Shown here: positions 1 to 64,000 of the stretch, in pieces | Layout: every line of letters begins with the position of its first letter | How positions within the stretch are numbered: the stretch's first letter is position 1 | DNA from: Escherichia phage vB_EcoM_PTE-Eco05 | Reading direction: 5' to 3' (one strand) | DNA length: 64,000 nucleotides | Sequence record: PQ306573.1 | Program-made: the position numbers and the translations under genes | The notes under the pieces: model-generated | What the model saw: the letters and a program-made list of their open reading frames with translations, nothing else | What the model was told of the DNA's origin: nothing | Database searches by the model: none

Positions 1-2
1 AA

Positions 3-467
3 ATGCGTCGTACTGATGTTGCTCTTGAAGCGATTAAAGCACTAGGCGAAAATGGTGTAGGATACTGTCCTAGTAAATGGGCACCACCGGCTAAGTATCC
101 TGTTATTATTGATGCTCCACACAGTGAAATCATGGAACGTCTTAAAACAGCTAAAGCACTTATCAATACGTGTCCTGACACGGGTACGGTAGAGAATAGT
201 TCTATTGAAGCCATCTCTAAAGGTGTCCCTGTGATTCAGTTAGTTTTTAAGGATTATCCGCACGCGACATTCGAATACGACCCAGATACTGTGCGTGTAG
301 AAATTGATTCCTCTACTCCTAAGAAAGAAGTAGTTGCGCTTTACACAAAAGCTGTATTAGAATTCACTGACACATACGAAGCTCGAGTTAAACGTGCTGA
401 AGCCGTATGGAAGAAGTATAACCGAGATGCAGTTGTTGCGATGTGGGATAAAATCTTCACAGCGTAA
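3..467 (+). CDS. Hypothetical protein, possibly 5'-truncated by window edge; occupies the position of the gene 60/39 topoisomerase region upstream of rIIA
   Basis: ATG at 3, 154-aa ORF; synteny only, no motif recognised. Confidence 0.3.
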   Translation: MRRTDVALEAIKALGENGVGYCPSKWAPPAKYPVIIDAPHSEIMERLKTAKALINTCPDTGTVENSSIEAISKGVPVIQLVFKDYPHATFEYDPDTVRVEIDSSTPKKEVVALYTKAVLEFTDTYEARVKRAEAVWKKYNRDAVVAMWDKIFTA

Positions 468-559
468 ATCCTGAATCGCCTGAGGCACTATTACACATAA
501 GATGATAGATTATATGGTCTTTAGTAATAGTGCCCTAGGAATCTACTGAAGAGAATATT

Positions 560-760
560 ATGAGAACATATAACGTGGACTTGGAACTTTTTGATAAAGC
601 AGTGCTCCGGGAATTCCGGCTTATCCAAAGATTTTTTGATATCGAATCAGCAGAGTCCTTTAAAGAACGCTTTAAAGAAATTCGATATAAAATACAAACC
701 GATACAGCTACTAAAGAAGAACTTCTTGAAGTAGCAGAAATTTTTAAACGTAACTTGTGA
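560..760 (+). CDS. Small protein at the rIIA.1 position
   Basis: 66-aa ORF directly upstream of rIIA. Confidence 0.4.
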   Translation: MRTYNVDLELFDKAVLREFRLIQRFFDIESAESFKERFKEIRYKIQTDTATKEELLEVAEIFKRNL

Positions 761-772
761 TGAGAGAAAAAT

Positions 773-2986
773 ATGATTATTGAAACGGCTAAAGAAACGA
801 TTATTGGTTCAGGCGGTAAGAGCACAGCATTCACTATTCAAGGCAATAGCAAAGTTTATAAGATTTTGTCTAATGACCTTTATACAAACAAAGAATTGGC
901 TTGTGTACGTGAATTAATCACAAACTGTATTGATGGACAAATTCTTAATGGTTGCACTGATAAGTTTATTGTTCAGGCTCCAGGTCGTTTAGACCCACGT
1001 TTTGTAGTTCGAGACTTTGGTCCTGGTATGAGCGATTTCACCATTCGAGGTAATGACGAAGAGCCAGGAATCTATAACTCATATTTTGCTTCAACTAAAA
1101 CATCGAGTAACGATTTCATTGGTGGATTCGGACTCGGCTCTAAAGCTCCACTAGCATATACTGATACGTTTAACCTTACGTCTTATCACAACGGTGAAGT
1201 TCGTGGTTACGTAATCTACCAAGATGACACGGGTCCCCAGATTAAGCCGACCTTCGTAGATAAGATGGGTCCTGATGACCGGACCGGCGTTGAAGTAGTT
1301 GTGCCTGTTAACCCAGAAGATTTTGAAAAGTTCGCATCCGAAATTGCTTATGTTATGCGTCCTCTCGGCGATATTGCAGAAGTTCGTGGTGTTAAAGATA
1401 TCAAATACTTCCCGGAATTCGATGATGTTTATTTAGCCAAGGAAGCTCCATGGGGTGAACGTGGTAATATCATGGCTGTTTATGGTGGTATTGTATATCC
1501 AATCGGAAGTGTTATTAAAGAACAAACATGGATGATGACGCGATGCACTACAGCTTATATTAAATTCCCTATGGGTGAACTAGATGTAGCCCCGTCTCGT
1601 GAAGCATTGTCATTTGATAAACGTACAGTAGCAAATATCCATAAACGTGTTGCAGAAATCGATGCAAAATTATTTGCTGAAGATTCTAAGAAATGGATTG
1701 ATTGTAAATACCCACGCCATGTGTTCCGTGAAATTGATTCTCTTGGTTATACCGCTCGTAAATACATGGAAAAGGCTGGGTCTAATATTGAATCACTGAA
1801 ATACTCTAAAGAACAGCTAACTTATTCCGAGTTGTACAAACGTTTTAAAATGGGACCTGAGTGGTGTAATCTTGGCATCGTATACGATATCGTTGAATCC
1901 CCTCGTCTTCGTCGTATTCGTGAAAGTGGTAGCTCATCATCAACCATTTCAATTAACAGCCTGATTGGCATTAACATTAAAAACGTTGAAATTGTTATTG
2001 ACGACGTTAAGGGACGCGTTCCATTAATGCGAGCTCTTAATTCAATTGAAATGTCTAAAGACGAGGTTAAATTAACCGGTAAAGTTCCACGCGGTTTTGG
2101 TAAAAGCGTACTATTCGTTGACCCTACAGACGAAGATGCAATGAAACTTCTGGAACGCCTTAAAGTTATCTTTGATGGCGATAACATTAACATGTACAAG
2201 ACTTCAGAGCTTTTACAAATCGTTAAGCCATGGATTGAAGTCAGGAAACGAACTAATGAGCCTCGTCCTAAATCCCCAAGTGCTCATCGGTTCTTTAAGA
2301 ATGAAAACGATGTTTGGGTATCGGAAGATCTCTTTATTCCAGCGAGTGAAGCTGATGAAATCCAAGGTTATGCTATAGTTCGTAATCGTTCTAATGCTGA
2401 ATGTCTTGACGCAGATAAAGGTTGGTTGAACTACGACTCTAATTTCTTGACCCGTATTGCCGATTTGTCAGGTATTAAAGAGTTCACTGTAGTCCGTCCA
2501 CAGATTGCTAAGAAAGTTCGTAAACTTGGTGAAGTAGAATGTTTGTTTGAAAAATCAATTAATGACTATATTATGCTAATCGATAAAGTAGATTATGATG
2601 AGTATGTATCACCAAGTCGTAGAGCACAGCCTTATTTGAATCATATTACTCGTAATGAAGAGCTTAACTTCCTTAGTAAGTATTTTAGCTCTAAGAACAA
2701 AGAAATCAGTAAAGACTTTGCAAAACTCTCAACAGTAAATAATCGTTGGGGATGGAATCGATTCGCAGGTGCTACTAATACAGACCTGAATAAGAAGTTA
2801 GAATTGTGTGCTAAAATTTTCGATAAGCTTAAAGATAATGCTTATGATAATGATAATAAAATGGTTATTGAATTCGAAACCAATTATCATATTGTGTCAG
2901 AATACATGGGACGACGTGGTACTCTTTCAAAAGAACAGGTCGCTCAAATCGTTAAATTCATGAAGGCCGTGGAAGCGGCCAAATAA
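773..2986 (+). CDS. rIIA: rIIA lysis-inhibition/membrane-integrity protein with N-terminal GHKL ATPase fold
   Basis: 737 aa; GHKL motifs ELITNCID, RDFGPGM, GGFGLGSKA; followed directly by rIIB. Confidence 0.85.
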   Translation: MIIETAKETIIGSGGKSTAFTIQGNSKVYKILSNDLYTNKELACVRELITNCIDGQILNGCTDKFIVQAPGRLDPRFVVRDFGPGMSDFTIRGNDEEPGIYNSYFASTKTSSNDFIGGFGLGSKAPLAYTDTFNLTSYHNGEVRGYVIYQDDTGPQIKPTFVDKMGPDDRTGVEVVVPVNPEDFEKFASEIAYVMRPLGDIAEVRGVKDIKYFPEFDDVYLAKEAPWGERGNIMAVYGGIVYPIGSVIKEQTWMMTRCTTAYIKFPMGELDVAPSREALSFDKRTVANIHKRVAEIDAKLFAEDSKKWIDCKYPRHVFREIDSLGYTARKYMEKAGSNIESLKYSKEQLTYSELYKRFKMGPEWCNLGIVYDIVESPRLRRIRESGSSSSTISINSLIGINIKNVEIVIDDVKGRVPLMRALNSIEMSKDEVKLTGKVPRGFGKSVLFVDPTDEDAMKLLERLKVIFDGDNINMYKTSELLQIVKPWIEVRKRTNEPRPKSPSAHRFFKNENDVWVSEDLFIPASEADEIQGYAIVRNRSNAECLDADKGWLNYDSNFLTRIADLSGIKEFTVVRPQIAKKVRKLGEVECLFEKSINDYIMLIDKVDYDEYVSPSRRAQPYLNHITRNEELNFLSKYFSSKNKEISKDFAKLSTVNNRWGWNRFAGATNTDLNKKLELCAKIFDKLKDNAYDNDNKMVIEFETNYHIVSEYMGRRGTLSKEQVAQIVKFMKAVEAAK

Positions 2987-2995
2987 GGAAACATT

Positions 2996-3922
2996 ATGTA
3001 CAATATCAAATGCTTGTCCAAAGAAGAACAGTTAGAAGCTTACAGACTGGTTGAATCAGATCAATGGACCCGTCGGGAAATTGCTGATTACTTCGACATT
3101 TCAACAGATACTCTTCGTAAGATTGTTAAGAATTTTAAAGCCGAAGATGAGACTTCGAAAGTTGAAGAAGTTCCAGAAAATGATGAACCTATTATCGGCG
3201 GCCATCGTCCTGAAATCGTATGGAATGCGTCATCTAAATTTATTTCAATTATTGAAGGACGCGTAGCATACAATGCGACTCCATCAAGTCATGCAAATTT
3301 TGAAGAAATTAAAGCTAATCTGGTCGCAGGAAACCTTAGTAAAGCTGTCGAACTTATTAACATCAAGAAAGCTATTAGTAAGTTTGTTGACGGTAATGTT
3401 GTTATTGAAGGTGGTAGTTTATTTTATCAAGGTATAGAAATTCGTTCAGGACTGGTTAATCGTATTATTGATTCTATGGAAAAAGGCGAAGACTTTAAAT
3501 TCTATCTGCCGTTCCTTGAAAACCTGTTAGAAAACCCAAGCGAAAAAGCTGTACAACGTTTATTCGACTTCTTGGTTGCAAACGATATTGAAATCACTGA
3601 AGATGGGCATTTCTATGCGTGGAAAGTAGTTCGTAAGGACTATTTAGACTGCTATAGTGGTACATTTGATAACTCCCCAGGTAAAGTTGTTTCAATGCCT
3701 CGTACTCGAGTTAACGACGATGATACTCAAACCTGTTCTCGCGGTCTCCATGTTTGTGCTAAATCTTATATTCGCCACTTTGGTTCAAGCTCAGATAAAG
3801 TTGTGAAAGTTAAAGTTCATCCACGTGATGTTGTATCCATCCCGGTTGACTATGGTGATGCTAAGATGCGTACATGTCGTTATGAAGTAATTTCAGACGT
3901 TACTGAATTGTTTGCAGAATAA
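2996..3922 (+). CDS. rIIB: rIIB protein
   Basis: 308 aa; N-terminus MYNIKCL and C-terminal region match remembered T4 rIIB. Confidence 0.9.
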   Translation: MYNIKCLSKEEQLEAYRLVESDQWTRREIADYFDISTDTLRKIVKNFKAEDETSKVEEVPENDEPIIGGHRPEIVWNASSKFISIIEGRVAYNATPSSHANFEEIKANLVAGNLSKAVELINIKKAISKFVDGNVVIEGGSLFYQGIEIRSGLVNRIIDSMEKGEDFKFYLPFLENLLENPSEKAVQRLFDFLVANDIEITEDGHFYAWKVVRKDYLDCYSGTFDNSPGKVVSMPRTRVNDDDTQTCSRGLHVCAKSYIRHFGSSSDKVVKVKVHPRDVVSIPVDYGDAKMRTCRYEVISDVTELFAE

Positions 3923-3927
3923 TAATT

Positions 3928-3949
3928 GGGGACTTCGGTCCCCTTTTTT
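3928..3949 (+). terminator. Rho-independent terminator, UUCG tetraloop hairpin
   Basis: GGGGAC-TTCG-GTCCCC followed by TTTTTT. Confidence 0.7.
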
Positions 3950-3963
3950 CTTTAGGGGTAATT

Positions 3964-4251
3964 ATGATTCATCCATTTGACGTATCAGAATCCAAAATTG
4001 CTAATCTTCGTGGTCATCATAAGTGTAAATCAGTTTATTGTGCTAAATTGGTAAAACATCCTGGCGATGCACACTACGGCTGGTTAGAATGCGACGAAGT
4101 TGTTATTGAAATTCCGCCTGTAGATGCAGAATATCTTGAAGAAGGTGACCGCATTTATTTTGGCGAACTACACATCAGAGGTATCTATGGTAAAGACGAA
4201 CTTGGGGCTGTTGAGGCTGAAGAGTCTTCCGACATTTATCCTGTCGAATGA
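3964..4251 (+). CDS. Hypothetical small protein
   Basis: 95-aa ORF with RBS AGGGG upstream; overlaps the next ORF. Confidence 0.35.
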   Translation: MIHPFDVSESKIANLRGHHKCKSVYCAKLVKHPGDAHYGWLECDEVVIEIPPVDAEYLEEGDRIYFGELHIRGIYGKDELGAVEAEESSDIYPVE

Positions 4252-4744
4252 GTTTTTGACTAGCGAAATGAAGGTTAAGATCGCTGATACTGCTCGGTAC
4301 TCGTTGAAACAAGATCCAGGTCAAATAAAAGAAGACGTTGTTCGACGTTGTAAGGTTGCAGTCTTTGCAGAGTATGTAGTAGCAAATTGGCTAGACGGAT
4401 ATGTTAATAAAGGTAATGAAGACGTAGAAGACCCGTACACGTATGCATGGGACGTTTTAGCTCATCCTAAGTACTGTGGTCTACGCGTAGAAGTAAAGAC
4501 CCATCAGATGGATTCGAAATGGATTTCGGTTACCACAGGATACAGTGGTGATTATCCGGGTGGTAATGGAATCAATATAGGGCCCTTCTTGAACCATCGA
4601 GTCGCAGATTGCATTATTATATTAGATGTCAAAGAAACCTCACCTGACGTCTTCTCTTATTCTATAAAGTTCGTGGGAGACCATGAAGACCTAAAGAAAA
4701 TCGTCCGCAAGAGCAACTACAACGGGTGGTATCTTCATCTTTAA
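4187..4744 (+). CDS. denB: Putative endonuclease IV (DenB-like) by position and length
   Basis: 185 aa from ATG 4187 with AGAGG RBS; sits where denB lies after rIIB in T4; no motif verified. Confidence 0.4.
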   Translation: MVKTNLGLLRLKSLPTFILSNEFLTSEMKVKIADTARYSLKQDPGQIKEDVVRRCKVAVFAEYVVANWLDGYVNKGNEDVEDPYTYAWDVLAHPKYCGLRVEVKTHQMDSKWISVTTGYSGDYPGGNGINIGPFLNHRVADCIIILDVKETSPDVFSYSIKFVGDHEDLKKIVRKSNYNGWYLHL

Positions 4745-4756
4745 TTTCATAAAAGT

Positions 4757-4786
4757 GTTTACAACTAAGTAGGACTATGATATAGT
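4757..4786 (+). promoter_or_regulatory. T4-type early promoter
   Basis: GTTTAC-N18-TATAGT; inverted repeat AGGACTA/TAGTCCT straddles the -10. Confidence 0.55.
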
Positions 4787-4812
4787 AGTCCTATCTAAAA
4801 GAAGATAACATC

Positions 4813-5076
4813 ATGAAATTTAAATTTTTCTACGCAAAACATAAAGTAACAGGCGAATTTGTTTCAATGTGCAACACTGCAGATGACGAAGGGATGATTT
4901 ATACCCATTTGGGTCTATCTCATTGGGACTCGGACGTGCCTTATATGTCATCTGAAGCCGAAATAACTCGTTTAGTTAACGGACATATGAACGACCATTT
5001 TGGTATTATTCTTTCTAAAGACCTTAAAGAGGTTATCAACAAAGGATATATGGAACTCGCGGAAGTTGAGATATGA
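4813..5076 (+). CDS. Hypothetical early protein
   Basis: 87-aa ORF downstream of early promoter. Confidence 0.45.
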   Translation: MKFKFFYAKHKVTGEFVSMCNTADDEGMIYTHLGLSHWDSDVPYMSSEAEITRLVNGHMNDHFGIILSKDLKEVINKGYMELAEVEI

Positions 5077-5268
5077 GCTCTAAAATGTGGATAGGAATAT
5101 GGTTGCTTAGTATCCCAATGATTTGTATAATATTTTCAATTGTGTTGAGGTACTTATGAAAAATGCACTTCTTATTGTACTAAGAACAATTTGTGATGCG
5201 TGGTTTTACATCGCATGTTCGTTCACTGGAACATGGTTGGCTTTAACATATTTTAATGTAATTTAATT

Positions 5269-5298
5269 GTTTACAACAAGGTAGGATTATGGTATAGT
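5269..5298 (+). promoter_or_regulatory. T4-type early promoter
   Basis: GTTTAC-N18-TATAGT with inverted repeat GTAGGATTA/TAGTCCTAC. Confidence 0.55.
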
Positions 5299-5326
5299 AG
5301 TCCTACTGAAACATGAGGAACACAAA

Positions 5327-5527
5327 ATGGCTAAGCTTTTTAAAGATGTTGAAATTGGTGAAAAATTTGTTCTGAATAACGGTCAGCAGCTTATTCGTGT
5401 AGCTTCTATCGCCGGACAAACTCATAACTGTATCGCCCCAACGTGTTGGACTCGATTCTTTATTGAAGATGACACTGAATGTTTAACTGTTGAAGAGCTT
5501 TTTGAACGTTCTGATATAGCCGAATAA
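5327..5527 (+). CDS. Hypothetical early protein
   Basis: 66-aa ORF with GAGGAA RBS. Confidence 0.45.
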   Translation: MAKLFKDVEIGEKFVLNNGQQLIRVASIAGQTHNCIAPTCWTRFFIEDDTECLTVEELFERSDIAE

Positions 5528-5529
5528 AA

Positions 5530-5559
5530 TTGTACAAACTCTTGAGAGCAGAGTATAAT
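5530..5559 (+). promoter_or_regulatory. T4-type early promoter
   Basis: TTGTAC-N18-TATAAT; inverted repeat GAGAGC/GCTCTC flanks the -10. Confidence 0.5.
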
Positions 5560-5605
5560 GCTCTCATGGATTACAAAAAAACATTAATCAATTGAGGAAA
5601 TTAGC

Positions 5606-6052
5606 ATGTCCAAATATTTAACTCGTAAAGACCTTCTGGCAGTTGGCGGTGAAGTTGTTGCAGTAGTTCGTAATGGCGAATACGGTTCTGAAGTTTCTAA
5701 AGAGTTTCGTTCTCGTGAAGGTTTTTACTTCTTCGTTAAAGGTTCATCTGATTGGCGACAAGTAGCAGCACGATTCTTTGTAGGACGTCAACGTTCTAAA
5801 CAAGGGTTGGATGCAATTCTTTCTCACATTCGTCAAGGCCGTTCGCAACTAGCCCGTACCATGGGCACTAACAATATTGAATATGATGTAATCTTTGTTG
5901 CAGCTAAGAACATGAAACCACTGACCACTGGTTATGGTAAAGGTCAATTGGCTCTGGCATTCACTCGCAACCATACATCAGAATATCAAACACTCACTGA
6001 AATGAACCGTCTTCTGGCTGATAATTTCAAATTCATTCTGCAGAGTTACTAA
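5606..6052 (+). CDS. ndd: Nucleoid disruption protein Ndd
   Basis: 148 aa; strong match to remembered T4 Ndd (e.g. RFYVGxQRSKQG, SHIRQxRSQLART, [20 protein letters not shown]). Confidence 0.85.
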
Positions 6053-6104
6053 TTTATACAGGCCTATTAAGTTAGGCCTTTAATTTATTTTTGAGGTAAT
6101 TAAA

Positions 6105-6251
6105 ATGGTATCATGGATTATTGCATTGTTGTGTTGGTCGTTTTTATTCGTTAACACTTTAGTTACAGGCGAAACAACGGTATTTCAACAGGCCGTATCA
6201 CAAGGCACCTTAGCGGTCTTAGCTCTTCTTAACGTGTTAAAAGGCGAGTAA
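6105..6251 (+). CDS. Small hydrophobic membrane peptide (48 aa), possibly ac/52.1-like
   Basis: Not in ORF track; ATG 6105, hydrophobic MVSWIIALLCWSFLFV; stop overlaps next start (TAATG). Confidence 0.35.
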   Translation: MVSWIIALLCWSFLFVNTLVTGETTVFQQAVSQGTLAVLALLNVLKGE

Positions 6252-6391
6252 TGATTAAGAAAATCTTAGCAGGAGCCTTCGGGCTCTTGTTGTTGCTTAC
6301 GGTTCTGTACTACGGTGTGATGTTTGGACTAATCCAAGTAGTGCTTTTCATTTCAGATGTTATAATGGTTATTCGTTCATTAATATGGTGA
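6251..6391 (+). CDS. Small hydrophobic membrane peptide (46 aa)
   Basis: Not in ORF track; MIKKILAGAFGLLLLLTVLYYGV; ends 4 nt before gene 52. Confidence 0.35.
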   Translation: MIKKILAGAFGLLLLLTVLYYGVMFGLIQVVLFISDVIMVIRSLIW

Positions 6392-6395
6392 AAAT

Positions 6396-7721
6396 ATGCA
6401 ATTGAATTCTCGTAATCTAAAAAGTATTATTGATAACGAAGCCTTAGCATATGCGATGTACACCGTTGAAAACCGTGCAATCCCAAACATGATTGATGGA
6501 TTTAAGCCGGTTCAACGTTTTGTGGTTCATCGTGCGTTAGATTTGGCTCGTGGTAATAAAGAAAAATTTCATAAACTTGCGTCAATTGCAGGAGGTGTTG
6601 CAGATTTAGGTTATCACCATGGTGAATCTTCTGCACAAGATGCAGGTGCATTGATGGCTAACACATGGAACAACAACTATCCACTGTTAGATGGCCAAGG
6701 CAACTTTGGTTCTAGAACAGTCCAAAAAGCTGCAGCATCTCGTTATATTTTTGCTCGTGTAAGTAAAAATTTCTATAACGTATATAAAGACACTGAATAT
6801 GCTCCAGCTCATGAAGATAAAGAACATATTCCACCAAAATTCTATCTTCCTATTATTCCGACAGTTCTTTTGAATGGTGTCTCTGGTATTGCAACCGGTT
6901 ACGCAACAAATATTCTGCCTCATAGTTTTAAATCAGTCAAAAAGGCTGTATTACAAGCTCTTCAAGGTAAAAATGTCACTAAGCCAAAAGTTGAATTCCC
7001 GGAATTCCGTGGTGAAGTACATGAAGTTGATGGGCGTTATGAGATTCACGGAACATATAAGTTCACGTCTCGCACTCAAATGCAGATAACTGAAATCCCA
7101 TATAAATTCGACCGTGAAACGTATGTGAGTAAGGTTCTTGACCCGTTGGAAGACAAAGGTCTAATCTCATGGGAAGATGATTGTGGTGAACACGGCTTTG
7201 GGTTTAAGGTGAAGTTCCGTAAAGAGTACTCGCTTCCTGATGATGAAGAGCTACGTCATGAAAAAATCATGAAAGATTTTAGTCTCATCGAACGTCGTTC
7301 ACAAAACATCACAGTGATTAATGAAAAGGGTAAATTAGCGGTCTACGATAACGTAGTGGACTTAATCAAAGATTTTGTTGAAGTCCGTAAGACTTACGTT
7401 CAGAAACGTATTGACAACAAAATCCTTGAATCTGAAAAAGCATTTAAACTGGCTTTTGCTAAGGCGCACTTCATCAAAAAAGTTATCAACGGTGAAATTG
7501 TGATTCAAGGCAAGACTCGTAAAGCTTTGACTGAAGAGCTAGCACAAATCGAAATGTATAAAGAACATGTCGATAAACTGGTAGGTCTTAACATCTTCCA
7601 TATCACTTCCGATGAAGCACGTAAATTAGCAGAAGAAGCTAAAGCTAAGAAAGAAGAAAATGAGTATTGGAAGTCTACTGATGTTGTGACAGAGTACACT
7701 AAAGACTTGGAGGCACTTTGA
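6396..7721 (+). CDS. 52: DNA topoisomerase II medium subunit (GyrA-like)
   Basis: 441 aa; FKPVQRFVVHRAL and YHHGESS motifs; T4 gp52 length. Confidence 0.9.
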   Translation: MQLNSRNLKSIIDNEALAYAMYTVENRAIPNMIDGFKPVQRFVVHRALDLARGNKEKFHKLASIAGGVADLGYHHGESSAQDAGALMANTWNNNYPLLDGQGNFGSRTVQKAAASRYIFARVSKNFYNVYKDTEYAPAHEDKEHIPPKFYLPIIPTVLLNGVSGIATGYATNILPHSFKSVKKAVLQALQGKNVTKPKVEFPEFRGEVHEVDGRYEIHGTYKFTSRTQMQITEIPYKFDRETYVSKVLDPLEDKGLISWEDDCGEHGFGFKVKFRKEYSLPDDEELRHEKIMKDFSLIERRSQNITVINEKGKLAVYDNVVDLIKDFVEVRKTYVQKRIDNKILESEKAFKLAFAKAHFIKKVINGEIVIQGKTRKALTEELAQIEMYKEHVDKLVGLNIFHITSDEARKLAEEAKAKKEENEYWKSTDVVTEYTKDLEAL

Positions 7722-7797
7722 GTGCCCTAGCCTTAGGATTTCTCGGTGCAATAGCTGCACTAGTGATTTGGCTGTATTGGTTGGACAAACATGATTA

Positions 7798-7817
7798 GGG
7801 AGCTTCGGCTCCCTTTT
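7798..7817 (+). terminator. Rho-independent terminator, UUCG hairpin
   Basis: GGGAGC-TTCG-GCTCCC + TTTTG. Confidence 0.65.
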
Positions 7818-7841
7818 GTGCATTTTTTTCCTCACAAAACA

Positions 7842-7870
7842 GTTTACATGTGCTTCAAACATGATATTAT
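7842..7870 (+). promoter_or_regulatory. Early/middle promoter upstream of motA
   Basis: GTTTAC-N17-TATTAT; TGCTTCA (MotA-box-like) in the spacer. Confidence 0.5.
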
Positions 7871-7909
7871 AGACCTATCAAAACAAAACAACCAAATTGG
7901 AGAAATAAA

Positions 7910-8542
7910 ATGTCTAAAGTTACTTACATCATCAAAGCTTCTGAAAACGCTCTGAATGAAAAAACTGCTGCAATAATGGTTTATATCATTAAGAACAACT
8001 TCACCACTGCTGCCAATGTCCGTGAAGCTCTGGAAGCGGAATACAACGCATCGGTTGTTAACTCTAACATTGGTGTATTGATTAAGAAAGGTTTAGTCGA
8101 AAAATCCGGTGATGGACTTGTAGCAACAGGCGAAGCAATGGATATTATCCAAAAAGCTGCAGACCTCTTTGCCCAAGAAAATGCTCCAGAACTTCTTCAG
8201 AAACGTAACACTAGAAAAGCACGTGGAGTTACTCCTGAAATGCATGAATTAGCAAACTTTGTTTTTGAAAATATTAAAGATAAAGTTGAAGTTAAAGAAA
8301 TTGGTGAAAACCGTAGTAACTTGGAAGTTCGATTTGCAAAACGAGTTCTAGGTATTCGTCAGATCGAAATTCGTCGAGATGGTTCTCTTAGAATCTTTGC
8401 ATACAACATGTCAGAAACTGAATCAAAGCTGTTTACTTCTCTTGAAAATGATGTTAAGATTAAGATCGGTGGTAAATATACTTACATTGACTTCCCTAAT
8501 GTGTCCAAAGAAATCATTACCCTTGTAACTAATGTACTGTGA
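7910..8542 (+). CDS. motA: Middle-transcription activator MotA
   Basis: 210 aa; N-terminus MSKVTYIIKAS and internal NSNIGVLIKKGLVEKSGDGL match T4 MotA. Confidence 0.9.
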   Translation: MSKVTYIIKASENALNEKTAAIMVYIIKNNFTTAANVREALEAEYNASVVNSNIGVLIKKGLVEKSGDGLVATGEAMDIIQKAADLFAQENAPELLQKRNTRKARGVTPEMHELANFVFENIKDKVEVKEIGENRSNLEVRFAKRVLGIRQIEIRRDGSLRIFAYNMSETESKLFTSLENDVKIKIGGKYTYIDFPNVSKEIITLVTNVL

Positions 8543-8552
8543 GGAATACATA

Positions 8553-8882
8553 ATGAATAAGCTGAATATTATTAACGAACTTCGTAAATGTGCAGAACCT
8601 ACTCAGGAAGGATGGGATATTTGGTACCACGGGGCTTATTTAGGGACAATTGTAAAGATTAAAGCAGGCCAATATACGGTTATTCGTGAAAATAATGACG
8701 CACCATTTGGCCTTCGTAAAAACTACATGGCAGCGATCAGTTCATTTGTTGATGCAGCTTACGAAATCTATAAAGAAGATTATAAAGAATATCAGCAGTC
8801 ACAACCGGTTATTCGTTCGATTGGTGTAAATAAACAAGCACAAAAATCTATTTGGCAACGTATTAAAGGATGGTTTAAATGA
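8553..8882 (+). CDS. Hypothetical early protein
   Basis: ORF-track frame 8532..8882; ATG 8553 preferred (GAGG RBS, clears motA stop). Confidence 0.45.
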
Positions 8883-9340
8883 AAACTTTTAAAGAACGTT
8901 TAGCTCTGTTAGATAAAGCTTTGTCGCGTGAGACTCCGGAAAGTCTGGCTGCTAAATTAGCTTCTTACGGCGGCGAATATACAGAACAAAATGTTTTAGA
9001 TGAAGTTCCTGAAATCTGTTGGCAGACTCTGTATTGGGATGAAAACCAAAAGTATCAACGTCGAATTGTCTGTGCAGCCAACCGTTTTAAATTAAAAGAT
9101 GGACGAACTCTTATTATTCCAGGTGCTCGTCATTATTCTAAAGATATGGCAGAAGTTTTAGATGTAGTTAAACCTCAATTAGTTACTCAACAAGTTTGTG
9201 GTGACGACCAAGGCTTTATCGACCAATATAGTAATTATTGGACACGTGAAGAAGCAATGATTATTGCAACTTACGCTGGACAAGTACGTATTGAACGTGG
9301 TGGTAATGAAAAAGAACTTTACTCTGAGGACCTTTACTAA
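8879..9340 (+). CDS. Hypothetical early protein
   Basis: 153-aa ORF, start overlaps upstream stop (ATGA). Confidence 0.5.
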
Positions 9341-9621
9341 TGAATCTTAAACAACTCCAGATTGATGCTATTGAAGCCCACATTAATCATATCAAACGCC
9401 TGAATGCTATGATGGAAGAAAATTATGGTATGTATGCTAATCAGCCTGGTTGGGATGCTTTAGACCATCCTTATTTGGTTAATTTATGTAAAGGTGATAC
9501 GTTAGCAATTATTCGTGATGGGTTAAAACCTTTCTTGCGCGACATGTATATTAAAATGAACGAAGAAATTATTAGCTCGTTGCAATATCAATTAAGGAAA
9601 TTAGATGATGAGAATAATTGA
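9340..9621 (+). CDS. Hypothetical early protein
   Basis: 93-aa ORF, coupled to upstream ORF. Confidence 0.5.
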   Translation: MNLKQLQIDAIEAHINHIKRLNAMMEENYGMYANQPGWDALDHPYLVNLCKGDTLAIIRDGLKPFLRDMYIKMNEEIISSLQYQLRKLDDENN

Positions 9622-9823
9622 TTCTAAAGCAGATTATTTTAATTCTGTTAATGATAAGAATAAAGCTTTAATTCGCCACTTTATTACTGAGATGGGATAT
9701 ACCGACTCTAAAGATTTGAAAGAGCACATTATCGAATGTTCTGTGGCTAAAAAGTTTTCTTTCACAGACAAATGTTTAAACGAGGTTATAAATCATTATG
9801 AACAATCTTGTAGCAAAACATGA
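9605..9823 (+). CDS. Hypothetical early protein
   Basis: 72-aa ORF. Confidence 0.45.
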   Translation: MMRIIDSKADYFNSVNDKNKALIRHFITEMGYTDSKDLKEHIIECSVAKKFSFTDKCLNEVINHYEQSCSKT

Positions 9824-9905
9824 TTTCAATAAGGCTTCTGTTCATAAGGACAAGAAGAAATCGGAACTTCAATCTAAACGCAAACAAAAACATAAGGGTA
9901 AAGAC

Positions 9906-10194
9906 TATGCTTACTAAAATCAAAGAAAATCCTGCCACTGAACTTGTTATTCGATGTGAAGAACTTGCAGAGCTTTATCAGGTTAACCGAGAAGTGTATC
10001 GTAGTGTTGTTGTAGATATGGCAGACGAAGTATGTTCTCGTATTCCTTTTAGTGTCGATTTCAATCACATGAAGCCTGGTGAAATCACTATCGTCTTTGG
10101 TTCTGACTATACTGAAGAACGGGCTCTTAATGTCCTAGAATATGAAATGTCATTCTTTGACATACAGGACTACATTGATAGTTATAAGGAATGA
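9906..10194 (+). CDS. Small acidic protein; candidate Arn-like anti-restriction protein by position and composition
   Basis: 96 aa from ATG 9906 (AAGGG RBS); alternative in-frame start 9820; acidic; arn lies near asiA in T4. Confidence 0.35.
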
Positions 10195-10195
10195 T

Positions 10196-10357
10196 ATGAG
10201 CCATAATCTTCAGAACGTAGTAGAGGCAGAACGTGAGCGTGAGGCTTTAGTCTATAATGAACTATTAGCCACGTTCTTGGCCTTACACTCGTATGAACAG
10301 GAAGACTACACTGATTACGTTAAAAGTGTAGAAAAAGCTGTTTACAATCAACACTGA
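10196..10357 (+). CDS. Hypothetical small acidic protein
   Basis: 53 aa from ATG 10196, directly after previous stop. Confidence 0.35.
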   Translation: MSHNLQNVVEAEREREALVYNELLATFLALHSYEQEDYTDYVKSVEKAVYNQH

Positions 10358-10403
10358 TAATGGTACTATACTCATATCAACTAAATGGAATGAATAAAAC
10401 GTT

Positions 10404-10676
10404 ATGAATAAAGATATTGAAATTGTACGTGAAATTATTACGGTTGCTTCTATTTTGATTAAATTCTCGAGGGAAGATATTGTTGAAGACCGAGCAAATT
10501 TCATCGGATTCTTGAATGAGATTGGAATTAAAAAAGATGGTCGGCAGCTAAATCAGAATTCGTTCAGAAAACTAATTACAAATTTAACCGCCGAAGAAAA
10601 GAAAACACTGATTAGTGAATTCAATGAAGGTTTTGAAAATATTTATCGCCATTTGACGATGTATTCTAACAACTAA
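10404..10676 (+). CDS. asiA: Anti-sigma70 factor AsiA
   Basis: 90 aa; near-identical to remembered T4 AsiA (MNKNIDxVREIITVASILIKFSREDIVE...). Confidence 0.92.
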   Translation: MNKDIEIVREIITVASILIKFSREDIVEDRANFIGFLNEIGIKKDGRQLNQNSFRKLITNLTAEEKKTLISEFNEGFENIYRHLTMYSNN

Positions 10677-11348
10677 TTATTTAGCCCGCCCTAATATCCT
10701 TGCTGCTTGGTTGCATATTGCAGCCAAGCGTTCTTCATTTAACACATCCGACCCCTTATACCAATACATAGAAACAGTTCCAGCATATATGTTATCCAAA
10801 TTGAAGTAAGGACAACTATACATATACGCCAGTTCCGGAGTTTTTGATTTGGTAGGTAAGAAAGCAAAATCTGTTTTAGAAGTAAAGTGAAGTCCACTTA
10901 AATGGACCGAATATTCTGCTGTCGTTTTATCAACAGGAAATCCTCCCATAGATTTTTCAGTTACTGTGCTAGGTAACTTACCTTCATACGCAATAAGGTC
11001 GACGAAATAATTTAGATTTTTAGGTCTGAAAGAATACACCGAACTAAAATCCGCCCTTGATGTGACGTGGACTATTTGTAGTTGTTCTAAAGCCGCAGAT
11101 TCAAATCGTGTATTTCTTTCTTTTTGAATTACTTCTGTGTAAGTATCATATTTCGACCTCACGTAATAATCCATAAAAATATTCCCTTTGTACCATATTA
11201 GTGCCATTAGGAACAAAAGAACTACAACAGCAACTCTTGAAATAAGAATATTTCCGGAGGCGTTATCTTTGAAAATGCGGTCTAGCAACCCAAATAAAAT
11301 ATCACTAGGCGAAAATGATACTTTTGGTGCTGCCATATTACCTCCCAT
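10677..11348 (-). CDS. t: Holin (lysis-inhibition-sensing holin T)
   Basis: 223 aa; N-terminal TM segment, large periplasmic domain, C-terminus ICNQAARILGRAK as in T4 T. Confidence 0.9.
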   Translation of the reverse strand: MGGNMAAPKVSFSPSDILFGLLDRIFKDNASGNILISRVAVVVLLFLMALIWYKGNIFMDYYVRSKYDTYTEVIQKERNTRFESAALEQLQIVHVTSRADFSSVYSFRPKNLNYFVDLIAYEGKLPSTVTEKSMGGFPVDKTTAEYSVHLSGLHFTSKTDFAFLPTKSKTPELAYMYSCPYFNLDNIYAGTVSMYWYKGSDVLNEERLAAICNQAARILGRAK

Positions 11349-11355
11349 TTATCAA

Positions 11356-11363
11356 TATTTATA
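11356..11363 (-). promoter_or_regulatory. Late promoter (TATAAATA) for t
   Basis: TATAAATA on - strand upstream of t start. Confidence 0.6.
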
Positions 11364-11381
11364 ATTGAGAGGTATTATCGT

Positions 11382-12167
11382 TTAAATCCAGGAGCCGTAG
11401 ATTGTGCCTGTAGCACCCCATGACGGTGAACTTCCGAATACTGCTCTGCCAGGAGAACCACCGCCGGATCTAGATAAGTGTTTACCCCATCCATCTCCGC
11501 CCCGACCTCCAGCATCACCGCCATTGCCTCCGCCGTATTGGGAAGTGTAACCGGCACTGCCCGGGGCGTCATAACTAGCATTACCGCCAGGCCAATTAAC
11601 GCCACCGCCGCCGAGGCCAAATGGTCTGCCGCCACCGCCACCTGCTGTAGCATTTGGCGCCCAGCTATTCTGTAATGACACTGCACCACCACCACCACCA
11701 CCTGATGCAATAACGCCATAGTTCCAAATACGAAGTCTTCCGCCGATATCATTTTGGATTACATCGCCACCATTTGTGCCTGGGTTTCCGTTTACAGTAC
11801 CGTTACCACCTCGTCCCCACATATGAACTCCACCATGAATATTCAAAGTAACATATTCATTTGGCGTATCGCCATACATAAAGAATAATGGAACATCTTT
11901 ACTATATGATACTAAATTTCCAGTGATATTAAACACTATAGGTGCACTACCTGCCTCAAAACATCTATCTCGGAACCATTGACCATTGAAGTTATGGTCT
12001 GCTCCAAGTGTGTGAATTACTTCAACAGATCGACCTATCATATTACTCATCCAAAACGGAATTCCCATTCTCAATCTCTGTGCGGCACCACCCATCCAAT
12101 TTTGTCCTGTATTAACTACTGCAGACGATCCTACCCACGGTCCTGTTACTGCCATATAAACCTCCAA
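11382..12167 (-). CDS. 38: Glycine-rich gp38 receptor-recognising adhesin (T2/T6 type)
   Basis: 261 aa; multiple poly-Gly runs (GGGGG) separating variable segments; sits between 37 and t. Confidence 0.75.
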
Positions 12168-12180
12168 GGGCCGAAGCCCC
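12168..12180 (-). other. Intercistronic UUCG-tetraloop RNA hairpin between 37 stop and 38 RBS
   Basis: - strand GGGGC-TTCG-GCCC followed by GGAGG RBS. Confidence 0.5.
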
Positions 12181-12185
12181 TCTTA

Positions 12186-15100
12186 TTATTTTAACAATGA
12201 TTTAACTAATGCTTTAAGTTCTTCAATTTCTGATTTAAGTTCCGCAATTTCTGTAGTATGTTCATTTATTGCAGCTGTATTTAAACCAATTACACCGTTA
12301 TAGTTCAAACGAAGTAAAGCTTCGCCATCGGGGTCACCTTCAACTAATTCTGGTAAAATAGCTTGAACTTCTTGGGCTATCAAACCGGCGTTAGGTTCCC
12401 ATTTCTGATTGCCTTCTTCGTCCGTTCCACGTTTCTGCATATAAGTGTAACCGTTAATTTTAGAAAGCTTCTCAGAAGCATTTTCAAATTTAACAAGGTC
12501 TTTTTTAACACGAATATCAGAACGGACATAAACATCACGGACAAACGTTGAATAACTATCATTTGCCTGAACGAGATGCCCATGAGAAACGATAGCTCTT
12601 CCAACTTCTGTCCAAAAAGCACCGGTTGAATCCCAAAGCCCAGGATGAGATTGATAGCCTGCTCCCCAGTTTGCAATATGTATACCATTGGCAACCATAT
12701 TGATTCGGCCGTCACCACCATGAACTAATCCGGTGTCATTATCACCAATAACAACACATGCGCCTGTCCATGCAGGGTCACCTCCACCAGCTGATATTCT
12801 TACTCCAGCTTTAACCATGTCAGGAACGTACATGTTTCCATTATGGTGGAATTCGAAGATAGCTTGTGGGTCGGAACCGTTTTCCTGATTACCTACACGA
12901 ATAATACCTTGTGCCCAGTTATTAGGAATGCGTCGCATACCAAAATCAACACCAGATACGTATCCATCATTCGTAATAACAGATTTTCCTTTGATAATTG
13001 GATAATAACTATCATTACCGACGTAGCCAAAATCCACAAATACGGGAGCTTCCTGGCGCCATTGATTTCCCCAATCGCCGGCCTGGTGTGCGGTCCAGAC
13101 CGACCCATTTATATAAATTCGGTCCCTATTAAAATTAAAAGTGGCAGTCCCTTCCGGGTTTAAAGCAATATCACCACCATTATTAACATATATGCCTGAT
13201 CTATTTTGGAAACTATAAAACGATATGGCATTATCAGCACCACCATTACCTACATACCAGTTATCAACGCCTGCTTTTTGTCCTTTCAAATAGCCAGATT
13301 CGGTTGCCGTGCTATTAATAACGATGGCATCAGAGTTTGCATTAAGAGTTAAGCGACCTGTCATCGTGTCGCCTTCTTTAGAAACACGGGTAGCTATTGC
13401 ATCGCGAATATTTGTAGTGTCTCCTGCTGAAGTAAACGATTTCCAAATATCCGAGAAAATATTACCATTACGAGCAATAGTAGCTTCACCGCCGCCGACC
13501 TGAACGTTATCTGGGAAGTTAACAGTACCGTCTTGATTAAAACGAGACGTATGGCCTTGTGAACCATCTTCTTTCAGATGATGAATAACGAATGTACCCG
13601 AACTAATTTCAGTACCTAAAGACCAAACAGCTTTACCATTTAAAAACTTCTGTTTAACAATAGGATAATATTTGCTTACAGCATCATCATCAATTTCCTG
13701 GAAAATAGGAGCCGCTTGAGCATATTGAATATCATAACCACCAGCGCCTGCGCCATGACCAGTAAATTTAATATAGCCGTTTGCTGCGAACGTATTGTAA
13801 CTTGATTGTAAATCTGGAATAGTAACTTTACCAGTATCTAAAGCCATACTAAACGGGCGAAGTGGACCGATATCACCATTTTTGCCTTCACCATAAGCAG
13901 TCGGAATAATATGAAGACTACCTTCTGAACGTCTAAAAATGGCTCCATAATCTGCGTTCCAAATACGAAGCGCATTCACTGCTCCAGATGAAATTTCGCC
14001 TGTTGTGTGAACTCCTCTATTTCCAGCAGTAACACCAGATGATTCAAATGAACCGTTAACGTTCATTTCTACTTCACCTGTTGTAAGTCTTTGAATATAG
14101 CTCATCCAACTAGTTGCATCAGAAATTTCCATGACGTTTTTACGATTACCTACACTAGGATTAGTAAACGTATTGCCCCACACAGAAATTGTCATATTAT
14201 CAACTGAACTAGCTCCGGTCGTGTTACCTCTAAACATCAGTGTAGAAGCATTATTTCTACCATCGATATTAACAGAACCACCAATAACGTCAATATTACC
14301 AGGAGTAACTAACAAACCGCCGTGAGTATTAATGTTTGTGGTACCCTTGCCGCGGAAATAATGATGATAGTTACCGCCTTGATAATATCCTAAAAGAGTC
14401 TGACCATCTCCAAACGCGTTATTATCGTGATATGTCACGACAGTAGCGAGAGCATAGTTTTCAGTTGGAGGAGTAGTTAAATCGGTTCCGTTAGTAGAAT
14501 ATCCAGCTACAAATTTTCTTAGGCTAGTTGTTTCGCTGGGACTAAATAAAAATGTTTTCGTTCCATTATTAACGCTAAAATAATATCCATCTTGATGCCA
14601 TTTAAATCCAGTATCATTATCGCCAAGAGAAATTGAAGCAGTCCCTAATTCAGAGTATCCTTTATTGCCACCAGGAGTACCAACAGAAATAGAATGGCCT
14701 GCTTTCAATCCACCTGACCAGGTAAACGACCAAAGATAAGTGTCTAAGCCATCTCCAGTATACCAAGTTATTCCATCATTATCTTTAACTTCATGGAATA
14801 CACCAGCGCCTACAGCATTGCGCATAACACGGAGATGATTAATAGCAGTAGTGCTTTCAGACAATGGAACGTTGTCTGCCATAGAATAAATGTCATAATC
14901 GCTCGTAGATTTATTATTAGTAATAACTCTATTTGTCAAAATCTGAGGAGTTGACATAGATTTCCATGCTGATACTTCAGGTGAAGTAAATAGTCCACTG
15001 CCCGAAAATGCATAGGTGCTTTCATCACCAGCGGCGTAGTCTTTAACGCGGATATTAACTACTTGCGTAGTTAATCCATCATTAGCCGGTGCATAAATAA

Positions 15101-15497
15101 TGCCACGTTCACGATCAGCCGAATCATGAAAACGAACATGTGCTGTACCTGAACTTTTTGTAATAAGTTCACCGCCTTCGGTCATAATCTGCCCAGCGGC
15201 AATAATATCACGAGTTACTCGAGCAATACCGGTTAAATTAAAATTACCTGTCTGAGTGAAGGTGCCATTTAAAGTATAATCGCCAGTTTGGTTATAATTG
15301 CCAGTATGAATAACATTCCCGTCAATACTACCACCTTTAGCAAAACCCAGATCAATAATATTTCCTTGGTCATCTTTAGTAAAAAGTACACGGTCTTTTA
15401 AGTTTATAGCCAATTCACCTTCGGCTAATACTGAAGCGGCAGGACGTGCTCCTGCAGTTTTGCTTCTTTTAAATTGTATTTGTTTTAAAGTAGCCAT
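12186..15497 (-). CDS. 37: Long tail fibre distal subunit gp37 with C-terminal intramolecular chaperone (peptidase S74-like) domain
   Basis: 1103 aa; C-terminal ~112 aa beginning SDIRVKKDL...NAGLIAQEVQ, coiled-coil tail; gene order 34-35-36-37. Confidence 0.9.
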   Translation of the reverse strand: MATLKQIQFKRSKTAGARPAASVLAEGELAINLKDRVLFTKDDQGNIIDLGFAKGGSIDGNVIHTGNYNQTGDYTLNGTFTQTGNFNLTGIARVTRDIIAAGQIMTEGGELITKSSGTAHVRFHDSADRERGIIYAPANDGLTTQVVNIRVKDYAAGDESTYAFSGSGLFTSPEVSAWKSMSTPQILTNRVITNNKSTSDYDIYSMADNVPLSESTTAINHLRVMRNAVGAGVFHEVKDNDGITWYTGDGLDTYLWSFTWSGGLKAGHSISVGTPGGNKGYSELGTASISLGDNDTGFKWHQDGYYFSVNNGTKTFLFSPSETTSLRKFVAGYSTNGTDLTTPPTENYALATVVTYHDNNAFGDGQTLLGYYQGGNYHHYFRGKGTTNINTHGGLLVTPGNIDVIGGSVNIDGRNNASTLMFRGNTTGASSVDNMTISVWGNTFTNPSVGNRKNVMEISDATSWMSYIQRLTTGEVEMNVNGSFESSGVTAGNRGVHTTGEISSGAVNALRIWNADYGAIFRRSEGSLHIIPTAYGEGKNGDIGPLRPFSMALDTGKVTIPDLQSSYNTFAANGYIKFTGHGAGAGGYDIQYAQAAPIFQEIDDDAVSKYYPIVKQKFLNGKAVWSLGTEISSGTFVIHHLKEDGSQGHTSRFNQDGTVNFPDNVQVGGGEATIARNGNIFSDIWKSFTSAGDTTNIRDAIATRVSKEGDTMTGRLTLNANSDAIVINSTATESGYLKGQKAGVDNWYVGNGGADNAISFYSFQNRSGIYVNNGGDIALNPEGTATFNFNRDRIYINGSVWTAHQAGDWGNQWRQEAPVFVDFGYVGNDSYYPIIKGKSVITNDGYVSGVDFGMRRIPNNWAQGIIRVGNQENGSDPQAIFEFHHNGNMYVPDMVKAGVRISAGGGDPAWTGACVVIGDNDTGLVHGGDGRINMVANGIHIANWGAGYQSHPGLWDSTGAFWTEVGRAIVSHGHLVQANDSYSTFVRDVYVRSDIRVKKDLVKFENASEKLSKINGYTYMQKRGTDEEGNQKWEPNAGLIAQEVQAILPELVEGDPDGEALLRLNYNGVIGLNTAAINEHTTEIAELKSEIEELKALVKSLLK

Positions 15498-15505
15498 AAG
15501 TCCTC

Positions 15506-16213
15506 TTAATAATAGCCGAAATCTTGAACAGAATCCTTAATAACAATTTGGTCAAATCGTGGAACATGTGAGGGTTGAGATGCAGGATTCTGTGAGAAAA
15601 AGTTTGGGGCAGTTAGCGCGCCGGTCATCGTATCTCCTGAACGGAGTACACGACTGTTTGCATTAGCATTAACTGTATTTATTTGACTATCAACATAATC
15701 TTTGCGAGTAAGGTCGTAATTATTTAAAGGTGCTAACGTTGTGGCTCTGAATTGAGATGCTTCAATAACGCCTTTAGAACTTATATTACCGGTGCGAGTA
15801 TCAATTACAACAGTTCTTTCACCTGTACCTTGAGATGATTTAAACCCAATACCATACCACGAAACAATATCCATGTTTGTTTGGTCGAATGTCGCGGCGT
15901 CAGCACCACCAGAAAAAATACCATTCGTTTGGTCATCTGCTGTTTTGACTGCAACACCTTCGTTAAAGATTACCTTTTTGAGATATGTCCCACCATTTGC
16001 TTTAGATACGAAATCGTTATCAGCCGCTTTTGGCTTGTTATATTCGGTGTATAATTTAAATGTTTTATATAGGATGTCATCGCCAGCTGGCATTAAAGGA
16101 AAATTGCCTTGATGCCATATGACGGAACCACCAACTGTACTTCCGGCTTTTAAATCGGCCATTTCGTGTCTCCTTATTAATATTAAAGTATTTATACGCG
16201 AAAAGGAGACCAA
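15506..16213 (-). CDS. 36: Long tail fibre distal connector gp36
   Basis: 235 aa; position between 35 and 37. Confidence 0.8.
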   Translation of the reverse strand: MVSFSRINTLILIRRHEMADLKAGSTVGGSVIWHQGNFPLMPAGDDILYKTFKLYTEYNKPKAADNDFVSKANGGTYLKKVIFNEGVAVKTADDQTNGIFSGGADAATFDQTNMDIVSWYGIGFKSSQGTGERTVVIDTRTGNISSKGVIEASQFRATTLAPLNNYDLTRKDYVDSQINTVNANANSRVLRSGDTMTGALTAPNFFSQNPASQPSHVPRFDQIVIKDSVQDFGYY

Positions 16214-16221
16214 AGTCTCCT

Positions 16222-17346
16222 TTATTCTGTGTACTCTTTAAATTCCTGCCCAAATACCTTACCTGTGTCGTTAGATAACTGAGTAGGCAAGTCCATTATA
16301 TCATTACCGGTTAATGATTCATCAATGTAATTAACACGAATACCGTTTATACCAAACTCGGCGGGTTTTGCTATACTTCCGTTACATGATACTTCAGTGA
16401 AAATAACATTTCTTAGTCCACCTTGACCGACTGAGGCCGTACGGTAACAATATACTGTAAAGCCATCAGCTTCAGCTGGTATTTCAACGTATTCTTCATA
16501 TAGCTTCCACTCCCGGGCAGTTCCATCAAAGTTTATATCTTTAGATGATATAGGAGAGCTAGATGGAGACTTAAAGAAACGAATTGAAAGTCTTGTGGTT
16601 CCTTCCTCTAATAATTCTTCATCAGCCATTAATTGAAATTTCAAATAAAGAAAATCTGTAGGCTTTAATCCATAGTTTGCGATAGGAGTAACAAGGGATG
16701 ATGTAGGCATCCTTTTTATTTCATTGTTAGTTCCTCCAACAGGAGATAAAAACGTTTCTAGAGCTTCATATGTACGTCTAGGATAGCCGGTAGCACCTAT
16801 ATCAGCAATAGAGTCATATACAATATCTAATGGAGTTGCGTAATCAGAAATTGTTTTCTTATTACTGTATTTTATGTGTTCTAATGCAATAGTATTTTTA
16901 CCTGAAACATAAAACGCTGAATATGAAATATCAACAAGACTAGCAACTTCAATCGACGGTATAACTGAACTCCCAGCAGCTTTAAACCATTCAATTATTT
17001 CTGGCGGCAAATTAAATTTGTTATTAGAAATAAATGCGAAAATGAAATTATCTGCGTATGTGTTAACAAACGAAATAAATGCAGCTGAAGTTGCATTATT
17101 TGTAGGCGCAAAATTGTATAATTTACTATCAACTATAGTTCCATTTTCCGGATTTATCACCCTAACATTTAGTCCAATACCAAAAGACTGCAACCCTAAA
17201 GGCTCATTTTGGAATAAAATATACGGATTAGTTGTTGAAAGCGGGCATGAACCCGCTATACTTAGCTTAAATCTAACTGAATTGCTTTCCGATAAAAACG
17301 GCGTTTGGACGTATCCCTGTCCAAACCTTGCCATAAATTTTTCCAT
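16222..17346 (-). CDS. 35: Long tail fibre hinge protein gp35
   Basis: 374 aa; position between 34 and 36. Confidence 0.8.
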   Translation of the reverse strand: MEKFMARFGQGYVQTPFLSESNSVRFKLSIAGSCPLSTTNPYILFQNEPLGLQSFGIGLNVRVINPENGTIVDSKLYNFAPTNNATSAAFISFVNTYADNFIFAFISNNKFNLPPEIIEWFKAAGSSVIPSIEVASLVDISYSAFYVSGKNTIALEHIKYSNKKTISDYATPLDIVYDSIADIGATGYPRRTYEALETFLSPVGGTNNEIKRMPTSSLVTPIANYGLKPTDFLYLKFQLMADEELLEEGTTRLSIRFFKSPSSSPISSKDINFDGTAREWKLYEEYVEIPAEADGFTVYCYRTASVGQGGLRNVIFTEVSCNGSIAKPAEFGINGIRVNYIDESLTGNDIMDLPTQLSNDTGKVFGQEFKEYTE

Positions 17347-17354
17347 ATAACCTC

Positions 17355-20300
17355 TTATTCAACCCATATAAATTTAACTGTTTTGTTAACCGGGTCTGGA
17401 ACAATTCTCACATTTCCTAATTGTAAGAAGTCTCGAACAGTAAGGTTTCCAATAACAGCATTATCAGATGGGATAGCACCGACATCGCTAGGTGAAGGTG
17501 GGTTGCCACTATCAAATACCATTGCAAATGAAGTCCAAGCATCTTTATTTTTCTGCCAGGTACGAGTATAACGAATACTACCACCATTTGCACCTGTAGG
17601 ATAACAAATCCAATCCTGATAAAGCGAATCTAAGCTATTGCCGAATTGAGTCAAAGTACCAGGATATTTAATTTCTTGGTCACGGTTACCTTTGTTATCA
17701 CGCGTCCAGTATCCAGGGAATTGGCTATATACAGCAGAATCGTTAATGTCAATAGACCAAAAACCTACAGTAGAAGCTGTTGGTTTATCGGTATAAACAG
17801 TGGCAGTTTGAACGCCGTTAGAAATAATTCTGTTATTTACAGTTAACCCACCGGTAGTTATTGTTGCACCACTTGTGATTTGAACACCATTGTCAAGACG
17901 AACTAAGCCTGTGGCGTTGTTAATCGTGATCGGGCGTAAGTTATTAAACGTCCCGGTCTGGTCACCTGAGTTAGTTAATGCAATATAAGAACTGTTACCA
18001 GCGTTATAAAGCATAACACCATAGTTACCGTTAATAGCTCTGAATGCAATAGGAGAACTAGAAACAATTTCGCCTGTAGCACTAATAGGCCCGGTAAAAG
18101 TAGAAACACCTGTAACATTTAATCCATTTGTAGAAACAATACCTGTTGAATAAAGTGTTCCATTAATATTAAATGATACTTTATTATCAGCAGCGCGCTG
18201 AGAATAGAAATGGTATCCGGTTTCGTCACCCGCTTCAAATACTGTATCACGGGCACCATCTGTAGCGCTATTGCCCCATGCTCTAACAACGAAATTCTCT
18301 TTATTACTAAGAGATTGGGTTCCTTTAGTGAAAACTATTTCGGAACCGCTAGAGTCATTAAGAGTTAATCTACGAGTAACAGATGCTTCGGAACCAAAAG
18401 AAGCAGTGCTTGTAGATACTAAAGGAGCACTCAGGTTGGTCTGTTTAGTAAGACTTAAAGAACCATTAACCGTCTGGTCGATGTCTCTACGGATGAACTG
18501 AAGAGAATCTAGACCATCTAACAAATTACTATCAGCTGCTTTAGCTTTCAACGGTAAGTAGTTAGCAAGTACACGGTTTAATTCATATGGAGAAATAGCA
18601 TAACTATTTTTCTCATAAAGATTCAAATCCTGGGTATTACCTTGAGTATCGTCACCGACAAATGTAATAGAACCAGATGAAGTTTTAACGAATCCACGAA
18701 TTGCCGTAGTAGCAGTCCATGATGGTTCTGATTGAACAATCCATTTTAAATTCTTAGGTGATACAGCAGTATTAGCAGAAGTTCCCGTTACAGTTTCATC
18801 TTGAGTAGCAACCTTAATCACGCCTTCAGACGTTTCAGTGGACTTAGTCCCTAAAAGCTTTTTAGGAGTAATAAGAACATCATCTAAAGTTCCTGCATTA
18901 GATTCTGCCTGGGTCGCTACGCGAAGTGTACCGCGTTGTGTTTCATTTGCTTTAGAAATATCAAGAGTATAATGGTTCCACAAGGTTCCTTCTTCAATAA
19001 GTCCGGAATCAGAATTAACACTGGTACGGTCAGAAGAATCAAAATGAGTTTTAATTTTCAGTGGAGACGAGATACGAGTATCGTCAGTTCCAGTATCAAA
19101 TTCAACTTGCGTAGCAATTTCGGCTATGCCAGATAATCCTTCCGTAGCTTTCCTATCATTTAACGTCTTAGGCGTTACTGCTCTAGTATAATCAGTTCCA
19201 GTGTTAGTTTCTGCTTGCGTAGCAATTTCAATTAAACCAATACGACCATCAGTAGAAGTTTTCTTATGCAGAGTTTCAGGGGTCACTACAGCATTAGCCC
19301 AACCGGCTTGTGATTCGCCAGCGATAACTTCACTTTCAATAGCAAGAATTACTGCACCCTGCTGAGTAGGGGTAGCTTTATACTGGTCAAGAGCCTTTGG
19401 AGAAATAGTTAAATTATCTACGGCTTTGTTATAAACGTTAGTCCCAGCATTACCGCGAATAGTAGCAGCTGTAGTACCAGTCGTAGATGTGTATTTTACA
19501 ATACCAGATAAAACTTCAGAACCTTGACGGGCATCCAATTTCTTAGGAGTAATAATAGTGGTATCATCTGTGCCAGCATTAGTTTCAGCCTGAGTTGCAA
19601 CTTCAGCAACACCTCTACGGGTTTCAGTTGCTGTACGTTCATTCAATTTCTTAGGAGAAATAATCAAATCATCCTGGAATGCAAAATCGGTATTCTGGTT
19701 AACTTGTGCAGTTGTTGCAATACGAGCAATACCACGACGAGTTTCAGTTGCTGTACGATTTGCTAATGTTTCTGGAGTAATAGCCAGTTCTTTACCAGGA
19801 GCATTTTCTAAATCAACATTTGCTTGCGCTTGAGAAGCAAGAGCAATAACACCTAAACGAGCTCGAGTTGTATTGCTCGATGCATCGACTCGTTCGACGG
19901 TTACAGTGTTTTGTTGAACTACCCAATATTTTGTTTCAGATGAATAATCTTCTATATAAGCTAACTCAAGTACAGGTACATACGAAGTATCACCATTAAA
20001 TTCCAGCTCACTAACAGAAACCCATTGTGCATCAGGTGGATACTCCGAACGTTTTGGGAACTGTAATAAAGAAATACTGCTAGCAATTGTATCGCCTTCA
20101 GCAGCTTTAATTTTTACAGTTTGCCCTTTACGCATGTAATTCAACGATATTTTAACAGTATCGCCAGACAAAATATCTGTAGGCAAAGTAAGATTTACCG
20201 TCGAGATTGTATTATTATCAGTTCCAAAAACAAGAACTTCTTCATTAGGGTGTAAATCAGTATCATTACGAACTATACGTAAACGAGATTTCTGGTCACC

Positions 20301-21188
20301 TTCCCAAACTCTCCACAAACTAGATGCTGCATCAAAAATAAAAAGAGCATCAGCAAAATTACGTCCTTCTGCTACATGAACACCGGCTTCTCGTATAGAA
20401 GTTGTATCATCGTAAGTTTTGACAATTGTGTGATATAATGGGTTTAATTTGTCTAAATCCACTAAATTAATAATATCGCCATTATTAGCATTACGAGGCA
20501 ATGTAATATTAATAGGAGCGGCTGATGTAAAACGTCGAATGATAAAATCATTAGGTTGCGCTTGATATGGCGTAGCAGGAGTTACTGTGACTGCATTACG
20601 TTCGTAATCAGAAACATACATTTGCCATAGGCGGTTGCTAAAAATGAAGACCATTTTAGATTTTGGGTGCGTCATTAAAACTGAACGAACCTGTTGTCCT
20701 CTAAAGTTTACAATACTTTGAGCCGCTGCAGTAATTTGAACTTTTACATAGCCTACTCTACCGCCAATATCAGACAAAATAACTGTATCGCCATCTAAAG
20801 GATTTTGAGGCAAAGTGAAATTAATATCAGTGCCAGCTGAAGTATCAACCGCAATAGAGTTACCTACTGATAATTGGAAATCTCCGCCTTGAACTGTAAT
20901 CCATTCTGCATCAGCACGAGTTGCCTTCCATTTAGCCAAAGAGAAAGGGCCTGCCGGAGCTGGAATATCGCTTAAAGCTTGATAAAAACGATTATTATAA
21001 AGAACAATAAAATCTTTTGTATACGCGCGCGTCTCGTCATAATTCTGTACGGTGTTTTCTTGCACCAAAAAGTCAACGTTCACGCCATCGGTGCCAACTG
21101 TGCGGTCGGCAAGCGCAACGTTAACTATCTTATCACCGCCTGCGTCAAGACCATCTTCGGCCCTGAACTTACGTTTGATGTCAACCAT
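17355..21188 (-). CDS. 34: Long tail fibre proximal subunit gp34
   Basis: 1277 aa; N-terminus FRAEDGLDAGGDKIVNVALADRTVGTDGVNVD matches T4 gp34. Confidence 0.92.
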   Translation of the reverse strand: MVDIKRKFRAEDGLDAGGDKIVNVALADRTVGTDGVNVDFLVQENTVQNYDETRAYTKDFIVLYNNRFYQALSDIPAPAGPFSLAKWKATRADAEWITVQGGDFQLSVGNSIAVDTSAGTDINFTLPQNPLDGDTVILSDIGGRVGYVKVQITAAAQSIVNFRGQQVRSVLMTHPKSKMVFIFSNRLWQMYVSDYERNAVTVTPATPYQAQPNDFIIRRFTSAAPINITLPRNANNGDIINLVDLDKLNPLYHTIVKTYDDTTSIREAGVHVAEGRNFADALFIFDAASSLWRVWEGDQKSRLRIVRNDTDLHPNEEVLVFGTDNNTISTVNLTLPTDILSGDTVKISLNYMRKGQTVKIKAAEGDTIASSISLLQFPKRSEYPPDAQWVSVSELEFNGDTSYVPVLELAYIEDYSSETKYWVVQQNTVTVERVDASSNTTRARLGVIALASQAQANVDLENAPGKELAITPETLANRTATETRRGIARIATTAQVNQNTDFAFQDDLIISPKKLNERTATETRRGVAEVATQAETNAGTDDTTIITPKKLDARQGSEVLSGIVKYTSTTGTTAATIRGNAGTNVYNKAVDNLTISPKALDQYKATPTQQGAVILAIESEVIAGESQAGWANAVVTPETLHKKTSTDGRIGLIEIATQAETNTGTDYTRAVTPKTLNDRKATEGLSGIAEIATQVEFDTGTDDTRISSPLKIKTHFDSSDRTSVNSDSGLIEEGTLWNHYTLDISKANETQRGTLRVATQAESNAGTLDDVLITPKKLLGTKSTETSEGVIKVATQDETVTGTSANTAVSPKNLKWIVQSEPSWTATTAIRGFVKTSSGSITFVGDDTQGNTQDLNLYEKNSYAISPYELNRVLANYLPLKAKAADSNLLDGLDSLQFIRRDIDQTVNGSLSLTKQTNLSAPLVSTSTASFGSEASVTRRLTLNDSSGSEIVFTKGTQSLSNKENFVVRAWGNSATDGARDTVFEAGDETGYHFYSQRAADNKVSFNINGTLYSTGIVSTNGLNVTGVSTFTGPISATGEIVSSSPIAFRAINGNYGVMLYNAGNSSYIALTNSGDQTGTFNNLRPITINNATGLVRLDNGVQITSGATITTGGLTVNNRIISNGVQTATVYTDKPTASTVGFWSIDINDSAVYSQFPGYWTRDNKGNRDQEIKYPGTLTQFGNSLDSLYQDWICYPTGANGGSIRYTRTWQKNKDAWTSFAMVFDSGNPPSPSDVGAIPSDNAVIGNLTVRDFLQLGNVRIVPDPVNKTVKFIWVE

Positions 21189-21222
21189 GGTAGTCCTCTT
21201 ATCATTATGTGTTCTATTTTAC

Positions 21223-21230
21223 TATTTATA
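21223..21230 (-). promoter_or_regulatory. Late promoter (TATAAATA) for gene 34
   Basis: TATAAATA on - strand ~35 nt upstream of gene 34 start. Confidence 0.6.
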
Positions 21231-21245
21231 AATGAGTAAAAGACT

Positions 21246-21275
21246 ATTTACGCTTTCGAACTAGTATGTTACTAT
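21246..21275 (+). promoter_or_regulatory. Early-type promoter upstream of rnh
   Basis: ATTTAC-N18-TACTAT. Confidence 0.45.
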
Positions 21276-21308
21276 GGTCTAAGTTGACTAACTGAACAAG
21301 AGGTTCAT

Positions 21309-22226
21309 ATGGATTTAGAAATGATGTTGGATGAAGATTACAAAGAAGGTATTGCGCTTGCAGACTTTAGTAACATTGCATTGGCAGCTGCATTAAACAA
21401 CTTTGAAGACGGCGATAAAATTACTGTTCCGATGGTTCGCCATGTAATCTTGAATTCAATTCGTAAAAACGTAGTGATGTTCCGTAAGCAAGGCTATACA
21501 AAATTTGTATTGTGTATGGATAATGCTACTTCAGGTTATTGGCGTCGTGACTTTGCTTACTATTACAAGAAAAATCGTAAAACCGATCGTGAAGCTTCAA
21601 AGTGGGATTGGGAAGGATATTTTACTGCACTCCATCAAGTTGTTGATGAGATTAAGAAATACATGCCATACGTTGTAATGGATATTGACAAGTATGAAGC
21701 GGATGACCATATCGGTGTATTAACTAAATATTTGTCATTAGCCGGTCATAAGGTATGTATTGTTGCATCAGACGGTGACTTTACACAATTACACAAATAT
21801 CCTAACGTTAAACAGTGGTCGCCACCACAGAAAAAATGGGTTAAAATTAAGAATGGTTCTGCTGAAATTGATTGCATGACTAAAATTCTTAAAGGTGACC
21901 GTAAAGACGGCGTTGCATCTGTTCGAGTTCGTGGCGACTTCTGGTTTACCAGAGTTGATGGTGAACGAACTCCGAGCATGAAAACAACGATTATTGAAGC
22001 AATTGCCAATGACCGTTCTCAATCTGAAGTATTATTAAGTGCAGAAGAATATAAACGGTATCAAGAAAATTTGGTTCTCATTGATTTTGATTATATCCCT
22101 GATAATATTGCTTCAACCATTATAGAGTATTATAACTCATATAAACCACAACCTAAAGGCAAGATTTATTCATACTTTGTAAAATCCGGTCTTTCTAAAT
22201 TAACAAGTGTAATTAATGAATTCTGA
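21309..22226 (+). CDS. rnh: RNase H (5'-3' exonuclease / flap endonuclease)
   Basis: 305 aa; MDLEMMLDEDYKEG start and length match T4 RNase H. Confidence 0.92.
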   Translation: MDLEMMLDEDYKEGIALADFSNIALAAALNNFEDGDKITVPMVRHVILNSIRKNVVMFRKQGYTKFVLCMDNATSGYWRRDFAYYYKKNRKTDREASKWDWEGYFTALHQVVDEIKKYMPYVVMDIDKYEADDHIGVLTKYLSLAGHKVCIVASDGDFTQLHKYPNVKQWSPPQKKWVKIKNGSAEIDCMTKILKGDRKDGVASVRVRGDFWFTRVDGERTPSMKTTIIEAIANDRSQSEVLLSAEEYKRYQENLVLIDFDYIPDNIASTIIEYYNSYKPQPKGKIYSYFVKSGLSKLTSVINEF

Positions 22227-22233
22227 GGTAAAC

Positions 22234-22503
22234 ATGGCTAAGAAAGAAGCAGTTGAATTTAATCAAGATGTGCATGGTGAAGAACTGGCTAAACTAGTCA
22301 AGGAAGCTTCCGATAACAAACTTAAAATTTCTGGTTATAATGAACTGATTAAAGACATTCGTACTCGTGCTAAAGAAGAGCTTGGTGTCGATGGAAAAAT
22401 GTTTAATCGTTTGTTAGCTCTTTATCATAAAGACGCTCGTGACCAATTTGAAGCTGAAAACGAAGAGGTAGTCGAGCTTTATGACACAGTTTTCACTAAG
22501 TGA
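22234..22503 (+). CDS. dsbA: dsDNA-binding late-transcription enhancer DsbA
   Basis: 89 aa from ATG 22234 (GAGG RBS); position between rnh and 33. Confidence 0.7.
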   Translation: MAKKEAVEFNQDVHGEELAKLVKEASDNKLKISGYNELIKDIRTRAKEELGVDGKMFNRLLALYHKDARDQFEAENEEVVELYDTVFTK

Positions 22504-22819
22504 TATTAAACCGGTTGATGAGGCCGGTTTATCTGAACAAGAATTAGCAGTAAAACACGATAAAGATGATATCGCTAAATTGCTTGATCGGCAAGAAAAC
22601 GGATTTATTATCGAATCCATGGTTGAACAATTTGGTATGTCTTATTTAGAAGCAACAACTGCTTTCTTGGAAGAAAATTCTATTCCAGAAACACAATTTG
22701 CTAAATTTATTCCTACAGGAATTGTTGAAAAAATTACAAGCGAAGCAATTGACGAAAACATGCTTCGCCCATCAGTTGCTCGTGGTGAAAAAACTAATAC
22801 GTTAGATTTCTTATTATGA
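22481..22819 (+). CDS. 33: Late transcription co-activator gp33
   Basis: 112 aa; MTQFSL...ENGFIIE...TLDFLL matches T4 gp33. Confidence 0.88.
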   Translation: MTQFSLSDIKPVDEAGLSEQELAVKHDKDDIAKLLDRQENGFIIESMVEQFGMSYLEATTAFLEENSIPETQFAKFIPTGIVEKITSEAIDENMLRPSVARGEKTNTLDFLL

Positions 22820-23469
22820 TTAAAATACGCATGCCTCCTGATGGAGAACGTTATATTAACGGAAAATCGGTATACAAACTATACTTGATGTGCAAACAAC
22901 ATTTTAATGGTCGGTATGACGTAATCAAATATAACTGGTGCATGCGTGTTTCGGATAATGCGTACCAAAAACGCCGAGATAAATATTTCTTTGAAAAACT
23001 AGCAGAGAAATATAAATTGAAGGAACTCACCTTGATATTCATAAGCAACTTAGTTGCTAACCAAGACGCATGGATTGGTGAGATATCAGACGCTGATGCA
23101 TTAGTTTTCTATAGGGAATATATTGGACGTCTCAAACAAGCCAAGGAGACGTTTGCTGAAGATGTACGTAACATCTACTATTTCAGTAAGAAAGTTGAAG
23201 TTAGTGCGCTTCAAGAGATATTTGATTATAATAACAACGTTCAGTCGAGCTACATATTCAAATTGCTACAAAGCAATATAATTTCATTTGAGACTTTCTT
23301 ATTGTTGGACTCATTTTTGAATATTATAGATAAGCACGACGAACTCACCGATAACTTAGTCTGGCAAAATTATTCTACCAAATTAAAGGCATATCGAAAA
23401 ATACTTCAAATCGATGGAAATGCTGCTAAGAAATTGTTCATAGAAACAATCAAATCATGTAAGTATTAA
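22816..23469 (+). CDS. 59: Helicase loader gp59
   Basis: 217 aa; position between 33 and 32. Confidence 0.85.
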   Translation: MIKIRMPPDGERYINGKSVYKLYLMCKQHFNGRYDVIKYNWCMRVSDNAYQKRRDKYFFEKLAEKYKLKELTLIFISNLVANQDAWIGEISDADALVFYREYIGRLKQAKETFAEDVRNIYYFSKKVEVSALQEIFDYNNNVQSSYIFKLLQSNIISFETFLLLDSFLNIIDKHDELTDNLVWQNYSTKLKAYRKILQIDGNAAKKLFIETIKSCKY

Positions 23470-23498
23470 GCTTTATTTCTTGTGTGTTAAAATTACTT

Positions 23499-23506
23499 TA
23501 TAAATA
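23499..23506 (+). promoter_or_regulatory. Late promoter (TATAAATA) upstream of gene 32
   Basis: Exact TATAAATA. Confidence 0.55.
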
Positions 23507-23514
23507 AATCATAC

Positions 23515-23586
23515 CAGCTACGAGGTATAAGTGTCGTAGCAACCAACTGTAAAATTTAATTAATAATCTAAATAAAGGCAAATAAA
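23515..23586 (+). promoter_or_regulatory. Gene 32 translational operator (5' hairpin/pseudoknot plus unstructured A/U-rich gp32 binding tract)
   Basis: GCTACGA...TCGTAGC stem followed by ~35 nt A/U-rich leader ending at the ATG. Confidence 0.6.
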
Positions 23587-24486
23587 ATGTTTAAACGTAA
23601 AAGTACCGCAGACCTCGCAGCTCAGATGGCTAAACTGAATGGTAACAAAGGTTTCTCTTCAGAAGATAAAGGTGAATGGAAGCTGAAACTCGACGCATCC
23701 GGTAATGGCCAAGCGGTAATTCGTTTCCTGCCGGCAAAAACAGATGACGCACTTCCGTTTGCAATTCTTGTTAACCACGGGTTCAAGAAAAATGGCAAAT
23801 GGTATATTGAAACCTGTTCATCTACACACGGCGATTATGACTCTTGTCCTGTATGTCAGTACATTAGTAAAAATGACCTGTACAATACCAACAAAACTGA
23901 ATATTCTCAACTGAAACGTAAAACTTCTTATTGGGCTAATATCCTGGTTGTTAAAGACCCTCAAGCTCCAGATAATGAAGGTAAAGTATTCAAATATCGT
24001 TTCGGTAAAAAGATTTGGGACAAAATCAATGCAATGATTGCAGTCGATACTGAAATGGGTGAAACTCCTGTTGATGTAACTTGCCCGTGGGAAGGTGCTA
24101 ACTTTGTGCTGAAAGTTAAACAGGTTTCTGGTTTCAGTAACTACGACGAATCTAAATTCCTGAATCAATCTGCGATTCCAAACATTGATGATGAATCTTT
24201 CCAGAAAGAATTGTTCGAACAAATGGTTGACCTTTCTGAAATGACTTCTAAAGATAAGTTCAAATCGTTTGAAGAATTGAATACTAAATTTAATCAAGTT
24301 CTTGGTACTGCCGCTCTGGGCGGTGCAGCAGCTGCCGCAGCTTCTGTTGCAGATAAAGTTGCTTCTGACCTTGACGATTTTGATAAAGACATGGAAGCCT
24401 TTAGTTCTGCAAAAACTGAAGATGACTTCATGAGTTCCTCGTCTTCTGACGATGGCGACCTCGATGACCTGTTAGCTGGTCTATAA
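23587..24486 (+). CDS. 32: Single-stranded DNA-binding protein gp32
   Basis: 299 aa; [23 protein letters not shown], zinc site CxxxxC...CPVC, acidic C-terminus. Confidence 0.95.
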
Positions 24487-24492
24487 TAAATT

Positions 24493-24514
24493 GGGAGACT
24501 TCGGTCTCCCTTTT
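24493..24514 (+). terminator. Rho-independent terminator, UUCG hairpin
   Basis: GGGAGAC-TTCG-GTCTCCC + TTTTG. Confidence 0.7.
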
Positions 24515-24541
24515 GAGTATCTGTAAATTGCCGAAAAAGTT

Positions 24542-24570
24542 GTTTACTTCTTCCCTGGATGTGTTAGTAT
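24542..24570 (+). promoter_or_regulatory. T4-type early promoter
   Basis: GTTTAC-N17-TAGTAT. Confidence 0.5.
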
Positions 24571-24599
24571 AGACCTATCAACAACATGAGGAAATCAAA

Positions 24600-24992
24600 A
24601 TGGAAATCGGAAAATCTTATATCATTAACCCTTTATTTAAAGATGACTTTGTTCAAGAAGCACCACACAATAACGCTAAGATGTTAAAATTGATTGAACT
24701 CCACGGGCCTAGTTTTGTTGTAAACGGAATGAAACCTGATTATGATAGCGATACGTCAAACGTAGTAAGTGTAACTATGGAAGATGGTACTGTATGTTCT
24801 GCCGGTGGTGAAATTGAAACTTATTTTGAGATTTATTATGATGAGTTCAAATACTTTACTGAGGTAGATTTAGTAAAGCCTCAACCTACTAACGAAGGTA
24901 TAACTTTAGGTATAACAAAAATCCATTGTATCGTAGATGAAACTAACGTCGACGAAATCATCAAACTTTTGCAAAAAACTTTTAAAAAGTAG
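24600..24992 (+). CDS. Hypothetical protein (frd.3 position)
   Basis: 130-aa ORF with GAGGAAA RBS. Confidence 0.5.
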   Translation: MEIGKSYIINPLFKDDFVQEAPHNNAKMLKLIELHGPSFVVNGMKPDYDSDTSNVVSVTMEDGTVCSAGGEIETYFEIYYDEFKYFTEVDLVKPQPTNEGITLGITKIHCIVDETNVDEIIKLLQKTFKK

Positions 24993-25021
24993 TTTATAAC
25001 AAGATAGGGCTATGTTATAGT
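24992..25021 (+). promoter_or_regulatory. T4-type early promoter
   Basis: GTTTAT-N18-TATAGT. Confidence 0.5.
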
Positions 25022-25054
25022 AGTCCTATCAAATCAAAAGTGAAGGAGAATAAA

Positions 25055-25303
25055 ATGAGATTGCAACGCCAGAGCATCAAAGATTCTGAAGTTAGAGGTA
25101 AATGGTACTTCAACATCGTTGGTAAAGATTCTGAACTTGTTGAAAAAGCTGAACATCTTTTACGCGATATGGGATGGGAAGATGAATGCGATGGATGTCC
25201 TCTTTATGAAGACGGAGAAAGCGCAGGATTCTGGATTTACCATTCTGACGTCGAGCAGTTTAAAGCTGATTGGAAAGTTGTTAAGAAAAATCTGAGGAAA
25301 TAA
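25055..25303 (+). CDS. Hypothetical protein (frd.2 position)
   Basis: ATG 25055 with GAAGGAG RBS; track start 25040 is GTG. Confidence 0.45.
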   Translation: MRLQRQSIKDSEVRGKWYFNIVGKDSELVEKAEHLLRDMGWEDECDGCPLYEDGESAGFWIYHSDVEQFKADWKVVKKNLRK

Positions 25304-25305
25304 AA

Positions 25306-25893
25306 ATGCTTAAATTAGTATTCGCATGTGCTCCGACTAAAACAGTTGATGATAAACTGGAATATGCTTTTGGATTAGGTGATGGACTTCCATGGAAGCA
25401 TATCAAACAAGATATGAGTAACTTTGTTGCTCGCACTAAAAACACTGTAATGGTTATGGGTGCTAAGACATTTGCATCATTACCTCGTCTACTCCCAGAT
25501 CGTACTCATGTGGTTGTCACTGATATGGCCAGAGAACTGCCTAGGACCAAAACCAACGAACTTGCGCGTTTCTATATCACCCAATCTGAATTTATTACCT
25601 TGGTAATGGGTGGTGAAATTAACCTGTTTAGCACTGCAACTGACGTACCATTTAAACTTTCTACTGAACATGTTGATGTATCTGTTATTGGTGGCCCTGC
25701 TTTATTGAAACAAGCATTGCCTTATGCTGATGAAATCGTGATGACTAAAATCATTAAGAAATGTCGTGTTAATTCCGATGTTCAACTTGATAAAGATTTC
25801 GTCCAAGATATTATGCTTCAACGTTCTATGGTAGAATCTCATTACTACAGAATCGATGAACTCACCGAAATTACTGAGAGCGTTTATAAATGA
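25306..25893 (+). CDS. frd: Dihydrofolate reductase
   Basis: 195 aa; GLGDGLPW, VIGGPALL motifs; precedes td. Confidence 0.88.
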   Translation: MLKLVFACAPTKTVDDKLEYAFGLGDGLPWKHIKQDMSNFVARTKNTVMVMGAKTFASLPRLLPDRTHVVVTDMARELPRTKTNELARFYITQSEFITLVMGGEINLFSTATDVPFKLSTEHVDVSVIGGPALLKQALPYADEIVMTKIIKKCRVNSDVQLDKDFVQDIMLQRSMVESHYYRIDELTEITESVYK

Positions 25894-26438
25894 AACAATA
25901 CCAATACCTGATTAAAGATATCTTAGAAAATGGCTACGAAACAGACGACCGTACAGGTACAGGCACTATTGCCCTGTTCGGAACTAAATTGCGATGGGAT
26001 CTGACTAAAGGATTCCCTGCGGTAACAACTAAGAAATTAGCATGGAAAGCTTGTATTGCCGAGTTACTGTGGTTCATGTCTGGCTCTACCAATGTTAATG
26101 ATTTGCGTATTCGTACTCATGGTAGTCTTATTCAAGGTAAAACTATTTGGGACGACAACTATGAAAATCAGGCAAAAGACCTTGGATATCATAGCGGCGA
26201 ACTTGGTCCTATTTATGGTAAGCAATGGCGTGATTTTGGTGGTGTAGACCAATTGGTCAAAACTATCGACCGTATTAAAGCTCTTCCTAATGATCGTCGT
26301 CAAATAGTTTCTGCATGGAACCCGGCTGAAATTGACCAAATGGCTCTTCCTCCTTGTCATATGTTCTATCAATTTAATGTGCGTAATGGACATCTTGATT
26401 TACAATGGTACCAACGCAGTGTTGATGTTTTCTTAGGT
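25890..26438 (+). CDS. td: Thymidylate synthase, exon 1
   Basis: 183 codons ending ...QRSVDVFLG; in-frame TAA immediately follows at intron start; exon 1 + exon 2 = 286 aa. Confidence 0.88.
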
Positions 26439-27454
26439 TAATTTAGGCCTAGGTATAAGGTGACTTATACTTGTAATCTATCTAAACGGGGGACCTCTCT
26501 AGTAGACAATCCCGTGCTAAATTGTAGGACTACCCTTTAATAAATACTTCTATATAAAAAGAGGTGTTTATGAAAAGCGGAATTTATCAGATTAAAAACA
26601 CTTTAAACGGTAAAGTGTATGTTGGAAGTGCTAAAGATTTTGAGAAAAGATGGAAGAGGCGTTTTAAAGACCTTGAAAACGGTGTTCACTCTTCTATAAA
26701 ATTTCAAAGGTCTTTTAATAAACATGGTAATGTTTTTGAATGCTCTGTACTGGAAGAAATTCCATATGAGAAAGATTTGATTATTGAACGAGAAAATTTT
26801 TTGATTAAAGAGCTAAATTCTAAAATTAATGGATATAATATTGCTGATGCGTCTTTTGGCGATGTGCTTTCAAATCATCCATTAAAAGAAGAAATTGCTA
26901 AGAAACGAGCTGAAACTGTTAAAGCTAAGATGCTTAAGCTTGGTCCTGACGGTCGGAAAGCTCTTTATGGTAAACACGGAAGTAAAAATGGCCGATGGAA
27001 TCCAGAAAACCACAAGTTTTGTAAATGCGGTGTTCGCATACCATCTTCGGCCGATACTTGTGGAAAGTGCCGAAAACGTTCAGGTGAAAATAACCCGTTC
27101 TTTAATCACAAACATTCAGAAAAAACTAAAACTAAACTATCTGAAAAGATGAAAGGCAAAAAGCCAGCTAACATCAAAAAGATTTCATGCGATGGGATTA
27201 TTTTTGAATGTGCAGCCGATGCGGCTAGACATTTTGAAATTTCATCAGGATTAGTTACTTACCGTGTAAAATCTGATAAGTGGAATTGGTTCTACATAAA
27301 TGCCTAACGACTATCCCTTTAGGGAGTAGGGTCAAGTGACTCGAAACGATAGACAACTTGCTTTAACAAGTTGGAGATATAGTCTGCTCTGCATGGTGAC
27401 ATGCAGCTGGATATAATTCCGGGATAAGATTAACGACCTTATCTGAACATAATG
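26439..27454 (+). ncRNA. td group I self-splicing intron (1016 nt) carrying the I-TevI ORF
   Basis: Begins TAATT.AGGCCT.GGTATAAGGTGACTTATAC..., ends ...GAACATAATG before exon 2; length equals T4 td intron. Confidence 0.85.
26570..27307 (+). CDS. I-TevI: GIY-YIG homing endonuclease I-TevI
   Basis: 245 aa from ATG 26570; GIYQIKN...KVYVGSAKDFEKRW GIY-YIG motif; C-terminal DNA-binding region; inside td intron. Confidence 0.9.
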   Translation: MKSGIYQIKNTLNGKVYVGSAKDFEKRWKRRFKDLENGVHSSIKFQRSFNKHGNVFECSVLEEIPYEKDLIIERENFLIKELNSKINGYNIADASFGDVLSNHPLKEEIAKKRAETVKAKMLKLGPDGRKALYGKHGSKNGRWNPENHKFCKCGVRIPSSADTCGKCRKRSGENNPFFNHKHSEKTKTKLSEKMKGKKPANIKKISCDGIIFECAADAARHFEISSGLVTYRVKSDKWNWFYINA

Positions 27455-27766
27455 CTACCGTTCAACATTGCCTCGTACGCTGCCTTGACGCATATTGTAG
27501 CGAAGATGTGTAACCTTATCCCAGGTGATTTAGTGTTCTCAGGCGGCAACACGCATATCTACAGCAATCATGTAGAACAATGCAAAGAAGTTCTTCGTCG
27601 TGAACCTAAAGAGTTGTGTTCTCTTGAAATTAATTGGCCTAGTAATTTTGAGAATTGGCCTACAAAAATCCAAATGGACTGGGTTACTGGAACGATGACA
27701 CATTCTGATTTCGTTCTTAAAAATTACGAATCTCATCCAACTATCAAAGCTAAAATGGCGGTATAA
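27455..27766 (+). CDS. td: Thymidylate synthase, exon 2
   Basis: Frame resumes LPFNIASYAALTHIV... directly after intron-terminal G. Confidence 0.85.
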   Translation, partial: LPFNIASYAALTHIVAKMCNLIPGDLVFSGGNTHIYSNHVEQCKEVLRREPKELCSLEINWPSNFENWPTKIQMDWVTGTMTHSDFVLKNYESHPTIKAKMAV

Positions 27767-28021
27767 ATGATTTTACGTTTTATTAATTCATATGGCACCA
27801 CAATTTTTGAAATGAAAAATCCAAGTGAACTGGATATCCCTTCACCGAATAGTGAAATCACAGTTAAAGGTGAACGATTCATTTGTTATTCACATGAACG
27901 AATTTATGAATATCGTGAATTTTGTGGTGGTTACGGTATGGAAAAAGAACCATTGGTTTATTTCGATATCACGGTCTTGACACCTAAAGAATACGAAGAA
28001 ATTATTGCTGAGGATAATTAA
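27767..28021 (+). CDS. Hypothetical protein (nrdA.1 position)
   Basis: 84-aa ORF overlapping td stop (TAAATG). Confidence 0.45.
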   Translation: MILRFINSYGTTIFEMKNPSELDIPSPNSEITVKGERFICYSHERIYEYREFCGGYGMEKEPLVYFDITVLTPKEYEEIIAEDN

Positions 28022-28108
28022 CGCTTCAGTTTAAAAGTGTATAATAAATTAACGGGATAAATACTATCCCGTTTGGAGTAATGTCTATCAACCTATACTG
28101 AGGAATAT

Positions 28109-29533
28109 ATGCAAGTAACTAAGAGCAGTGGTGTATCCCAAAATTTTGATGCACAGAAAATTATTCAAGTCTTAACTTGGCAATGTGAAGGAACACAAAT
28201 TGACCCATATGAATTGTACGAAGAAATTAAGACCCATCTTGTCGACGGGATGAGCACCAAAGATATCCAGAAGATTTGTATTAAAGTTGCAGCTAACTCG
28301 ATTTCTGTCGAAGAACCTGATTATCAGTATGTCGCCGCCAAAGGGCTAATGTTTGCACTTCGTAAAGATGTATATGGGCAGTTTGAACCGCCTGCTTTTA
28401 TCGACCATATTTCTTATTGTGTTAATGAAGGCAAATATGACCCTGAGCTGTTGTCTAGATATTCTGCAGAAGAAATCATTTATCTTGATTCTCGGATTAA
28501 ACATGAGCGAGATTTTGACCTGACTTATGCTGGTGCTATGCAGCTTAAAGAAAAATACCTGGTTAAAGATAAAACAACTGGGAAGATTTATGAAACTCCA
28601 CAGTTTGCTATCATGGCTATCGGTATGGCCTTACACCAAGACGAAACTCATGACCGTTTGAAACATATTATTCGTTTTTATGATGCCGTTTCTACTCATC
28701 AAGTTTCATTGCCAACCCCAATTATGGCAGGTGCTCGTACTCCAACTCGCCAGTTCTCTAGTTGTGTAGTTATTGAAGCCGGTGATTCGTTAAAATCTAT
28801 TAACAAAACTTCAGCATCAATTATTGAATATATTTCTAAACGAGCTGGTATTGGTATCAACGTTGGTATGCTTCGTGCAGAAGGTTCTAAGATTGGTATG
28901 GGTGAAGTTCGACATACAGGTGTTATTCCATTTTGGAAACATTTCCAAACTGCAGTAAAATCTTGTTCTCAAGGTGGTATTCGTGGTGGTGCTGCTACAG
29001 CGTATTATCCGATGTGGCACTTAGAAGTAGAGAACCTATTAGTTCTGAAAAATAACAAAGGCGTGGATGAAAACCGTATTCGACATATGGACTACGGAAT
29101 TCAGATTAATGACCTCATGATGGAACGCCTTGGTAAAAATGATTATATTACTTTATTTAGCCCTCACGAAATGTCAGGCGAACTATACTACTCGTTCTTT
29201 GAAGATCAAGATAAATTCCGTGAGCTTTATGAGAAAGCTGAAAAAGACCCAACAATCAGAAAGAAAAGAATCAAAGCACTAGAACTCTTTGAATTGTTCA
29301 TGACTGAACGTTCTGGTACTGCTCGAATTTATCCACAGTTTGTTGATAACACGAATAACTACACTCCGTTTATTCGTGAAAAAGCTCCAATTCGTCAGAG
29401 TAACTTATGTTGTGAAATCGCTATTCCAACTAATGATGTGAATAGCCAACAAACCCGTTTAATCAAAATTAAGAAGTCGGATGTAGCTAAGTTTTATGAA
29501 GCTAATCCTGGCGGTATAATTCAAAGCAAATAA
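28109..29533 (+). CDS. nrdA: Ribonucleotide reductase large subunit, N-terminal piece (NrdA-a): ATP cone through NLCCEI active-site motif
   Basis: 474 aa; contains NLCCEIAIPT (E. coli C439/E441 equivalent) then a 28-aa tail and stop. Confidence 0.85.
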   Translation: MQVTKSSGVSQNFDAQKIIQVLTWQCEGTQIDPYELYEEIKTHLVDGMSTKDIQKICIKVAANSISVEEPDYQYVAAKGLMFALRKDVYGQFEPPAFIDHISYCVNEGKYDPELLSRYSAEEIIYLDSRIKHERDFDLTYAGAMQLKEKYLVKDKTTGKIYETPQFAIMAIGMALHQDETHDRLKHIIRFYDAVSTHQVSLPTPIMAGARTPTRQFSSCVVIEAGDSLKSINKTSASIIEYISKRAGIGINVGMLRAEGSKIGMGEVRHTGVIPFWKHFQTAVKSCSQGGIRGGAATAYYPMWHLEVENLLVLKNNKGVDENRIRHMDYGIQINDLMMERLGKNDYITLFSPHEMSGELYYSFFEDQDKFRELYEKAEKDPTIRKKRIKALELFELFMTERSGTARIYPQFVDNTNNYTPFIREKAPIRQSNLCCEIAIPTNDVNSQQTRLIKIKKSDVAKFYEANPGGIIQSK

Positions 29534-29578
29534 AGTACACAGACCGTTAATAAATAATCCATAACAAGAGGAAAAGTT

Positions 29579-30289
29579 ATGGATTATTCTAAAATTTACA
29601 ATAACCTTATTTCTAAAGCTAAGAATAGAAAATTAGATTGCTATACCGAATCACACCATATTATACCTCTGTGTATTGGTGGTTCTGATACAAAGGAAAA
29701 CCTGGTAGATTTGACACCAGAAGAGCATTACATAGCTCATCAATTATTAGTAAAGATATATCCAGATAATCATAAATTGATATTTGCCGCTAATATGATG
29801 TGTGTTTATTCTAAAGATAATATTGAACGAAAGAACACCAATAAACGCCATGGGTGGCTTAGAAGAAAATTGGCTATTTCTGTATCTGAAAATAATAAAG
29901 GCAAACCAGCTTGGAACAAAGGTATTCCTATGTCTCCAGAAGTTAAATCTCGACTTCAAACATCTTGGGTGTTTACATTTCCGGATGGTCATGAGGAAAT
30001 TCATCGAGGTCTTAACGAATTTTGTAAAGAGCATAATTTAAATCCATCTGCAATGTCAGCCGTTTGTAAAGGTAAACGGGCGCATCACAAAGGATTTAAG
30101 TGTAAGAAATTGGATAAGATTTCAGAGCTTGATAATTTAGTTTTCGTCAGTAAACCTCATCCAAAGGGATTAAAACCCCATAACTTAATTGCTGTAAAAA
30201 TAAACGGTATAGAATATCAATCAATACATCGAGCATCTAAAGCTTTAGGAATTACTAGAAAAAAGGTAGAAGAATTAAATGAATATTGA
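29579..30289 (+). CDS. Free-standing HNH homing endonuclease (MobE/Hef-like) inserted within nrdA
   Basis: 236 aa; HNH motif ESHHIIPLCIGGSDTKENLVDLTPEEHYIAH; C-terminal HTH-like IEYQSIHRASKALGITRKKV; own RBS AAGAGGA. Confidence 0.85.
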   Translation: MDYSKIYNNLISKAKNRKLDCYTESHHIIPLCIGGSDTKENLVDLTPEEHYIAHQLLVKIYPDNHKLIFAANMMCVYSKDNIERKNTNKRHGWLRRKLAISVSENNKGKPAWNKGIPMSPEVKSRLQTSWVFTFPDGHEEIHRGLNEFCKEHNLNPSAMSAVCKGKRAHHKGFKCKKLDKISELDNLVFVSKPHPKGLKPHNLIAVKINGIEYQSIHRASKALGITRKKVEELNEY

Positions 30290-31268
30290 TTATGAATTTG
30301 TAGATGAATTTTACGAAGATGATGAGTATACTACAATAAAAGTTATTGAAAACAAGGGAGAAGTGGGGCTTTGTACTCTCTCTGCATTCGTATTAGATAA
30401 ATTTGATTGGCAAGACCAAGATAAAATTAATGAACTTGCTGAAGTACAAGTACGTGCACTTGATAACCTGTTAGACTATCAAGATTATCCGGTTCCAGAA
30501 GCTTTAAAAGCTAAAAAGCGTCGTAATCTTGGTGTTGGTGTTACGAACTATGCTGCATGGTTAGCTTCTAACTTTGCTTCATATGAAGACGCTAACGATT
30601 TGACTCATGAATTGTTTGAGAGATTGCAATATGGCCTTATCAAAGCATCAATCAAACTCGCCAAAGAAAAAGGATGTTGCGAGTATTATTCAGACACTAA
30701 ATGGTCTAGAGGCGAATTACCTATCGACTGGTACAATAAAAAGATTGACCAAATCGCAGCCCCGAACTACGTCTGTGACTGGGAAGAACTTCGAGCTGAA
30801 CTCAAAGAACATGGAATTCGTAACTCAACGTTGTCTGCACTCATGCCTTGTGAGTCAAGCAGTCAAGTATCGAACTCTACAAACGGGATTGAGCCCCCAC
30901 GTGGTCCAGTAAGTATTAAAGAATCTAAAGAAGGCAACTTCCGACAGGTTGTTCCTAATATCGAACATAACATGAGTCTTTACGACTACGCGTGGAAACT
31001 TGCTAAGAAAGGTAATAAACCTTATTTGACCCAAGTTGCTATCATGTTGAAATGGGTGTGCCAATCTGCTTCTGCTAATACTTACTACGACCCTGCAGTA
31101 TTTGAGAAAGGTAAAGTGCCAATGTCAGTAATGCTTGACGATCTGCTTTACTTCTGGTACTTTGGCGGAAAAAACCTCTACTATCATAACACCCGTGATG
31201 GGTCAGGTACAGATGACTATGAATTAGAAACACCTAAAGCTGAAGATTGCTCTGCTTGTAAGCTTTAA
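30279..31268 (+). CDS. nrdA: Ribonucleotide reductase large subunit, C-terminal piece (NrdA-b)
   Basis: 329 aa; GLCTLSAF (E. coli C462 equivalent), C-terminal CSACKL redox tail; ATG embedded in HNH gene 3' end with AAGGTAG RBS. Confidence 0.85.
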   Translation: MNIDYEFVDEFYEDDEYTTIKVIENKGEVGLCTLSAFVLDKFDWQDQDKINELAEVQVRALDNLLDYQDYPVPEALKAKKRRNLGVGVTNYAAWLASNFASYEDANDLTHELFERLQYGLIKASIKLAKEKGCCEYYSDTKWSRGELPIDWYNKKIDQIAAPNYVCDWEELRAELKEHGIRNSTLSALMPCESSSQVSNSTNGIEPPRGPVSIKESKEGNFRQVVPNIEHNMSLYDYAWKLAKKGNKPYLTQVAIMLKWVCQSASANTYYDPAVFEKGKVPMSVMLDDLLYFWYFGGKNLYYHNTRDGSGTDDYELETPKAEDCSACKL

Positions 31269-31323
31269 GACTTTTGATTATAATTTACTCATGGATGAGT
31301 TAATAACTAAGTGAGAAAATATA

Positions 31324-31999
31324 ATGAGTACAGTTTTTAATACACAACAAGTCGATGTTTTGAACGAACCGATGTTCTTTGGTTCTGGTCTTGGTCTTGC
31401 ACGGTATGATATTCAGCGTCATAAAGTTTTTGAAGAACTTATAGAAAAATCCTTGTCATTTTTCTGGCGCCCCGAAGAGGTAAACTTAATGTTGGACTCT
31501 GCACAGTTCAATAAGCTTCCTCAGTTCCAACAGGACATCTTTACAAACAATCTTAAGTATCAATCATTATTGGATTCTATCCAAGGCAGGGCCCCATCTG
31601 CGGTACTTATGGCACTGCTTTCCGACCCTTCATTAGATACGTGGGTTGCAACATGGACATTCAGTGAAACTATTCACTCTCGTTCATATACTCATATTAT
31701 GCGAAATCTTTATACCGATCCATCCAAAGTATTTGATGAGATTGTATTAGACGAAGCAATCATGAAACGAGCTGAATCAATAGGTAAATATTACGATGAT
31801 GTTCTAGTCAAGACTCGTAATTGGGAAAATGCTAAAGAATTTGTAGAACTAGCTAAAGAATCTCCTGATGCCGACTTTCGTTTAAACCGAGCTATTAAAC
31901 AAGAAGCCGAAGCTAAACGTGCTTTAATGAAATCTCTTTACCTCTGTTTGCACGTTATTAATGCCTTAGAAGCTATTCGTTTTTATGTATCTTTTGCGT
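31324..31999 (+). CDS. nrdB: Ribonucleotide reductase small subunit, exon 1
   Basis: Ends ...EAIRFYVSFA + first nt of Cys codon; in-frame TAA at intron start. Confidence 0.85.
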
Positions 32000-33090
32000 A
32001 AAATGCGCCTTTAAACGGTAACGTTTATCGAAAACTCCTTTAATTGCTGGAAAGTCCTTTATAGGAAAACTAGCAGCCAAGGTTTTGCTTGCACCTTTAA
32101 TTAGTATAATATAAATATGATTATACTTTTAAGAGGATGCACAATTGAACTATAGAAAAATTTGGATAGATGCTAACGGACCTATACCTAAAGATTCTGA
32201 TGGAAGAACATACGAAATCCATCATAAAGACGGTAACCGTGAAAATAATGATTTAGATAATTTGATGTGCCTTTCTATACAGGAACATTATGATATACAT
32301 TTAGCTCAAAAAGATTACCAGGCTTGTCATGCTATAAAGCTTAGAATGAAATATTCTCCTGAAGAAATTTCTGAATTAGCTTCTAAAGCCGCAAAATCTA
32401 GAGAAATCCAGATTTTTAATATCCCTGAAGTACGAGCTAAAAATATTGCCTCTATTAAATCTAAGATAGAAAATGGTACATTTCATCTTTTAGACGGTGA
32501 AATACAGCGTAAATCTAATTTAAATAGAGTTGCATTAGGTATACATAATTTTCAACAAGCTGAGCATATTGCAAAAGTTAAAGAACGCAATATTGCAGCT
32601 ATAAAAGAAGGTACTCATGTATTTTGCGGTGGTAAAATGCAGTCAGAAACTCAATCAAAACGGGTAAATGACGGTTCACATCATTTCTTGTCAGAAGACC
32701 ATAAGAAAAGAACATCAGCAAAAACATTAGAAATGGTTAAGAACGGAACCCATCCTGCACAAAAAGAAATCACATGTGATTTCTGCGGTCACATTGGTAA
32801 AGGTCCTGGATTTTATCTAAAACATAATGACAGATGTAAATTAAATCCAAATAGAATTCAATTGAATTGTCCATATTGTGATAAGAAAGATTTATCACCA
32901 TCAACATATAAACGATGGCACGGCGACAATTGCAAAGCAAGGTTCAACGACTAGTCTTCGGACGTAGGGTCAAGCGACTCGAAATGGGGAGAATCCCTCT
33001 GGGATTGTGATATAGTCTGGTCTGCATAGTAATATGTAGCAGTTCATAAGAGAACGGGTTGAGAATTAGCGAGCTCAATCGAACATAACG
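32000..33090 (+). ncRNA. nrdB group I intron (~1091 nt) carrying full-length I-TevIII
   Basis: Exons 31999/33091 rejoin to give FAC-TFNFHKNMEIMEGNAK; intron 3' end GAACATAACG resembles the td intron 3' end; boundaries inferred. Confidence 0.75.
32145..32954 (+). CDS. I-TevIII: HNH-family homing endonuclease I-TevIII (full length, 269 aa)
   Basis: TTG start 7 nt after AAGAGGA RBS; EIHHKDGNRENNDLDNLMCLSIQEH HNH motif; C-terminal Cys-rich zinc finger; inside nrdB intron. Confidence 0.8.
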   Translation: MNYRKIWIDANGPIPKDSDGRTYEIHHKDGNRENNDLDNLMCLSIQEHYDIHLAQKDYQACHAIKLRMKYSPEEISELASKAAKSREIQIFNIPEVRAKNIASIKSKIENGTFHLLDGEIQRKSNLNRVALGIHNFQQAEHIAKVKERNIAAIKEGTHVFCGGKMQSETQSKRVNDGSHHFLSEDHKKRTSAKTLEMVKNGTHPAQKEITCDFCGHIGKGPGFYLKHNDRCKLNPNRIQLNCPYCDKKDLSPSTYKRWHGDNCKARFND

Positions 33091-33593
33091 GTACCTTTAA
33101 CTTCCATAAGAACATGGAAATTATGGAAGGTAATGCAAAGATTATGAAGTTCATTGCTCGTGACGAACAACTCCATCTCAAGGGTACTCAGTACATTATC
33201 CGTCAACTTCAATCTGGTACTGATGGCGATGAGTGGGTTCAAATTGCTAAAGAATGTGAACAAGAAGCAGTTGACATTTTTATGGAAGTAAATCGTCAAG
33301 AGAAGGAATGGGCTGCACACCTCTTTAAAGACGGTACATGTCCAGGTATCAATACGCAGAGTATGTGTGCTTTTGTTGATTACTTGACTGTGTCTCGTAT
33401 GAAACAGTGTGGTTTGCCATGCCCAATCACTGATGCTCCGACCAAGCATCCGTATCCTTGGATTCGTGAATATCTTAACTCTGATTTAGTTCAAGCAGCT
33501 CCTCAGGAAGTTGAAATCAGTTCTTATCTTGTTGCACAAATTGATAATGATGTGGACCAAAATGTAATCAATTCATACAAAAAATATTTCTAA
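33091..33593 (+). CDS. nrdB: Ribonucleotide reductase small subunit, exon 2
   Basis: MEGNAKIMKFIARDEQLHL; exon 1 + exon 2 ~392 aa. Confidence 0.8.
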
Positions 33594-33597
33594 GGAC

Positions 33598-33611
33598 GGG
33601 ACTTCGGTCCC
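33598..33611 (+). terminator. UUCG-tetraloop hairpin downstream of nrdB (weak U tract)
   Basis: GGGAC-TTCG-GTCCC. Confidence 0.45.
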
Positions 33612-33619
33612 ACTTTATT

Positions 33620-34030
33620 ATGAAAGATATTGCCGCCGAATATTCCTTTATTAAATATATAGAATTGGAGCTATTAGAAGATGCAACAATTAAAACAGTT
33701 GATGTCCCTAATAAGAAAAATGTCATATATGCTATTGCTATAGATGACGAACTTGTGTATATTGGTAAAACCAAGAATTTAAAGAAACGCATTAACTATT
33801 ATCGAACAGCCATAAATCGAAAAGACCAGACTTCAGATTCAAGAAAATCACTTATGATTTTGGATGCCTTAATGCAAGGCAAAAAGGTTGAATTCTGGGC
33901 CCGCCAATGTTTTGACCTTTCAGTCACCAACGAACTTGGTTCAATGACCATCGCAACAATGGACCTTGAAGAACCACTTTTTATCAAAAAGTTCAACCCG
34001 CCTTGGAATATCCAACATAAGAAAAAGTAG
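33620..34030 (+). CDS. denA: Endonuclease II (DenA), GIY-YIG-like
   Basis: 136 aa; VYIGKTKNLKKRINYY motif; T4 DenA length and position. Confidence 0.85.
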   Translation: MKDIAAEYSFIKYIELELLEDATIKTVDVPNKKNVIYAIAIDDELVYIGKTKNLKKRINYYRTAINRKDQTSDSRKSLMILDALMQGKKVEFWARQCFDLSVTNELGSMTIATMDLEEPLFIKKFNPPWNIQHKKK

Positions 34031-34059
34031 TTTACATACCACAAGGATTGTGGTACAAT
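34030..34059 (+). promoter_or_regulatory. T4-type early promoter
   Basis: GTTTAC-N18-TACAAT; inverted repeat CCACAA/TTGTGG in spacer. Confidence 0.5.
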
Positions 34060-34076
34060 TTAAAAAAACTAACTGA

Positions 34077-35210
<1,134 letters not shown>

Positions 35211-35212
35211 TG

Positions 35213-35242
35213 GTTTACAAACACCAAGGAAGGTGTTACTAT
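35213..35242 (+). promoter_or_regulatory. T4-type early promoter
   Basis: GTTTAC-N18-TACTAT. Confidence 0.5.
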
Positions 35243-35272
35243 GGCTTTTATCAACAACATGAGGAGAAAATT

Positions 35273-35773
35273 ATGAATATGCAATTGATTACTAATGATA
35301 TGGTCGTAACCACTTTTGGAGACACAACTGACGGAATCCGGGTCTTTAAGAAAGGACGTCCAGTTGGTTATCTTACTGACCTCCGTGTTACACTGGCCAA
35401 AAATCTTAAAAAGAAAGTAAAACAAAAAGAGTATTCCACCCGATACGCTGAAGAGAAACGCGAAGCGATGCCGGAAGCAGTTAATGCCATGGTAGAATTT
35501 CTTCAAAACAATTTGACTAAATACGACGCTAATGTGTTTATTAATATTAGTCAACCAAACGTACATATCGCAGGTATAAAATTCTACATTATTTGCGACC
35601 CTCTTACCGACAAATTCAACCGCCTCGGAATTTCAAGCCCGTATCATACAGCAGAAGAGTTGTGTGTATTGTTTGAATCGTACAAAATCCAGTGTGATGG
35701 TTTGAAAACCGTTCTTATCAATGGATTATCCCGAGATGAAATCATTGAGATTATTAAAACATGCTTAAAGTAA
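35273..35773 (+). CDS. alc: Alc (host transcription unfolding/termination protein)
   Basis: 166 aa from ATG 35273 (GAGGAG RBS); position after rnlA; track ORF starts upstream at 35210. Confidence 0.7.
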   Translation: MNMQLITNDMVVTTFGDTTDGIRVFKKGRPVGYLTDLRVTLAKNLKKKVKQKEYSTRYAEEKREAMPEAVNAMVEFLQNNLTKYDANVFINISQPNVHIAGIKFYIICDPLTDKFNRLGISSPYHTAEELCVLFESYKIQCDGLKTVLINGLSRDEIIEIIKTCLK

Positions 35774-36117
35774 ATCCTATTTACGCTATAGTAGCAGCTT
35801 TTGCTCTAGTTTCTACGGTAACAATAGTTGTCTTAAACAACAAAGTTGATTCGTTGAATACTGAATTAGCTTCTGTCAAAGAGACTGCTAAAAACAATGC
35901 TAAAGTATTAGATGACTTCAAGGTTCAATATCAGTCAATCGAAGAAATGACTTATAAGAACCGTGTTTTAGTTGACCAACTTAAGGCTGAAAATGAAAAG
36001 CTCCGTAAGGATTCGAAGAAGAAGAACGTGGTGGCAAGTAAACCAGGATTGGTCGAAAAACAAATCAACAGGTCCTTCGATTCCTTTGCAGAAGACCTCA
36101 GGAAGCTCTCAGAATGA
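35761..36117 (+). CDS. Membrane-anchored coiled-coil protein (pseT.3 position)
   Basis: 118 aa; N-terminal TM helix IYAIVAAFALVSTVTIVVL then charged helical region. Confidence 0.45.
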   Translation: MLKVNPIYAIVAAFALVSTVTIVVLNNKVDSLNTELASVKETAKNNAKVLDDFKVQYQSIEEMTYKNRVLVDQLKAENEKLRKDSKKKNVVASKPGLVEKQINRSFDSFAEDLRKLSE

Positions 36118-36404
36118 TTAAATTAACCGCAGTTGTATTATCTATTGGCATTTTGGCTGGATGTGCCCAGGATGTGCTCTTAAGCCCTAAAGAAACTTTA
36201 CATCCGCCATGGCCTGAATCTATTGTTGAATATAACCAGAAATGGCAAGTAAAGGTTATTGATGGTAATCCGTGGGTTGGAATGCCATTTGAAGACTCTC
36301 AAGAATTTCGTATCTGGTTAAACGACGTAAAAAGATATGTACATGACCAGAAGACTATGTTATGTTATTATCGTAGTGGTTTAAAAGAGGAAAAATGCCA
36401 ATGA
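36114..36404 (+). CDS. Predicted lipoprotein (signal peptide with LAGC lipobox)
   Basis: 96 aa; MIKLTAVVLSIGILAGC; two further Cys. Confidence 0.5.
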   Translation: MIKLTAVVLSIGILAGCAQDVLLSPKETLHPPWPESIVEYNQKWQVKVIDGNPWVGMPFEDSQEFRIWLNDVKRYVHDQKTMLCYYRSGLKEEKCQ

Positions 36405-36619
36405 CTAAAGAACAGCATGAATACATTAAAGGGCTTATCTATGAATCTGAAATGGCGGCTATGATTTATGGACGCCAGATTCAACGATTAGAATCTTTGC
36501 CTCCGACTAATGACCGCTTGTTAGTTCAGTCTCGTGCTAATCTGAAAAATGAATATCAGAATAAGTGGGCAGTAGCGACTAAAGCTCTTCATGAGTATAT
36601 TGAATCTTTAGTAAAATAG
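36395..36619 (+). CDS. Hypothetical protein
   Basis: 74-aa ORF coupled to upstream ORF. Confidence 0.45.
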   Translation: MPMTKEQHEYIKGLIYESEMAAMIYGRQIQRLESLPPTNDRLLVQSRANLKNEYQNKWAVATKALHEYIESLVK

Positions 36620-36648
36620 TTTACAAACTCTCGGGAGCAGAGTATAAT
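36619..36648 (+). promoter_or_regulatory. T4-type early promoter
   Basis: GTTTAC-N18-TATAAT; inverted repeat GGAGCA/TGCTCC flanks -10. Confidence 0.5.
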
Positions 36649-36676
36649 GCTCCTATGGATAATTGAGGAAATCTAA

Positions 36677-36975
36677 ATGAAAACATTACTAGAGAATTAC
36701 ATCAAACGGTCTGATGAGTATATTGATATCTGCCGTGGAATGTCACTTGTAGATTATGGCAAAGATGCAGCAAAGGCACTAGATGAAGCAGGTAAAGCTC
36801 TTCGTAAAGCTGCTAAAGAAAAAGGGTTGGATTTGCAACAACTCAAAAGTCATATGATTAAATTTATTTCTTCAAACGTTAGAAGTACGTCAATTAATAA
36901 AAACGTTGCTGAAATTAATAAAGACCGGCGCGAGCATAACATTCGTATTCTTGAAACTTTCTTAGGAATAAAATA

Positions 36976-36976
<1 letters not shown>
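36677..36976 (+). CDS. Hypothetical protein
   Basis: 99-aa ORF. Confidence 0.45.
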
Positions 36977-38063
<1,087 letters not shown>

Positions 38064-38255
38064 ATGAAACGATTATATGAAGTGATTGAGGCCATCGAAC
38101 ATCATAAAGAATATTTGTTTGTAGCCTGGCCTTTAGTAAATGGACAGTTCGGTATTGATGTGCTGGACTATGAGCATGAAGAACGTTTGGACGGCGGTAT
38201 ATTTGATAACGTCGACCAGGCAATTGAATGGTTAAATGAAAACTATGTACGATAA
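38064..38255 (+). CDS. Hypothetical small protein
   Basis: 63-aa ORF directly after pseT stop. Confidence 0.4.
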   Translation: MKRLYEVIEAIEHHKEYLFVAWPLVNGQFGIDVLDYEHEERLDGGIFDNVDQAIEWLNENYVR

Positions 38256-38460
38256 ACATCATGAAATAGAAGATGAAGCATACAAAATGCTTCGTAAACT
38301 AGTGGGACTTAATATGAGTCCTACATTAATCAACAAACTCGCAGGAATTCGTAATGATCTGAATACTCGTTACAAAGGTGAATATCATGTAGAGTTTGTT
38401 CCTGTAGGTGAACCAACCGAGCGATTTGTTGTTCGAGTTAAAGTAAATACTGTGCACTGA
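38236..38460 (+). CDS. Hypothetical small protein
   Basis: 74-aa ORF. Confidence 0.4.
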   Translation: MKTMYDKHHEIEDEAYKMLRKLVGLNMSPTLINKLAGIRNDLNTRYKGEYHVEFVPVGEPTERFVVRVKVNTVH

Positions 38461-38467
38461 GGTAATT

Positions 38468-38743
38468 ATGTTCCCTAAATATTCTGAAATTGTAAAGGTA
38501 GTCTTCAGTCAGATTATTGCTAATAATATGTTTGAAGTGCTTGATAATGCAGCCGAACTCAGAGTTCATGCTCAACTAACTCATGTACTCAATGCTTTGC
38601 TCCCAGACCAAGTAGATTCTATTGCTATTACTCTTCTCCCTGGGTCTGCACACGTCATAGTGGTATTTGATCTTGACGGCGATTTAGTTATCCAATGTGA
38701 TATCAATTTCGGTACACAAAAAATTGAATGCAAAGCAATTTAA
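38468..38743 (+). CDS. Hypothetical small protein
   Basis: 91-aa ORF. Confidence 0.4.
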   Translation: MFPKYSEIVKVVFSQIIANNMFEVLDNAAELRVHAQLTHVLNALLPDQVDSIAITLLPGSAHVIVVFDLDGDLVIQCDINFGTQKIECKAI

Positions 38744-38745
38744 TG

Positions 38746-38775
38746 GTTTACAACATGGTGGAGTTGTGATACTAT
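38746..38775 (+). promoter_or_regulatory. T4-type early promoter
   Basis: GTTTAC-N18-TACTAT. Confidence 0.5.
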
Positions 38776-38803
38776 AACTCTACCAACAAATGAGGAAATA
38801 GAA

Positions 38804-39040
38804 ATGCTAAGTGAAAACCCAATTACAGTACACGAATTTCAGATTAAAGTAAAAGAATTTGCTCAAGCACTCATCAATAAAGTGTCTGAACGTTTCCAAG
38901 ATGCAACATTACGAGTTATTCAAGAATCTCCACGTTCTTTTCTCATAATCGTTAATCCTAAAGATGGTGACCAAATTACTAATCTTAAATTAGGCAGTGA
39001 TGGTCTTGTTGAAGCAACTCGAGTATATGGAACACTATAA
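38804..39040 (+). CDS. Hypothetical small protein
   Basis: 78-aa ORF with GAGGAAA RBS. Confidence 0.45.
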   Translation: MLSENPITVHEFQIKVKEFAQALINKVSERFQDATLRVIQESPRSFLIIVNPKDGDQITNLKLGSDGLVEATRVYGTL

Positions 39041-39160
39041 TGAGAGCTATCTCATTACTATCGAGAATGGTCATAAATCTGAGCACTACCAACTTAGCCT
39101 GTCTAATCCGGTTAAAGGTATTGTTGAATCAGAATCTGTTTATATCTCCTAAGGATTGTT

Positions 39161-40153
39161 ATGTTACCTGTCGTCAGAAAACTTATTTCTCCAAAAGAAC
39201 TGGCTGAGATTATTCCTTTGTCGGAAGCTTACGCATCACAAGTGGCTTCTCATCGCGAACAAGTTAATTCGATTATGAACGGTGAAGACCCACGCAAACT
39301 TATTGTTGTAGGTCCTTGTTCAATTCATGACCCTATTGCTGCTGTTGAATACGGCAAACGTCTGGCTGAACTTCAAACTCGTCTTCCTAATGTTCTGTTA
39401 GTGATGCGCGTTTATTTTGAAAAGCCTCGAACTACCGTAGGTTGGAAAGGTCTTGTAAATGATCCATATCTTGACGGAAGTTTTGATATGAACCACGGTC
39501 TTATAGTTGCACGAACATTGTGTCGTAAACTTCTACGTATGGGACTTCCATTAGCAACTGAAGTATTAGACCCATTCACGATTAAGTATCTTTCTGGTAT
39601 TTTCTCATGGGTTGCTATTGGCGCCCGTACGACTGAAAGTCAGACACATCGTGAAATTGCTTCAGGTCTACCGATGTGCGTAGGCTTCAAGAACGCAACC
39701 AATGGTTCTATTAAAGTAGCTACAGACGCGATGTATAGTGCCGCGCGGCCTCATCGGTATATGGGTATGGACGTCGATGGTACTGTAGGCATTGTTGAAG
39801 CTGAAGGTAATCAGAATACGCATATCGTATTGCGTGGCGGGACTAACGGCCCGAACTATCATTCTTCTGATATTCAAGAAGCTTCTAACAAAGCAAGTGC
39901 AGTAGGTCTGAATCATTATGTAATGGTTGACTGTAGCCATGCAAACGCTGCTGGGCATTATAGCAATCAAATTGGTATTGGTAAAAATTTAGCAGCTAAT
40001 GATTTGGTCAAAGGAATTATGATAGAATCATTCCTACATGAAGGAAATCAAAAAATTTCTGATAATATGTCCTATGGCGTTTCCGTTACTGATGCGTGCA
40101 TCAGTTGGGAACAAACTAAAGAGCTGTTAACTTATATTAATAAGGTTCAATAA
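39161..40153 (+). CDS. 3-deoxy-D-arabino-heptulosonate-7-phosphate (DAHP) synthase, class I (AroG/AroF/AroH-like)
   Basis: 330 aa; motifs VVGPCSIHD, MRVYFEKPRTTVGWKGL, IGARTTESQTHREIASGL, GFKN, RGG, DCSHAN, IESxLHEGNQ, ITDACISWE align with E. coli AroG. Confidence 0.85.
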   Translation: MLPVVRKLISPKELAEIIPLSEAYASQVASHREQVNSIMNGEDPRKLIVVGPCSIHDPIAAVEYGKRLAELQTRLPNVLLVMRVYFEKPRTTVGWKGLVNDPYLDGSFDMNHGLIVARTLCRKLLRMGLPLATEVLDPFTIKYLSGIFSWVAIGARTTESQTHREIASGLPMCVGFKNATNGSIKVATDAMYSAARPHRYMGMDVDGTVGIVEAEGNQNTHIVLRGGTNGPNYHSSDIQEASNKASAVGLNHYVMVDCSHANAAGHYSNQIGIGKNLAANDLVKGIMIESFLHEGNQKISDNMSYGVSVTDACISWEQTKELLTYINKVQ

Positions 40154-40734
40154 TGAAAGCTAGCACATACCTTCAGATTGCATATCTGATTTCTCAAGAA
40201 TCAAAATGTTGTTCATGGAAAGTTGGTGCCGTCATTGAAAAAGATGGACGCATTATTTCTACAGGTTATAATGGCTCTCCTTCAGGTGGTACAAACTGTT
40301 GCGAACATGCATCCGAAAACGGCTGGTTGAAGAATAAACCAAGCCCGGTCATCGTTGCTGGACATAAAGAAGGCACTACAGCATTTGGACGGGCAGATAA
40401 TTTTGTTTTGGCTAAAGAACATCGGGCCGCTCATAGTGCATGGTCTGCTAATAACGAAATCCATGCTGAATTGAATGCCATTTTGTTTGCAGCTCGTAAA
40501 GGTAATTCTATTGAAGGTGCTACGTTATATACGACACTTTCTCCATGTCCTGATTGCACTAAAGCTATCACACAGTCAGGCATTAAAAAGGTTGTATATG
40601 CAGAATTATATGACCGGTCTCCTGAAAATTGGGCAGACATTCTAAAACAAGCCGGTATTGAAGTAATTCAGTACTCTCGTAATAATCTTCGTTCTCTGAA
40701 TTGGGAACAAATTCGAAACTTTTGTGGTGAATAA
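40153..40734 (+). CDS. cd: dCMP deaminase
   Basis: 193 aa; zinc-binding HAELNA ... SPCPDC deaminase motifs; T4 Cd length. Confidence 0.88.
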   Translation: MKASTYLQIAYLISQESKCCSWKVGAVIEKDGRIISTGYNGSPSGGTNCCEHASENGWLKNKPSPVIVAGHKEGTTAFGRADNFVLAKEHRAAHSAWSANNEIHAELNAILFAARKGNSIEGATLYTTLSPCPDCTKAITQSGIKKVVYAELYDRSPENWADILKQAGIEVIQYSRNNLRSLNWEQIRNFCGE

Positions 40735-41032
40735 TATGATTTTAACTGAACAAGAAACTATGGTTCTTCGTGAACGTATTAAAACTATTCTGTCTGTAGG
40801 TGTTCATTGTGTTGTATTTGAAAAGGCTAATGGTGATGTTCGTACGATGTTTGCCTCCCGTGATGAACTTGAAGTCAAATATGAAAATAGTAACCCATCA
40901 ACAGAAGTTCGTTCTGAACCTCGTGAATCAGTTCGAGCATTCGATACCAAGTTAGGTCAGTGGCGTTCTTTCCGCCTTGATAAAGTAATTTCGGTTGATG
41001 GTACTCCGGTAGAACGTTTGCTTCTTATGTAA
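40724..41032 (+). CDS. Hypothetical protein (31.x position)
   Basis: 102-aa ORF. Confidence 0.45.
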   Translation: MVNNMILTEQETMVLRERIKTILSVGVHCVVFEKANGDVRTMFASRDELEVKYENSNPSTEVRSEPRESVRAFDTKLGQWRSFRLDKVISVDGTPVERLLLM

Positions 41033-41089
41033 TATGCTTTACGAATAGTATGGTATTATTAATCTATCGTCAAACAACAAGGAAATAAG

Positions 41090-41422
41090 ATGTCTGAAGT
41101 ACAACTCCCAATTCGTGCTGTTGGTGAATATGTCATTCTGGTTTCTGAACCCGCTCAAGCAGGTGATGAAGAAGTTACCGAATCAGGACTTGTGATTGGT
41201 AAACGTGTTCAAGGTGAAGTTCCTGAACTATGTGTAGTTCATTCTGTAGGTCCTGATGTTCCTGAAGGTTTTGTTGAAGTCGGTGATTTGACTCCACTAC
41301 CAGTTGGACAAATTCGAAATGTTCCACATCCATTTGTGGCTTTGGGACTTAAACAACCTAAAGAAATTAAACAGAAATTCGTAACATGTCACTATAAAGC
41401 TATTCCGTGTCTTTATAAGTGA
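41090..41422 (+). CDS. 31: Co-chaperonin gp31 (GroES functional homologue)
   Basis: 110 aa; [29 protein letters not shown] matches T4 gp31. Confidence 0.92.
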
Positions 41423-41546
41423 TATAAATAACTATATGAAGAGAACACTCTTCTAAGCGGTAGCCTACAACTGAGAGACTTGTCGAAAGAAGGTGAAATT
41501 CAGACGAACGTGGCTACTAAATATTATCTCGAATTGAGAATTTAAA

Positions 41547-41795
41547 ATGATTAAACAATTACAACACGCTCTTGAACTGCAACGAAACGCATGGAATAAC
41601 GGTCACGAAAACTACGGCGCGTCAATTGATGTTGAAGCCGAAGCACTGGAAATCCTGCGTTATTTCAAACATCTGAACCCGGTACAGGCAGCTTTGGCCT
41701 CTGAACTGGAAGCAAAAGATGAACTGAAATATGCTAAGCCTTTGGCTTCTGCAGCTCGTAAAGCAGTACGTCATTTTGTTATTACCCTTAAATAA
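41547..41795 (+). CDS. rIII: rIII lysis-inhibition accessory protein
   Basis: 82 aa; MIKQLQHALELQRNAWNNGHENYGASIDVEAEALEILRYF matches T4 rIII. Confidence 0.88.
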   Translation: MIKQLQHALELQRNAWNNGHENYGASIDVEAEALEILRYFKHLNPVQAALASELEAKDELKYAKPLASAARKAVRHFVITLK

Positions 41796-42089
41796 GTTTT
41801 AGGTGATTCGCTACCTTAGTGCGGCTAGAAAATCGAGGAGCCGTCGAACTGTCTGATTAATGATTTGCGAATCATTATAGTTTTAAGACCCCGACAGTTT
41901 TACGGTGTACCTCTTGAATGTATTTTGTACTATCACGCGTCAGAAAAAGGTTATCTGTCTAAGTCGTGGTTGGTATGATGACGGGTTTATGGTTATCCTG
42001 TCGTTAAATATCCAAAACCTATGTTCCCCTTGAGGGCTTGCGCAGGCAATGTCAATAAGTCCTGCATTTTCATTTAAAGAGAATTTATA

Positions 42090-42269
42090 ATGGCAAAACA
42101 AGCTAAAGCAAAGAAAGCAGTCGAAAAGAAAGTTGATGGTACCTCTAAACGCGCTGGATACAAGCGTGGGTCGAACTCTCGTATTAATCAAACAGTTGAG
42201 AAGATCATGCGCAGAGCACGTGCAGTTCTTCGAGATGATGCTTCTCGTTTTGGAAAGGTTGTTGCATAA
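42090..42269 (+). CDS. Small lysine-rich basic protein (59 aa)
   Basis: Not in ORF track (<60 aa); ATG 42090; followed by a strong terminator. Confidence 0.4.
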   Translation: MAKQAKAKKAVEKKVDGTSKRAGYKRGSNSRINQTVEKIMRRARAVLRDDASRFGKVVA

Positions 42270-42274
42270 TTTTA

Positions 42275-42296
42275 GGGAGACTTCGGTCTCCCTTTT
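42275..42296 (+). terminator. Rho-independent terminator, UUCG hairpin
   Basis: GGGAGAC-TTCG-GTCTCCC + TTTTG. Confidence 0.7.
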
Positions 42297-42329
42297 GTGA
42301 GTTTAGGGCAGAAAAAGTTTAAAAAAGAT

Positions 42330-42359
42330 GTTTACTCTCCTGTAGGATGTGTTACTATA
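42330..42359 (+). promoter_or_regulatory. T4-type early promoter
   Basis: GTTTAC-N18-TACTAT. Confidence 0.5.
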
Positions 42360-42399
42360 GACTTGTACCACCTAATCAATAAAACAACCGGAGAATAAA

Positions 42400-42765
42400 A
42401 TGAACTACATCAACTTCGAACGCAAATATGTTTCTAACGGTATCGCTGGTTCTATCGATATGGTTTGCTTGTGGAAGCATAAAAATGGTTCAGTATGTGA
42501 AATTGAGCAGTATATGACTCCTAATTACGTTTATATGCGCTTTGAAAATGGTATCACGGTTTCAATCACGATGGAAGGTTCCAACTTCAAAATTGCATTA
42601 GATGACGATTTCCGTCAACGTGATTTAGGTACTCATCCTTGCTGGAACGGTGTTAATCGTAAACTTCTGGTTAAAACTTGGATTCGTCATATCCTGAGTA
42701 ACCGAGCTAAACCTGAACATCTCGAAGCAATCTTTGATGTAGTTCTTAACGAATTCGATATCTAA
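42400..42765 (+). CDS. Hypothetical protein
   Basis: 121-aa ORF with GGAGAA RBS. Confidence 0.5.
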   Translation: MNYINFERKYVSNGIAGSIDMVCLWKHKNGSVCEIEQYMTPNYVYMRFENGITVSITMEGSNFKIALDDDFRQRDLGTHPCWNGVNRKLLVKTWIRHILSNRAKPEHLEAIFDVVLNEFDI

Positions 42766-42772
42766 TTTAACT

Positions 42773-42788
42773 GGGAGCCGAAGCTCCC
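42773..42788 (+). other. RNA hairpin (GNRA-type loop)
   Basis: GGGAGC-CGAA-GCTCCC, no clear U tract. Confidence 0.35.
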
Positions 42789-42804
42789 TATTGAGGAAAA
42801 TATT

Positions 42805-43092
42805 ATGTTTATGACCACTTATTTCGATACTCGTAAAAATTTCTGTGAAGTTGTTTTCTCTAAAGCAGGTAAAGATGTTCCTGCCGACAAACAGCCCACT
42901 CGTGAATCCATTAAGGCTTATGCTGATGTGGTTTGTCCAGTAGAATTCCGTACAGTCAATGGTCGTGACACCCTAGCAATCACTAAGCTCAACTATGATA
43001 TTAACATCGACCCTAGCGCCGCAAGTGAAGTCAATACCTCTGACATCTATGGCGGTAATGTTAAATCACACGGATTTCAGATGAGGTTCTAA
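42805..43092 (+). CDS. Hypothetical protein
   Basis: 95-aa ORF. Confidence 0.45.
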   Translation: MFMTTYFDTRKNFCEVVFSKAGKDVPADKQPTRESIKAYADVVCPVEFRTVNGRDTLAITKLNYDINIDPSAASEVNTSDIYGGNVKSHGFQMRF

Positions 43093-43286
43093 TGCAACTA
43101 TTCTTATCACAAACTGTCCAGTTAAAAGGTATAGGTATCCCCGGAATGATTTCAAAGGTTTTACATGCTTTTAAAATTAACGGTAATGTAATTAAAGAAG
43201 CCTATGCAGTCCTGTGGGTTGATGGAACTGAAGACGTCCGCATGAGCCAAGAACTGTCTGTAATCAAATGTTTAAAGCGAGGATAA
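43092..43286 (+). CDS. Hypothetical protein
   Basis: 64-aa ORF. Confidence 0.4.
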   Translation: MQLFLSQTVQLKGIGIPGMISKVLHAFKINGNVIKEAYAVLWVDGTEDVRMSQELSVIKCLKRG

Positions 43287-43287
43287 T

Positions 43288-43506
43288 ATGTTTAAGAAAC
43301 TGATGCAGAAATTGTTTGGTACGGAAATGATCGAAGTTACTTATCGTGTAACAGACGTTTTTCCATATTATGCAGAAAACCGTTTAGAACCATACGTTAC
43401 GTCAATTAAAATGCCTAAAAACGATGGAAATTTATCTATCGAAGACCGTATACCTGGATACGGTCATTGGGCTGATGTTGAAATTATAAGTGTTAAAGAT
43501 GTCTGA
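43288..43506 (+). CDS. Hypothetical protein
   Basis: 72-aa ORF. Confidence 0.4.
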   Translation: MFKKLMQKLFGTEMIEVTYRVTDVFPYYAENRLEPYVTSIKMPKNDGNLSIEDRIPGYGHWADVEIISVKDV

Positions 43507-43957
43507 ATTAGAAATAAGAAGTAATTTCAAGTGGCCGTCATGTGCATTAAGTAACTTTGCTCAATGGTCTTTTGTTATGGATGGTATTCAATTCGGAGGT
43601 CTTGAAGGATTTCTCCAAGGATGTAAGGTGAAAAATGTTGAACAACAAAGACGTATATTTGGGCTGTCTGGATTGGCTGCACAGCAAGCTGGAAGGTCTT
43701 ATGCAAGAGCTCAGGACCGTGGGACTCTCTTCTGGTTAGGAGTTCCATTTTCAAGATACTCCGAAGCATGGAAAGAATTATACACAAATGCATATTTTGA
43801 AGCCGCGATCCAAAACAAAGGGTTTCGTGATGCGTTACAAGCCTCTAAAGGAAAAATTTTGAAGCACAGCATGGCCAGCCACCTAACAAAAGATGATACA
43901 ATACTAACTGAAGCTGAATTTATTGATGTGTTAAACCTATTAAGAGACTCTTTATGA
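43490..43957 (+). CDS. Hypothetical protein (30.3 position)
   Basis: 155-aa ORF. Confidence 0.5.
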   Translation: MLKMSELEIRSNFKWPSCALSNFAQWSFVMDGIQFGGLEGFLQGCKVKNVEQQRRIFGLSGLAAQQAGRSYARAQDRGTLFWLGVPFSRYSEAWKELYTNAYFEAAIQNKGFRDALQASKGKILKHSMASHLTKDDTILTEAEFIDVLNLLRDSL

Positions 43958-44778
43958 AGCCTACTATTTTGACTGATATTGATGGTGTATGTTTAAGCTG
44001 GCAATCTGGACTTCCTTATTTTGCCCAAAAATATAATCTCCCATTAGAACATATTTTAAAAATGATTCAGGACGAAAAATTTATTTCTCCTGGTAAACTA
44101 TTCAATACCGACGATAACCTTGGTAAACAATTAATAGAAAAATATAATAGCTCTGATTTTATTCGTTACTTAGCGCCTTATTCGGATGCTCTTCGAGTTA
44201 TCAATAAACTAAAAGAAGACTATAATTTTGTAGCCGTGACGGCGCTAGGTGATTCAATTGATGCTCGATTGAATAGACAATTTAATTTGAATGCTTTGTT
44301 CCCAGGCGCTTTCTCTGAAGTAATGATGTGTGGTCATGATTCTTCAAAGGAACAATTATTTGAACTAGCTAAAACAAAATATAACGTGATTTGTTACGTT
44401 GACGATTTAGCTCATCACTGTGACCATGCAGCAGAAATTCTTAATGTACCGATTTATTGGTTGGCTCGTGGTGAACGTGATGCCATTCCTCGTACTGCAC
44501 AACGTGTACACACGTGGGATGATATTGAATCTCATTTGGTTCCACCTGAGCATAATTCAGATTCAGATCGTGAAGACCTTTTAAAACGATTGGCGGATTT
44601 GCTTAAAGAATCTGGTGCAACAAGTCCAGGTGCATGGCCTAATCAAATTGGTGGCCCCTCGACAACACGTACTCCATATACCTGGCGAACCCCAGGACCA
44701 ACTGATATGCAGCCGTGGTGGACGATTCAAAACTTTCCTTTAGATTCGTCTAAATGGACTTGGTCTATAAATTGTTAA
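43954..44778 (+). CDS. HAD-superfamily hydrolase-like protein (30.2 position)
   Basis: 274 aa; N-terminal DIDGV motif. Confidence 0.5.
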   Translation: MKPTILTDIDGVCLSWQSGLPYFAQKYNLPLEHILKMIQDEKFISPGKLFNTDDNLGKQLIEKYNSSDFIRYLAPYSDALRVINKLKEDYNFVAVTALGDSIDARLNRQFNLNALFPGAFSEVMMCGHDSSKEQLFELAKTKYNVICYVDDLAHHCDHAAEILNVPIYWLARGERDAIPRTAQRVHTWDDIESHLVPPEHNSDSDREDLLKRLADLLKESGATSPGAWPNQIGGPSTTRTPYTWRTPGPTDMQPWWTIQNFPLDSSKWTWSINC

Positions 44779-44787
44779 GGGTTAATT

Positions 44788-45057
44788 ATGTTTGTAGTTC
44801 ATGATATTACAGATGGCAAAAATACCACACGTGACTACGGTCACGTTAACATGTTCTTTCGAGACTGGCCATTGTTTCGTTCAGTAAAAGACGCAGAAAT
44901 ATTTAAAGAGTGTGTTGAACAAGGGTTCATCTACATTTCAGAATACTATGTTGAAGGACTCGGTAAATGGATTACCACTTATCAGAAAACGCTGAAATCG
45001 CTTCTAGATGAAGTGGCTTATAATAGAACCGTAACCAAAATCGAGGACATCAAATGA
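44788..45057 (+). CDS. Hypothetical protein (30.1 position)
   Basis: 89-aa ORF. Confidence 0.45.
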   Translation: MFVVHDITDGKNTTRDYGHVNMFFRDWPLFRSVKDAEIFKECVEQGFIYISEYYVEGLGKWITTYQKTLKSLLDEVAYNRTVTKIEDIK

Positions 45058-46547
45058 TTTTAGATATTTTAAACCAAATAGCTGCGATCGGTTCTACTAA
45101 AACAAAACAAGAAATCCTTAAGAAAAATAAGGACAACAAATTACTTGAACGTGTGTATCGTTTAACATATGCACGTGGTATCCAGTATTATATTAAGAAA
45201 TGGCCAGGACCAGGTGAAAGGTCTCAAGCGTATGGTCTTCTCGAATTAGATGACATGTTGGATTTTATTGAGTTCACATTAGCCACTCGTAAACTCACTG
45301 GTAATGCTGCAATTAAAGAGCTCATGGGTTATATCGCTGACGGTAAACCTGATGATGTAGAAGTCCTTCGTCGTGTAATGATGCGCGACCTTGAAGTAGG
45401 TGCTTCAGTGTCTATCGCGAATAAGGTGTGGCCTGGACTTATTCAATTGCAACCACAGATGTTAGCATCTGCATATGATGAGAAATTGATTACTAAAAAT
45501 ATTAAATGGCCTGCATTTGCTCAATTAAAAGCCGATGGTGCTCGTTGTTTCGCTGAAGTTCTCGATGATGGTGTTCAATTCTTTTCTCGTGCCGGTAACG
45601 AATACCATGGTCTTACTCTATTAGCGGATGAACTAATGGAAATGACTAAAGAAGCTCGTGAAAGACACCCTAATGGGGTTTTAATCGACGGCGAATTAGT
45701 TTATCATTCATTTGATATTAAAAAGGCTGTGAGCTCAGGAAATGACCTGTCGTTCTTATTTGGTGATAATGAAGAATCCGAAGAAGTACAGGTTGCAGAC
45801 CGTAGCACTTCAAATGGTTTAGCAAATAAATCTCTTCAAGGGACTATTTCTCCTAAAGAAGCGGAAGGTATGGTTCTTCAAGCCTGGGACTATGTTCCTT
45901 TAGATGAAGTCTATTCTGATGGCAAAATTAAAGGTCAGAAATACGATGTTCGTTTTGCTGCTCTTGAAAATATGGCTGAAGGCTTTAAGCGAATTGAGCC
46001 GATTGAAAATCAGTTAGTTCGTAATCTTGATGAAGCTAAATTGGTTTATAAAAAATATGTTGACCAAGGTCTTGAAGGTATTATCCTTAAAAACCGTGAT
46101 TCATATTGGGAAAACAAACGCTCTAAGAACCTAATTAAATTTAAAGAAGTTATTGATATCGCTTTAGAAGTTGTAGGATATTATGAACACTCTAAAGACC
46201 CTAACAAATTAGGTGGTGTCGAACTCGTATCACGTTGTCGTCGTATTACAACCGATTGTGGTTCAGGGTTTAAAGATACAACTCATAAAACAGTTGATGG
46301 TGTAAAGGTTCTTATTCCTTTAGATGAGCGTCATGATTTAGACCGTGAACGATTAATGTCCGAAGCTCGTGAAGGTAAATTGATTGGACGTATTGCTGAT
46401 TGTGAATGCAATGGTTGGGTTCATTCTAAAGGACGTGAAGGCACTGTAGGTATTTTCCTTCCAATTATTAAAGGGTTCCGTTTTGATAAAACAGAAGCGG
46501 ATTCATTTGAAGACGTATTTGGACCGTGGTCCCAGACAGGTTTATAA
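45054..46547 (+). CDS. 30: ATP-dependent DNA ligase
   Basis: 497 aa; adenylation motif AQLKADGARC (KxDG); position after 30.x ORFs. Confidence 0.9.
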   Translation: MILDILNQIAAIGSTKTKQEILKKNKDNKLLERVYRLTYARGIQYYIKKWPGPGERSQAYGLLELDDMLDFIEFTLATRKLTGNAAIKELMGYIADGKPDDVEVLRRVMMRDLEVGASVSIANKVWPGLIQLQPQMLASAYDEKLITKNIKWPAFAQLKADGARCFAEVLDDGVQFFSRAGNEYHGLTLLADELMEMTKEARERHPNGVLIDGELVYHSFDIKKAVSSGNDLSFLFGDNEESEEVQVADRSTSNGLANKSLQGTISPKEAEGMVLQAWDYVPLDEVYSDGKIKGQKYDVRFAALENMAEGFKRIEPIENQLVRNLDEAKLVYKKYVDQGLEGIILKNRDSYWENKRSKNLIKFKEVIDIALEVVGYYEHSKDPNKLGGVELVSRCRRITTDCGSGFKDTTHKTVDGVKVLIPLDERHDLDRERLMSEAREGKLIGRIADCECNGWVHSKGREGTVGIFLPIIKGFRFDKTEADSFEDVFGPWSQTGL

Positions 46548-46735
46548 TGAAAGCTTATTTAGAAACAGTTATTGTAGCTAAGAAGGATGGTGGAGATGTT
46601 TCCACCTCTTGCTCTCAGATTATATTAGATTTTCCTAATGAAAATTCGTATCGGGTTTTCGTAGATAACGTTAATGGGTACGAAAAAGGCCCCAATTTTG
46701 AAGTTTATCGTACTTTGCTCCCGATTGTGGATTAA
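46547..46735 (+). CDS. Hypothetical small protein
   Basis: 62 aa from ATG overlapping ligase stop (TAATG). Confidence 0.4.
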   Translation: MKAYLETVIVAKKDGGDVSTSCSQIILDFPNENSYRVFVDNVNGYEKGPNFEVYRTLLPIVD

Positions 46736-46754
46736 GAGCCTTCGGGCTCTTTTT
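46736..46754 (+). terminator. Rho-independent terminator, UUCG hairpin
   Basis: GAGCC-TTCG-GGCTC + TTTTT. Confidence 0.65.
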
Positions 46755-46762
46755 GGCATAAA

Positions 46763-46770
46763 TATAAATT
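46763..46770 (+). promoter_or_regulatory. Late-promoter-like element upstream of alt
   Basis: TATAAATT (7/8 to TATAAATA). Confidence 0.4.
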
Positions 46771-46790
46771 ATTACTAAAAGGAAAACACT

Positions 46791-48878
46791 ATGTCTGAAC
46801 AATTAAATGAAGTGTTTGAATCTGAAGGCAGTCTTCCTGTCGTCAATTTGAACCCTAAAGCTAAAGTTCCACAAGTCTGGAAAATTGGTGATATCGATAC
46901 AAACATCGTAGTTCGCTTATTCTCTTACCTTTCTGAAGGCGATGCTGTAAAACAAGTTAAACTTGGCGACAAATACGCTCATGTTGTTATTATGAGTCTG
47001 TCTGAAAAGGGTAATCTCGCTGAATTGAAAAATGGCCTTGGTCCTACTCCTATTGATGCAATCAACACCATTTTCAATACAGTATATGAACAGGTTAAAG
47101 CTCTTCGTATGGATGCAGTTCTGTTCCGATTCCCTACCAAGAAATTGAAAGGACGTGGACAGCAGCTTCAAACTCTTCTTGCTCGTTTAGTTTCTACTAA
47201 AACCGGTGGTCGTTTTAAAGTATTGTCGGCAATGTATCAATTCACAGGTAAACACACCTATGTGATGATGGTTCGTAAAAATGCCAACATTGAAGATATT
47301 AAAGGCATCCCTAACATTAACACAGAGTTGTACACGAAAGTAGATTCTGATGTTGGCGAAGTTTATGTGAGTAAAAAGACTGGCGAAAAGGTCACCAAAG
47401 AAACGGCTATCGCTGGTTCTATTGCTGCTGTAGAAGAAAAACGTAAAGATAAGCCTGTTATTGCTCGTACTAAAATTTCTCGTCGCGCTATTGCCGCAAG
47501 CCAATCTTTAGAAGCTGACCGCCAAGAAGGTGAGTTATTCCAGAAATATGAAAATTCTGCTAAAGAAGTTAGTGGCCCGGCTACAGCCGAATTACTTCCT
47601 GAAGCATATGAAATCGTACTAGCCCAAGCATCGTCCACAGCAAAAGGCACTTTAGTTGCTGATATCGAAAATAAGATTTATAATCGTATTGATGAATCCT
47701 TTAGATTTGCTGATGAAGTTTCTTATGGTAGTGTTATTAAGCCAACTTTAGAAAAGTTTGCTAAAAAAATTAAAACTGAAAAAACAACATCTGTTAAAGC
47801 ATTAGCTGCTTTTGTTGAAGCTGCAAATGAAATTGCAGACTCTATTAAAGACGAATGGTTTGAAGATTTTAGACGTGATAATTTCCAACTGGCCGACGAT
47901 GTTTTAGCTGAAGTATCTGAAAAAACTTGGAAACAACGTAAATCAGCGTTCTTGTCTAATGTGATGTATACTTATGCACGAGAATCGGCTAGAGGCACCT
48001 TTAATATAACAATGAATCGGGACCCTAAACAATACTCTGTTGCTGAAAAACGAGCTATTCGTGAATATGCCTCTTCTGCGTATACCGATATCAATAATAT
48101 GTTGTTAGGTCGTTATAAACCAGATTTTTACGATGTTGCGGATGAAGATGAAGTTAAACGCGCTATTGATGGTCTTGATTCGGCGTTTTTAAATGGAGAC
48201 CGTTTACCTGAAGGACTAACGTTATATAGAGCTCAGTCTATCAGAATGCCTATTTACGAAGCAATGGTTAAAAATAAGGTATTCTACTTCAGAAACTATG
48301 TTTCCACTTCACTAGCTCCTATTATTTTTGGTGGGTTTAAAGAGAACGTTGCCCTTGGACTTGCTCCTGAAGAAGTTCGCAAAGAGCTTAACATTGACAA
48401 TAATGACGAAGGTGTTACTATTTCTCCTAGTCAAGTAAGAACAGCTATGCATGCTCCAGAACAAATCCGTGTTAACGTTGGATGGGCTATTGATGGCGCC
48501 CATAAAGTTAACGTGATTTATCCAGGACAGTTGAGTAATCACCCTAATGAGCAAGAAATTATTTTGCCTAGAGGCATTCTCTTGCAGATAAATAAAATTA
48601 CAGATGCGTCATCTGACACCGGTGCAGGTTTAGAATCCAACCTTAAATTTATTCAAGCTGAAGTCATGTCCTCAGACCAGTTGGATGAAGCCGTCATTTA
48701 TGATGGTGATGTTCTCATGGAAACAGGCGAGGTGGTTGCTATGACGGGTGAAATCGAATCGGATGAGCCGGTATCGTTCTCCTCATTTGTAGAAAAAACT
48801 AGTGCACCTAAAGGTTTGAAATTGTTAGCATCTTTAATGGATTTAGAATCAGTTCCGTTTAAATTTGTCCAAGGATAG
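46791..48878 (+). CDS. alt: ADP-ribosyltransferase Alt (packaged head protein)
   Basis: 695 aa; C-terminal ART-like R / STS / E spacing; position between 30 and 54. Confidence 0.8.
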   Translation: MSEQLNEVFESEGSLPVVNLNPKAKVPQVWKIGDIDTNIVVRLFSYLSEGDAVKQVKLGDKYAHVVIMSLSEKGNLAELKNGLGPTPIDAINTIFNTVYEQVKALRMDAVLFRFPTKKLKGRGQQLQTLLARLVSTKTGGRFKVLSAMYQFTGKHTYVMMVRKNANIEDIKGIPNINTELYTKVDSDVGEVYVSKKTGEKVTKETAIAGSIAAVEEKRKDKPVIARTKISRRAIAASQSLEADRQEGELFQKYENSAKEVSGPATAELLPEAYEIVLAQASSTAKGTLVADIENKIYNRIDESFRFADEVSYGSVIKPTLEKFAKKIKTEKTTSVKALAAFVEAANEIADSIKDEWFEDFRRDNFQLADDVLAEVSEKTWKQRKSAFLSNVMYTYARESARGTFNITMNRDPKQYSVAEKRAIREYASSAYTDINNMLLGRYKPDFYDVADEDEVKRAIDGLDSAFLNGDRLPEGLTLYRAQSIRMPIYEAMVKNKVFYFRNYVSTSLAPIIFGGFKENVALGLAPEEVRKELNIDNNDEGVTISPSQVRTAMHAPEQIRVNVGWAIDGAHKVNVIYPGQLSNHPNEQEIILPRGILLQINKITDASSDTGAGLESNLKFIQAEVMSSDQLDEAVIYDGDVLMETGEVVAMTGEIESDEPVSFSSFVEKTSAPKGLKLLASLMDLESVPFKFVQG

Positions 48879-48907
48879 TTTACAAACACACAGATGTGTG
48901 ATACTAT
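48878..48907 (+). promoter_or_regulatory. T4-type early promoter
   Basis: GTTTAC-N18-TACTAT; inverted repeat ACACA/TGTGT in spacer. Confidence 0.5.
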
Positions 48908-48936
48908 CATCCCATCAACAACATGAGGAAAACGTT

Positions 48937-49230
48937 ATGAAATCTATGCTTCGCTTTAATGGTCAAGAACTAGTAGTTGAAGATGCTATCCCAGCGGATG
49001 ATGCTTTTAACGAAGCTGTGATTGACGAATTGAATCGAGTATTCCCAGGTGCATTCCATATTGCTATGGAACCTCTTAAAAACTTTCGTGACCCTGAGCA
49101 CACTGATCAAATTTTTATCGGTGTAGTGACAGGTCATTTAGAAACAGAGGTACCAATGGTCGTATTAGTTAAATACTCTAAAGATGATACTCCATTTCGA
49201 GCACCAGCATTCCTTTCATTCCGTAAATAA
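48937..49230 (+). CDS. Hypothetical protein
   Basis: 97 aa from ATG 48937 (GAGGAAA RBS); track ORF begins upstream at 48865. Confidence 0.45.
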   Translation: MKSMLRFNGQELVVEDAIPADDAFNEAVIDELNRVFPGAFHIAMEPLKNFRDPEHTDQIFIGVVTGHLETEVPMVVLVKYSKDDTPFRAPAFLSFRK

Positions 49231-49239
49231 ACCCCTAAA

Positions 49240-49261
49240 GGGAGACAACGTCTCCCTTTTT
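49240..49261. terminator. Bidirectional terminator between convergent genes
   Basis: GGGAGAC-AAC-GTCTCCC flanked by A run upstream and T run downstream. Confidence 0.65.
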
Positions 49262-49262
49262 C

Positions 49263-50225
49263 TTATAGTCCTAAAACTCTTGACGCAGAATTCACCACAC
49301 CTGTCAATGTGTTTATATTAGACACACCACCGGCAGTCCCACCTAATCTAGAAAGTCTTGATACTGCACTTCCTAGTCCAGAATCATTCTGATTATTTCC
49401 AAACATTCCTGAAACACTACTAATAAGTCCTGATTCCAGCCATTCTAAAGCAGCCTGTCTATTTACAGCACCTGATTGCATAACGCGATAAGCAAATGTT
49501 ACGTCAAAAACTGTTATCTGATTATCACCATCATACGTTAACTCAGGAGAAGAGACACTAACAGGAATACATCCGGTGAACATGACAGCGGTATGTGGTA
49601 AACCATTTCTCGCATGTAAATTAACCTGAATATCTGCTTCGACGTCTTGTGGTAAAGCGCGAAGACCTGTTACAGGGTCTTGGACTGAGTTTACCCAGTC
49701 CTGCATTGCTCTAAAGTTAGATGCTTCGGAATCCATTCTAAAGCTTATTACTAACGGATCCATTTCTCGACCGGTAATTCGGATGTTCGGGGAGTTATAG
49801 TTGAAATCCGTTTCATAAGATAATCGGTTCTCAGGCATTTTTACAGAATAAATCATTAAACCTGTATTATTATATGCCATATTGAAGAAGTCTATCAGAT
49901 AAGCTCCTACTGTGAACTCACCTAACAAGCTTTGTACCGTACGTTGACTCATTGCTCCAATCAGATATTTACTTACACCTGATTTTCGAATTAATTTCTG
50001 TGTTCCTGCTGTAATCAGGGTTGTTACGCCCTGATTGATATCACCTTGAGTCAATCCTAGCCAATCTGAATCCAACCCTAAGTTATTATAAGCAAAACTA
50101 CCAATTGACGAAATTAGTGAAGACGATTTGGTCGATGGCGTAGTAGCAAATACACAACTAAACATATTGTTTCGTTGGAAATCTGCATTTATAGCTTGGT
50201 TATTAAATTCTTCTAAAGAGTACAT
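49263..50225 (-). CDS. 54: Baseplate tail tube initiator gp54
   Basis: 320 aa (T4 gp54 length); position in baseplate cluster. Confidence 0.85.
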   Translation of the reverse strand: MYSLEEFNNQAINADFQRNNMFSCVFATTPSTKSSSLISSIGSFAYNNLGLDSDWLGLTQGDINQGVTTLITAGTQKLIRKSGVSKYLIGAMSQRTVQSLLGEFTVGAYLIDFFNMAYNNTGLMIYSVKMPENRLSYETDFNYNSPNIRITGREMDPLVISFRMDSEASNFRAMQDWVNSVQDPVTGLRALPQDVEADIQVNLHARNGLPHTAVMFTGCIPVSVSSPELTYDGDNQITVFDVTFAYRVMQSGAVNRQAALEWLESGLISSVSGMFGNNQNDSGLGSAVSRLSRLGGTAGGVSNINTLTGVVNSASRVLGL

Positions 50226-51334
50226 TAGAAAGTCCCCGCATAAAGTGAAGAACGGTTTAATGTAATAATTTCTCGCATTGTTATCTCTAACGTAAATGTT
50301 GACGGTAAGTTAGGAGCAACAGCGAGACCATTAAATTGTCCATTTGGAGTTTTATCAAAACGTACGCTTTGAATTTGACACGGGCCAAATACATCAGTTA
50401 ACCCGTCAAATTTAGATGTGTGTCCAAAGTTTTTAACCATCCAAATTGTAGGGTTGCTTACAACTAATACATTTGTTAATGACGCAGTAATCTTTTCAAA
50501 CAATGTCTTATTTTTTACTGCATCGTCTGGTGTCATAGGCTCAATAAACGTTGAACGGTACCATTCGTCTAAATAACTTTTAATCTCTTGGGCGTACTGC
50601 GATTTACCAGTCTCACCATATGAGAAATAGTTAAAATACTGGTAAATGTTTATAATAGCCATAAGGTCTTCAGTTGAACGTGGAGTTAAATCCCATGTAA
50701 AGACTTTAGTACGGTTCTCAGCACCGCCATACATACTACGAGAAGTCGTATAAATCTGTTCGTTATTATCAGCCATAAGCCCTTGAGTAATAGAATCTAA
50801 TGCACCAAAAACTGCAGTAGAAGCAATGTTACTTAAAACACCCGTAGCAGTACCTCCACCTTTAGTAATAAGGCTATCACCGATATCATTAAAACGATGT
50901 GAAGTTGTATCAACGTCAGATTTGGAACGTGGCAAAAGGATATTGGCAACAGGAGTTTTATTTATAGTAGATTTATTAGCTCCAGCAGGAAGCAATCCAT
51001 TTGAGAATTTAGTCACTGCATCTTTCACATTATCAGTTAAATCTGATATGATACCATTAGATGAAGTCCCGGCATACGCCGGACGTAAATTCCTGAGGGA
51101 TCCTGAATCGCGTGCAGACATATTGTACGCGGTAAATAATAATCCATTCTTATAAAGGTCTGTTACCTGGAAGTCTCCTGTGGAGTCATTTCCGGCTGCT
51201 CTTCCTGTAGGAAATTGAGCAACATAAGTTTTAGTAGTTGTTTCGGTTTTAGTGCTTTGCCCAGCACTTTCTGAGACTGGGATTGCTTTATTTAAATCCT
51301 TTGCATCTACTACTATTTCTTTTACACTAATCAT
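50225..51334 (-). CDS. 48: Baseplate tail tube cap gp48
   Basis: 369 aa; position between 29 and 54. Confidence 0.85.
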   Translation of the reverse strand: MISVKEIVVDAKDLNKAIPVSESAGQSTKTETTTKTYVAQFPTGRAAGNDSTGDFQVTDLYKNGLLFTAYNMSARDSGSLRNLRPAYAGTSSNGIISDLTDNVKDAVTKFSNGLLPAGANKSTINKTPVANILLPRSKSDVDTTSHRFNDIGDSLITKGGGTATGVLSNIASTAVFGALDSITQGLMADNNEQIYTTSRSMYGGAENRTKVFTWDLTPRSTEDLMAIINIYQYFNYFSYGETGKSQYAQEIKSYLDEWYRSTFIEPMTPDDAVKNKTLFEKITASLTNVLVVSNPTIWMVKNFGHTSKFDGLTDVFGPCQIQSVRFDKTPNGQFNGLAVAPNLPSTFTLEITMREIITLNRSSLYAGTF

Positions 51335-51342
51335 AATAATCC

Positions 51343-53115
51343 TTAATTAACACCGGTGGCATGGAAAATTCCAGGAGCCGTTGTACTTGTTACAGGGGTC
51401 ATATTCTGGACTACGGTATTCTTTTTGACGACATTATTTGTGTTACTAATCGCCGCTACCGGTTGCTGTTGTTTAGATTCAGAAGCACGTCCTTTCTCTA
51501 TTGACTGAACTTGTTTTGCTTCCGGAGATTTAGACGAAGATTCAGGCTTAACTGTTGTCTGAGCCTTTTTGGCTTCAGCCATTTTATTATTTAGCTTTTC
51601 AAATCTAGCATCTAGTTCCTTTTTAACAACAGGAGTTTTATTAAGTTCAGGGTCTTTAATAAGTTTACTTAAATCAGCATAAGACTTCTCGACGTTTTTA
51701 GCATTTTCCGGATTAGTCATATCGATTTTATCGATATAATCCTCAAATCTAACTAGTGCCGCACGAGTTTCATTAGCTTTTATATACGCCTCTTTACGCT
51801 CCTCTTCAGGTAACTCTTTTAATTTTGCTGATTCCGCAGCACGCTCATCGCTTGTACTAAACTCTTCTTTATTGTCATTACCACGAACCCAGTTAGTAAC
51901 GAATGTTTTGCCGCGTTGTAACATATCAAGACCTTTAGAAACGGTTCCTAATTCCCCATCGTCACGTTTCATTTGATATTTAGCGACTTTCTCTTGGTCT
52001 TCTTTCTTTAATTTGTTCCCAGTAGTTTCTTGGAATCCTTCTAAAGCACGTCCTTCTATTTCGTCCGCGGTATCGCCAAAACCTATAGCACGCAATATAG
52101 ACGCAGAGAGTTTAGCCATTCCTAATTGAATTAGTTCACCTAAGTTCATTAATGCTGTTCTTACACCTTTGACAATAGCAACGGTTAAACCACCCCAGTC
52201 TCCAGCTTCCCACAATTGTTTTATAGAGTCAATAGAAGTGAATATATCACTTAAGAATTTACCCCACTCTTTAGCTTCATCGGAGAATTTAGTAAAGTTT
52301 TCATCAAATAAATCCCAGGCAGAAGTGAACTTGTCTGTCCAATATTTGAAATGGACTATCAATAAATCAATACCGATAACAATACCAAGAATAAGTGCGG
52401 CCATTTTTGCTGCTTCAATAGCAGCCGTTATAGTGTATTTGAAAAGCATTCCAGCAATTCTGTCTGAAATTGATATTGATTTATTAAACCCGGTTTGAAC
52501 TGTTTTGGTGAGCATTGCAATTTTATCGCTCAATTTAAAGCTAATTCCGCCTTTAGAATCGGAAGTAGAATTAGCACTTTCTTGAACCGGTGTTGGGAAG
52601 AAATCTTCGTCTGGCTTATTATCAATCTTTTCAGGTGTAGGGAATGCTTTAAACAACTCATCAGAAGTTTCATTCTCAACCACTTTAACAGGTATTGCGT
52701 TCTCAATTACTTCAAGAGAGGTGCCTCCTGTATTTTGAATAGCGGTAGATGTTTGTAATTTTTGCTCTAATAATGTAGCTAATCGGTCTAACTTAGAGCT
52801 TATTGCACTAGAAACTTCGTTTATACTTTTAGTGACTTCAGTTTGTTTTTCAATAACTTCTGCGATAAGCTCTGTGCCTTCAGCAGTATTATCTGTCGAA
52901 TTCTTTAAGTCTCCAATTGATTCAATAATTCCATTGCCTTTATCTTCTACACTTTGTGATGTGAGTTCAGACGCGGCTTGGACATCGTCTAGTTTTGATG
53001 AAATGTTATTCAATGCTTCTAATGAATCGGTAGCTGCATCAGCAGCTACTTTTTGTGGTTTATTATCGGCAATGACCTTATTTCTACGCATGGATTTCAT
53101 TTCTTCAGGTTTCAT
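51343..53115 (-). CDS. 29: Baseplate hub / tail length determinator gp29
   Basis: 590 aa (T4 gp29 length), extended helical/low-complexity character. Confidence 0.85.
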   Translation of the reverse strand: MKPEEMKSMRRNKVIADNKPQKVAADAATDSLEALNNISSKLDDVQAASELTSQSVEDKGNGIIESIGDLKNSTDNTAEGTELIAEVIEKQTEVTKSINEVSSAISSKLDRLATLLEQKLQTSTAIQNTGGTSLEVIENAIPVKVVENETSDELFKAFPTPEKIDNKPDEDFFPTPVQESANSTSDSKGGISFKLSDKIAMLTKTVQTGFNKSISISDRIAGMLFKYTITAAIEAAKMAALILGIVIGIDLLIVHFKYWTDKFTSAWDLFDENFTKFSDEAKEWGKFLSDIFTSIDSIKQLWEAGDWGGLTVAIVKGVRTALMNLGELIQLGMAKLSASILRAIGFGDTADEIEGRALEGFQETTGNKLKKEDQEKVAKYQMKRDDGELGTVSKGLDMLQRGKTFVTNWVRGNDNKEEFSTSDERAAESAKLKELPEEERKEAYIKANETRAALVRFEDYIDKIDMTNPENAKNVEKSYADLSKLIKDPELNKTPVVKKELDARFEKLNNKMAEAKKAQTTVKPESSSKSPEAKQVQSIEKGRASESKQQQPVAAISNTNNVVKKNTVVQNMTPVTSTTAPGIFHATGVN

Positions 53116-53645
53116 TCAAGCAATCCAATAATTTCTGCTATACCCTTAATAGGACCATTAGGGCCGGGAATAGCAATAGTTGTCGAAAGGTCTTCTGCCC
53201 ATTTGATTACAAAAGCAGGCATCTCAAGGAAAGAAATTTCTTTCTCTTCGTCATTAACTTTTATTAAGCAATTTGATAGCATTTCACTGATTGTAGCGAA
53301 TTGTTCAAATTTGCCTGGGGGTCTAAAATAAAAAGTATTACCTTGAAATTGGAATTCTGTTCGTTGGCATACATAGACGTCATCTAGTCTATAAGTGAAT
53401 CCATCTTTTTCAACTTCAGACTTAAGTTTGTTATTAAATTCCAATATGTGTAGACATGCAAAATCAAAATCTGCGGGACTCATATTTTTACAAATAGAAT
53501 CGGCTAAGATTTTCATGTTTTCGTCAGGACCTTTAACGTCCTTTAAAAGATTATAATGTTTGAGTCCAAATTTGGGAATCATTACTTTTTTATTAGACTG
53601 TGGTAGAATTATTTTCTTTAGAGGTAGAATCAGATTTAAGTTCAT
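53112..53645 (-). CDS. 28: Baseplate hub distal subunit gp28
   Basis: 177 aa (T4 gp28 length). Confidence 0.8.
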
Positions 53646-54765
53646 TTTTAACCTTAACTGGGTTAACAGGTTCTAACACCATTGAGTTGGTAAACATGTA
53701 CAGATGAGTTTGTGAGTTGTTATTTGATAACTCATGAATAACTTCATCTACGTAAAATTCGGATTTGAATTGGTTCTTTTGGTCGACAAATATAATTTTA
53801 GTAGCAGGCGTTATGTTAAAATTACCTGTAGTAGTGCATTTAGCATATCCATCATATTGAGCCATTGTCTGAAGACGACTTGCTTCTTCAAATCCATTAC
53901 GATAGGTCATTTCAGAATATCCACCGGATCTTGACACAAGAATAGCATTATCACCATCGCCTGTAACAATAACCGGAATAGATGTATCTAAAAATGAATG
54001 AGCGAATATCGTGGCGTTTTTAATAGGGTCTCGTGTAAATTGGTTAGCTTTAGTCATCCAGGTGAAATCCCATACTAATGGATACTCAAGCTCTTGAATA
54101 TACTGACCTACGGTATTTGGCTCGCCTACAACCATCTTAATGCCTTCCTGACCAATAAGAGTATCGTAGTCAATCATGTTTACGCCTAAAATATCTTGCC
54201 ATACGAATACGAACTTATCACTCGCTGTAGCAAGTCCTAATTCTCTGACATATGCCAAATAATCATCAAATGTGCTTGTCCAAGGAATATCAGGAACATA
54301 AGCATTAATAGTGTTTATTGGCGGAGTAATTAACGTACGGTCTTTATATATGACACCTAACATTTCACGTATAGATTCTCCTGCGTCTGGGAAGAATGGT
54401 CGCCCAAATTTAAGGTTCTCTATAGAATGTATTGTTCCAAGCTCAATTGCAATAATATTGTCGCCTTTTGAGTCCACAGACACAGAATAATGTCTACATC
54501 CGTAAATTCGAGTTCTAACTTGGAGAGGTGTGTTTGAATTTGAAACAGAGATTTGGACTATCTGTCTACCATCCATTTTAGTGTGGATGTTTTTAGTGTC
54601 ATAAAATTGAAGAATCCCTTCATTTCTTCCATATAACGAATCTCGCATGGTTAAAGTTGTTATTGTTGCCGCGAGTTCAACGTATCTATTTTCTTGCCAA
54701 GCCGAATAATCTTGATATAATTTAACGCTTAAGTTAGGATATCCTGGACGTTGGAATACTGTCAT
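53593..54765 (-). CDS. 27: Baseplate hub subunit gp27
   Basis: 390 aa; position and length. Confidence 0.85.
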
Positions 54766-55514
54766 TTTTTATGGTCCTTTTCTACTAATGTTAAAGCAAT
54801 ACCACGTTCAACAGGAATCATTTGCATAATAGAATCCAATGTGTATTGACTCTTTACTAGTGAATGGTTTATCTGATAGAATGTAAAAATCTCATCAGGG
54901 TTAACTAACAATTTAAAAACCTCTAAGATATCAGTATATGTTTTAACATGACGTTCACAACAACCTAATCTAAGGGTCAAATTAATAGGATTCATAGAAG
55001 CAATAACCTTCTCGAGCGAGTCAATGTCTATTGCTTCTATTACTTGGATTTGGTTCTCTTCAGTCAAATCATTCCATGGGTACCATTCATCATTATAATA
55101 TATTTCTTTTATGTTTTCACTTATCATTAATGCCTTGTTGTCATAAAACTTTTCAGGGAAAGAAAAACGTATTTTTATACCAGCAACATCAAGTTCAGGT
55201 TCGACTAGTTCTTTTTGATATATCTCAAATGGTGCAGTTTTTTCTTTAGAGCATTTAGGGCAAGTGAAAATAACGGGAACTTTTGTTTTGCCTATAGAGC
55301 CTGCAAAAACTTGCAGGAATATAAATGGTTGCCATGTTTTAGGGTATTCGTTAAAATAATCATCAATCAGATCGGCAATTATTTCTTTTTGTTCTTGTGG
55401 CGAACGATGTTCGATATCATTTCTAACTAGTAAAAAGTCTCTATAATCCGCTACGGTGAACGGCTTGAAACGATGAACACCATCCGGTAATTTACAACGA
55501 ATTATATTAGCCAT
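54762..55514 (-). CDS. 51: Baseplate hub assembly catalyst gp51
   Basis: 250 aa; divergent from gene 26. Confidence 0.8.
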
Positions 55515-55531
55515 AATTACTCCTTTTCTAT

Positions 55532-55543
55532 TATTTATAAATA
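55532..55543. promoter_or_regulatory. Palindromic divergent late promoter shared by genes 51 (-) and 26 (+)
   Basis: TATTTATAAATA is a perfect palindrome containing TATAAATA on both strands. Confidence 0.65.
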
Positions 55544-55561
55544 CACAATAAAGGAGTTAAC

Positions 55562-56188
55562 ATGTACAAATATACGTTTACCGTACGTTTAGGCGATAAA
55601 GAAGTGAATTGTAGAGCCTTTACTTTAAAAGAATATTTAGGACTCATAGGTGCGCGGGCTACCGGTACTATTGAATCAGCAGTGAACAATATTATCACTA
55701 ATTGCTCTAACGCTAAAAACTTGACTAAACAAGAAGCCGAGTTATTGTTGGTAAATCTGTGGGCACATTCATTAGGTGAAGTGAATCAAGAACACACCTG
55801 GAATTGTTCCTGTGGGCATTCATTTCAAGTCTATATGAATTTATTGCACACTCAATTAGATGAACAGGCCGATCCCTGGTATTCGTTTAGTGGTATTAAA
55901 ATTAAGTTCCGTCAACCTAAATTATTTGACGATAAAAATATCGCATTAATGATTGCTTCATGTATTGAGGCCGTTTTTGTCAATGGAGAGTCCATCCCTG
56001 TTGAAGATTTAACTGAAGCAGAAATAAACGACCTTTATGGCCTTATAACGGAAGATGACATGATCAATATTAAAAATCTTTTAGTATCACCATCAATTTA
56101 TCTAGCAACCCCTATTAAATGTCCCAAATGTGGGGCGTCACACGTTCACACAATACGAGGCCTCAAAGAATTCTTTGAGTTACTATAA
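55562..56188 (+). CDS. 26: Baseplate hub subunit gp26
   Basis: 208 aa (T4 gp26 length); AAGGAG RBS. Confidence 0.8.
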   Translation: MYKYTFTVRLGDKEVNCRAFTLKEYLGLIGARATGTIESAVNNIITNCSNAKNLTKQEAELLLVNLWAHSLGEVNQEHTWNCSCGHSFQVYMNLLHTQLDEQADPWYSFSGIKIKFRQPKLFDDKNIALMIASCIEAVFVNGESIPVEDLTEAEINDLYGLITEDDMINIKNLLVSPSIYLATPIKCPKCGASHVHTIRGLKEFFELL

Positions 56189-56586
56189 TGTCTAATATCA
56201 ATAAACTTTATTCAGATATCGACCCAGAAATGCGTATGGATTGGAACAAGGACGTTGCTCGTTCTGTAGGACTTCGTTCTATTAAAAATAGTCTTCTTGG
56301 CATAGTGACAACTAGAAAAGGCTCACGCCCCTTCGACCCTGAATTTGGATGCGATTTGGTTGATGAACTTTTCGAGAATATGACACCACTTACAGCCGAT
56401 ACGATTGAGCGTAATATCCAGGCAGCTGTTCGTAACTACGAGCCACGCATCGACAAACTTTCTGTAAGTGTAACGCCAGTATATGATGACTATACGGTTA
56501 TAGTAGAGATTAGATTTTCGGTCGTAGACAACCCTGACGATATTGAACAAATTAAACTTCAGTTAGCGTCAAGCAATAGAGTGTAA
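56188..56586 (+). CDS. 25: Baseplate wedge protein gp25
   Basis: 132 aa; MSNINKLYSDIDPEM start as in T4 gp25. Confidence 0.88.
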   Translation: MSNINKLYSDIDPEMRMDWNKDVARSVGLRSIKNSLLGIVTTRKGSRPFDPEFGCDLVDELFENMTPLTADTIERNIQAAVRNYEPRIDKLSVSVTPVYDDYTVIVEIRFSVVDNPDDIEQIKLQLASSNRV

Positions 56587-56666
56587 TGCTTCAAGGCAAC
56601 CTATGTATAATGGTTTTAGGTCCTTCCGATACAGCCGGGAGATTATTAGTTAAAAGAGAGAATATT

Positions 56667-57080
56667 ATGAAGCTGGAAGATTTACAGGAAGAGTTAGACG
56701 CAGACTTAGCTATTGATACGACAAAGTTGCAATATGAGACGGCGAATAATGTTAAGTTATACAGCAAATGGCTACGTAAGCACTCATTTATTCGTAAAGA
56801 AATGTTGCGTATAGAGACTCAGAAGAAAACTGCTCTAAAAGCAAGATTAGACTACTACTCGGGACGAGGTGACGGTGATGAATTCAGTATGGACCGATAC
56901 GAGAAATCTGAAATGAAAACTGTCCTGGCTGCAGATAAAGATGTGCTTAAAATAGAGACTACTTTACAATACTGGGGAATTTTACTTGAGTTCTGTAGTG
57001 GTGCACTTGACGCAGTTAAATCTCGTAGTTTTGCACTTAAACATATCCAGGATATGCGAGAATTTGAAGCGGGGCAATAA
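56667..57080 (+). CDS. uvsY: Recombination mediator UvsY
   Basis: 137 aa from ATG 56667; strong match to T4 UvsY (LEDLQEEL, KLQYE, ANNV, LRIE, KARLDYYSGRGDGDEFSMDRYEKSEMKTVL). Confidence 0.88.
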   Translation: MKLEDLQEELDADLAIDTTKLQYETANNVKLYSKWLRKHSFIRKEMLRIETQKKTALKARLDYYSGRGDGDEFSMDRYEKSEMKTVLAADKDVLKIETTLQYWGILLEFCSGALDAVKSRSFALKHIQDMREFEAGQ

Positions 57081-57304
57081 TGCGTTATTCAATTGAAGAT
57101 GCCTTTAATAATGATGAAGAATTTGAAACTGAAATTAAATTCTTAATGGAAAAGTATCGTCTACGTCGTCAGGATATTCGTATCCTGGCAGACCACCCTT
57201 GTGGCGAAGACGTCCTTTATATTAAAGGAAAATTTGCCGGATATCTTGATGAATATTTTTATTCTAAAGATATGGGCATTGATATGCATATGAGAGTTGT
57301 ATAA
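57080..57304 (+). CDS. Hypothetical protein (uvsY.-1 position)
   Basis: 74-aa ORF coupled to uvsY (TAATG). Confidence 0.45.
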   Translation: MRYSIEDAFNNDEEFETEIKFLMEKYRLRRQDIRILADHPCGEDVLYIKGKFAGYLDEYFYSKDMGIDMHMRVV

Positions 57305-57307
57305 ATA
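57300..57307 (+). promoter_or_regulatory. Late promoter (TATAAATA)
   Basis: Exact TATAAATA 30 nt upstream of the ATG at 57337. Confidence 0.5.
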
Positions 57308-57336
57308 GATATGTAATTTCAACTTAGGAGGCAATC

Positions 57337-57504
57337 ATGTCAGATAAGATTTGTGTTGTCTGTAAAACTCCAATCGATTCTGCATTGGTTGTTGAAACAG
57401 ACAAAGGTCCAGCACATCCTGGTCCTTGTTATAATTATGTCCAACAATTGCCGGTTTCAGAAAGTTCAGAAGAGCAATTGAACGAAACCCAACTTTTACT
57501 ATAG
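57337..57504 (+). CDS. Hypothetical small Cys-containing protein (55 aa)
   Basis: Not in ORF track; ATG 57337 with TAGGAGG RBS; CVVC...PGPC. Confidence 0.45.
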   Translation: MSDKICVVCKTPIDSALVVETDKGPAHPGPCYNYVQQLPVSESSEEQLNETQLLL

Positions 57505-57530
57505 TGTTACCTTTTTTGCCTATGGTTTTT

Positions 57531-57560
57531 GGCCCTTCCAAAAAGGTCGGGCCTTTTTTT
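57531..57560 (+). terminator. Rho-independent terminator
   Basis: GGCCC...GGGCC stem followed by TTTTTTT. Confidence 0.55.
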
Positions 57561-57562
57561 AA

Positions 57563-57793
57563 TTAGAAGTCTTCTTCCGCATCCTCATCATCGCCTTCAA
57601 GTTCGGCACGCTTACCTGCTAAGGCATCCCTGACAGAAATATCATCTGTATCTTTTAATTCCGTTTCTTTTATACGTTTCTTATAATAAGCTTCCAATTC
57701 TTCAAGCCCTTCTAGGGTATGACAACTAGCAATTTTACTCATGAATTCGTCAATAGATGCTTCGTATAAAAATTGTTTAAATTCAAGTACCAT
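57563..57793 (-). CDS. uvsW.1: UvsW.1 small acidic protein
   Basis: 76 aa; MVLEFKQFLYEASIDEFM start as in T4 UvsW.1. Confidence 0.75.
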   Translation of the reverse strand: MVLEFKQFLYEASIDEFMSKIASCHTLEGLEELEAYYKKRIKETELKDTDDISVRDALAGKRAELEGDDEDAEEDF

Positions 57794-57805
57794 TTTTATC
57801 TCCTA

Positions 57806-57819
57806 AGGGCCGAAGCCCT
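57806..57819 (-). other. Intercistronic UUCG-tetraloop hairpin between uvsW stop and uvsW.1 RBS
   Basis: - strand AGGGC-TTCG-GCCCT. Confidence 0.45.
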
Positions 57820-59333
57820 TATAAATTAATTGTTTTCATTACATAGTTAAATTTCTCATCAGCGTATCGTTGGATACGATCAATACCGTGTTTTAACAAG
57901 TAATTAAGATGAGTATACTTCTTTTTAGTATTTAATGATTTAGGTTTTACACCTGCATCGTCGATGAGATCCCAAACTGTAGCAACAGATTTAGAACCAT
58001 GCTTACGAAGCACGCGACCTACGGTTTGAAGTACGATAATTTTTGATTTAACACCATGGGCAAAAATAACATGATGAAGATTCTTGACTGAAATACCAGT
58101 AGAGAATACTCCATATGATGCAACAATAATAATGCCTTTACCATTTTCTGCCATGACTTTAAGCGCGTTACGTGTTTCAGTATCAACTTCACCTGATACG
58201 TAATAAACTTTTTCGTATCCAAGCTCTTTAATAGCTTCAAATATTTCTTTACCGTGTGTAACGTGTTTAAACATTACAAAGGCGTTCTCGTCTTTCTTAG
58301 CCAATTTGACCGAAAGTTGAGCAATCCACTTTGTACGTCGTTTTAGTCCGGTAATAATTTTAACTTCTTCTTGGTATGTTTTACCTTTTAATTTAATGGT
58401 GAATTCGTCCGGATAACGAAGGAAAATACTATTAATCTTAAGCTCAGTTACCTGTCCGTCTTCCATTAATTTAGACGTGCTAACAGGACGGAAGATTTCG
58501 CCGAACATACCTACGTACTGCATTACATTGGCTTTTCCGTCTCTTAATGAGCCAGATAAACCGAATTTAAACATGCAATTATTTAATCCCGAGATGATTG
58601 AAGAAATACTTTTGCCTGTTGCTAAGTGGCATTCATCGTTCATCATCATACCGAACTGAGAGAACCATTCTTTAGGCTGCTTAACTACTGTTTGCCATGT
58701 GCCAACAATAATTGGAGCGTCGTTTTTAGATTTGTCTGCTTTATCAGCACCACCGCCAATTTTCTTAATCATCGAATGACTAAACAAGCGATAATCAACA
58801 AAATCATTAGCCATCTGGGTTGTCAATGCTGTTGTAGGGACGATAATGAGAATTTTACCTTCATAATTCTCTAGATAATATCGAGCTAAAAGTGCTTGGA
58901 TTAGTGATTTACCTGCTGATGTCGGAAGGTTTAAAATTCGACGACGATTAACCAGACCTTCATATACTGCATCTTTTTGATACCAATGTGGTTCGATTTT
59001 GGCGTTGCCTGAATAAATTTCTTGTTTAGAAAGCCACGCGTCAAAATCTTCCCTGGTAAGGTCTTCGGTCTCAAAGATTTTAGGGTCAATCCATACAGAA
59101 TAACTCATATTGCTACAGAACTTTTTTATTTGTCCTACAAGTCCATATGGTAACAAACGGTTGTAATCTAAAAGTCGAATTCTACCATCCCAGTTCCCAT
59201 AGCGATATTTTGGGTTAAATTTATACCCGTCAGCTTCAAAGCTAAAAAAGTCACGAAGTTCGTAAAACGTACTTTCGTCGCATTCAATGCGCACGTGACT
59301 AAAATCATAAAAATGTACTTTAATGTCAGTCAT
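57819..59333 (-). CDS. uvsW: UvsW SF2 DNA helicase
   Basis: 504 aa; Walker A PTSAGKS, DECH box, motif VI QTVGRVLR. Confidence 0.9.
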   Translation of the reverse strand: MTDIKVHFYDFSHVRIECDESTFYELRDFFSFEADGYKFNPKYRYGNWDGRIRLLDYNRLLPYGLVGQIKKFCSNMSYSVWIDPKIFETEDLTREDFDAWLSKQEIYSGNAKIEPHWYQKDAVYEGLVNRRRILNLPTSAGKSLIQALLARYYLENYEGKILIIVPTTALTTQMANDFVDYRLFSHSMIKKIGGGADKADKSKNDAPIIVGTWQTVVKQPKEWFSQFGMMMNDECHLATGKSISSIISGLNNCMFKFGLSGSLRDGKANVMQYVGMFGEIFRPVSTSKLMEDGQVTELKINSIFLRYPDEFTIKLKGKTYQEEVKIITGLKRRTKWIAQLSVKLAKKDENAFVMFKHVTHGKEIFEAIKELGYEKVYYVSGEVDTETRNALKVMAENGKGIIIVASYGVFSTGISVKNLHHVIFAHGVKSKIIVLQTVGRVLRKHGSKSVATVWDLIDDAGVKPKSLNTKKKYTHLNYLLKHGIDRIQRYADEKFNYVMKTINL

Positions 59334-59362
59334 GTCAAATTACCATGTAATAAATATAGTTA

Positions 59363-59370
59363 TATTTATA
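59363..59370 (-). promoter_or_regulatory. Late promoter (TATAAATA) for uvsW
   Basis: TATAAATA on - strand 30 nt upstream of uvsW ATG. Confidence 0.55.
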
Positions 59371-59383
59371 ATGAGGAAATACC

Positions 59384-60052
59384 ATGATCGATAAAGACTA
59401 TATTGAAGAGTTACGTGCTCTTTCTGATAAAAAGGAAGCCAAAGCTAAACTGTTCGAATATGCGAAACAATTTGGCATTAGCGTTAAGAAAACAAAATCA
59501 TTCGATAATATTGTTATTGATATCGAAGAAGCTCTTAACGCACTGGCTGATGAACCATTACCTGAAACCGATGGATTATCTATCACTGATTTAATTACTG
59601 CCGCAGATGATGTGGACGGTGTTAATTTCACCAACGAAGAAGTTAAAGAAGAAGCTATTCTGTTGTTTGATTCTCCAACAGAACAAGTTGAAGTATTAGA
59701 AGTTGTCGAACAAGAAAAAGAATTCGACCATGATAAATTCGAAGACGCAATTACTCAGGTTGTTGAATCTGAAAAAGAGCCTGAGACAGAGGTAAATAAA
59801 GAAGTAAAATTTGTTCTGCCTGAAAATTTTAGTCCTACACTCATTAAATTAGGCAAAGGCCCAGGATATGTTACTGTTCCTTGGTGGATTTATCAATGGA
59901 TAGCCGAAACCCCAGATTGGAAATCTCGTCCAACCAGTTTTGTGCACGCTTCTGCTCACCAAACATTATTTAGCTTAATTTATTATATTAATCGCGATGG
60001 ATCAGTTCTAATTCGTGAAACTCGTAATTCTTCTTTCGTAACATTAAAATAA
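59384..60052 (+). CDS. Acidic protein at the inh position (possible prohead-protease inhibitor)
   Basis: 222-aa ORF between uvsW and hoc; synteny only. Confidence 0.4.
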   Translation: MIDKDYIEELRALSDKKEAKAKLFEYAKQFGISVKKTKSFDNIVIDIEEALNALADEPLPETDGLSITDLITAADDVDGVNFTNEEVKEEAILLFDSPTEQVEVLEVVEQEKEFDHDKFEDAITQVVESEKEPETEVNKEVKFVLPENFSPTLIKLGKGPGYVTVPWWIYQWIAETPDWKSRPTSFVHASAHQTLFSLIYYINRDGSVLIRETRNSSFVTLK

Positions 60053-60061
60053 GGATAACTT

Positions 60062-61192
60062 ATGGCTTTTACAGTTGATATAACTCCTAAAACACCTACT
60101 GGAGTTATAGATGAGACTAAGCAGTTTACTGCTACTCCCGGTGGTGAAACTGGAGGTGGAACTATTACCTATGCATGGAGTGTAGACGATGCTCCTCAAG
60201 TAGGATCGGCCGAAACTTTTGATTACGTGTTAAAAGGACCTGCTGGAACAAAAACAATTAAAGTTGTTGCAACAAATACTATTCCTGATACTGATGCTGA
60301 AACAGCAGAAATTACTACGACTATCACGGTTAAAAATAAAACTCAGTCAACTACGTTGGCAGTAACTCCAAATAGTCCTTCAGCTGGAGTAATTGGAACC
60401 CCAGTTCAATTTACTGCTGCCTTAGCTTCTCAACCGGCTGGAGCGTCTGCTACGTATCAGTGGTATGTAGATGATTCACAGGTTGGTGGAGAAACTAACT
60501 CTACATTTAGCTATACTCCAACTACAAGTGGAGTAAAAAGAATTAAATGTGTAGCCCAAGTAACTGCGACAGATTATGATGCAAAGGAAGTTATTTCGAA
60601 TGAAGTATCATTAACGGTTAATAAGAAGTCAATGAATCCACAGGTTACATTGACTCCTCCTTCTATTAACGTTCAGCAAGATGCTTCGGCTACATTTACG
60701 GCTAATGTTACGGATGCTCCAGAAGAAGCGCAAATTGCGTATTCATGGAAGAAAGATTCTTCTCCTGTAGAAGGGTCAACTAATGTATATACCGTTGATA
60801 CCTCGTCTATTGGAAGTCAAACTATTGAAGTTACTGCAACTATTATTGCAACTGATTACGATAGCAAAACTATTACAGCAGAAGGTCAAGTTCAGGTAAC
60901 TGATAAAGTTGCTCCGGAACCAGAAGGTGAACTACCTTATGTTCATCCTCTTCCACATCGTACTTCAGCTTACATCTGGTGCGGTTGGTGGGTTATGGAT
61001 GAAATCCAAAAAATGACTGAAGAAGGTAAAGATTGGAAAACTGAAGATCCAGATAGTAAATACTACCTACATCGTTACACTCTTCAGAAGATGATGAAAG
61101 ACTATCCAGAAGTTGATGTTCAAGAATCACGTAATGGATACATCATCCATAAAACTGCTTTGGAAACTGGTATCATCTATACATATCCATAA
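60062..61192 (+). CDS. hoc: Highly immunogenic outer capsid protein Hoc (Ig-like repeats)
   Basis: 376 aa (T4 Hoc length); repeated ~90-aa Thr/Val-rich Ig-like modules; conserved C-terminal capsid-binding region. Confidence 0.8.
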   Translation: MAFTVDITPKTPTGVIDETKQFTATPGGETGGGTITYAWSVDDAPQVGSAETFDYVLKGPAGTKTIKVVATNTIPDTDAETAEITTTITVKNKTQSTTLAVTPNSPSAGVIGTPVQFTAALASQPAGASATYQWYVDDSQVGGETNSTFSYTPTTSGVKRIKCVAQVTATDYDAKEVISNEVSLTVNKKSMNPQVTLTPPSINVQQDASATFTANVTDAPEEAQIAYSWKKDSSPVEGSTNVYTVDTSSIGSQTIEVTATIIATDYDSKTITAEGQVQVTDKVAPEPEGELPYVHPLPHRTSAYIWCGWWVMDEIQKMTEEGKDWKTEDPDSKYYLHRYTLQKMMKDYPEVDVQESRNGYIIHKTALETGIIYTYP

Positions 61193-61198
61193 TCGTAA

Positions 61199-61218
61199 GG
61201 GGCTTCGGCCCCTTTCTT
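61199..61218 (+). terminator. Rho-independent terminator, UUCG hairpin
   Basis: GGGGC-TTCG-GCCCC + T-rich tract. Confidence 0.6.
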
Positions 61219-61287
61219 CGTTTTTAAAGCATACAAAACACAACTTGAGATTGATGTATATAATGGCACAAACCAAATAATACGGGA

Positions 61288-61488
61288 TTGATTATGAGAG
61301 CTGAAGTTGAAGTTTATACATTACATGAGGCGGGATTTTCATTCGTAGAAATTGCTCAAAAAATTGGTTTACAACCTAAAGAAGTTGGATTACTATGGAC
61401 TAAAGCCGAGACAGCTCGGTCAAAGTTTAAAGCAAAAGAAAAAGTTGTATACCGTAAACGTTTGATTAACAAAAAGGTGAAGAAATGA
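61288..61488 (+). CDS. Hypothetical small basic protein
   Basis: 66-aa ORF. Confidence 0.4.
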   Translation: MIMRAEVEVYTLHEAGFSFVEIAQKIGLQPKEVGLLWTKAETARSKFKAKEKVVYRKRLINKKVKK

Positions 61489-61736
61489 GTTTTGCACAGG
61501 AATTAAGAGAAAGGGCTCTGGCCACTAAAGCTAATTTGTTGAGTGATTTTATTACTAACTTCTCTGCGATGGCAGAGAAAGCCGCTGACAAAGGTCAGAC
61601 ACAATTCACGTACTACCCGTCAAAGAACGATTTAACTATAACTGAACAAGTCGGTCAATGGCTTCGTGATAACGGCTTTCAGTACAAAATTAATCACGAC
61701 CAGCGTGATGGTCATTGGATAGAAATCAAGTTCTAA
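61485..61736 (+). CDS. Hypothetical protein
   Basis: 83-aa ORF coupled (ATGA). Confidence 0.4.
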   Translation: MSFAQELRERALATKANLLSDFITNFSAMAEKAADKGQTQFTYYPSKNDLTITEQVGQWLRDNGFQYKINHDQRDGHWIEIKF

Positions 61737-61855
61737 TATGCTTTACATTTTTTGATGGTATAATGAATCTAGGTTCTATCCATTCAAATTAAACATTGGG
61801 CCGAAGATAGAGTCTCTGCTAATTATTTTGATATTATTATTTATAATGGTGATTT

Positions 61856-62854
61856 ATGTTTAAGAAATACAGCAGTCTTGAAAACCACTACAACTCTAAG
61901 TTTATTGAAAAACTCTACACTAATGGTTTGACTACTGGTGTTTGGGTAGCACGTGAGAAAATCCATGGGACCAACTTCTCGTTAATAATTGAACGTGACA
62001 ACGTCACATGCGCCAAGCGCACAGGCCCTATTCTTCCAGCAGAAGATTTTTATGGTTATGAAATCGTACTCAAGAAGTATGATAAAGCTATTAAAGCCGT
62101 TCAGAAATTCATGTACACAGCTCGAGCCGTATCATATCAAGTATTCGGTGAATTCGCTGGTGGTGGAATCCAGAAAGGTGTTGACTATGGTGAAAAAGAT
62201 TTTTATGTGTTCGATATCCTTATCAATACAGAAAGTGGTGATAATACGTATTTGACTGATTACGAAATGCAAGATTTCTGTAATGAATTCGGTTTTAAAA
62301 TGGCACCAATGCTTGGTCGTGGCACATTTGATGCTCTTATCATGATTCCAAACGACCTTGATTCTGTCTTAGCCGTTTATAATGCTACAGCGTCAGAAGA
62401 CCTTGTCGAAGCAAATAATTGCGTATTTGATGCTAATGTTATTGGTGATAATACTGCGGAAGGTTATGTTCTGAAGCCTTGTTTCCCTAAATGGCTGCCA
62501 AACGGTACTCGTGTAGCTATTAAGTGCAAGAACTCTAAATTCAGTGAAAAGAAAAAGTCTGATAAGCCTATTAAAACTCAGGTTCAATTAACCGAAATTG
62601 ACAAAAACTTGCTTGATGTTCTAGCTTGTTATGTTACATTAAATCGTGTTAATAATGTTATTTCTAAGATTGGGACTGTAACGCCAAAAGATTTTGGCAA
62701 AGTGATGGGATTGACTGTTCAAGATATTCTGGAAGAAACTTCTCGTGAAGGTATTGTATTAACATCATCTGATAATCCGAATCTTGTTAAGAAAGAATTA
62801 GTCCGAATGGTGCAAGATGTTCTGCGTCCTGCATGGATTGAATTAGTATCATAA
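61856..62854 (+). CDS. rnlB: RNA ligase 2
   Basis: 332 aa; [12 protein letters not shown] start, nucleotidyltransferase KIHGTN lysine motif. Confidence 0.92.
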
Positions 62855-62856
62855 CG

Positions 62857-62882
62857 AAAAAGGGACCGTAAGGTCCCTTTTT
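62857..62882. terminator. Bidirectional terminator between rnlB (+) and gene 24 (-)
   Basis: AAAAA-GGGACC-GTAA-GGTCCC-TTTTT. Confidence 0.7.
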
Positions 62883-62885
62883 CGT

Positions 62886-64000
62886 TTATTCATCTATAAT
62901 AATTTTAGGCAATTTAACACCGAGTAAAACAGACAAGTCTGAACGTCCCGCCATTTTATCCATGTCCCCGCCATCAATTATTCTCGCTTCTTTTTCATCT
63001 TTTGCTACTGTGTAAGGATTTGCTGATAAAGCGTATCTAACCAATAAACCAATAGACGGTTGCAAGCTTTCTGGATCAACTACAACTTTAAAAGCACCGA
63101 CATGTTCCGGGTCATCTAAATCTACTCCTTCAGTGTATGGAGCATAAAAGATGGACCCTACAATTTCTTTTTCGCCGATATTTTCTACAACACCCACAAT
63201 AACATAATCTAACGGACTGTTGGTATCGCAGTAAAGAGGTAATCCATTTGCCAAGAATCCATAAGCATTTTGTGAAAGATACTTGTCATCTTCGGGCTTA
63301 TGTTTTAACCAACCAGAAGCAGCAAGAATAGCAGCTGCACGAGCTGAGGCTACACAAAACGTCGCAGTATAAGTTGACTCTTTTTGAATGTGTGATACCA
63401 TTTCACACACCATTCGATATAATGAACGACCTGCTTCTGGAGCTGATGCATAGCTCAAGTCAATAAATCCAGTGTCAGTAATTCCAGTAACTTTATAACG
63501 TTTCGATACAGTAATTAAAGACTGAAGAATATCTTTATTAATTTCATCTGCCATTTCAGTAGCAAGCAAATCTTCTAAGAAGTTAGGGGCATCAAATCCA
63601 TTCGCTTCCAAATCTTGCGCTAATTCAACCGTGAGACCAGTTTTAAGTTTACGAGATTTGACTGAAGTTTGCCATTTATTAATCTGGAATCTTGCATCAG
63701 AAATTTCGCTACCAGAGCTTTCAAATTTGCTTGTTACCGCTGCATCTGAAAATAACCGTACCTTTAAATGAACGACTGCAATCTGAAGAGCTAATTCTAG
63801 ATCACTTTCTTGAATATCTGCAAATGGTGTATCTTCTAACACTTTATAGACGATATTATTATATTTGAAAAAATCGCCTTTATTTAGTGTGACTTTTGAT
63901 TCTTCTGTGAGCTCAGTAATTTTTTCTCGGTCTACATATCCAACTTCACCCGCATAAGTAGCGCCAGTTTTAAATGTGAATTCGTTATCTGGGTTAAGAT
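62886..64000 (-). CDS. 24: Head vertex protein gp24, 3' portion (N-terminus beyond window end)
   Basis: Open - strand frame runs to the window edge; major-capsid-like fold region; follows rnlB as in T4. Confidence 0.75.
   Translation of the reverse strand, partial: LNPDNEFTFKTGATYAGEVGYVDREKITELTEESKVTLNKGDFFKYNNIVYKVLEDTPFADIQESDLELALQIAVVHLKVRLFSDAAVTSKFESSGSEISDARFQINKWQTSVKSRKLKTGLTVELAQDLEANGFDAPNFLEDLLATEMADEINKDILQSLITVSKRYKVTGITDTGFIDLSYASAPEAGRSLYRMVCEMVSHIQKESTYTATFCVASARAAAILAASGWLKHKPEDDKYLSQNAYGFLANGLPLYCDTNSPLDYVIVGVVENIGEKEIVGSIFYAPYTEGVDLDDPEHVGAFKVVVDPESLQPSIGLLVRYALSANPYTVAKDEKEARIIDGGDMDKMAGRSDLSVLLGVKLPKIIIDE

Follow-up and report, generated by a model that had tools for sequence, protein, structure and literature searches.

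Type III antitoxins and their phage-borne copies

The closest described relative of the locus considered here is the pseudo-ToxI of Pectobacterium phage PhiTE (Blower et al. 2012), which suppresses ToxN (PMC3475682) and is annotated as such in the PhiTE record itself. It consists of 1.5 repeats in a register that is unable to fold. In an over-expression assay, a single such repeat failed to neutralise ToxN, and escape required expansion to 4.5–5.5 copies (PMC3475682). PhiTE is described as the only case of RNA mimicry in the literature consulted (PMC9391042, PMC10853763, PMC8860590, PMC3475682, PMC5449768), and these five papers make no mention of a ToxI-like locus in T4-type phages. This is important because T4 is the reference phage for ToxIN research: it is strongly restricted by ToxIN, whereas RB69 is less so, a difference credited by the authors to TifA (PMC9391042). 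ToxN is released by host transcription shut-off (cited in PMC8860590), and the residues that it reads in the antitoxin 3' overhang are G30, A31 and A32 (PMC8860590). The units of TenpI, another type III antitoxin, are H-type pseudoknots whose A-rich loop is placed to contact stem 1 (PMC3401426, PMC12283969).

T4 also provides precedents for structured RNA of other kinds, among them rnaC and rnaD (species 1 and 2), which are small, conserved phage RNAs. Hairpins that sequester the Shine–Dalgarno sequence occur in T4 mRNAs, and the leader of T4 gene 32 contains an autoregulatory pseudoknot that is bound by gp32.

Layout and conservation of the rIII–30.9 gap

The window is a stretch of 64,000 nt from Escherichia phage vB_EcoM_PTE-Eco05 (PQ306573.1), a T4-like Mosigvirus. 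The local gene order is cd–31.1–31–rIII–30.9–30.7, with no toxin gene among them. The initial annotation, made from the sequence of the window, had pointed to an unusually long non-coding interval after rIII, followed by a small basic reading frame and a UUCG terminator. Its boundaries proved to be exact and the 59-aa frame is indeed present; it is the conserved T4 gene 30.9, which that annotation had missed. The features of the locus are as follows.

41423–41430: late promoter TATAAATA
41796–42089: non-coding gap of 294 bp between rIII (which ends at 41795) and gene 30.9 (42090–42269, the next convincing reading frame)
41801–41834, + strand: M1, one lone unit of the ToxI antitoxin family (pseudo-ToxI), AGGTGATTCGCTACCTTAGTGCGGCTAGAAAATC, found by blastn, nhmmer and pseudoknot covariation
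41835–41921, + strand: M2a, a long bulged hairpin (GAGG..CCTC) and then a conserved tail, TTGAATGT; RNAalifold
41927–41975, + strand: M3, a hairpin with an internal loop, inner stem CAGA/TCTG and loop AAAAGGTTA; RNAalifold
41975–42022, + strand: M4, an H-type pseudoknot found by covariation, with an A-rich loop L3, GTTAAATATCCAAAA
41980–41985 with 41997–42002, + strand: stem S1 of M4, GACGGG with CCTGTC
41988–41994 with 42016–42022, + strand: stem S2 of M4, loop TATGGTT with AACCTAT
42023–42040, + strand: M5, a short GC hairpin, GTTCCCC-TTGA-GGGCTTG, with the dyad CCCCTTGAGGG
42042–42065, + strand: M6, a hairpin (GCAGG/CCTGC) whose 14-nt loop, CAATGTCAATAAGT, is conserved
42066–42089, + strand: M7, an AU-rich leader with the Shine–Dalgarno sequence of 30.9
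42090–42269, + strand: gene 30.9, a 59-aa basic protein, homologue of T4 gp30.9
42275–42296, + strand: intrinsic terminator GGGAGAC-UUCG-GUCUCCC-UUUU, from sequence reading and from ARNold in relatives

The same gap is 244 bp long in T4, where it is one of the longer non-coding gaps, and it was found at every T4-like locus examined, with sizes ranging from 120 to 416 bp. The gap is conserved: its identity to T4 is 97.5% over aligned bases, against 66–74% at the third codon positions of gp31 and rIII, so that the gap is better conserved than its coding flanks. Its presence in T4 and in all of the T4-like loci examined, its conservation above the flanks and its covarying helices together place it beyond chance. 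Seven RNA modules (M1–M7) make up the gap as a mosaic, and which of them are present, and in what order, varies by genus; in Jiaodavirus, M4 precedes M1, and other genera start with M5.

Folding and covariation across related phages, one of the checks that the initial annotation had proposed, gave covariation in M1, M2a, M3 and M4. It is of the + strand type, with G.U pairs for which the opposite strand would have C.A mismatches, and this argues against a purely DNA-level role for the gap. The repeats described earlier are all present, namely the 7-bp inverted repeat TAATGAT-TTGCGA-ATCATTA (41858–41877), the near-direct repeats GGTTATCTGTC (41949–41959) and GGTTATCCTGTC (41991–42002) and the GC-rich dyad (42026–42036); the repeats in the gap are portions of covarying RNA helices. 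Thermodynamic z-scores for the gap as a whole are unremarkable, so it is by comparison that structure is demonstrated.

Searches for known elements gave little. An Rfam 15 scan of the window returned only chance-level or terminator-like matches (the weak ones over the terminator being of the latter kind), the same scan of 10 related loci returned none, and no module of the gap has an Rfam family. As a control, the true ToxI array of pECA1039 gave no match either, from which it follows that Rfam lacks a ToxI model. There is no tRNA in the window by tRNA scan, and further motif matches to the modules within it lie inside genes and are attributable to chance. M2a to M7 have no blastn match at E<=10 in 72,556 plasmids and 5,426 E. 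coli genomes, and M2b, a pseudoknotted module of 135 nt found in other genera, is likewise without a match there. A sigma-70 promoter and terminator scan was uninformative and overlooked the UUCG terminator. A promoter-like GTGTAC-17-TACTAT (~41905–41933) was rejected, as it is missing from T4 and from loci that start with M3. Slight likenesses of T4 M1 to a type I-F CRISPR repeat and of M5 to a type I-E repeat were also considered; this idea was dropped, as the stems lack complementarity when set in the CRISPR register and there is no genome or plasmid match.

A ToxI-like unit at the start of the gap

The first 35 nt of the gap are a ToxI antitoxin unit, which the initial annotation overlooked. 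When the gap was compared with plasmids by blastn, matches were confined to positions 1–43 of the query, fell at several places in each record and were to ToxI arrays only. Four plasmid records were inspected for toxN context (pECA1039, a 6-kb E. coli plasmid, the IncX4 plasmid pU90-1 and a Lelliottia plasmid), and in 4/4 the matches lie in 36-nt tandem arrays directly 5' of toxN; the arrays of pECA1039 and the Lelliottia plasmid contain 5.6 and 10.1 copies, respectively. An nhmmer profile finds one match in the 64-kb window (E=3e-9). Over 25 nt, M1 of the close relative WFbE185 matches the Lelliottia unit exactly; that of the window differs from it by a 1-nt deletion.

The pairing scheme of M1 was deduced from sequences and not from the crystal structure. 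In an alignment of 8 natural ToxI units with 12 phage copies, 93.1% of cells pair. Both partners are altered in three of the eight pairs (13–29, 14–28 and 6–19), the observed score is attained in 0/500 shuffles and slid controls do not exceed 0.112. Variants of M1 in separate phage lineages match separate natural ToxI subfamilies; a ToxN-based scan of bacterial genomes yielded one locus, which added one ToxI subfamily. M1 is therefore a homologue of ToxI. It is also an orphan copy, since the profile has one match in the window and Tandem Repeats Finder (TRF) detects no tandem repeat in 41400–42400. No toxN was found directly 3' of M1, where gene 30.9 is without a significant Pfam match, ToxN included. 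With no toxin in the gene order, M1 qualifies as a mimic (pseudo-ToxI) only and not as a toxin–antitoxin locus.

M1 shares with its homologue, the natural ToxI of pECA1039 and E. coli plasmids, a length of ~36 nt, the pairs of the H-type pseudoknot, with compensatory variants that also occur in natural subfamilies, and the 3' CUAGAA overhang, the part read by ToxN. It differs in that natural ToxI occurs as 2–10 tandem copies with a terminator and toxN, whereas M1 is one copy without toxN; its L3 loop has 2 nt fewer than that of ToxI. AAAU motifs flank M1 at 41790–41793 and 41830–41833. The 3' site is GAAAAU rather than the canonical GAAAU, and the 5' AAAU lies 8 nt from AGGUG rather than 4. 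The PhiTE element and M1 are both phage-borne, orphan, non-coding ToxI copies in an intergenic gap with no toxN, their similarity to true ToxI is 84% for PhiTE and ~86–89% (estimated by eye) for the window, and both have been interpreted as antitoxin RNA mimicry. Unlike the PhiTE element, M1 is a single unit covering the complete active register (5' tail, pseudoknot and CUAGAA), resides in a T4-like phage inside a larger array of structured modules and starts 6 nt past the rIII stop codon.

Single ToxI-like units are not confined to this locus; they occur in at least 215 phage records, spread over several families that are unrelated. Two of them lie between tRNA genes (in T5-like and Erwinia phages) and two others, like M1, lie in short intercistronic gaps right after a stop codon. 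Within one genus, M1 is gained and lost, being absent from RB69 but present in its window type in ~80 records, as is typical of counter-defence cargo. The M1 of T4 is diverged and finds no match in plasmids. T4 has its diverged M1 yet is restricted, and RB69 is less restricted yet has no M1; M1 is thus neither necessary nor sufficient for resistance in those laboratory phage–host pairs. The absence of M1 from RB69 also led us to reject it as the cause of the lower ToxIN sensitivity of that phage.

The universal pseudoknot and the other modules

M4, which holds the second near-direct repeat, is present in 35/35 T4-like loci, in exactly one copy each and on the + strand. When 24 distinct copies were placed in an unbiased MAFFT alignment, pairing was possible in 80.7% of cells (66.1% when shuffled) and the covariation score is 0.378 (0.148 when shuffled), a value reached by 0/500 shuffles and by none of the slid controls (<=0.149). 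Eight of the 13 pairs are altered on both sides, and S2 amounts to only ~4 bp in the window's own type. M4 conforms to what is described for TenpI/CptI-like antitoxins, being an H-type pseudoknot of ~50 nt, within the range of ~40–57 nt (PMC3401426), and having an A-rich loop (GUUAAAUAUCCAAAA) that is positioned for contact with stem 1. In contrast to TenpI, it stands alone, lacks a neighbouring toxin and showed no sequence similarity to the plasmids and E. coli genomes searched, so the likeness is architectural only.

M2a encloses the 7-bp inverted repeat, and its outer arms were recovered as an inverted repeat in their own right. RNAalifold gives 25 pairs, of which 4 are compensatory, together with invariant G.U pairs; M2a is identical to its T4 counterpart at 84/84 positions. 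A diverged copy with compensatory changes is found in the rV5-like phage A7_1, to which M2a and M4 have been transferred in a single event. There they share a non-coding tract with two tRNAs and a homologue of T4 rnaD, lying directly 5' of these; neither rIII nor 30.9 is nearby and the reading frame downstream of the array is unrelated to gp30.9. M3, which contains the first near-direct repeat and is missing from T4, has 13 pairs by RNAalifold (7 distinct copies), 4 of them compensatory (CAGA/UCUG exchanged for CAGC/GCUG), and its outer stem is swapped in L032.

M5 occurs in all loci, relocated in some genera, and its covariation is limited to the exchange of CCCU/AGGG for CCUC/GAGG. The stem of M6 covaries with the Gelderlandvirus-like ACUGG/CCAGU while its loop is kept; in Karam-, Moon- and Jiaodavirus it is replaced by a longer hairpin with an internal loop. 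After M6 comes the U-rich AUUUUCAUUU. In the minimum free energy fold, M7 forms a weak hairpin, ATTTTC/GAGAAT, which is thermodynamically not significant; as modelled, it could cover the Shine–Dalgarno sequence of 30.9, and in other genera an analogous UCUCC/GGAAGA pairing is possible.

Gene 30.9 and a proposed transcription unit

The product of gene 30.9 is highly conserved and belongs to phrog_1427 ('unknown function'). AlphaFold2 gives a mean pLDDT of 68.5 with a confident C-terminal helix (residues 30–54), a model that is too simple for a fold search. Similarity of gp30.9 to the ToxN inhibitor TifA was not found. The UUCG terminator beyond the gene had been correctly recognised, and ARNold annotates the same terminator in ATK47 and WFbE185. 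We infer that rIII, the gap and 30.9 constitute one transcription unit, of which the gap would be the non-coding middle; it could be read from upstream early and middle promoters as well as from the late promoter, and would stop at the terminator.

Possible functions of the array

We favour the interpretation that the gap is a transcribed array of non-coding RNAs that includes an anti-ToxIN decoy, M1, and would put its probability at roughly 0.6. Modules M1 to M7 would fold independently. On phage shut-off of host transcription, the labile host ToxI decays and ToxIN fires; the phage pseudo-ToxI, freed either by host RNases or by ToxN cutting at the AAAU motifs on both sides, could then top up the antitoxin pool and occupy the active-site groove of ToxN, with less cleavage of phage mRNA as the outcome. 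Judged from its sequence, M1 is thus probably used by the phage to blunt ToxIN. Counting against a decoy are the presence of only one M1 unit, whereas PhiTE needed expansion, the non-canonical motifs at its flanks, its shorter L3 loop and the ToxIN responses of T4 and RB69. M2a, M3, M4, M5 and M6 are RNA structures maintained by strong purifying selection and are most likely protein-binding or decoy RNAs, while M4 to M7 may also set the output of gp30.9.

An extension of this idea, which we regard as doubtful, is that the whole gap of T4-like phages is a non-coding island devoted to counter-defence, in which a series of cassettes supplies small decoy RNAs and pseudo-ToxI is the sole recognisable one. 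M4, M2a, M3 and the M2b of other genera would then neutralise other RNA-binding defence proteins, candidates being TenpN- or AbiF-type toxins and defence reverse transcriptases, and orphan antitoxin units carried in mRNAs or between tRNAs and released by host processing might be a common but overlooked anti-defence strategy. A decoy role for M2a to M7 is left unsupported by their lack of any counterpart in the plasmids and E. coli genomes searched. Should a mimic of one unit prove functional, the mimicry of antitoxins by RNA would be something that many phage families carry as a matter of course, in mRNAs and tRNA arrays, rather than a rare laboratory escape, and it would help to explain strain-specific sensitivity to the at least five clusters of E. 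coli ToxIN. At least four covarying RNA structures without an Rfam entry, including one pseudoknot that is universal in the sampled Tevenvirinae loci, in any case provide concrete, mutable targets in a part of the T4 genome without an assigned function.

The array may instead act in cis. It is possible, although we do not favour it, that a structured 5' UTR made up of M4 to M7, or perhaps of the entire gap, controls the translation or stability of the 30.9 message; in one variant, the basic gp30.9 would bind the pseudoknot and close the Shine–Dalgarno hairpin, an autoregulation like that of gp32. On this cis-acting view, M1 would be a recombination scar from a ToxIN plasmid. M4, M5 and a hairpin close to the Shine–Dalgarno sequence precede 30.9 in 35/35 T4-like loci, the basic gp30.9 is strongly conserved and mostly helical, and a hairpin covering the Shine–Dalgarno sequence can be drawn. 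The gene 32 leader is similar in that a pseudoknot and an AU-rich leader lie 5' of the gene for a small protein of nucleic-acid-binding type; the gap differs in its 294 nt, its modular and shuffled construction, its lack of any sequence relation and its partial occurrence without the gene, since A7_1 carries M2a and M4 beside tRNA genes with no 30.9 or rIII near. The shuffled order of the modules fits autonomous units better than a single leader fold, the Shine–Dalgarno hairpin is weak, and M1, unlike a decaying scar, retains compensatory pairs and tracks several ToxI subfamilies. A more tentative suggestion is that the modules are stable trans-acting small RNAs, excised like T4 rnaC and rnaD or the RNAs of tRNA arrays, each with its own host target; M4 (~50 nt) might mimic the antitoxin of another type III family, for example TenpI, the units of which are H-type pseudoknots of 39–57 nt with an adenosine stretch (PMC3401426, PMC12283969). 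The behaviour of the modules as cassettes, their position directly 5' of tRNAs and an rnaD homologue in A7_1, and the ToxI-like units found between tRNAs in T5-like and Erwinia phages are consistent with this. Against it, A7_1 represents one transfer event, and a kinship of the kind between M1 and ToxI would have been visible for M2a to M7 in the plasmid and E. coli searches. In comparison with rnaC and rnaD, the modules of the window lie within an mRNA rather than a tRNA cluster, and no similarity of sequence was noticed by eye.

General mRNA architecture is an unlikely explanation, in which the hairpins would be 3' stabilisers of rIII, RNase sites or, in the case of M6 and its U-rich tract, a partial terminator that sets the rIII/30.9 ratio. 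Hairpins do lie immediately 3' of the rIII stop codon, M6 is followed by the U-rich tract, and the gp31–rIII gap next door is also full of covarying hairpins; stabilisers or attenuators, however, have no need of conserved loops, a pseudoknot or near-100% identity across genera, and the homology to ToxI would be left unexplained. The initial annotation had suggested a small structured RNA or a regulatory region, for example a replication- or recombination-associated site. Covariation in four modules and conservation bear out the first part, whereas a DNA-level element (origin, recombination hotspot or protein-binding site) is very improbable. One deposited relative has a 10-nt 'ori type 2 repeat' annotated just 5' of 30.9 and dyad symmetries do exist in the gap, but iterons and direct repeats were not found there, the compensatory changes include G.U pairs that are valid only in + strand RNA, and the sole origin in the parts of the T4 record inspected is oriA, in gene 56, with none annotated at 31–rIII–30.x. 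We give as little credence to a decayed or unannotated protein-coding gene. Some records annotate small reading frames in the gap, and UniProt has an entry for a T4 '11.1 kDa protein in Gp30-rIII intergenic region'. None of these frames is kept among relatives: a 37-aa TTG frame is annotated in one relative, the T4 '11.1 kDa' extension of 30.9 arises from a single-base difference in an A-run, and in the window a stop codon lies 15 nt 5' of the 30.9 ATG. Indels among relatives are not multiples of three, and conservation tracks the helices rather than codons.

Layout and conservation of the locus

The gap, the non-coding interval between rIII and gene 30.9 (41796–42089), is best read as a transcribed modular RNA array in which the first unit, M1, is an orphan mimic of ToxI, the RNA antitoxin of the type III system ToxIN, and is followed by conserved structured RNAs (M2a to M7), including a pseudoknot universal in the sampled Tevenvirinae loci; its transcription and processing we infer. 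The window comes from a T4-like Mosigvirus, with 98–99% identity over 41400–42420 to mar005P1-, ATK47- and WFbE185-type phages (megablast). The features are as follows.

40153–40734, + strand: cd
between cd and gp31, + strand: 31.1
41090–41422, + strand: gp31
41547–41795, + strand: rIII
rIII to the 59-aa ORF: gap, 294 bp
41835–41921: M2a, a bulged hairpin of 25 pairs, including four compensatory ones and invariant G.U pairs
41975–42022, + strand: M4, an H-type pseudoknot
42090–42269, + strand: 59-aa ORF, gene 30.9
42275–42296: terminator with a UUCG loop
42330–42358: T4-early-type promoter GTTTAC-17 nt-TACTAT, ahead of 30.7
after this promoter, + strand: gene 30.7

All 35 loci examined, which span at least nine Tevenvirinae genera, share the gp31–rIII–30.9 order, with an rIII–30.9 interval of 120 to 416 bp (244 bp in T4). 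The gap is characteristic of the family and is under selection. Its conservation in relatives exceeds that of the flanking genes: identity to T4 is 97.5% at aligned gap positions, compared with 86–90% overall and 66–74% at third codon positions in gp31 and rIII, and the corresponding values against Dhakavirus IME08 are 94.5%, 76–90% and 58–80%. The initial annotation, the coordinates of which are all correct against the sequence, saw no convincing ORF here, and indeed the gap contains no conserved reading frame. The T4 ‘11.1 kDa protein in Gp30-rIII intergenic region’ hinges on a one-base A-run difference, and in the window a stop codon lies 15 nt upstream of the 30.9 ATG. This UniProt entry (‘Uncharacterized’, 97 aa; T4 locus NC_000866 130541–130784) and the longer 30.9 models of RB51 and others extend the protein N-terminally into the structured gap; as the frame is not conserved, they are probably annotation artefacts.

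The 59-aa ORF was identified as T4 gene 30.9 from deposited annotations and tblastn. Its product is basic, helical and conserved, and falls in a PHROG of unknown function; no Pfam match was significant, and it has no relationship to TifA. The label ‘glycogen branching enzyme’ in RAST-derived records is spurious. Gene 30.8 is absent between 30.9 and 30.7 in the window (42297–42399); WFbE185, RB69 and similar relatives have a gene of ~370 bp there. A T4 late-promoter box, TATAAATA, lies directly 3' of the gp31 stop codon (41423–41430), so that late transcripts would cross rIII, the gap and 30.9. Overlapping the Shine-Dalgarno sequence of rIII is a short hairpin, TCTCGAATTGAGA (41530–41546), with a covarying form in other genera (CCTCATTTGAGG). 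The suggestion of a replication origin or recombination site is unsupported; no origin support was found for the 10-nt ‘ori type 2 repeat’ annotated just 5' of 30.9 in the ATK47 record (L001 2171–2180, window ~42070–42079).

M1 as an orphan ToxI unit

Matches of the gap to 72,556 plasmids (blastn) are limited to its first 43 nt, with several per record. The original ToxIN plasmid, pECA1039, matches through its 36-nt ToxI repeat AGGTGATTTGCTACCTTTAAGTGCAGCTAGAAATTC (5.6 copies), directly 5' of a gene whose annotation reads type III ToxN/AbiQ toxin; a 6-kb E. coli plasmid has the same array layout. Other natural subfamilies are closer to window M1 than is the pECA1039 type: the Lelliottia unit AATCCAGGTGATTCGCTACCTTAAGTGCGGGACGAA (10.1 copies) and the IncX4 pU90-1 units both have TTCGC...GCGG in common with it. 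The M1 of the close relative WFbE185 is identical to the Lelliottia unit over 25 nt, and the GATACGC...GCGA variant, present in two other phage lineages, also occurs at a metagenomic toxIN locus. An H-type pseudoknot, deduced from an alignment of eight natural units and 12 phage copies, pairs GGUG with UACC and UYRC with GYRR; across these 20 sequences pairing is retained in 93% of cases and three of the eight pairs change on both sides, and its score was reached by none of 500 shuffles and by no slid control. M1 has an intact CUAGAA 3' overhang, the element that ToxN reads in a base-specific manner (PMC8860590). We put the probability that M1 is homologous to ToxI at about 0.95. Window-type M1 occurs at ≥90% identity in ~80 records.

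M1 is a single unit in the window and there is no toxN at the locus; it is therefore an orphan mimic and not a toxin–antitoxin locus. The precedent is the pseudo-ToxI (orphan phage copy) of phage PhiTE (PMC3475682), with 84% identity to ToxI. M1 likely dampens ToxIN, presumably by binding ToxN; the chances that a single unit has anti-ToxN activity seem to us even. The M1 of T4 is diverged (stem 2 compensated, stem 1 with an A.G pair) and has no plasmid match. T4 is strongly restricted by ToxIN and RB69 less so, which the authors credit to TifA (PMC9391042). As T4 is restricted despite its diverged M1, and RB69 less so without one, the main determinant in those laboratory pairs is not M1. The ToxIN and T4 literature searched yielded no mention of a ToxI-like locus in phages of the T4 type.

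A ToxI dimer query matches 215 phage records, among them T4-like Klebsiella phages (at the gap locus) and unrelated families. In T5-like Salmonella phage Kenya-K36 (L048 2501–2539) a ToxI unit lies between tRNA-Ile and tRNA-Met, and in Erwinia phage IT22 (L049 2501–2539) between tRNA-Ser and tRNA-Glu. Both are single near-perfect units in ~45-nt spacers, from which ordinary tRNA processing could free unit-length antitoxin RNA without ToxN; no description of ToxI units between tRNA genes was found in the literature searched. In a Moazamivirus and a Kuravirus, single ToxI-like units lie in short intercistronic gaps a few bases past a stop codon: the SSB-to-sigma factor gap of Salmonella phage SeKF_80 (L052 401–439) and the terminase-to-portal gap of Escherichia phage XT18 (L053 401–440), the same placement as window M1 in unrelated phage families.

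Structured RNAs 3' of M1

M4 is present as one copy, on the + strand, in 35/35 T4-like loci. In an unbiased MAFFT alignment of 24 distinct copies, its pseudoknot is 80.7% paired versus 66.1% in shuffles, and the covariation score is 0.378 versus 0.148 (0/500 shuffles as high), with double-sided changes in 8/13 pairs. S1 is GACGGG/CCUGUC, S2 pairs the loop nnnGGUU with AACCnnn, and L3 is A-rich and 15 nt long. Variants of S2 include GUGAG/CUCAC, GAUGG/CCAUC, CAAGGUU/AACCUUG and UAGUAGUU/AACUACUA; in window-type M4 it has just ~4 bp. In architecture, M4 resembles the TenpI antitoxins as described (PMC3401426, PMC12283969).

The structured RNA proposed in the initial annotation gains support from covariation across related phages in M2a, M3, M4 and M6. 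The 7-bp inverted repeat noted there is real and part of the M2a hairpin, and the near-direct repeats correspond to the loop together with the 3' stem segment in M3 and in M4. Of the 13 pairs in M3, four are compensatory; M6 keeps a 14-nt loop on a covarying stem; M5, a short GC hairpin, covaries little; and M7 may weakly hide the Shine-Dalgarno sequence of 30.9. The G.U pairs indicate that the functional strand is +, the sense strand of the operon. We consider it highly probable that M2a, M3 and M4 are RNA structures, and those 3' of M1 may also govern 30.9 expression. Rfam returned nothing for any module, and searches sensitive enough to pick up the M1–ToxI relation found no bacterial counterpart of M2a to M7 or of M2b (a module of other genera) in plasmids or in 5,426 E. 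coli genomes.

A mosaic of modules

The aligned intervals consist of discrete blocks that are variably present, missing or reordered. By profile searches, each module has one copy per locus, and within the 64-kb window the modules are confined to the gap; simple motif matches elsewhere in it all lie inside genes and were rejected as copies.

Module order in the rIII–30.9 interval (Mx, a module seen in Jiaodavirus)
Window: M1-M2a-M3-M4-M5-M6-M7
T4: without M3
RB69: without M1
Some Mosigviruses: M3-M7 only
Jiaodavirus: Mx-M4-M1-M2b-M5-M6(long)-M7
Gaprivervirus: M2a and M2b together
Other lineages: M5 first

M2b, outside the window, is a conserved RNA of ~135 nt in many T4-like genera (L005 1013–1147, L042 534–668, L043 505–639 and 15 other loci). 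Its elements are a loop-to-downstream pseudoknot (CGAUGG/CCAUCG to CAAUGA/UCAUUG), a GNRA-capped hairpin, and a closing stem that covaries (CUUAUC/GAUAAG to UCUAUC/GAUAGA). M2b has neither an Rfam family nor a match in plasmids or E. coli, and it appears to be a new class of structured RNA. In IME08 (L006 ~957–1000) a second M4-like pseudoknot (GTGGA..TCCAC with GCAGGTA/TACCTGC) fills the site held by M1 in other phages.

M2a and M4 also occur, at 87% identity to RB69, in the rV5-like Escherichia phage A7_1 (Vequintavirinae; L046 596–745 and 766–1040), where three M2a helices carry compensatory changes. They lie in a 675-bp non-coding tract directly 5' of two tRNAs and an rnaD homologue (rnaD is a T4 stable RNA, species 2 RNA), with no rIII or 30.9 nearby; these RNAs are thus able to persist away from gene 30.9. 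A7_1 is the sole record with M2a and M4 outside T4-like phages, and a single transfer is therefore indicated. Further hairpins lie upstream in the tract.

The gp31–rIII gap of the window holds a covarying hairpin (41459–41517) with a conserved internal loop, UACAAC / GA(A/C)GAACGUG, and the apical loop GUCGAAAGAAG; from the window to T4, GUAGCC/GGCUAC becomes GUAGUC/GACUAC and ACUU/AGGU becomes AUCU/AGAU. It has no Rfam entry. The same motif replaces M6 in the rIII–30.9 gap of Karam-, Moon- and Jiaodavirus, and is therefore another mobile RNA module.

Follow-up and report, generated by a model that had tools for sequence, protein, structure and literature searches.

Overlapping divergent late promoters were reportedly mapped in the baseplate gene cluster of phage T4 by Scarlato, Storlazzi, Gargano and Cascino in 1989 (Virology 171:475). 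A search of the open-access literature found no paper citing this work or describing overlapping or bidirectional late promoters, and the site has no promoter annotation in the T4 sequence record (NC_000866). The T4-type late promoter itself is defined by a single 8-bp box, TATAAATA, in which an A is tolerated at the first position, and which spans positions -13 to -6 relative to the transcription start (PMC1524935, PMC2988020). The gp55-containing polymerase recognizes this box only, and its activation requires both gp33 and the sliding clamp gp45. In the promoter complex, the clamp takes up the upstream end (PMC2988020). The orientation of the clamp fixes the polarity of the promoter that can be activated, and this orientation is set by the strand that carries the nick or the primer end (PMC2988020). 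Within the T4 baseplate cluster, genes 25, 26, 51, 27, 28, 29, and 48 all belong to the late class according to RNA-seq (PMC9697503 Table S2).

Promoter pairs of this kind are also present in the annotation of other T4-like phages. In RB69, Nolan et al. 2006 predicted two late promoters, Pl:118620(+) and Pl:118672(-) (PMC1524935, Additional file 5), which bracket the 26/51 intergenic region at 118623-118669. In phage SA35RD (OL960577.1), two opposite-strand late promoters are annotated exactly at the site. Both sets of calls are computational, and neither is accompanied by a comment on a palindrome or on an overlap. Other overlapping +/- pairs listed by Nolan et al. in RB49, RB43, and Aeh1 were considered as further cases of the 51/26 junction and rejected, as they sit at the orf/34, orf>34, and 4/tail-tube-cap junctions. 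Among them, a palindrome occurs only in Aeh1, at the gene 4/tail-tube-cap junction, where the pair was predicted as Pl:122785(+) and Pl:122835(-); this phage has CTAAATA as its late consensus (Nolan et al. 2006, PMC1524935). The head-to-head late boxes of this pair lie between divergent late genes and form the perfect palindrome TATTTAGCTAAATA.

The closest described system outside the phages is the bidirectional promoter of bacteria. Warman et al. (2021, 2026) described sigma-70 promoters in which a near-symmetric element of the -10 type allows the polymerase to be bound either way. In such promoters, the elements overlap on opposite strands and the divergent starts are 7-25 bp apart (PMC10268837). 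One binding event at a symmetric promoter excludes the other, and this competition matters only at high promoter activity (PMC10268837, PMC12825309).

The stretch of DNA analysed here (the window) comprises 64,000 nucleotides of Escherichia phage vB_EcoM_PTE-Eco05 (PQ306573.1). It belongs to an RB69-like Mosigvirus, and the region under study is 97.6-99.3% identical to about 150 Mosigvirus genomes. The 12-bp palindrome located between its genes 51 and 26 very probably represents two head-to-head gp55-dependent late promoters of the T4 type, referred to as P51 and P26. The overlapping divergent late promoter pair is an already known feature and, because it has been described before, an ordinary one in this phage family. 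The coordinates of the elements of the junction and of the genes on both sides are given in Table 1.

Table 1. Coordinates, within the window, of the palindrome, the late boxes, the predicted starts, and the flanking genes.
Feature	Position	Strand	Remarks
Palindrome TATTTATAAATA	55532-55543	both strands	own reverse complement; two head-to-head late boxes with TATA in common
Shared central TATA of the two late boxes	55536-55539	both strands	4-bp overlap of the boxes
Late box TATAAATA of P26 (gene 26 promoter)	55536-55543	+	perfect match; taken as -13 to -6
Late box TATAAATA of P51 (gene 51 promoter)	55532-55539	-	perfect match; taken as -13 to -6
Late transcript start of gene 26, predicted from box position	55549 +/- 1 nt	+	leader ~13 nt
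Late transcript start of gene 51 (an A), predicted from box position	55526	-	leader ~12 nt
Shine-Dalgarno AAGGAG of gene 26	55551-55556	+	5 nt before ATG
Shine-Dalgarno AAGGAG of gene 51	55520-55525	-	5 nt before ATG
Gene 26, baseplate hub protein	55562-56188	+	208 aa; PF12322, E 4e-60; heads the rightward unit
Gene 25, baseplate wedge	56188-56586	+	PF04965; directly downstream of 26
uvsY	56586-57080	+	PF11056; downstream of 25, same strand
Gene 51, baseplate hub assembly protein	54762-55514	-	250 aa; PF12322, E 4e-59; heads the leftward unit
Gene 27, baseplate hub	53593-54765	-	PF09097, PF09096; downstream of 51
Gene 28, distal hub subunit	53112-53645	-	annotation of relatives; downstream of 27

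The site had first been described in a sequence-only reading as a perfectly palindromic late promoter serving the divergent baseplate genes 51 and 26. Both of its observations on the motif are confirmed: positions 55532-55543 of the window carry TATTTATAAATA, identical to its own reverse complement, and a perfect TATAAATA is found in each orientation. The gene names and the divergent start positions that accompanied them proved exact, as judged from the open reading frames, their PF12322 matches, and the RB69 annotation. The geometry of the palindrome follows from the late box itself. Its first four bases, TATA, are self-complementary, so two boxes facing each other can have them in common; the pair cannot be packed into less than 12 bp if both boxes are to stay perfect. 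The boxes end 17 and 18 nt before the start codons of gene 51 and gene 26, respectively, and stand 5′ of the orthologues of gp51 and gp26, which are late gene products in T4. Two boxes sharing TATA between divergent genes 51 and 26 correspond to the arrangement of the P51/P26 pair of T4.

In T4 itself (NC_000866), the same 12-mer occupies the 51/26 junction among the same neighbouring genes in the same order, and both operons are late. The two loci differ in their surroundings: the intergenic region is 50 nt long in T4 and 47 nt here, T4 has a longer leader on the side of gene 26, and the surrounding DNA is about 72% identical. The intergenic sequences of RB69 and of the near-identical genome OL960577.1 are the same as that of the window, and the P26 box falls within Pl:118672 of RB69, while the P51 box falls within Pl:118620. 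The palindrome of Aeh1 is likewise perfect and separates divergent late genes, but it belongs to another junction, extends over 14 bp, and its core hexamers are 2 bp apart, whereas those of the 12-mer abut.

The positional rule of the late box (-13 to -6) would place the two starts 23 bp apart, just upstream of the ribosome sites and 12-13 nt before the start codons. The order of the elements on the - strand is TATAAATA-ATAGA-A(+1)-AAGGAG-TAATT-ATG, and on the + strand TATAAATA-CACAA-T(+1)-A-AAGGAG-TTAAC-ATG. The six nucleotides after the box are ATAGAA on the 51 side (5/6 A/T) and CACAAT on the 26 side (4/6), the latter being less A/T-rich than is typical of late promoters. The mean A/T fraction after the box in the 14 intergenic types described below is 0.81 on the 51 side and 0.68 on the 26 side, against 0.62 for the genome. 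A scan of the site found no sigma-70-type promoter or terminator above chance. A sigma-70-type promoter was rejected as a candidate here, with three scan matches against 2.0 expected and none positioned for gene 51 or gene 26. A cruciform or other structural element was also rejected, from the sequence: the 12 bp of A/T have no loop, and the sole longer inverted repeat is formed by the ribosome sites and start codons. This repeat (I2) is 80% matched between 55512-55526 and 55550-55564, with the palindrome at its centre.

The symmetry of the junction extends to the proteins encoded on its two sides. Both flanking open reading frames contain the PF12322 domain (T4_baseplate; 'T4 bacteriophage base plate protein'). 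In RB69 and related phages, they bear the annotations gp51 and gp26, and gp26 of the window is 100% identical to that of RB69. The proteins gp51 and gp26 are paralogous (25% identity over 214 aa, E 4e-11), and their genes are placed in mirror-image orientation around the palindrome, which suggests an ancient inverted duplication. No duplication scar is claimed at the DNA level, because beyond the 12-mer only the Shine-Dalgarno sequences and the ATG codons are symmetric. Among the genes of the rightward unit, uvsY has a middle promoter of its own annotated in OL960577.1.

The exact 12-mer occurs once in the window, compared with a mean of 0.01 copies in 100 dinucleotide-preserving shuffles. The single late box is a less exceptional motif, with 12 perfect copies of TATAAATA in the window against 7.7 expected, a total reached by 10 of the 100 shuffles and not significant alone. 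The placement of these copies is far from random. Non-coding DNA makes up 8.2% of the window and holds 11 of the 12 perfect boxes (binomial P ~1e-11), which stand 7-147 nt or more upstream of genes; measured against the background of all-A/T 8-mers, the bias is still at P ~1e-8. Inside genes, about seven boxes are expected from the shuffles and one is seen, and the late box therefore appears to be avoided in coding DNA, where it would give rise to stray promoters. The sole intragenic copy is situated within gene 48 (50959-50966, - strand), 733 nt before gene 54, for which it might be an internal promoter; it is missing from the list of RB69 late promoters by Nolan et al.

The conservation of the junction was examined in representatives of several groups of T4-like phages: T4, fPS-2, Karamvirus, Gelderlandvirus, Moonvirus, Marfavirus, Jiaodavirus, Gaprivervirus, and Dhakavirus, as well as the Acinetobacter phages 133, Acj61, and Bhz15 and 26 IMG/VR contigs found via gp26 alignment. 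Roughly 1200 phage genomes encode gp26. The exact 12-mer is located between divergent genes 51 and 26 in every sampled T4-like locus from the phages of enterobacteria and Acinetobacter, and it is kept across genera in which gp26 is only 31-62% identical to that of the window. When identical sequences were collapsed, 14 distinct intergenic types were obtained. In this set, the majority base is present in 100% of types at all 12 positions of the palindrome, whereas its share drops to 61% and 57% in the 12-bp flanks, where all four bases occur directly beside the palindrome. The divergent 51/26 arrangement is absent in cyanophage S-T4 and in Nitratidesulfovibrio phage SRB7757, and these two genomes are therefore uninformative.

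In more distant clades, the head-to-head TATTTA/TAAATA cores are retained at other spacings. The Aeromonas and Stenotrophomonas phages 31.2, AhFM11, and IME13 carry the 10-bp palindrome TATTTAAATA at the junction, in which the core hexamers overlap by 2 and each box reads TTTAAATA, with a T at -12. In the Krischvirus JEP8, the boxes are separated (TATTTATAaaaTACTAAATA), the cores are 8 bp apart, and the symmetry is broken with the late-type boxes kept. The core spacing thus takes the values of -2 (Aeromonas/Stenotrophomonas), 0 (the T-even 12-mer), +2 (Aeh1, where the junction is another one), and +8 (JEP8). Position -12 of the box seems to hold a clade-specific base (A, T, or C), and these differences may track differences in gp55.

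The spacing series bears directly on the possibility that a dimeric protein uses the palindrome as its operator, be it as the main role of the site or as an added one, with the symmetry selected for binding. Perfect dyad symmetry is typical of dimer operators, and the exact spacing is invariant in T-even and Acinetobacter phages to a degree that a pair of independent promoters would not require. A candidate ligand would be DsbA, which is encoded in the window and is reported to bind, with low affinity, A/T-rich sites overlapping two late promoters (PMC2988020). Several observations speak against such an operator, which is very unlikely. In Krischvirus, the symmetry is lost but the late-type boxes remain, and in Aeh1 the palindrome changes exactly with the late consensus of that phage. 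The conserved block stops exactly at the edges of the boxes in the 14 types, and dsbA is, besides the low affinity of its product, reported to be a non-essential gene (PMC2988020). The palindrome tracks the consensus of each phage and can be broken without loss of the boxes, as expected of two promoters and not of a dedicated dimer operator.

Another explanation assumes a single working promoter at the junction. In this scenario, the second box would exist only as a side effect of the palindromic sequence, with its gene expressed from another start. A variant box, TATAAATG, does lie at 55320-55327 on the + strand, 240 nt upstream of gene 26, and the record NC_054943.1 annotates the + promoter alone. 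The pattern of conservation is difficult to reconcile with a passive box. The quartets that belong to one box only (55532-35 and 55540-43) are as invariant in the 14 types as the shared TATA, while the neighbouring bases vary. Both boxes therefore appear to be under separate selection, because the unshared bases are invariant too. In addition, each of the two genes heads its operon and has only an opposite-strand gene upstream, no sigma-70-type promoter above chance is present, and both operons are late in T4. A single working promoter is accordingly regarded as highly improbable. A chance palindrome in a genome of 62% A+T, or a dead relic of the 51/26 inverted duplication, to which the mirror-image paralogues and the 80% inverted repeat of the translation-start regions might point, has a practically negligible probability, as a shuffled window contains 0.01 copies of the 12-mer on average and the motif is invariant across genera with strongly diverged gp26, the similarity of the arms is confined to the Shine-Dalgarno and the start codon, and a functionless relic is ruled out because it would have decayed like the flanks.

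The comparison of clades, with its invariance in one group and its other spacings and consensus in the rest, speaks for two functional boxes and for a palindrome that results from the packing of promoters and not from a separate operator. The initial claim that a palindromic late promoter serves genes 51 and 26 is supported by several lines of evidence: the perfect boxes in their AAGGAG/ATG context, the invariance in 14 types, the annotation of OL960577.1, the RB69 prediction, and the T4 12-mer together with the late RNA-seq class of its genes.

With the 12-mer read as two divergent late promoters, the following course of events can be proposed. Late in infection, the host RNA polymerase with gp55 and gp33 would read the box in either orientation and open the DNA just downstream of it. 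P26 would fire rightwards into genes 26, 25, and possibly uvsY, and P51 would fire leftwards into genes 51, 27, 28, and onwards. The predicted leaders of 12-13 nt would run directly into the AAGGAG-N5-ATG ribosome sites. Oppositely oriented gp45 clamps may drive the two operons, so that the orientation of the clamp would set the direction of each firing. Among the factors involved, the late co-activator gp33 is encoded in the window at 22481-22819 (PF16805, E 3.5e-26). The window does not encode gp55 and gp45, the genes of which would not be expected in this region.

By analogy with the symmetric bacterial promoters, the occupancy of P51 and P26 by the polymerase is probably mutually exclusive. 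Judging from the geometry of the site (compare PMC12825309), two open complexes could not coexist, because their overlap would be almost complete. This affects the earlier suggestion that a shared element couples the expression of the two baseplate hub operons. The suggestion holds in the sense of shared late timing; a physical coupling is likelier to be competitive than cooperative. A more far-reaching proposal is that the zero-gap packing of the two core hexamers has been frozen in T-even and Acinetobacter phages as a mutually exclusive toggle, in which the arriving face of the gp45 clamp would select the operon that fires. Such a toggle is improbable. If it existed, the ratio of 51-operon to 26-operon transcripts would depend on the direction of the replication forks or on the nicked strand at the locus, and the clades with spacings of -2, +2, and +8 bp would have adjusted forms of this device.

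Considered as a promoter, the site may be regarded as a natural gp55 counterpart of the recently studied bacterial bidirectional promoters. Its predicted start spacing of 23 bp falls within the 7-25 bp range of the latter, in which the commonest spacing is 18 bp. The two systems also differ in other respects. First, recognition depends here on gp55 and an 8-bp box at -13 to -6, without a -35 element. Second, activation depends on the sliding clamp, the orientation of which determines the polarity. Third, both transcripts are mRNAs of essential structural operons. The locus is of little import beyond annotation, as it shows that an RB69-like phage keeps the canonical late promoter arrangement of the T4 baseplate hub genes. 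Small additions are the breadth of the 12-bp invariance, the spacing series among clades, and the parallel with the bidirectional promoters of bacteria.

Several other sites of the window deserve a mention. The divergent uvsW (-)/inh (+) junction at 59334-59383 contains one perfect late box, at 59363-59370 on the - strand, 29 nt before uvsW. The inh side is without a matching late box, and the divergent junctions of this genome are thus not all palindromic. The gene 34/rnh junction carries TATTTATAAATG at 21223-21234, a copy of the palindrome with one mismatch. Its - box is perfect and faces gene 34 (long tail fibre, PF21446), which starts at 21188 on the - strand. The other half, TATAAATG on the + strand, is directed towards rnh (+ strand, 21309) and is probably not a promoter. 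The gene dsbA (22216-22503, + strand, PF11126) overlaps gene 33 (22481-22819, + strand) by 23 nt, and the conserved dsbA-33 overlap was noted as unexplained in a review of late transcription (PMC2988020). Finally, the stop codon of gene 26 and the start codon of gene 25 overlap in the sequence ATGA at 56188 (window positions 56185-56190). According to Malys and Nivinskas 2009, as cited in PMC3014915, the 26/25 junction of T-even phages contains a split Shine-Dalgarno sequence with an intervening RNA stem.
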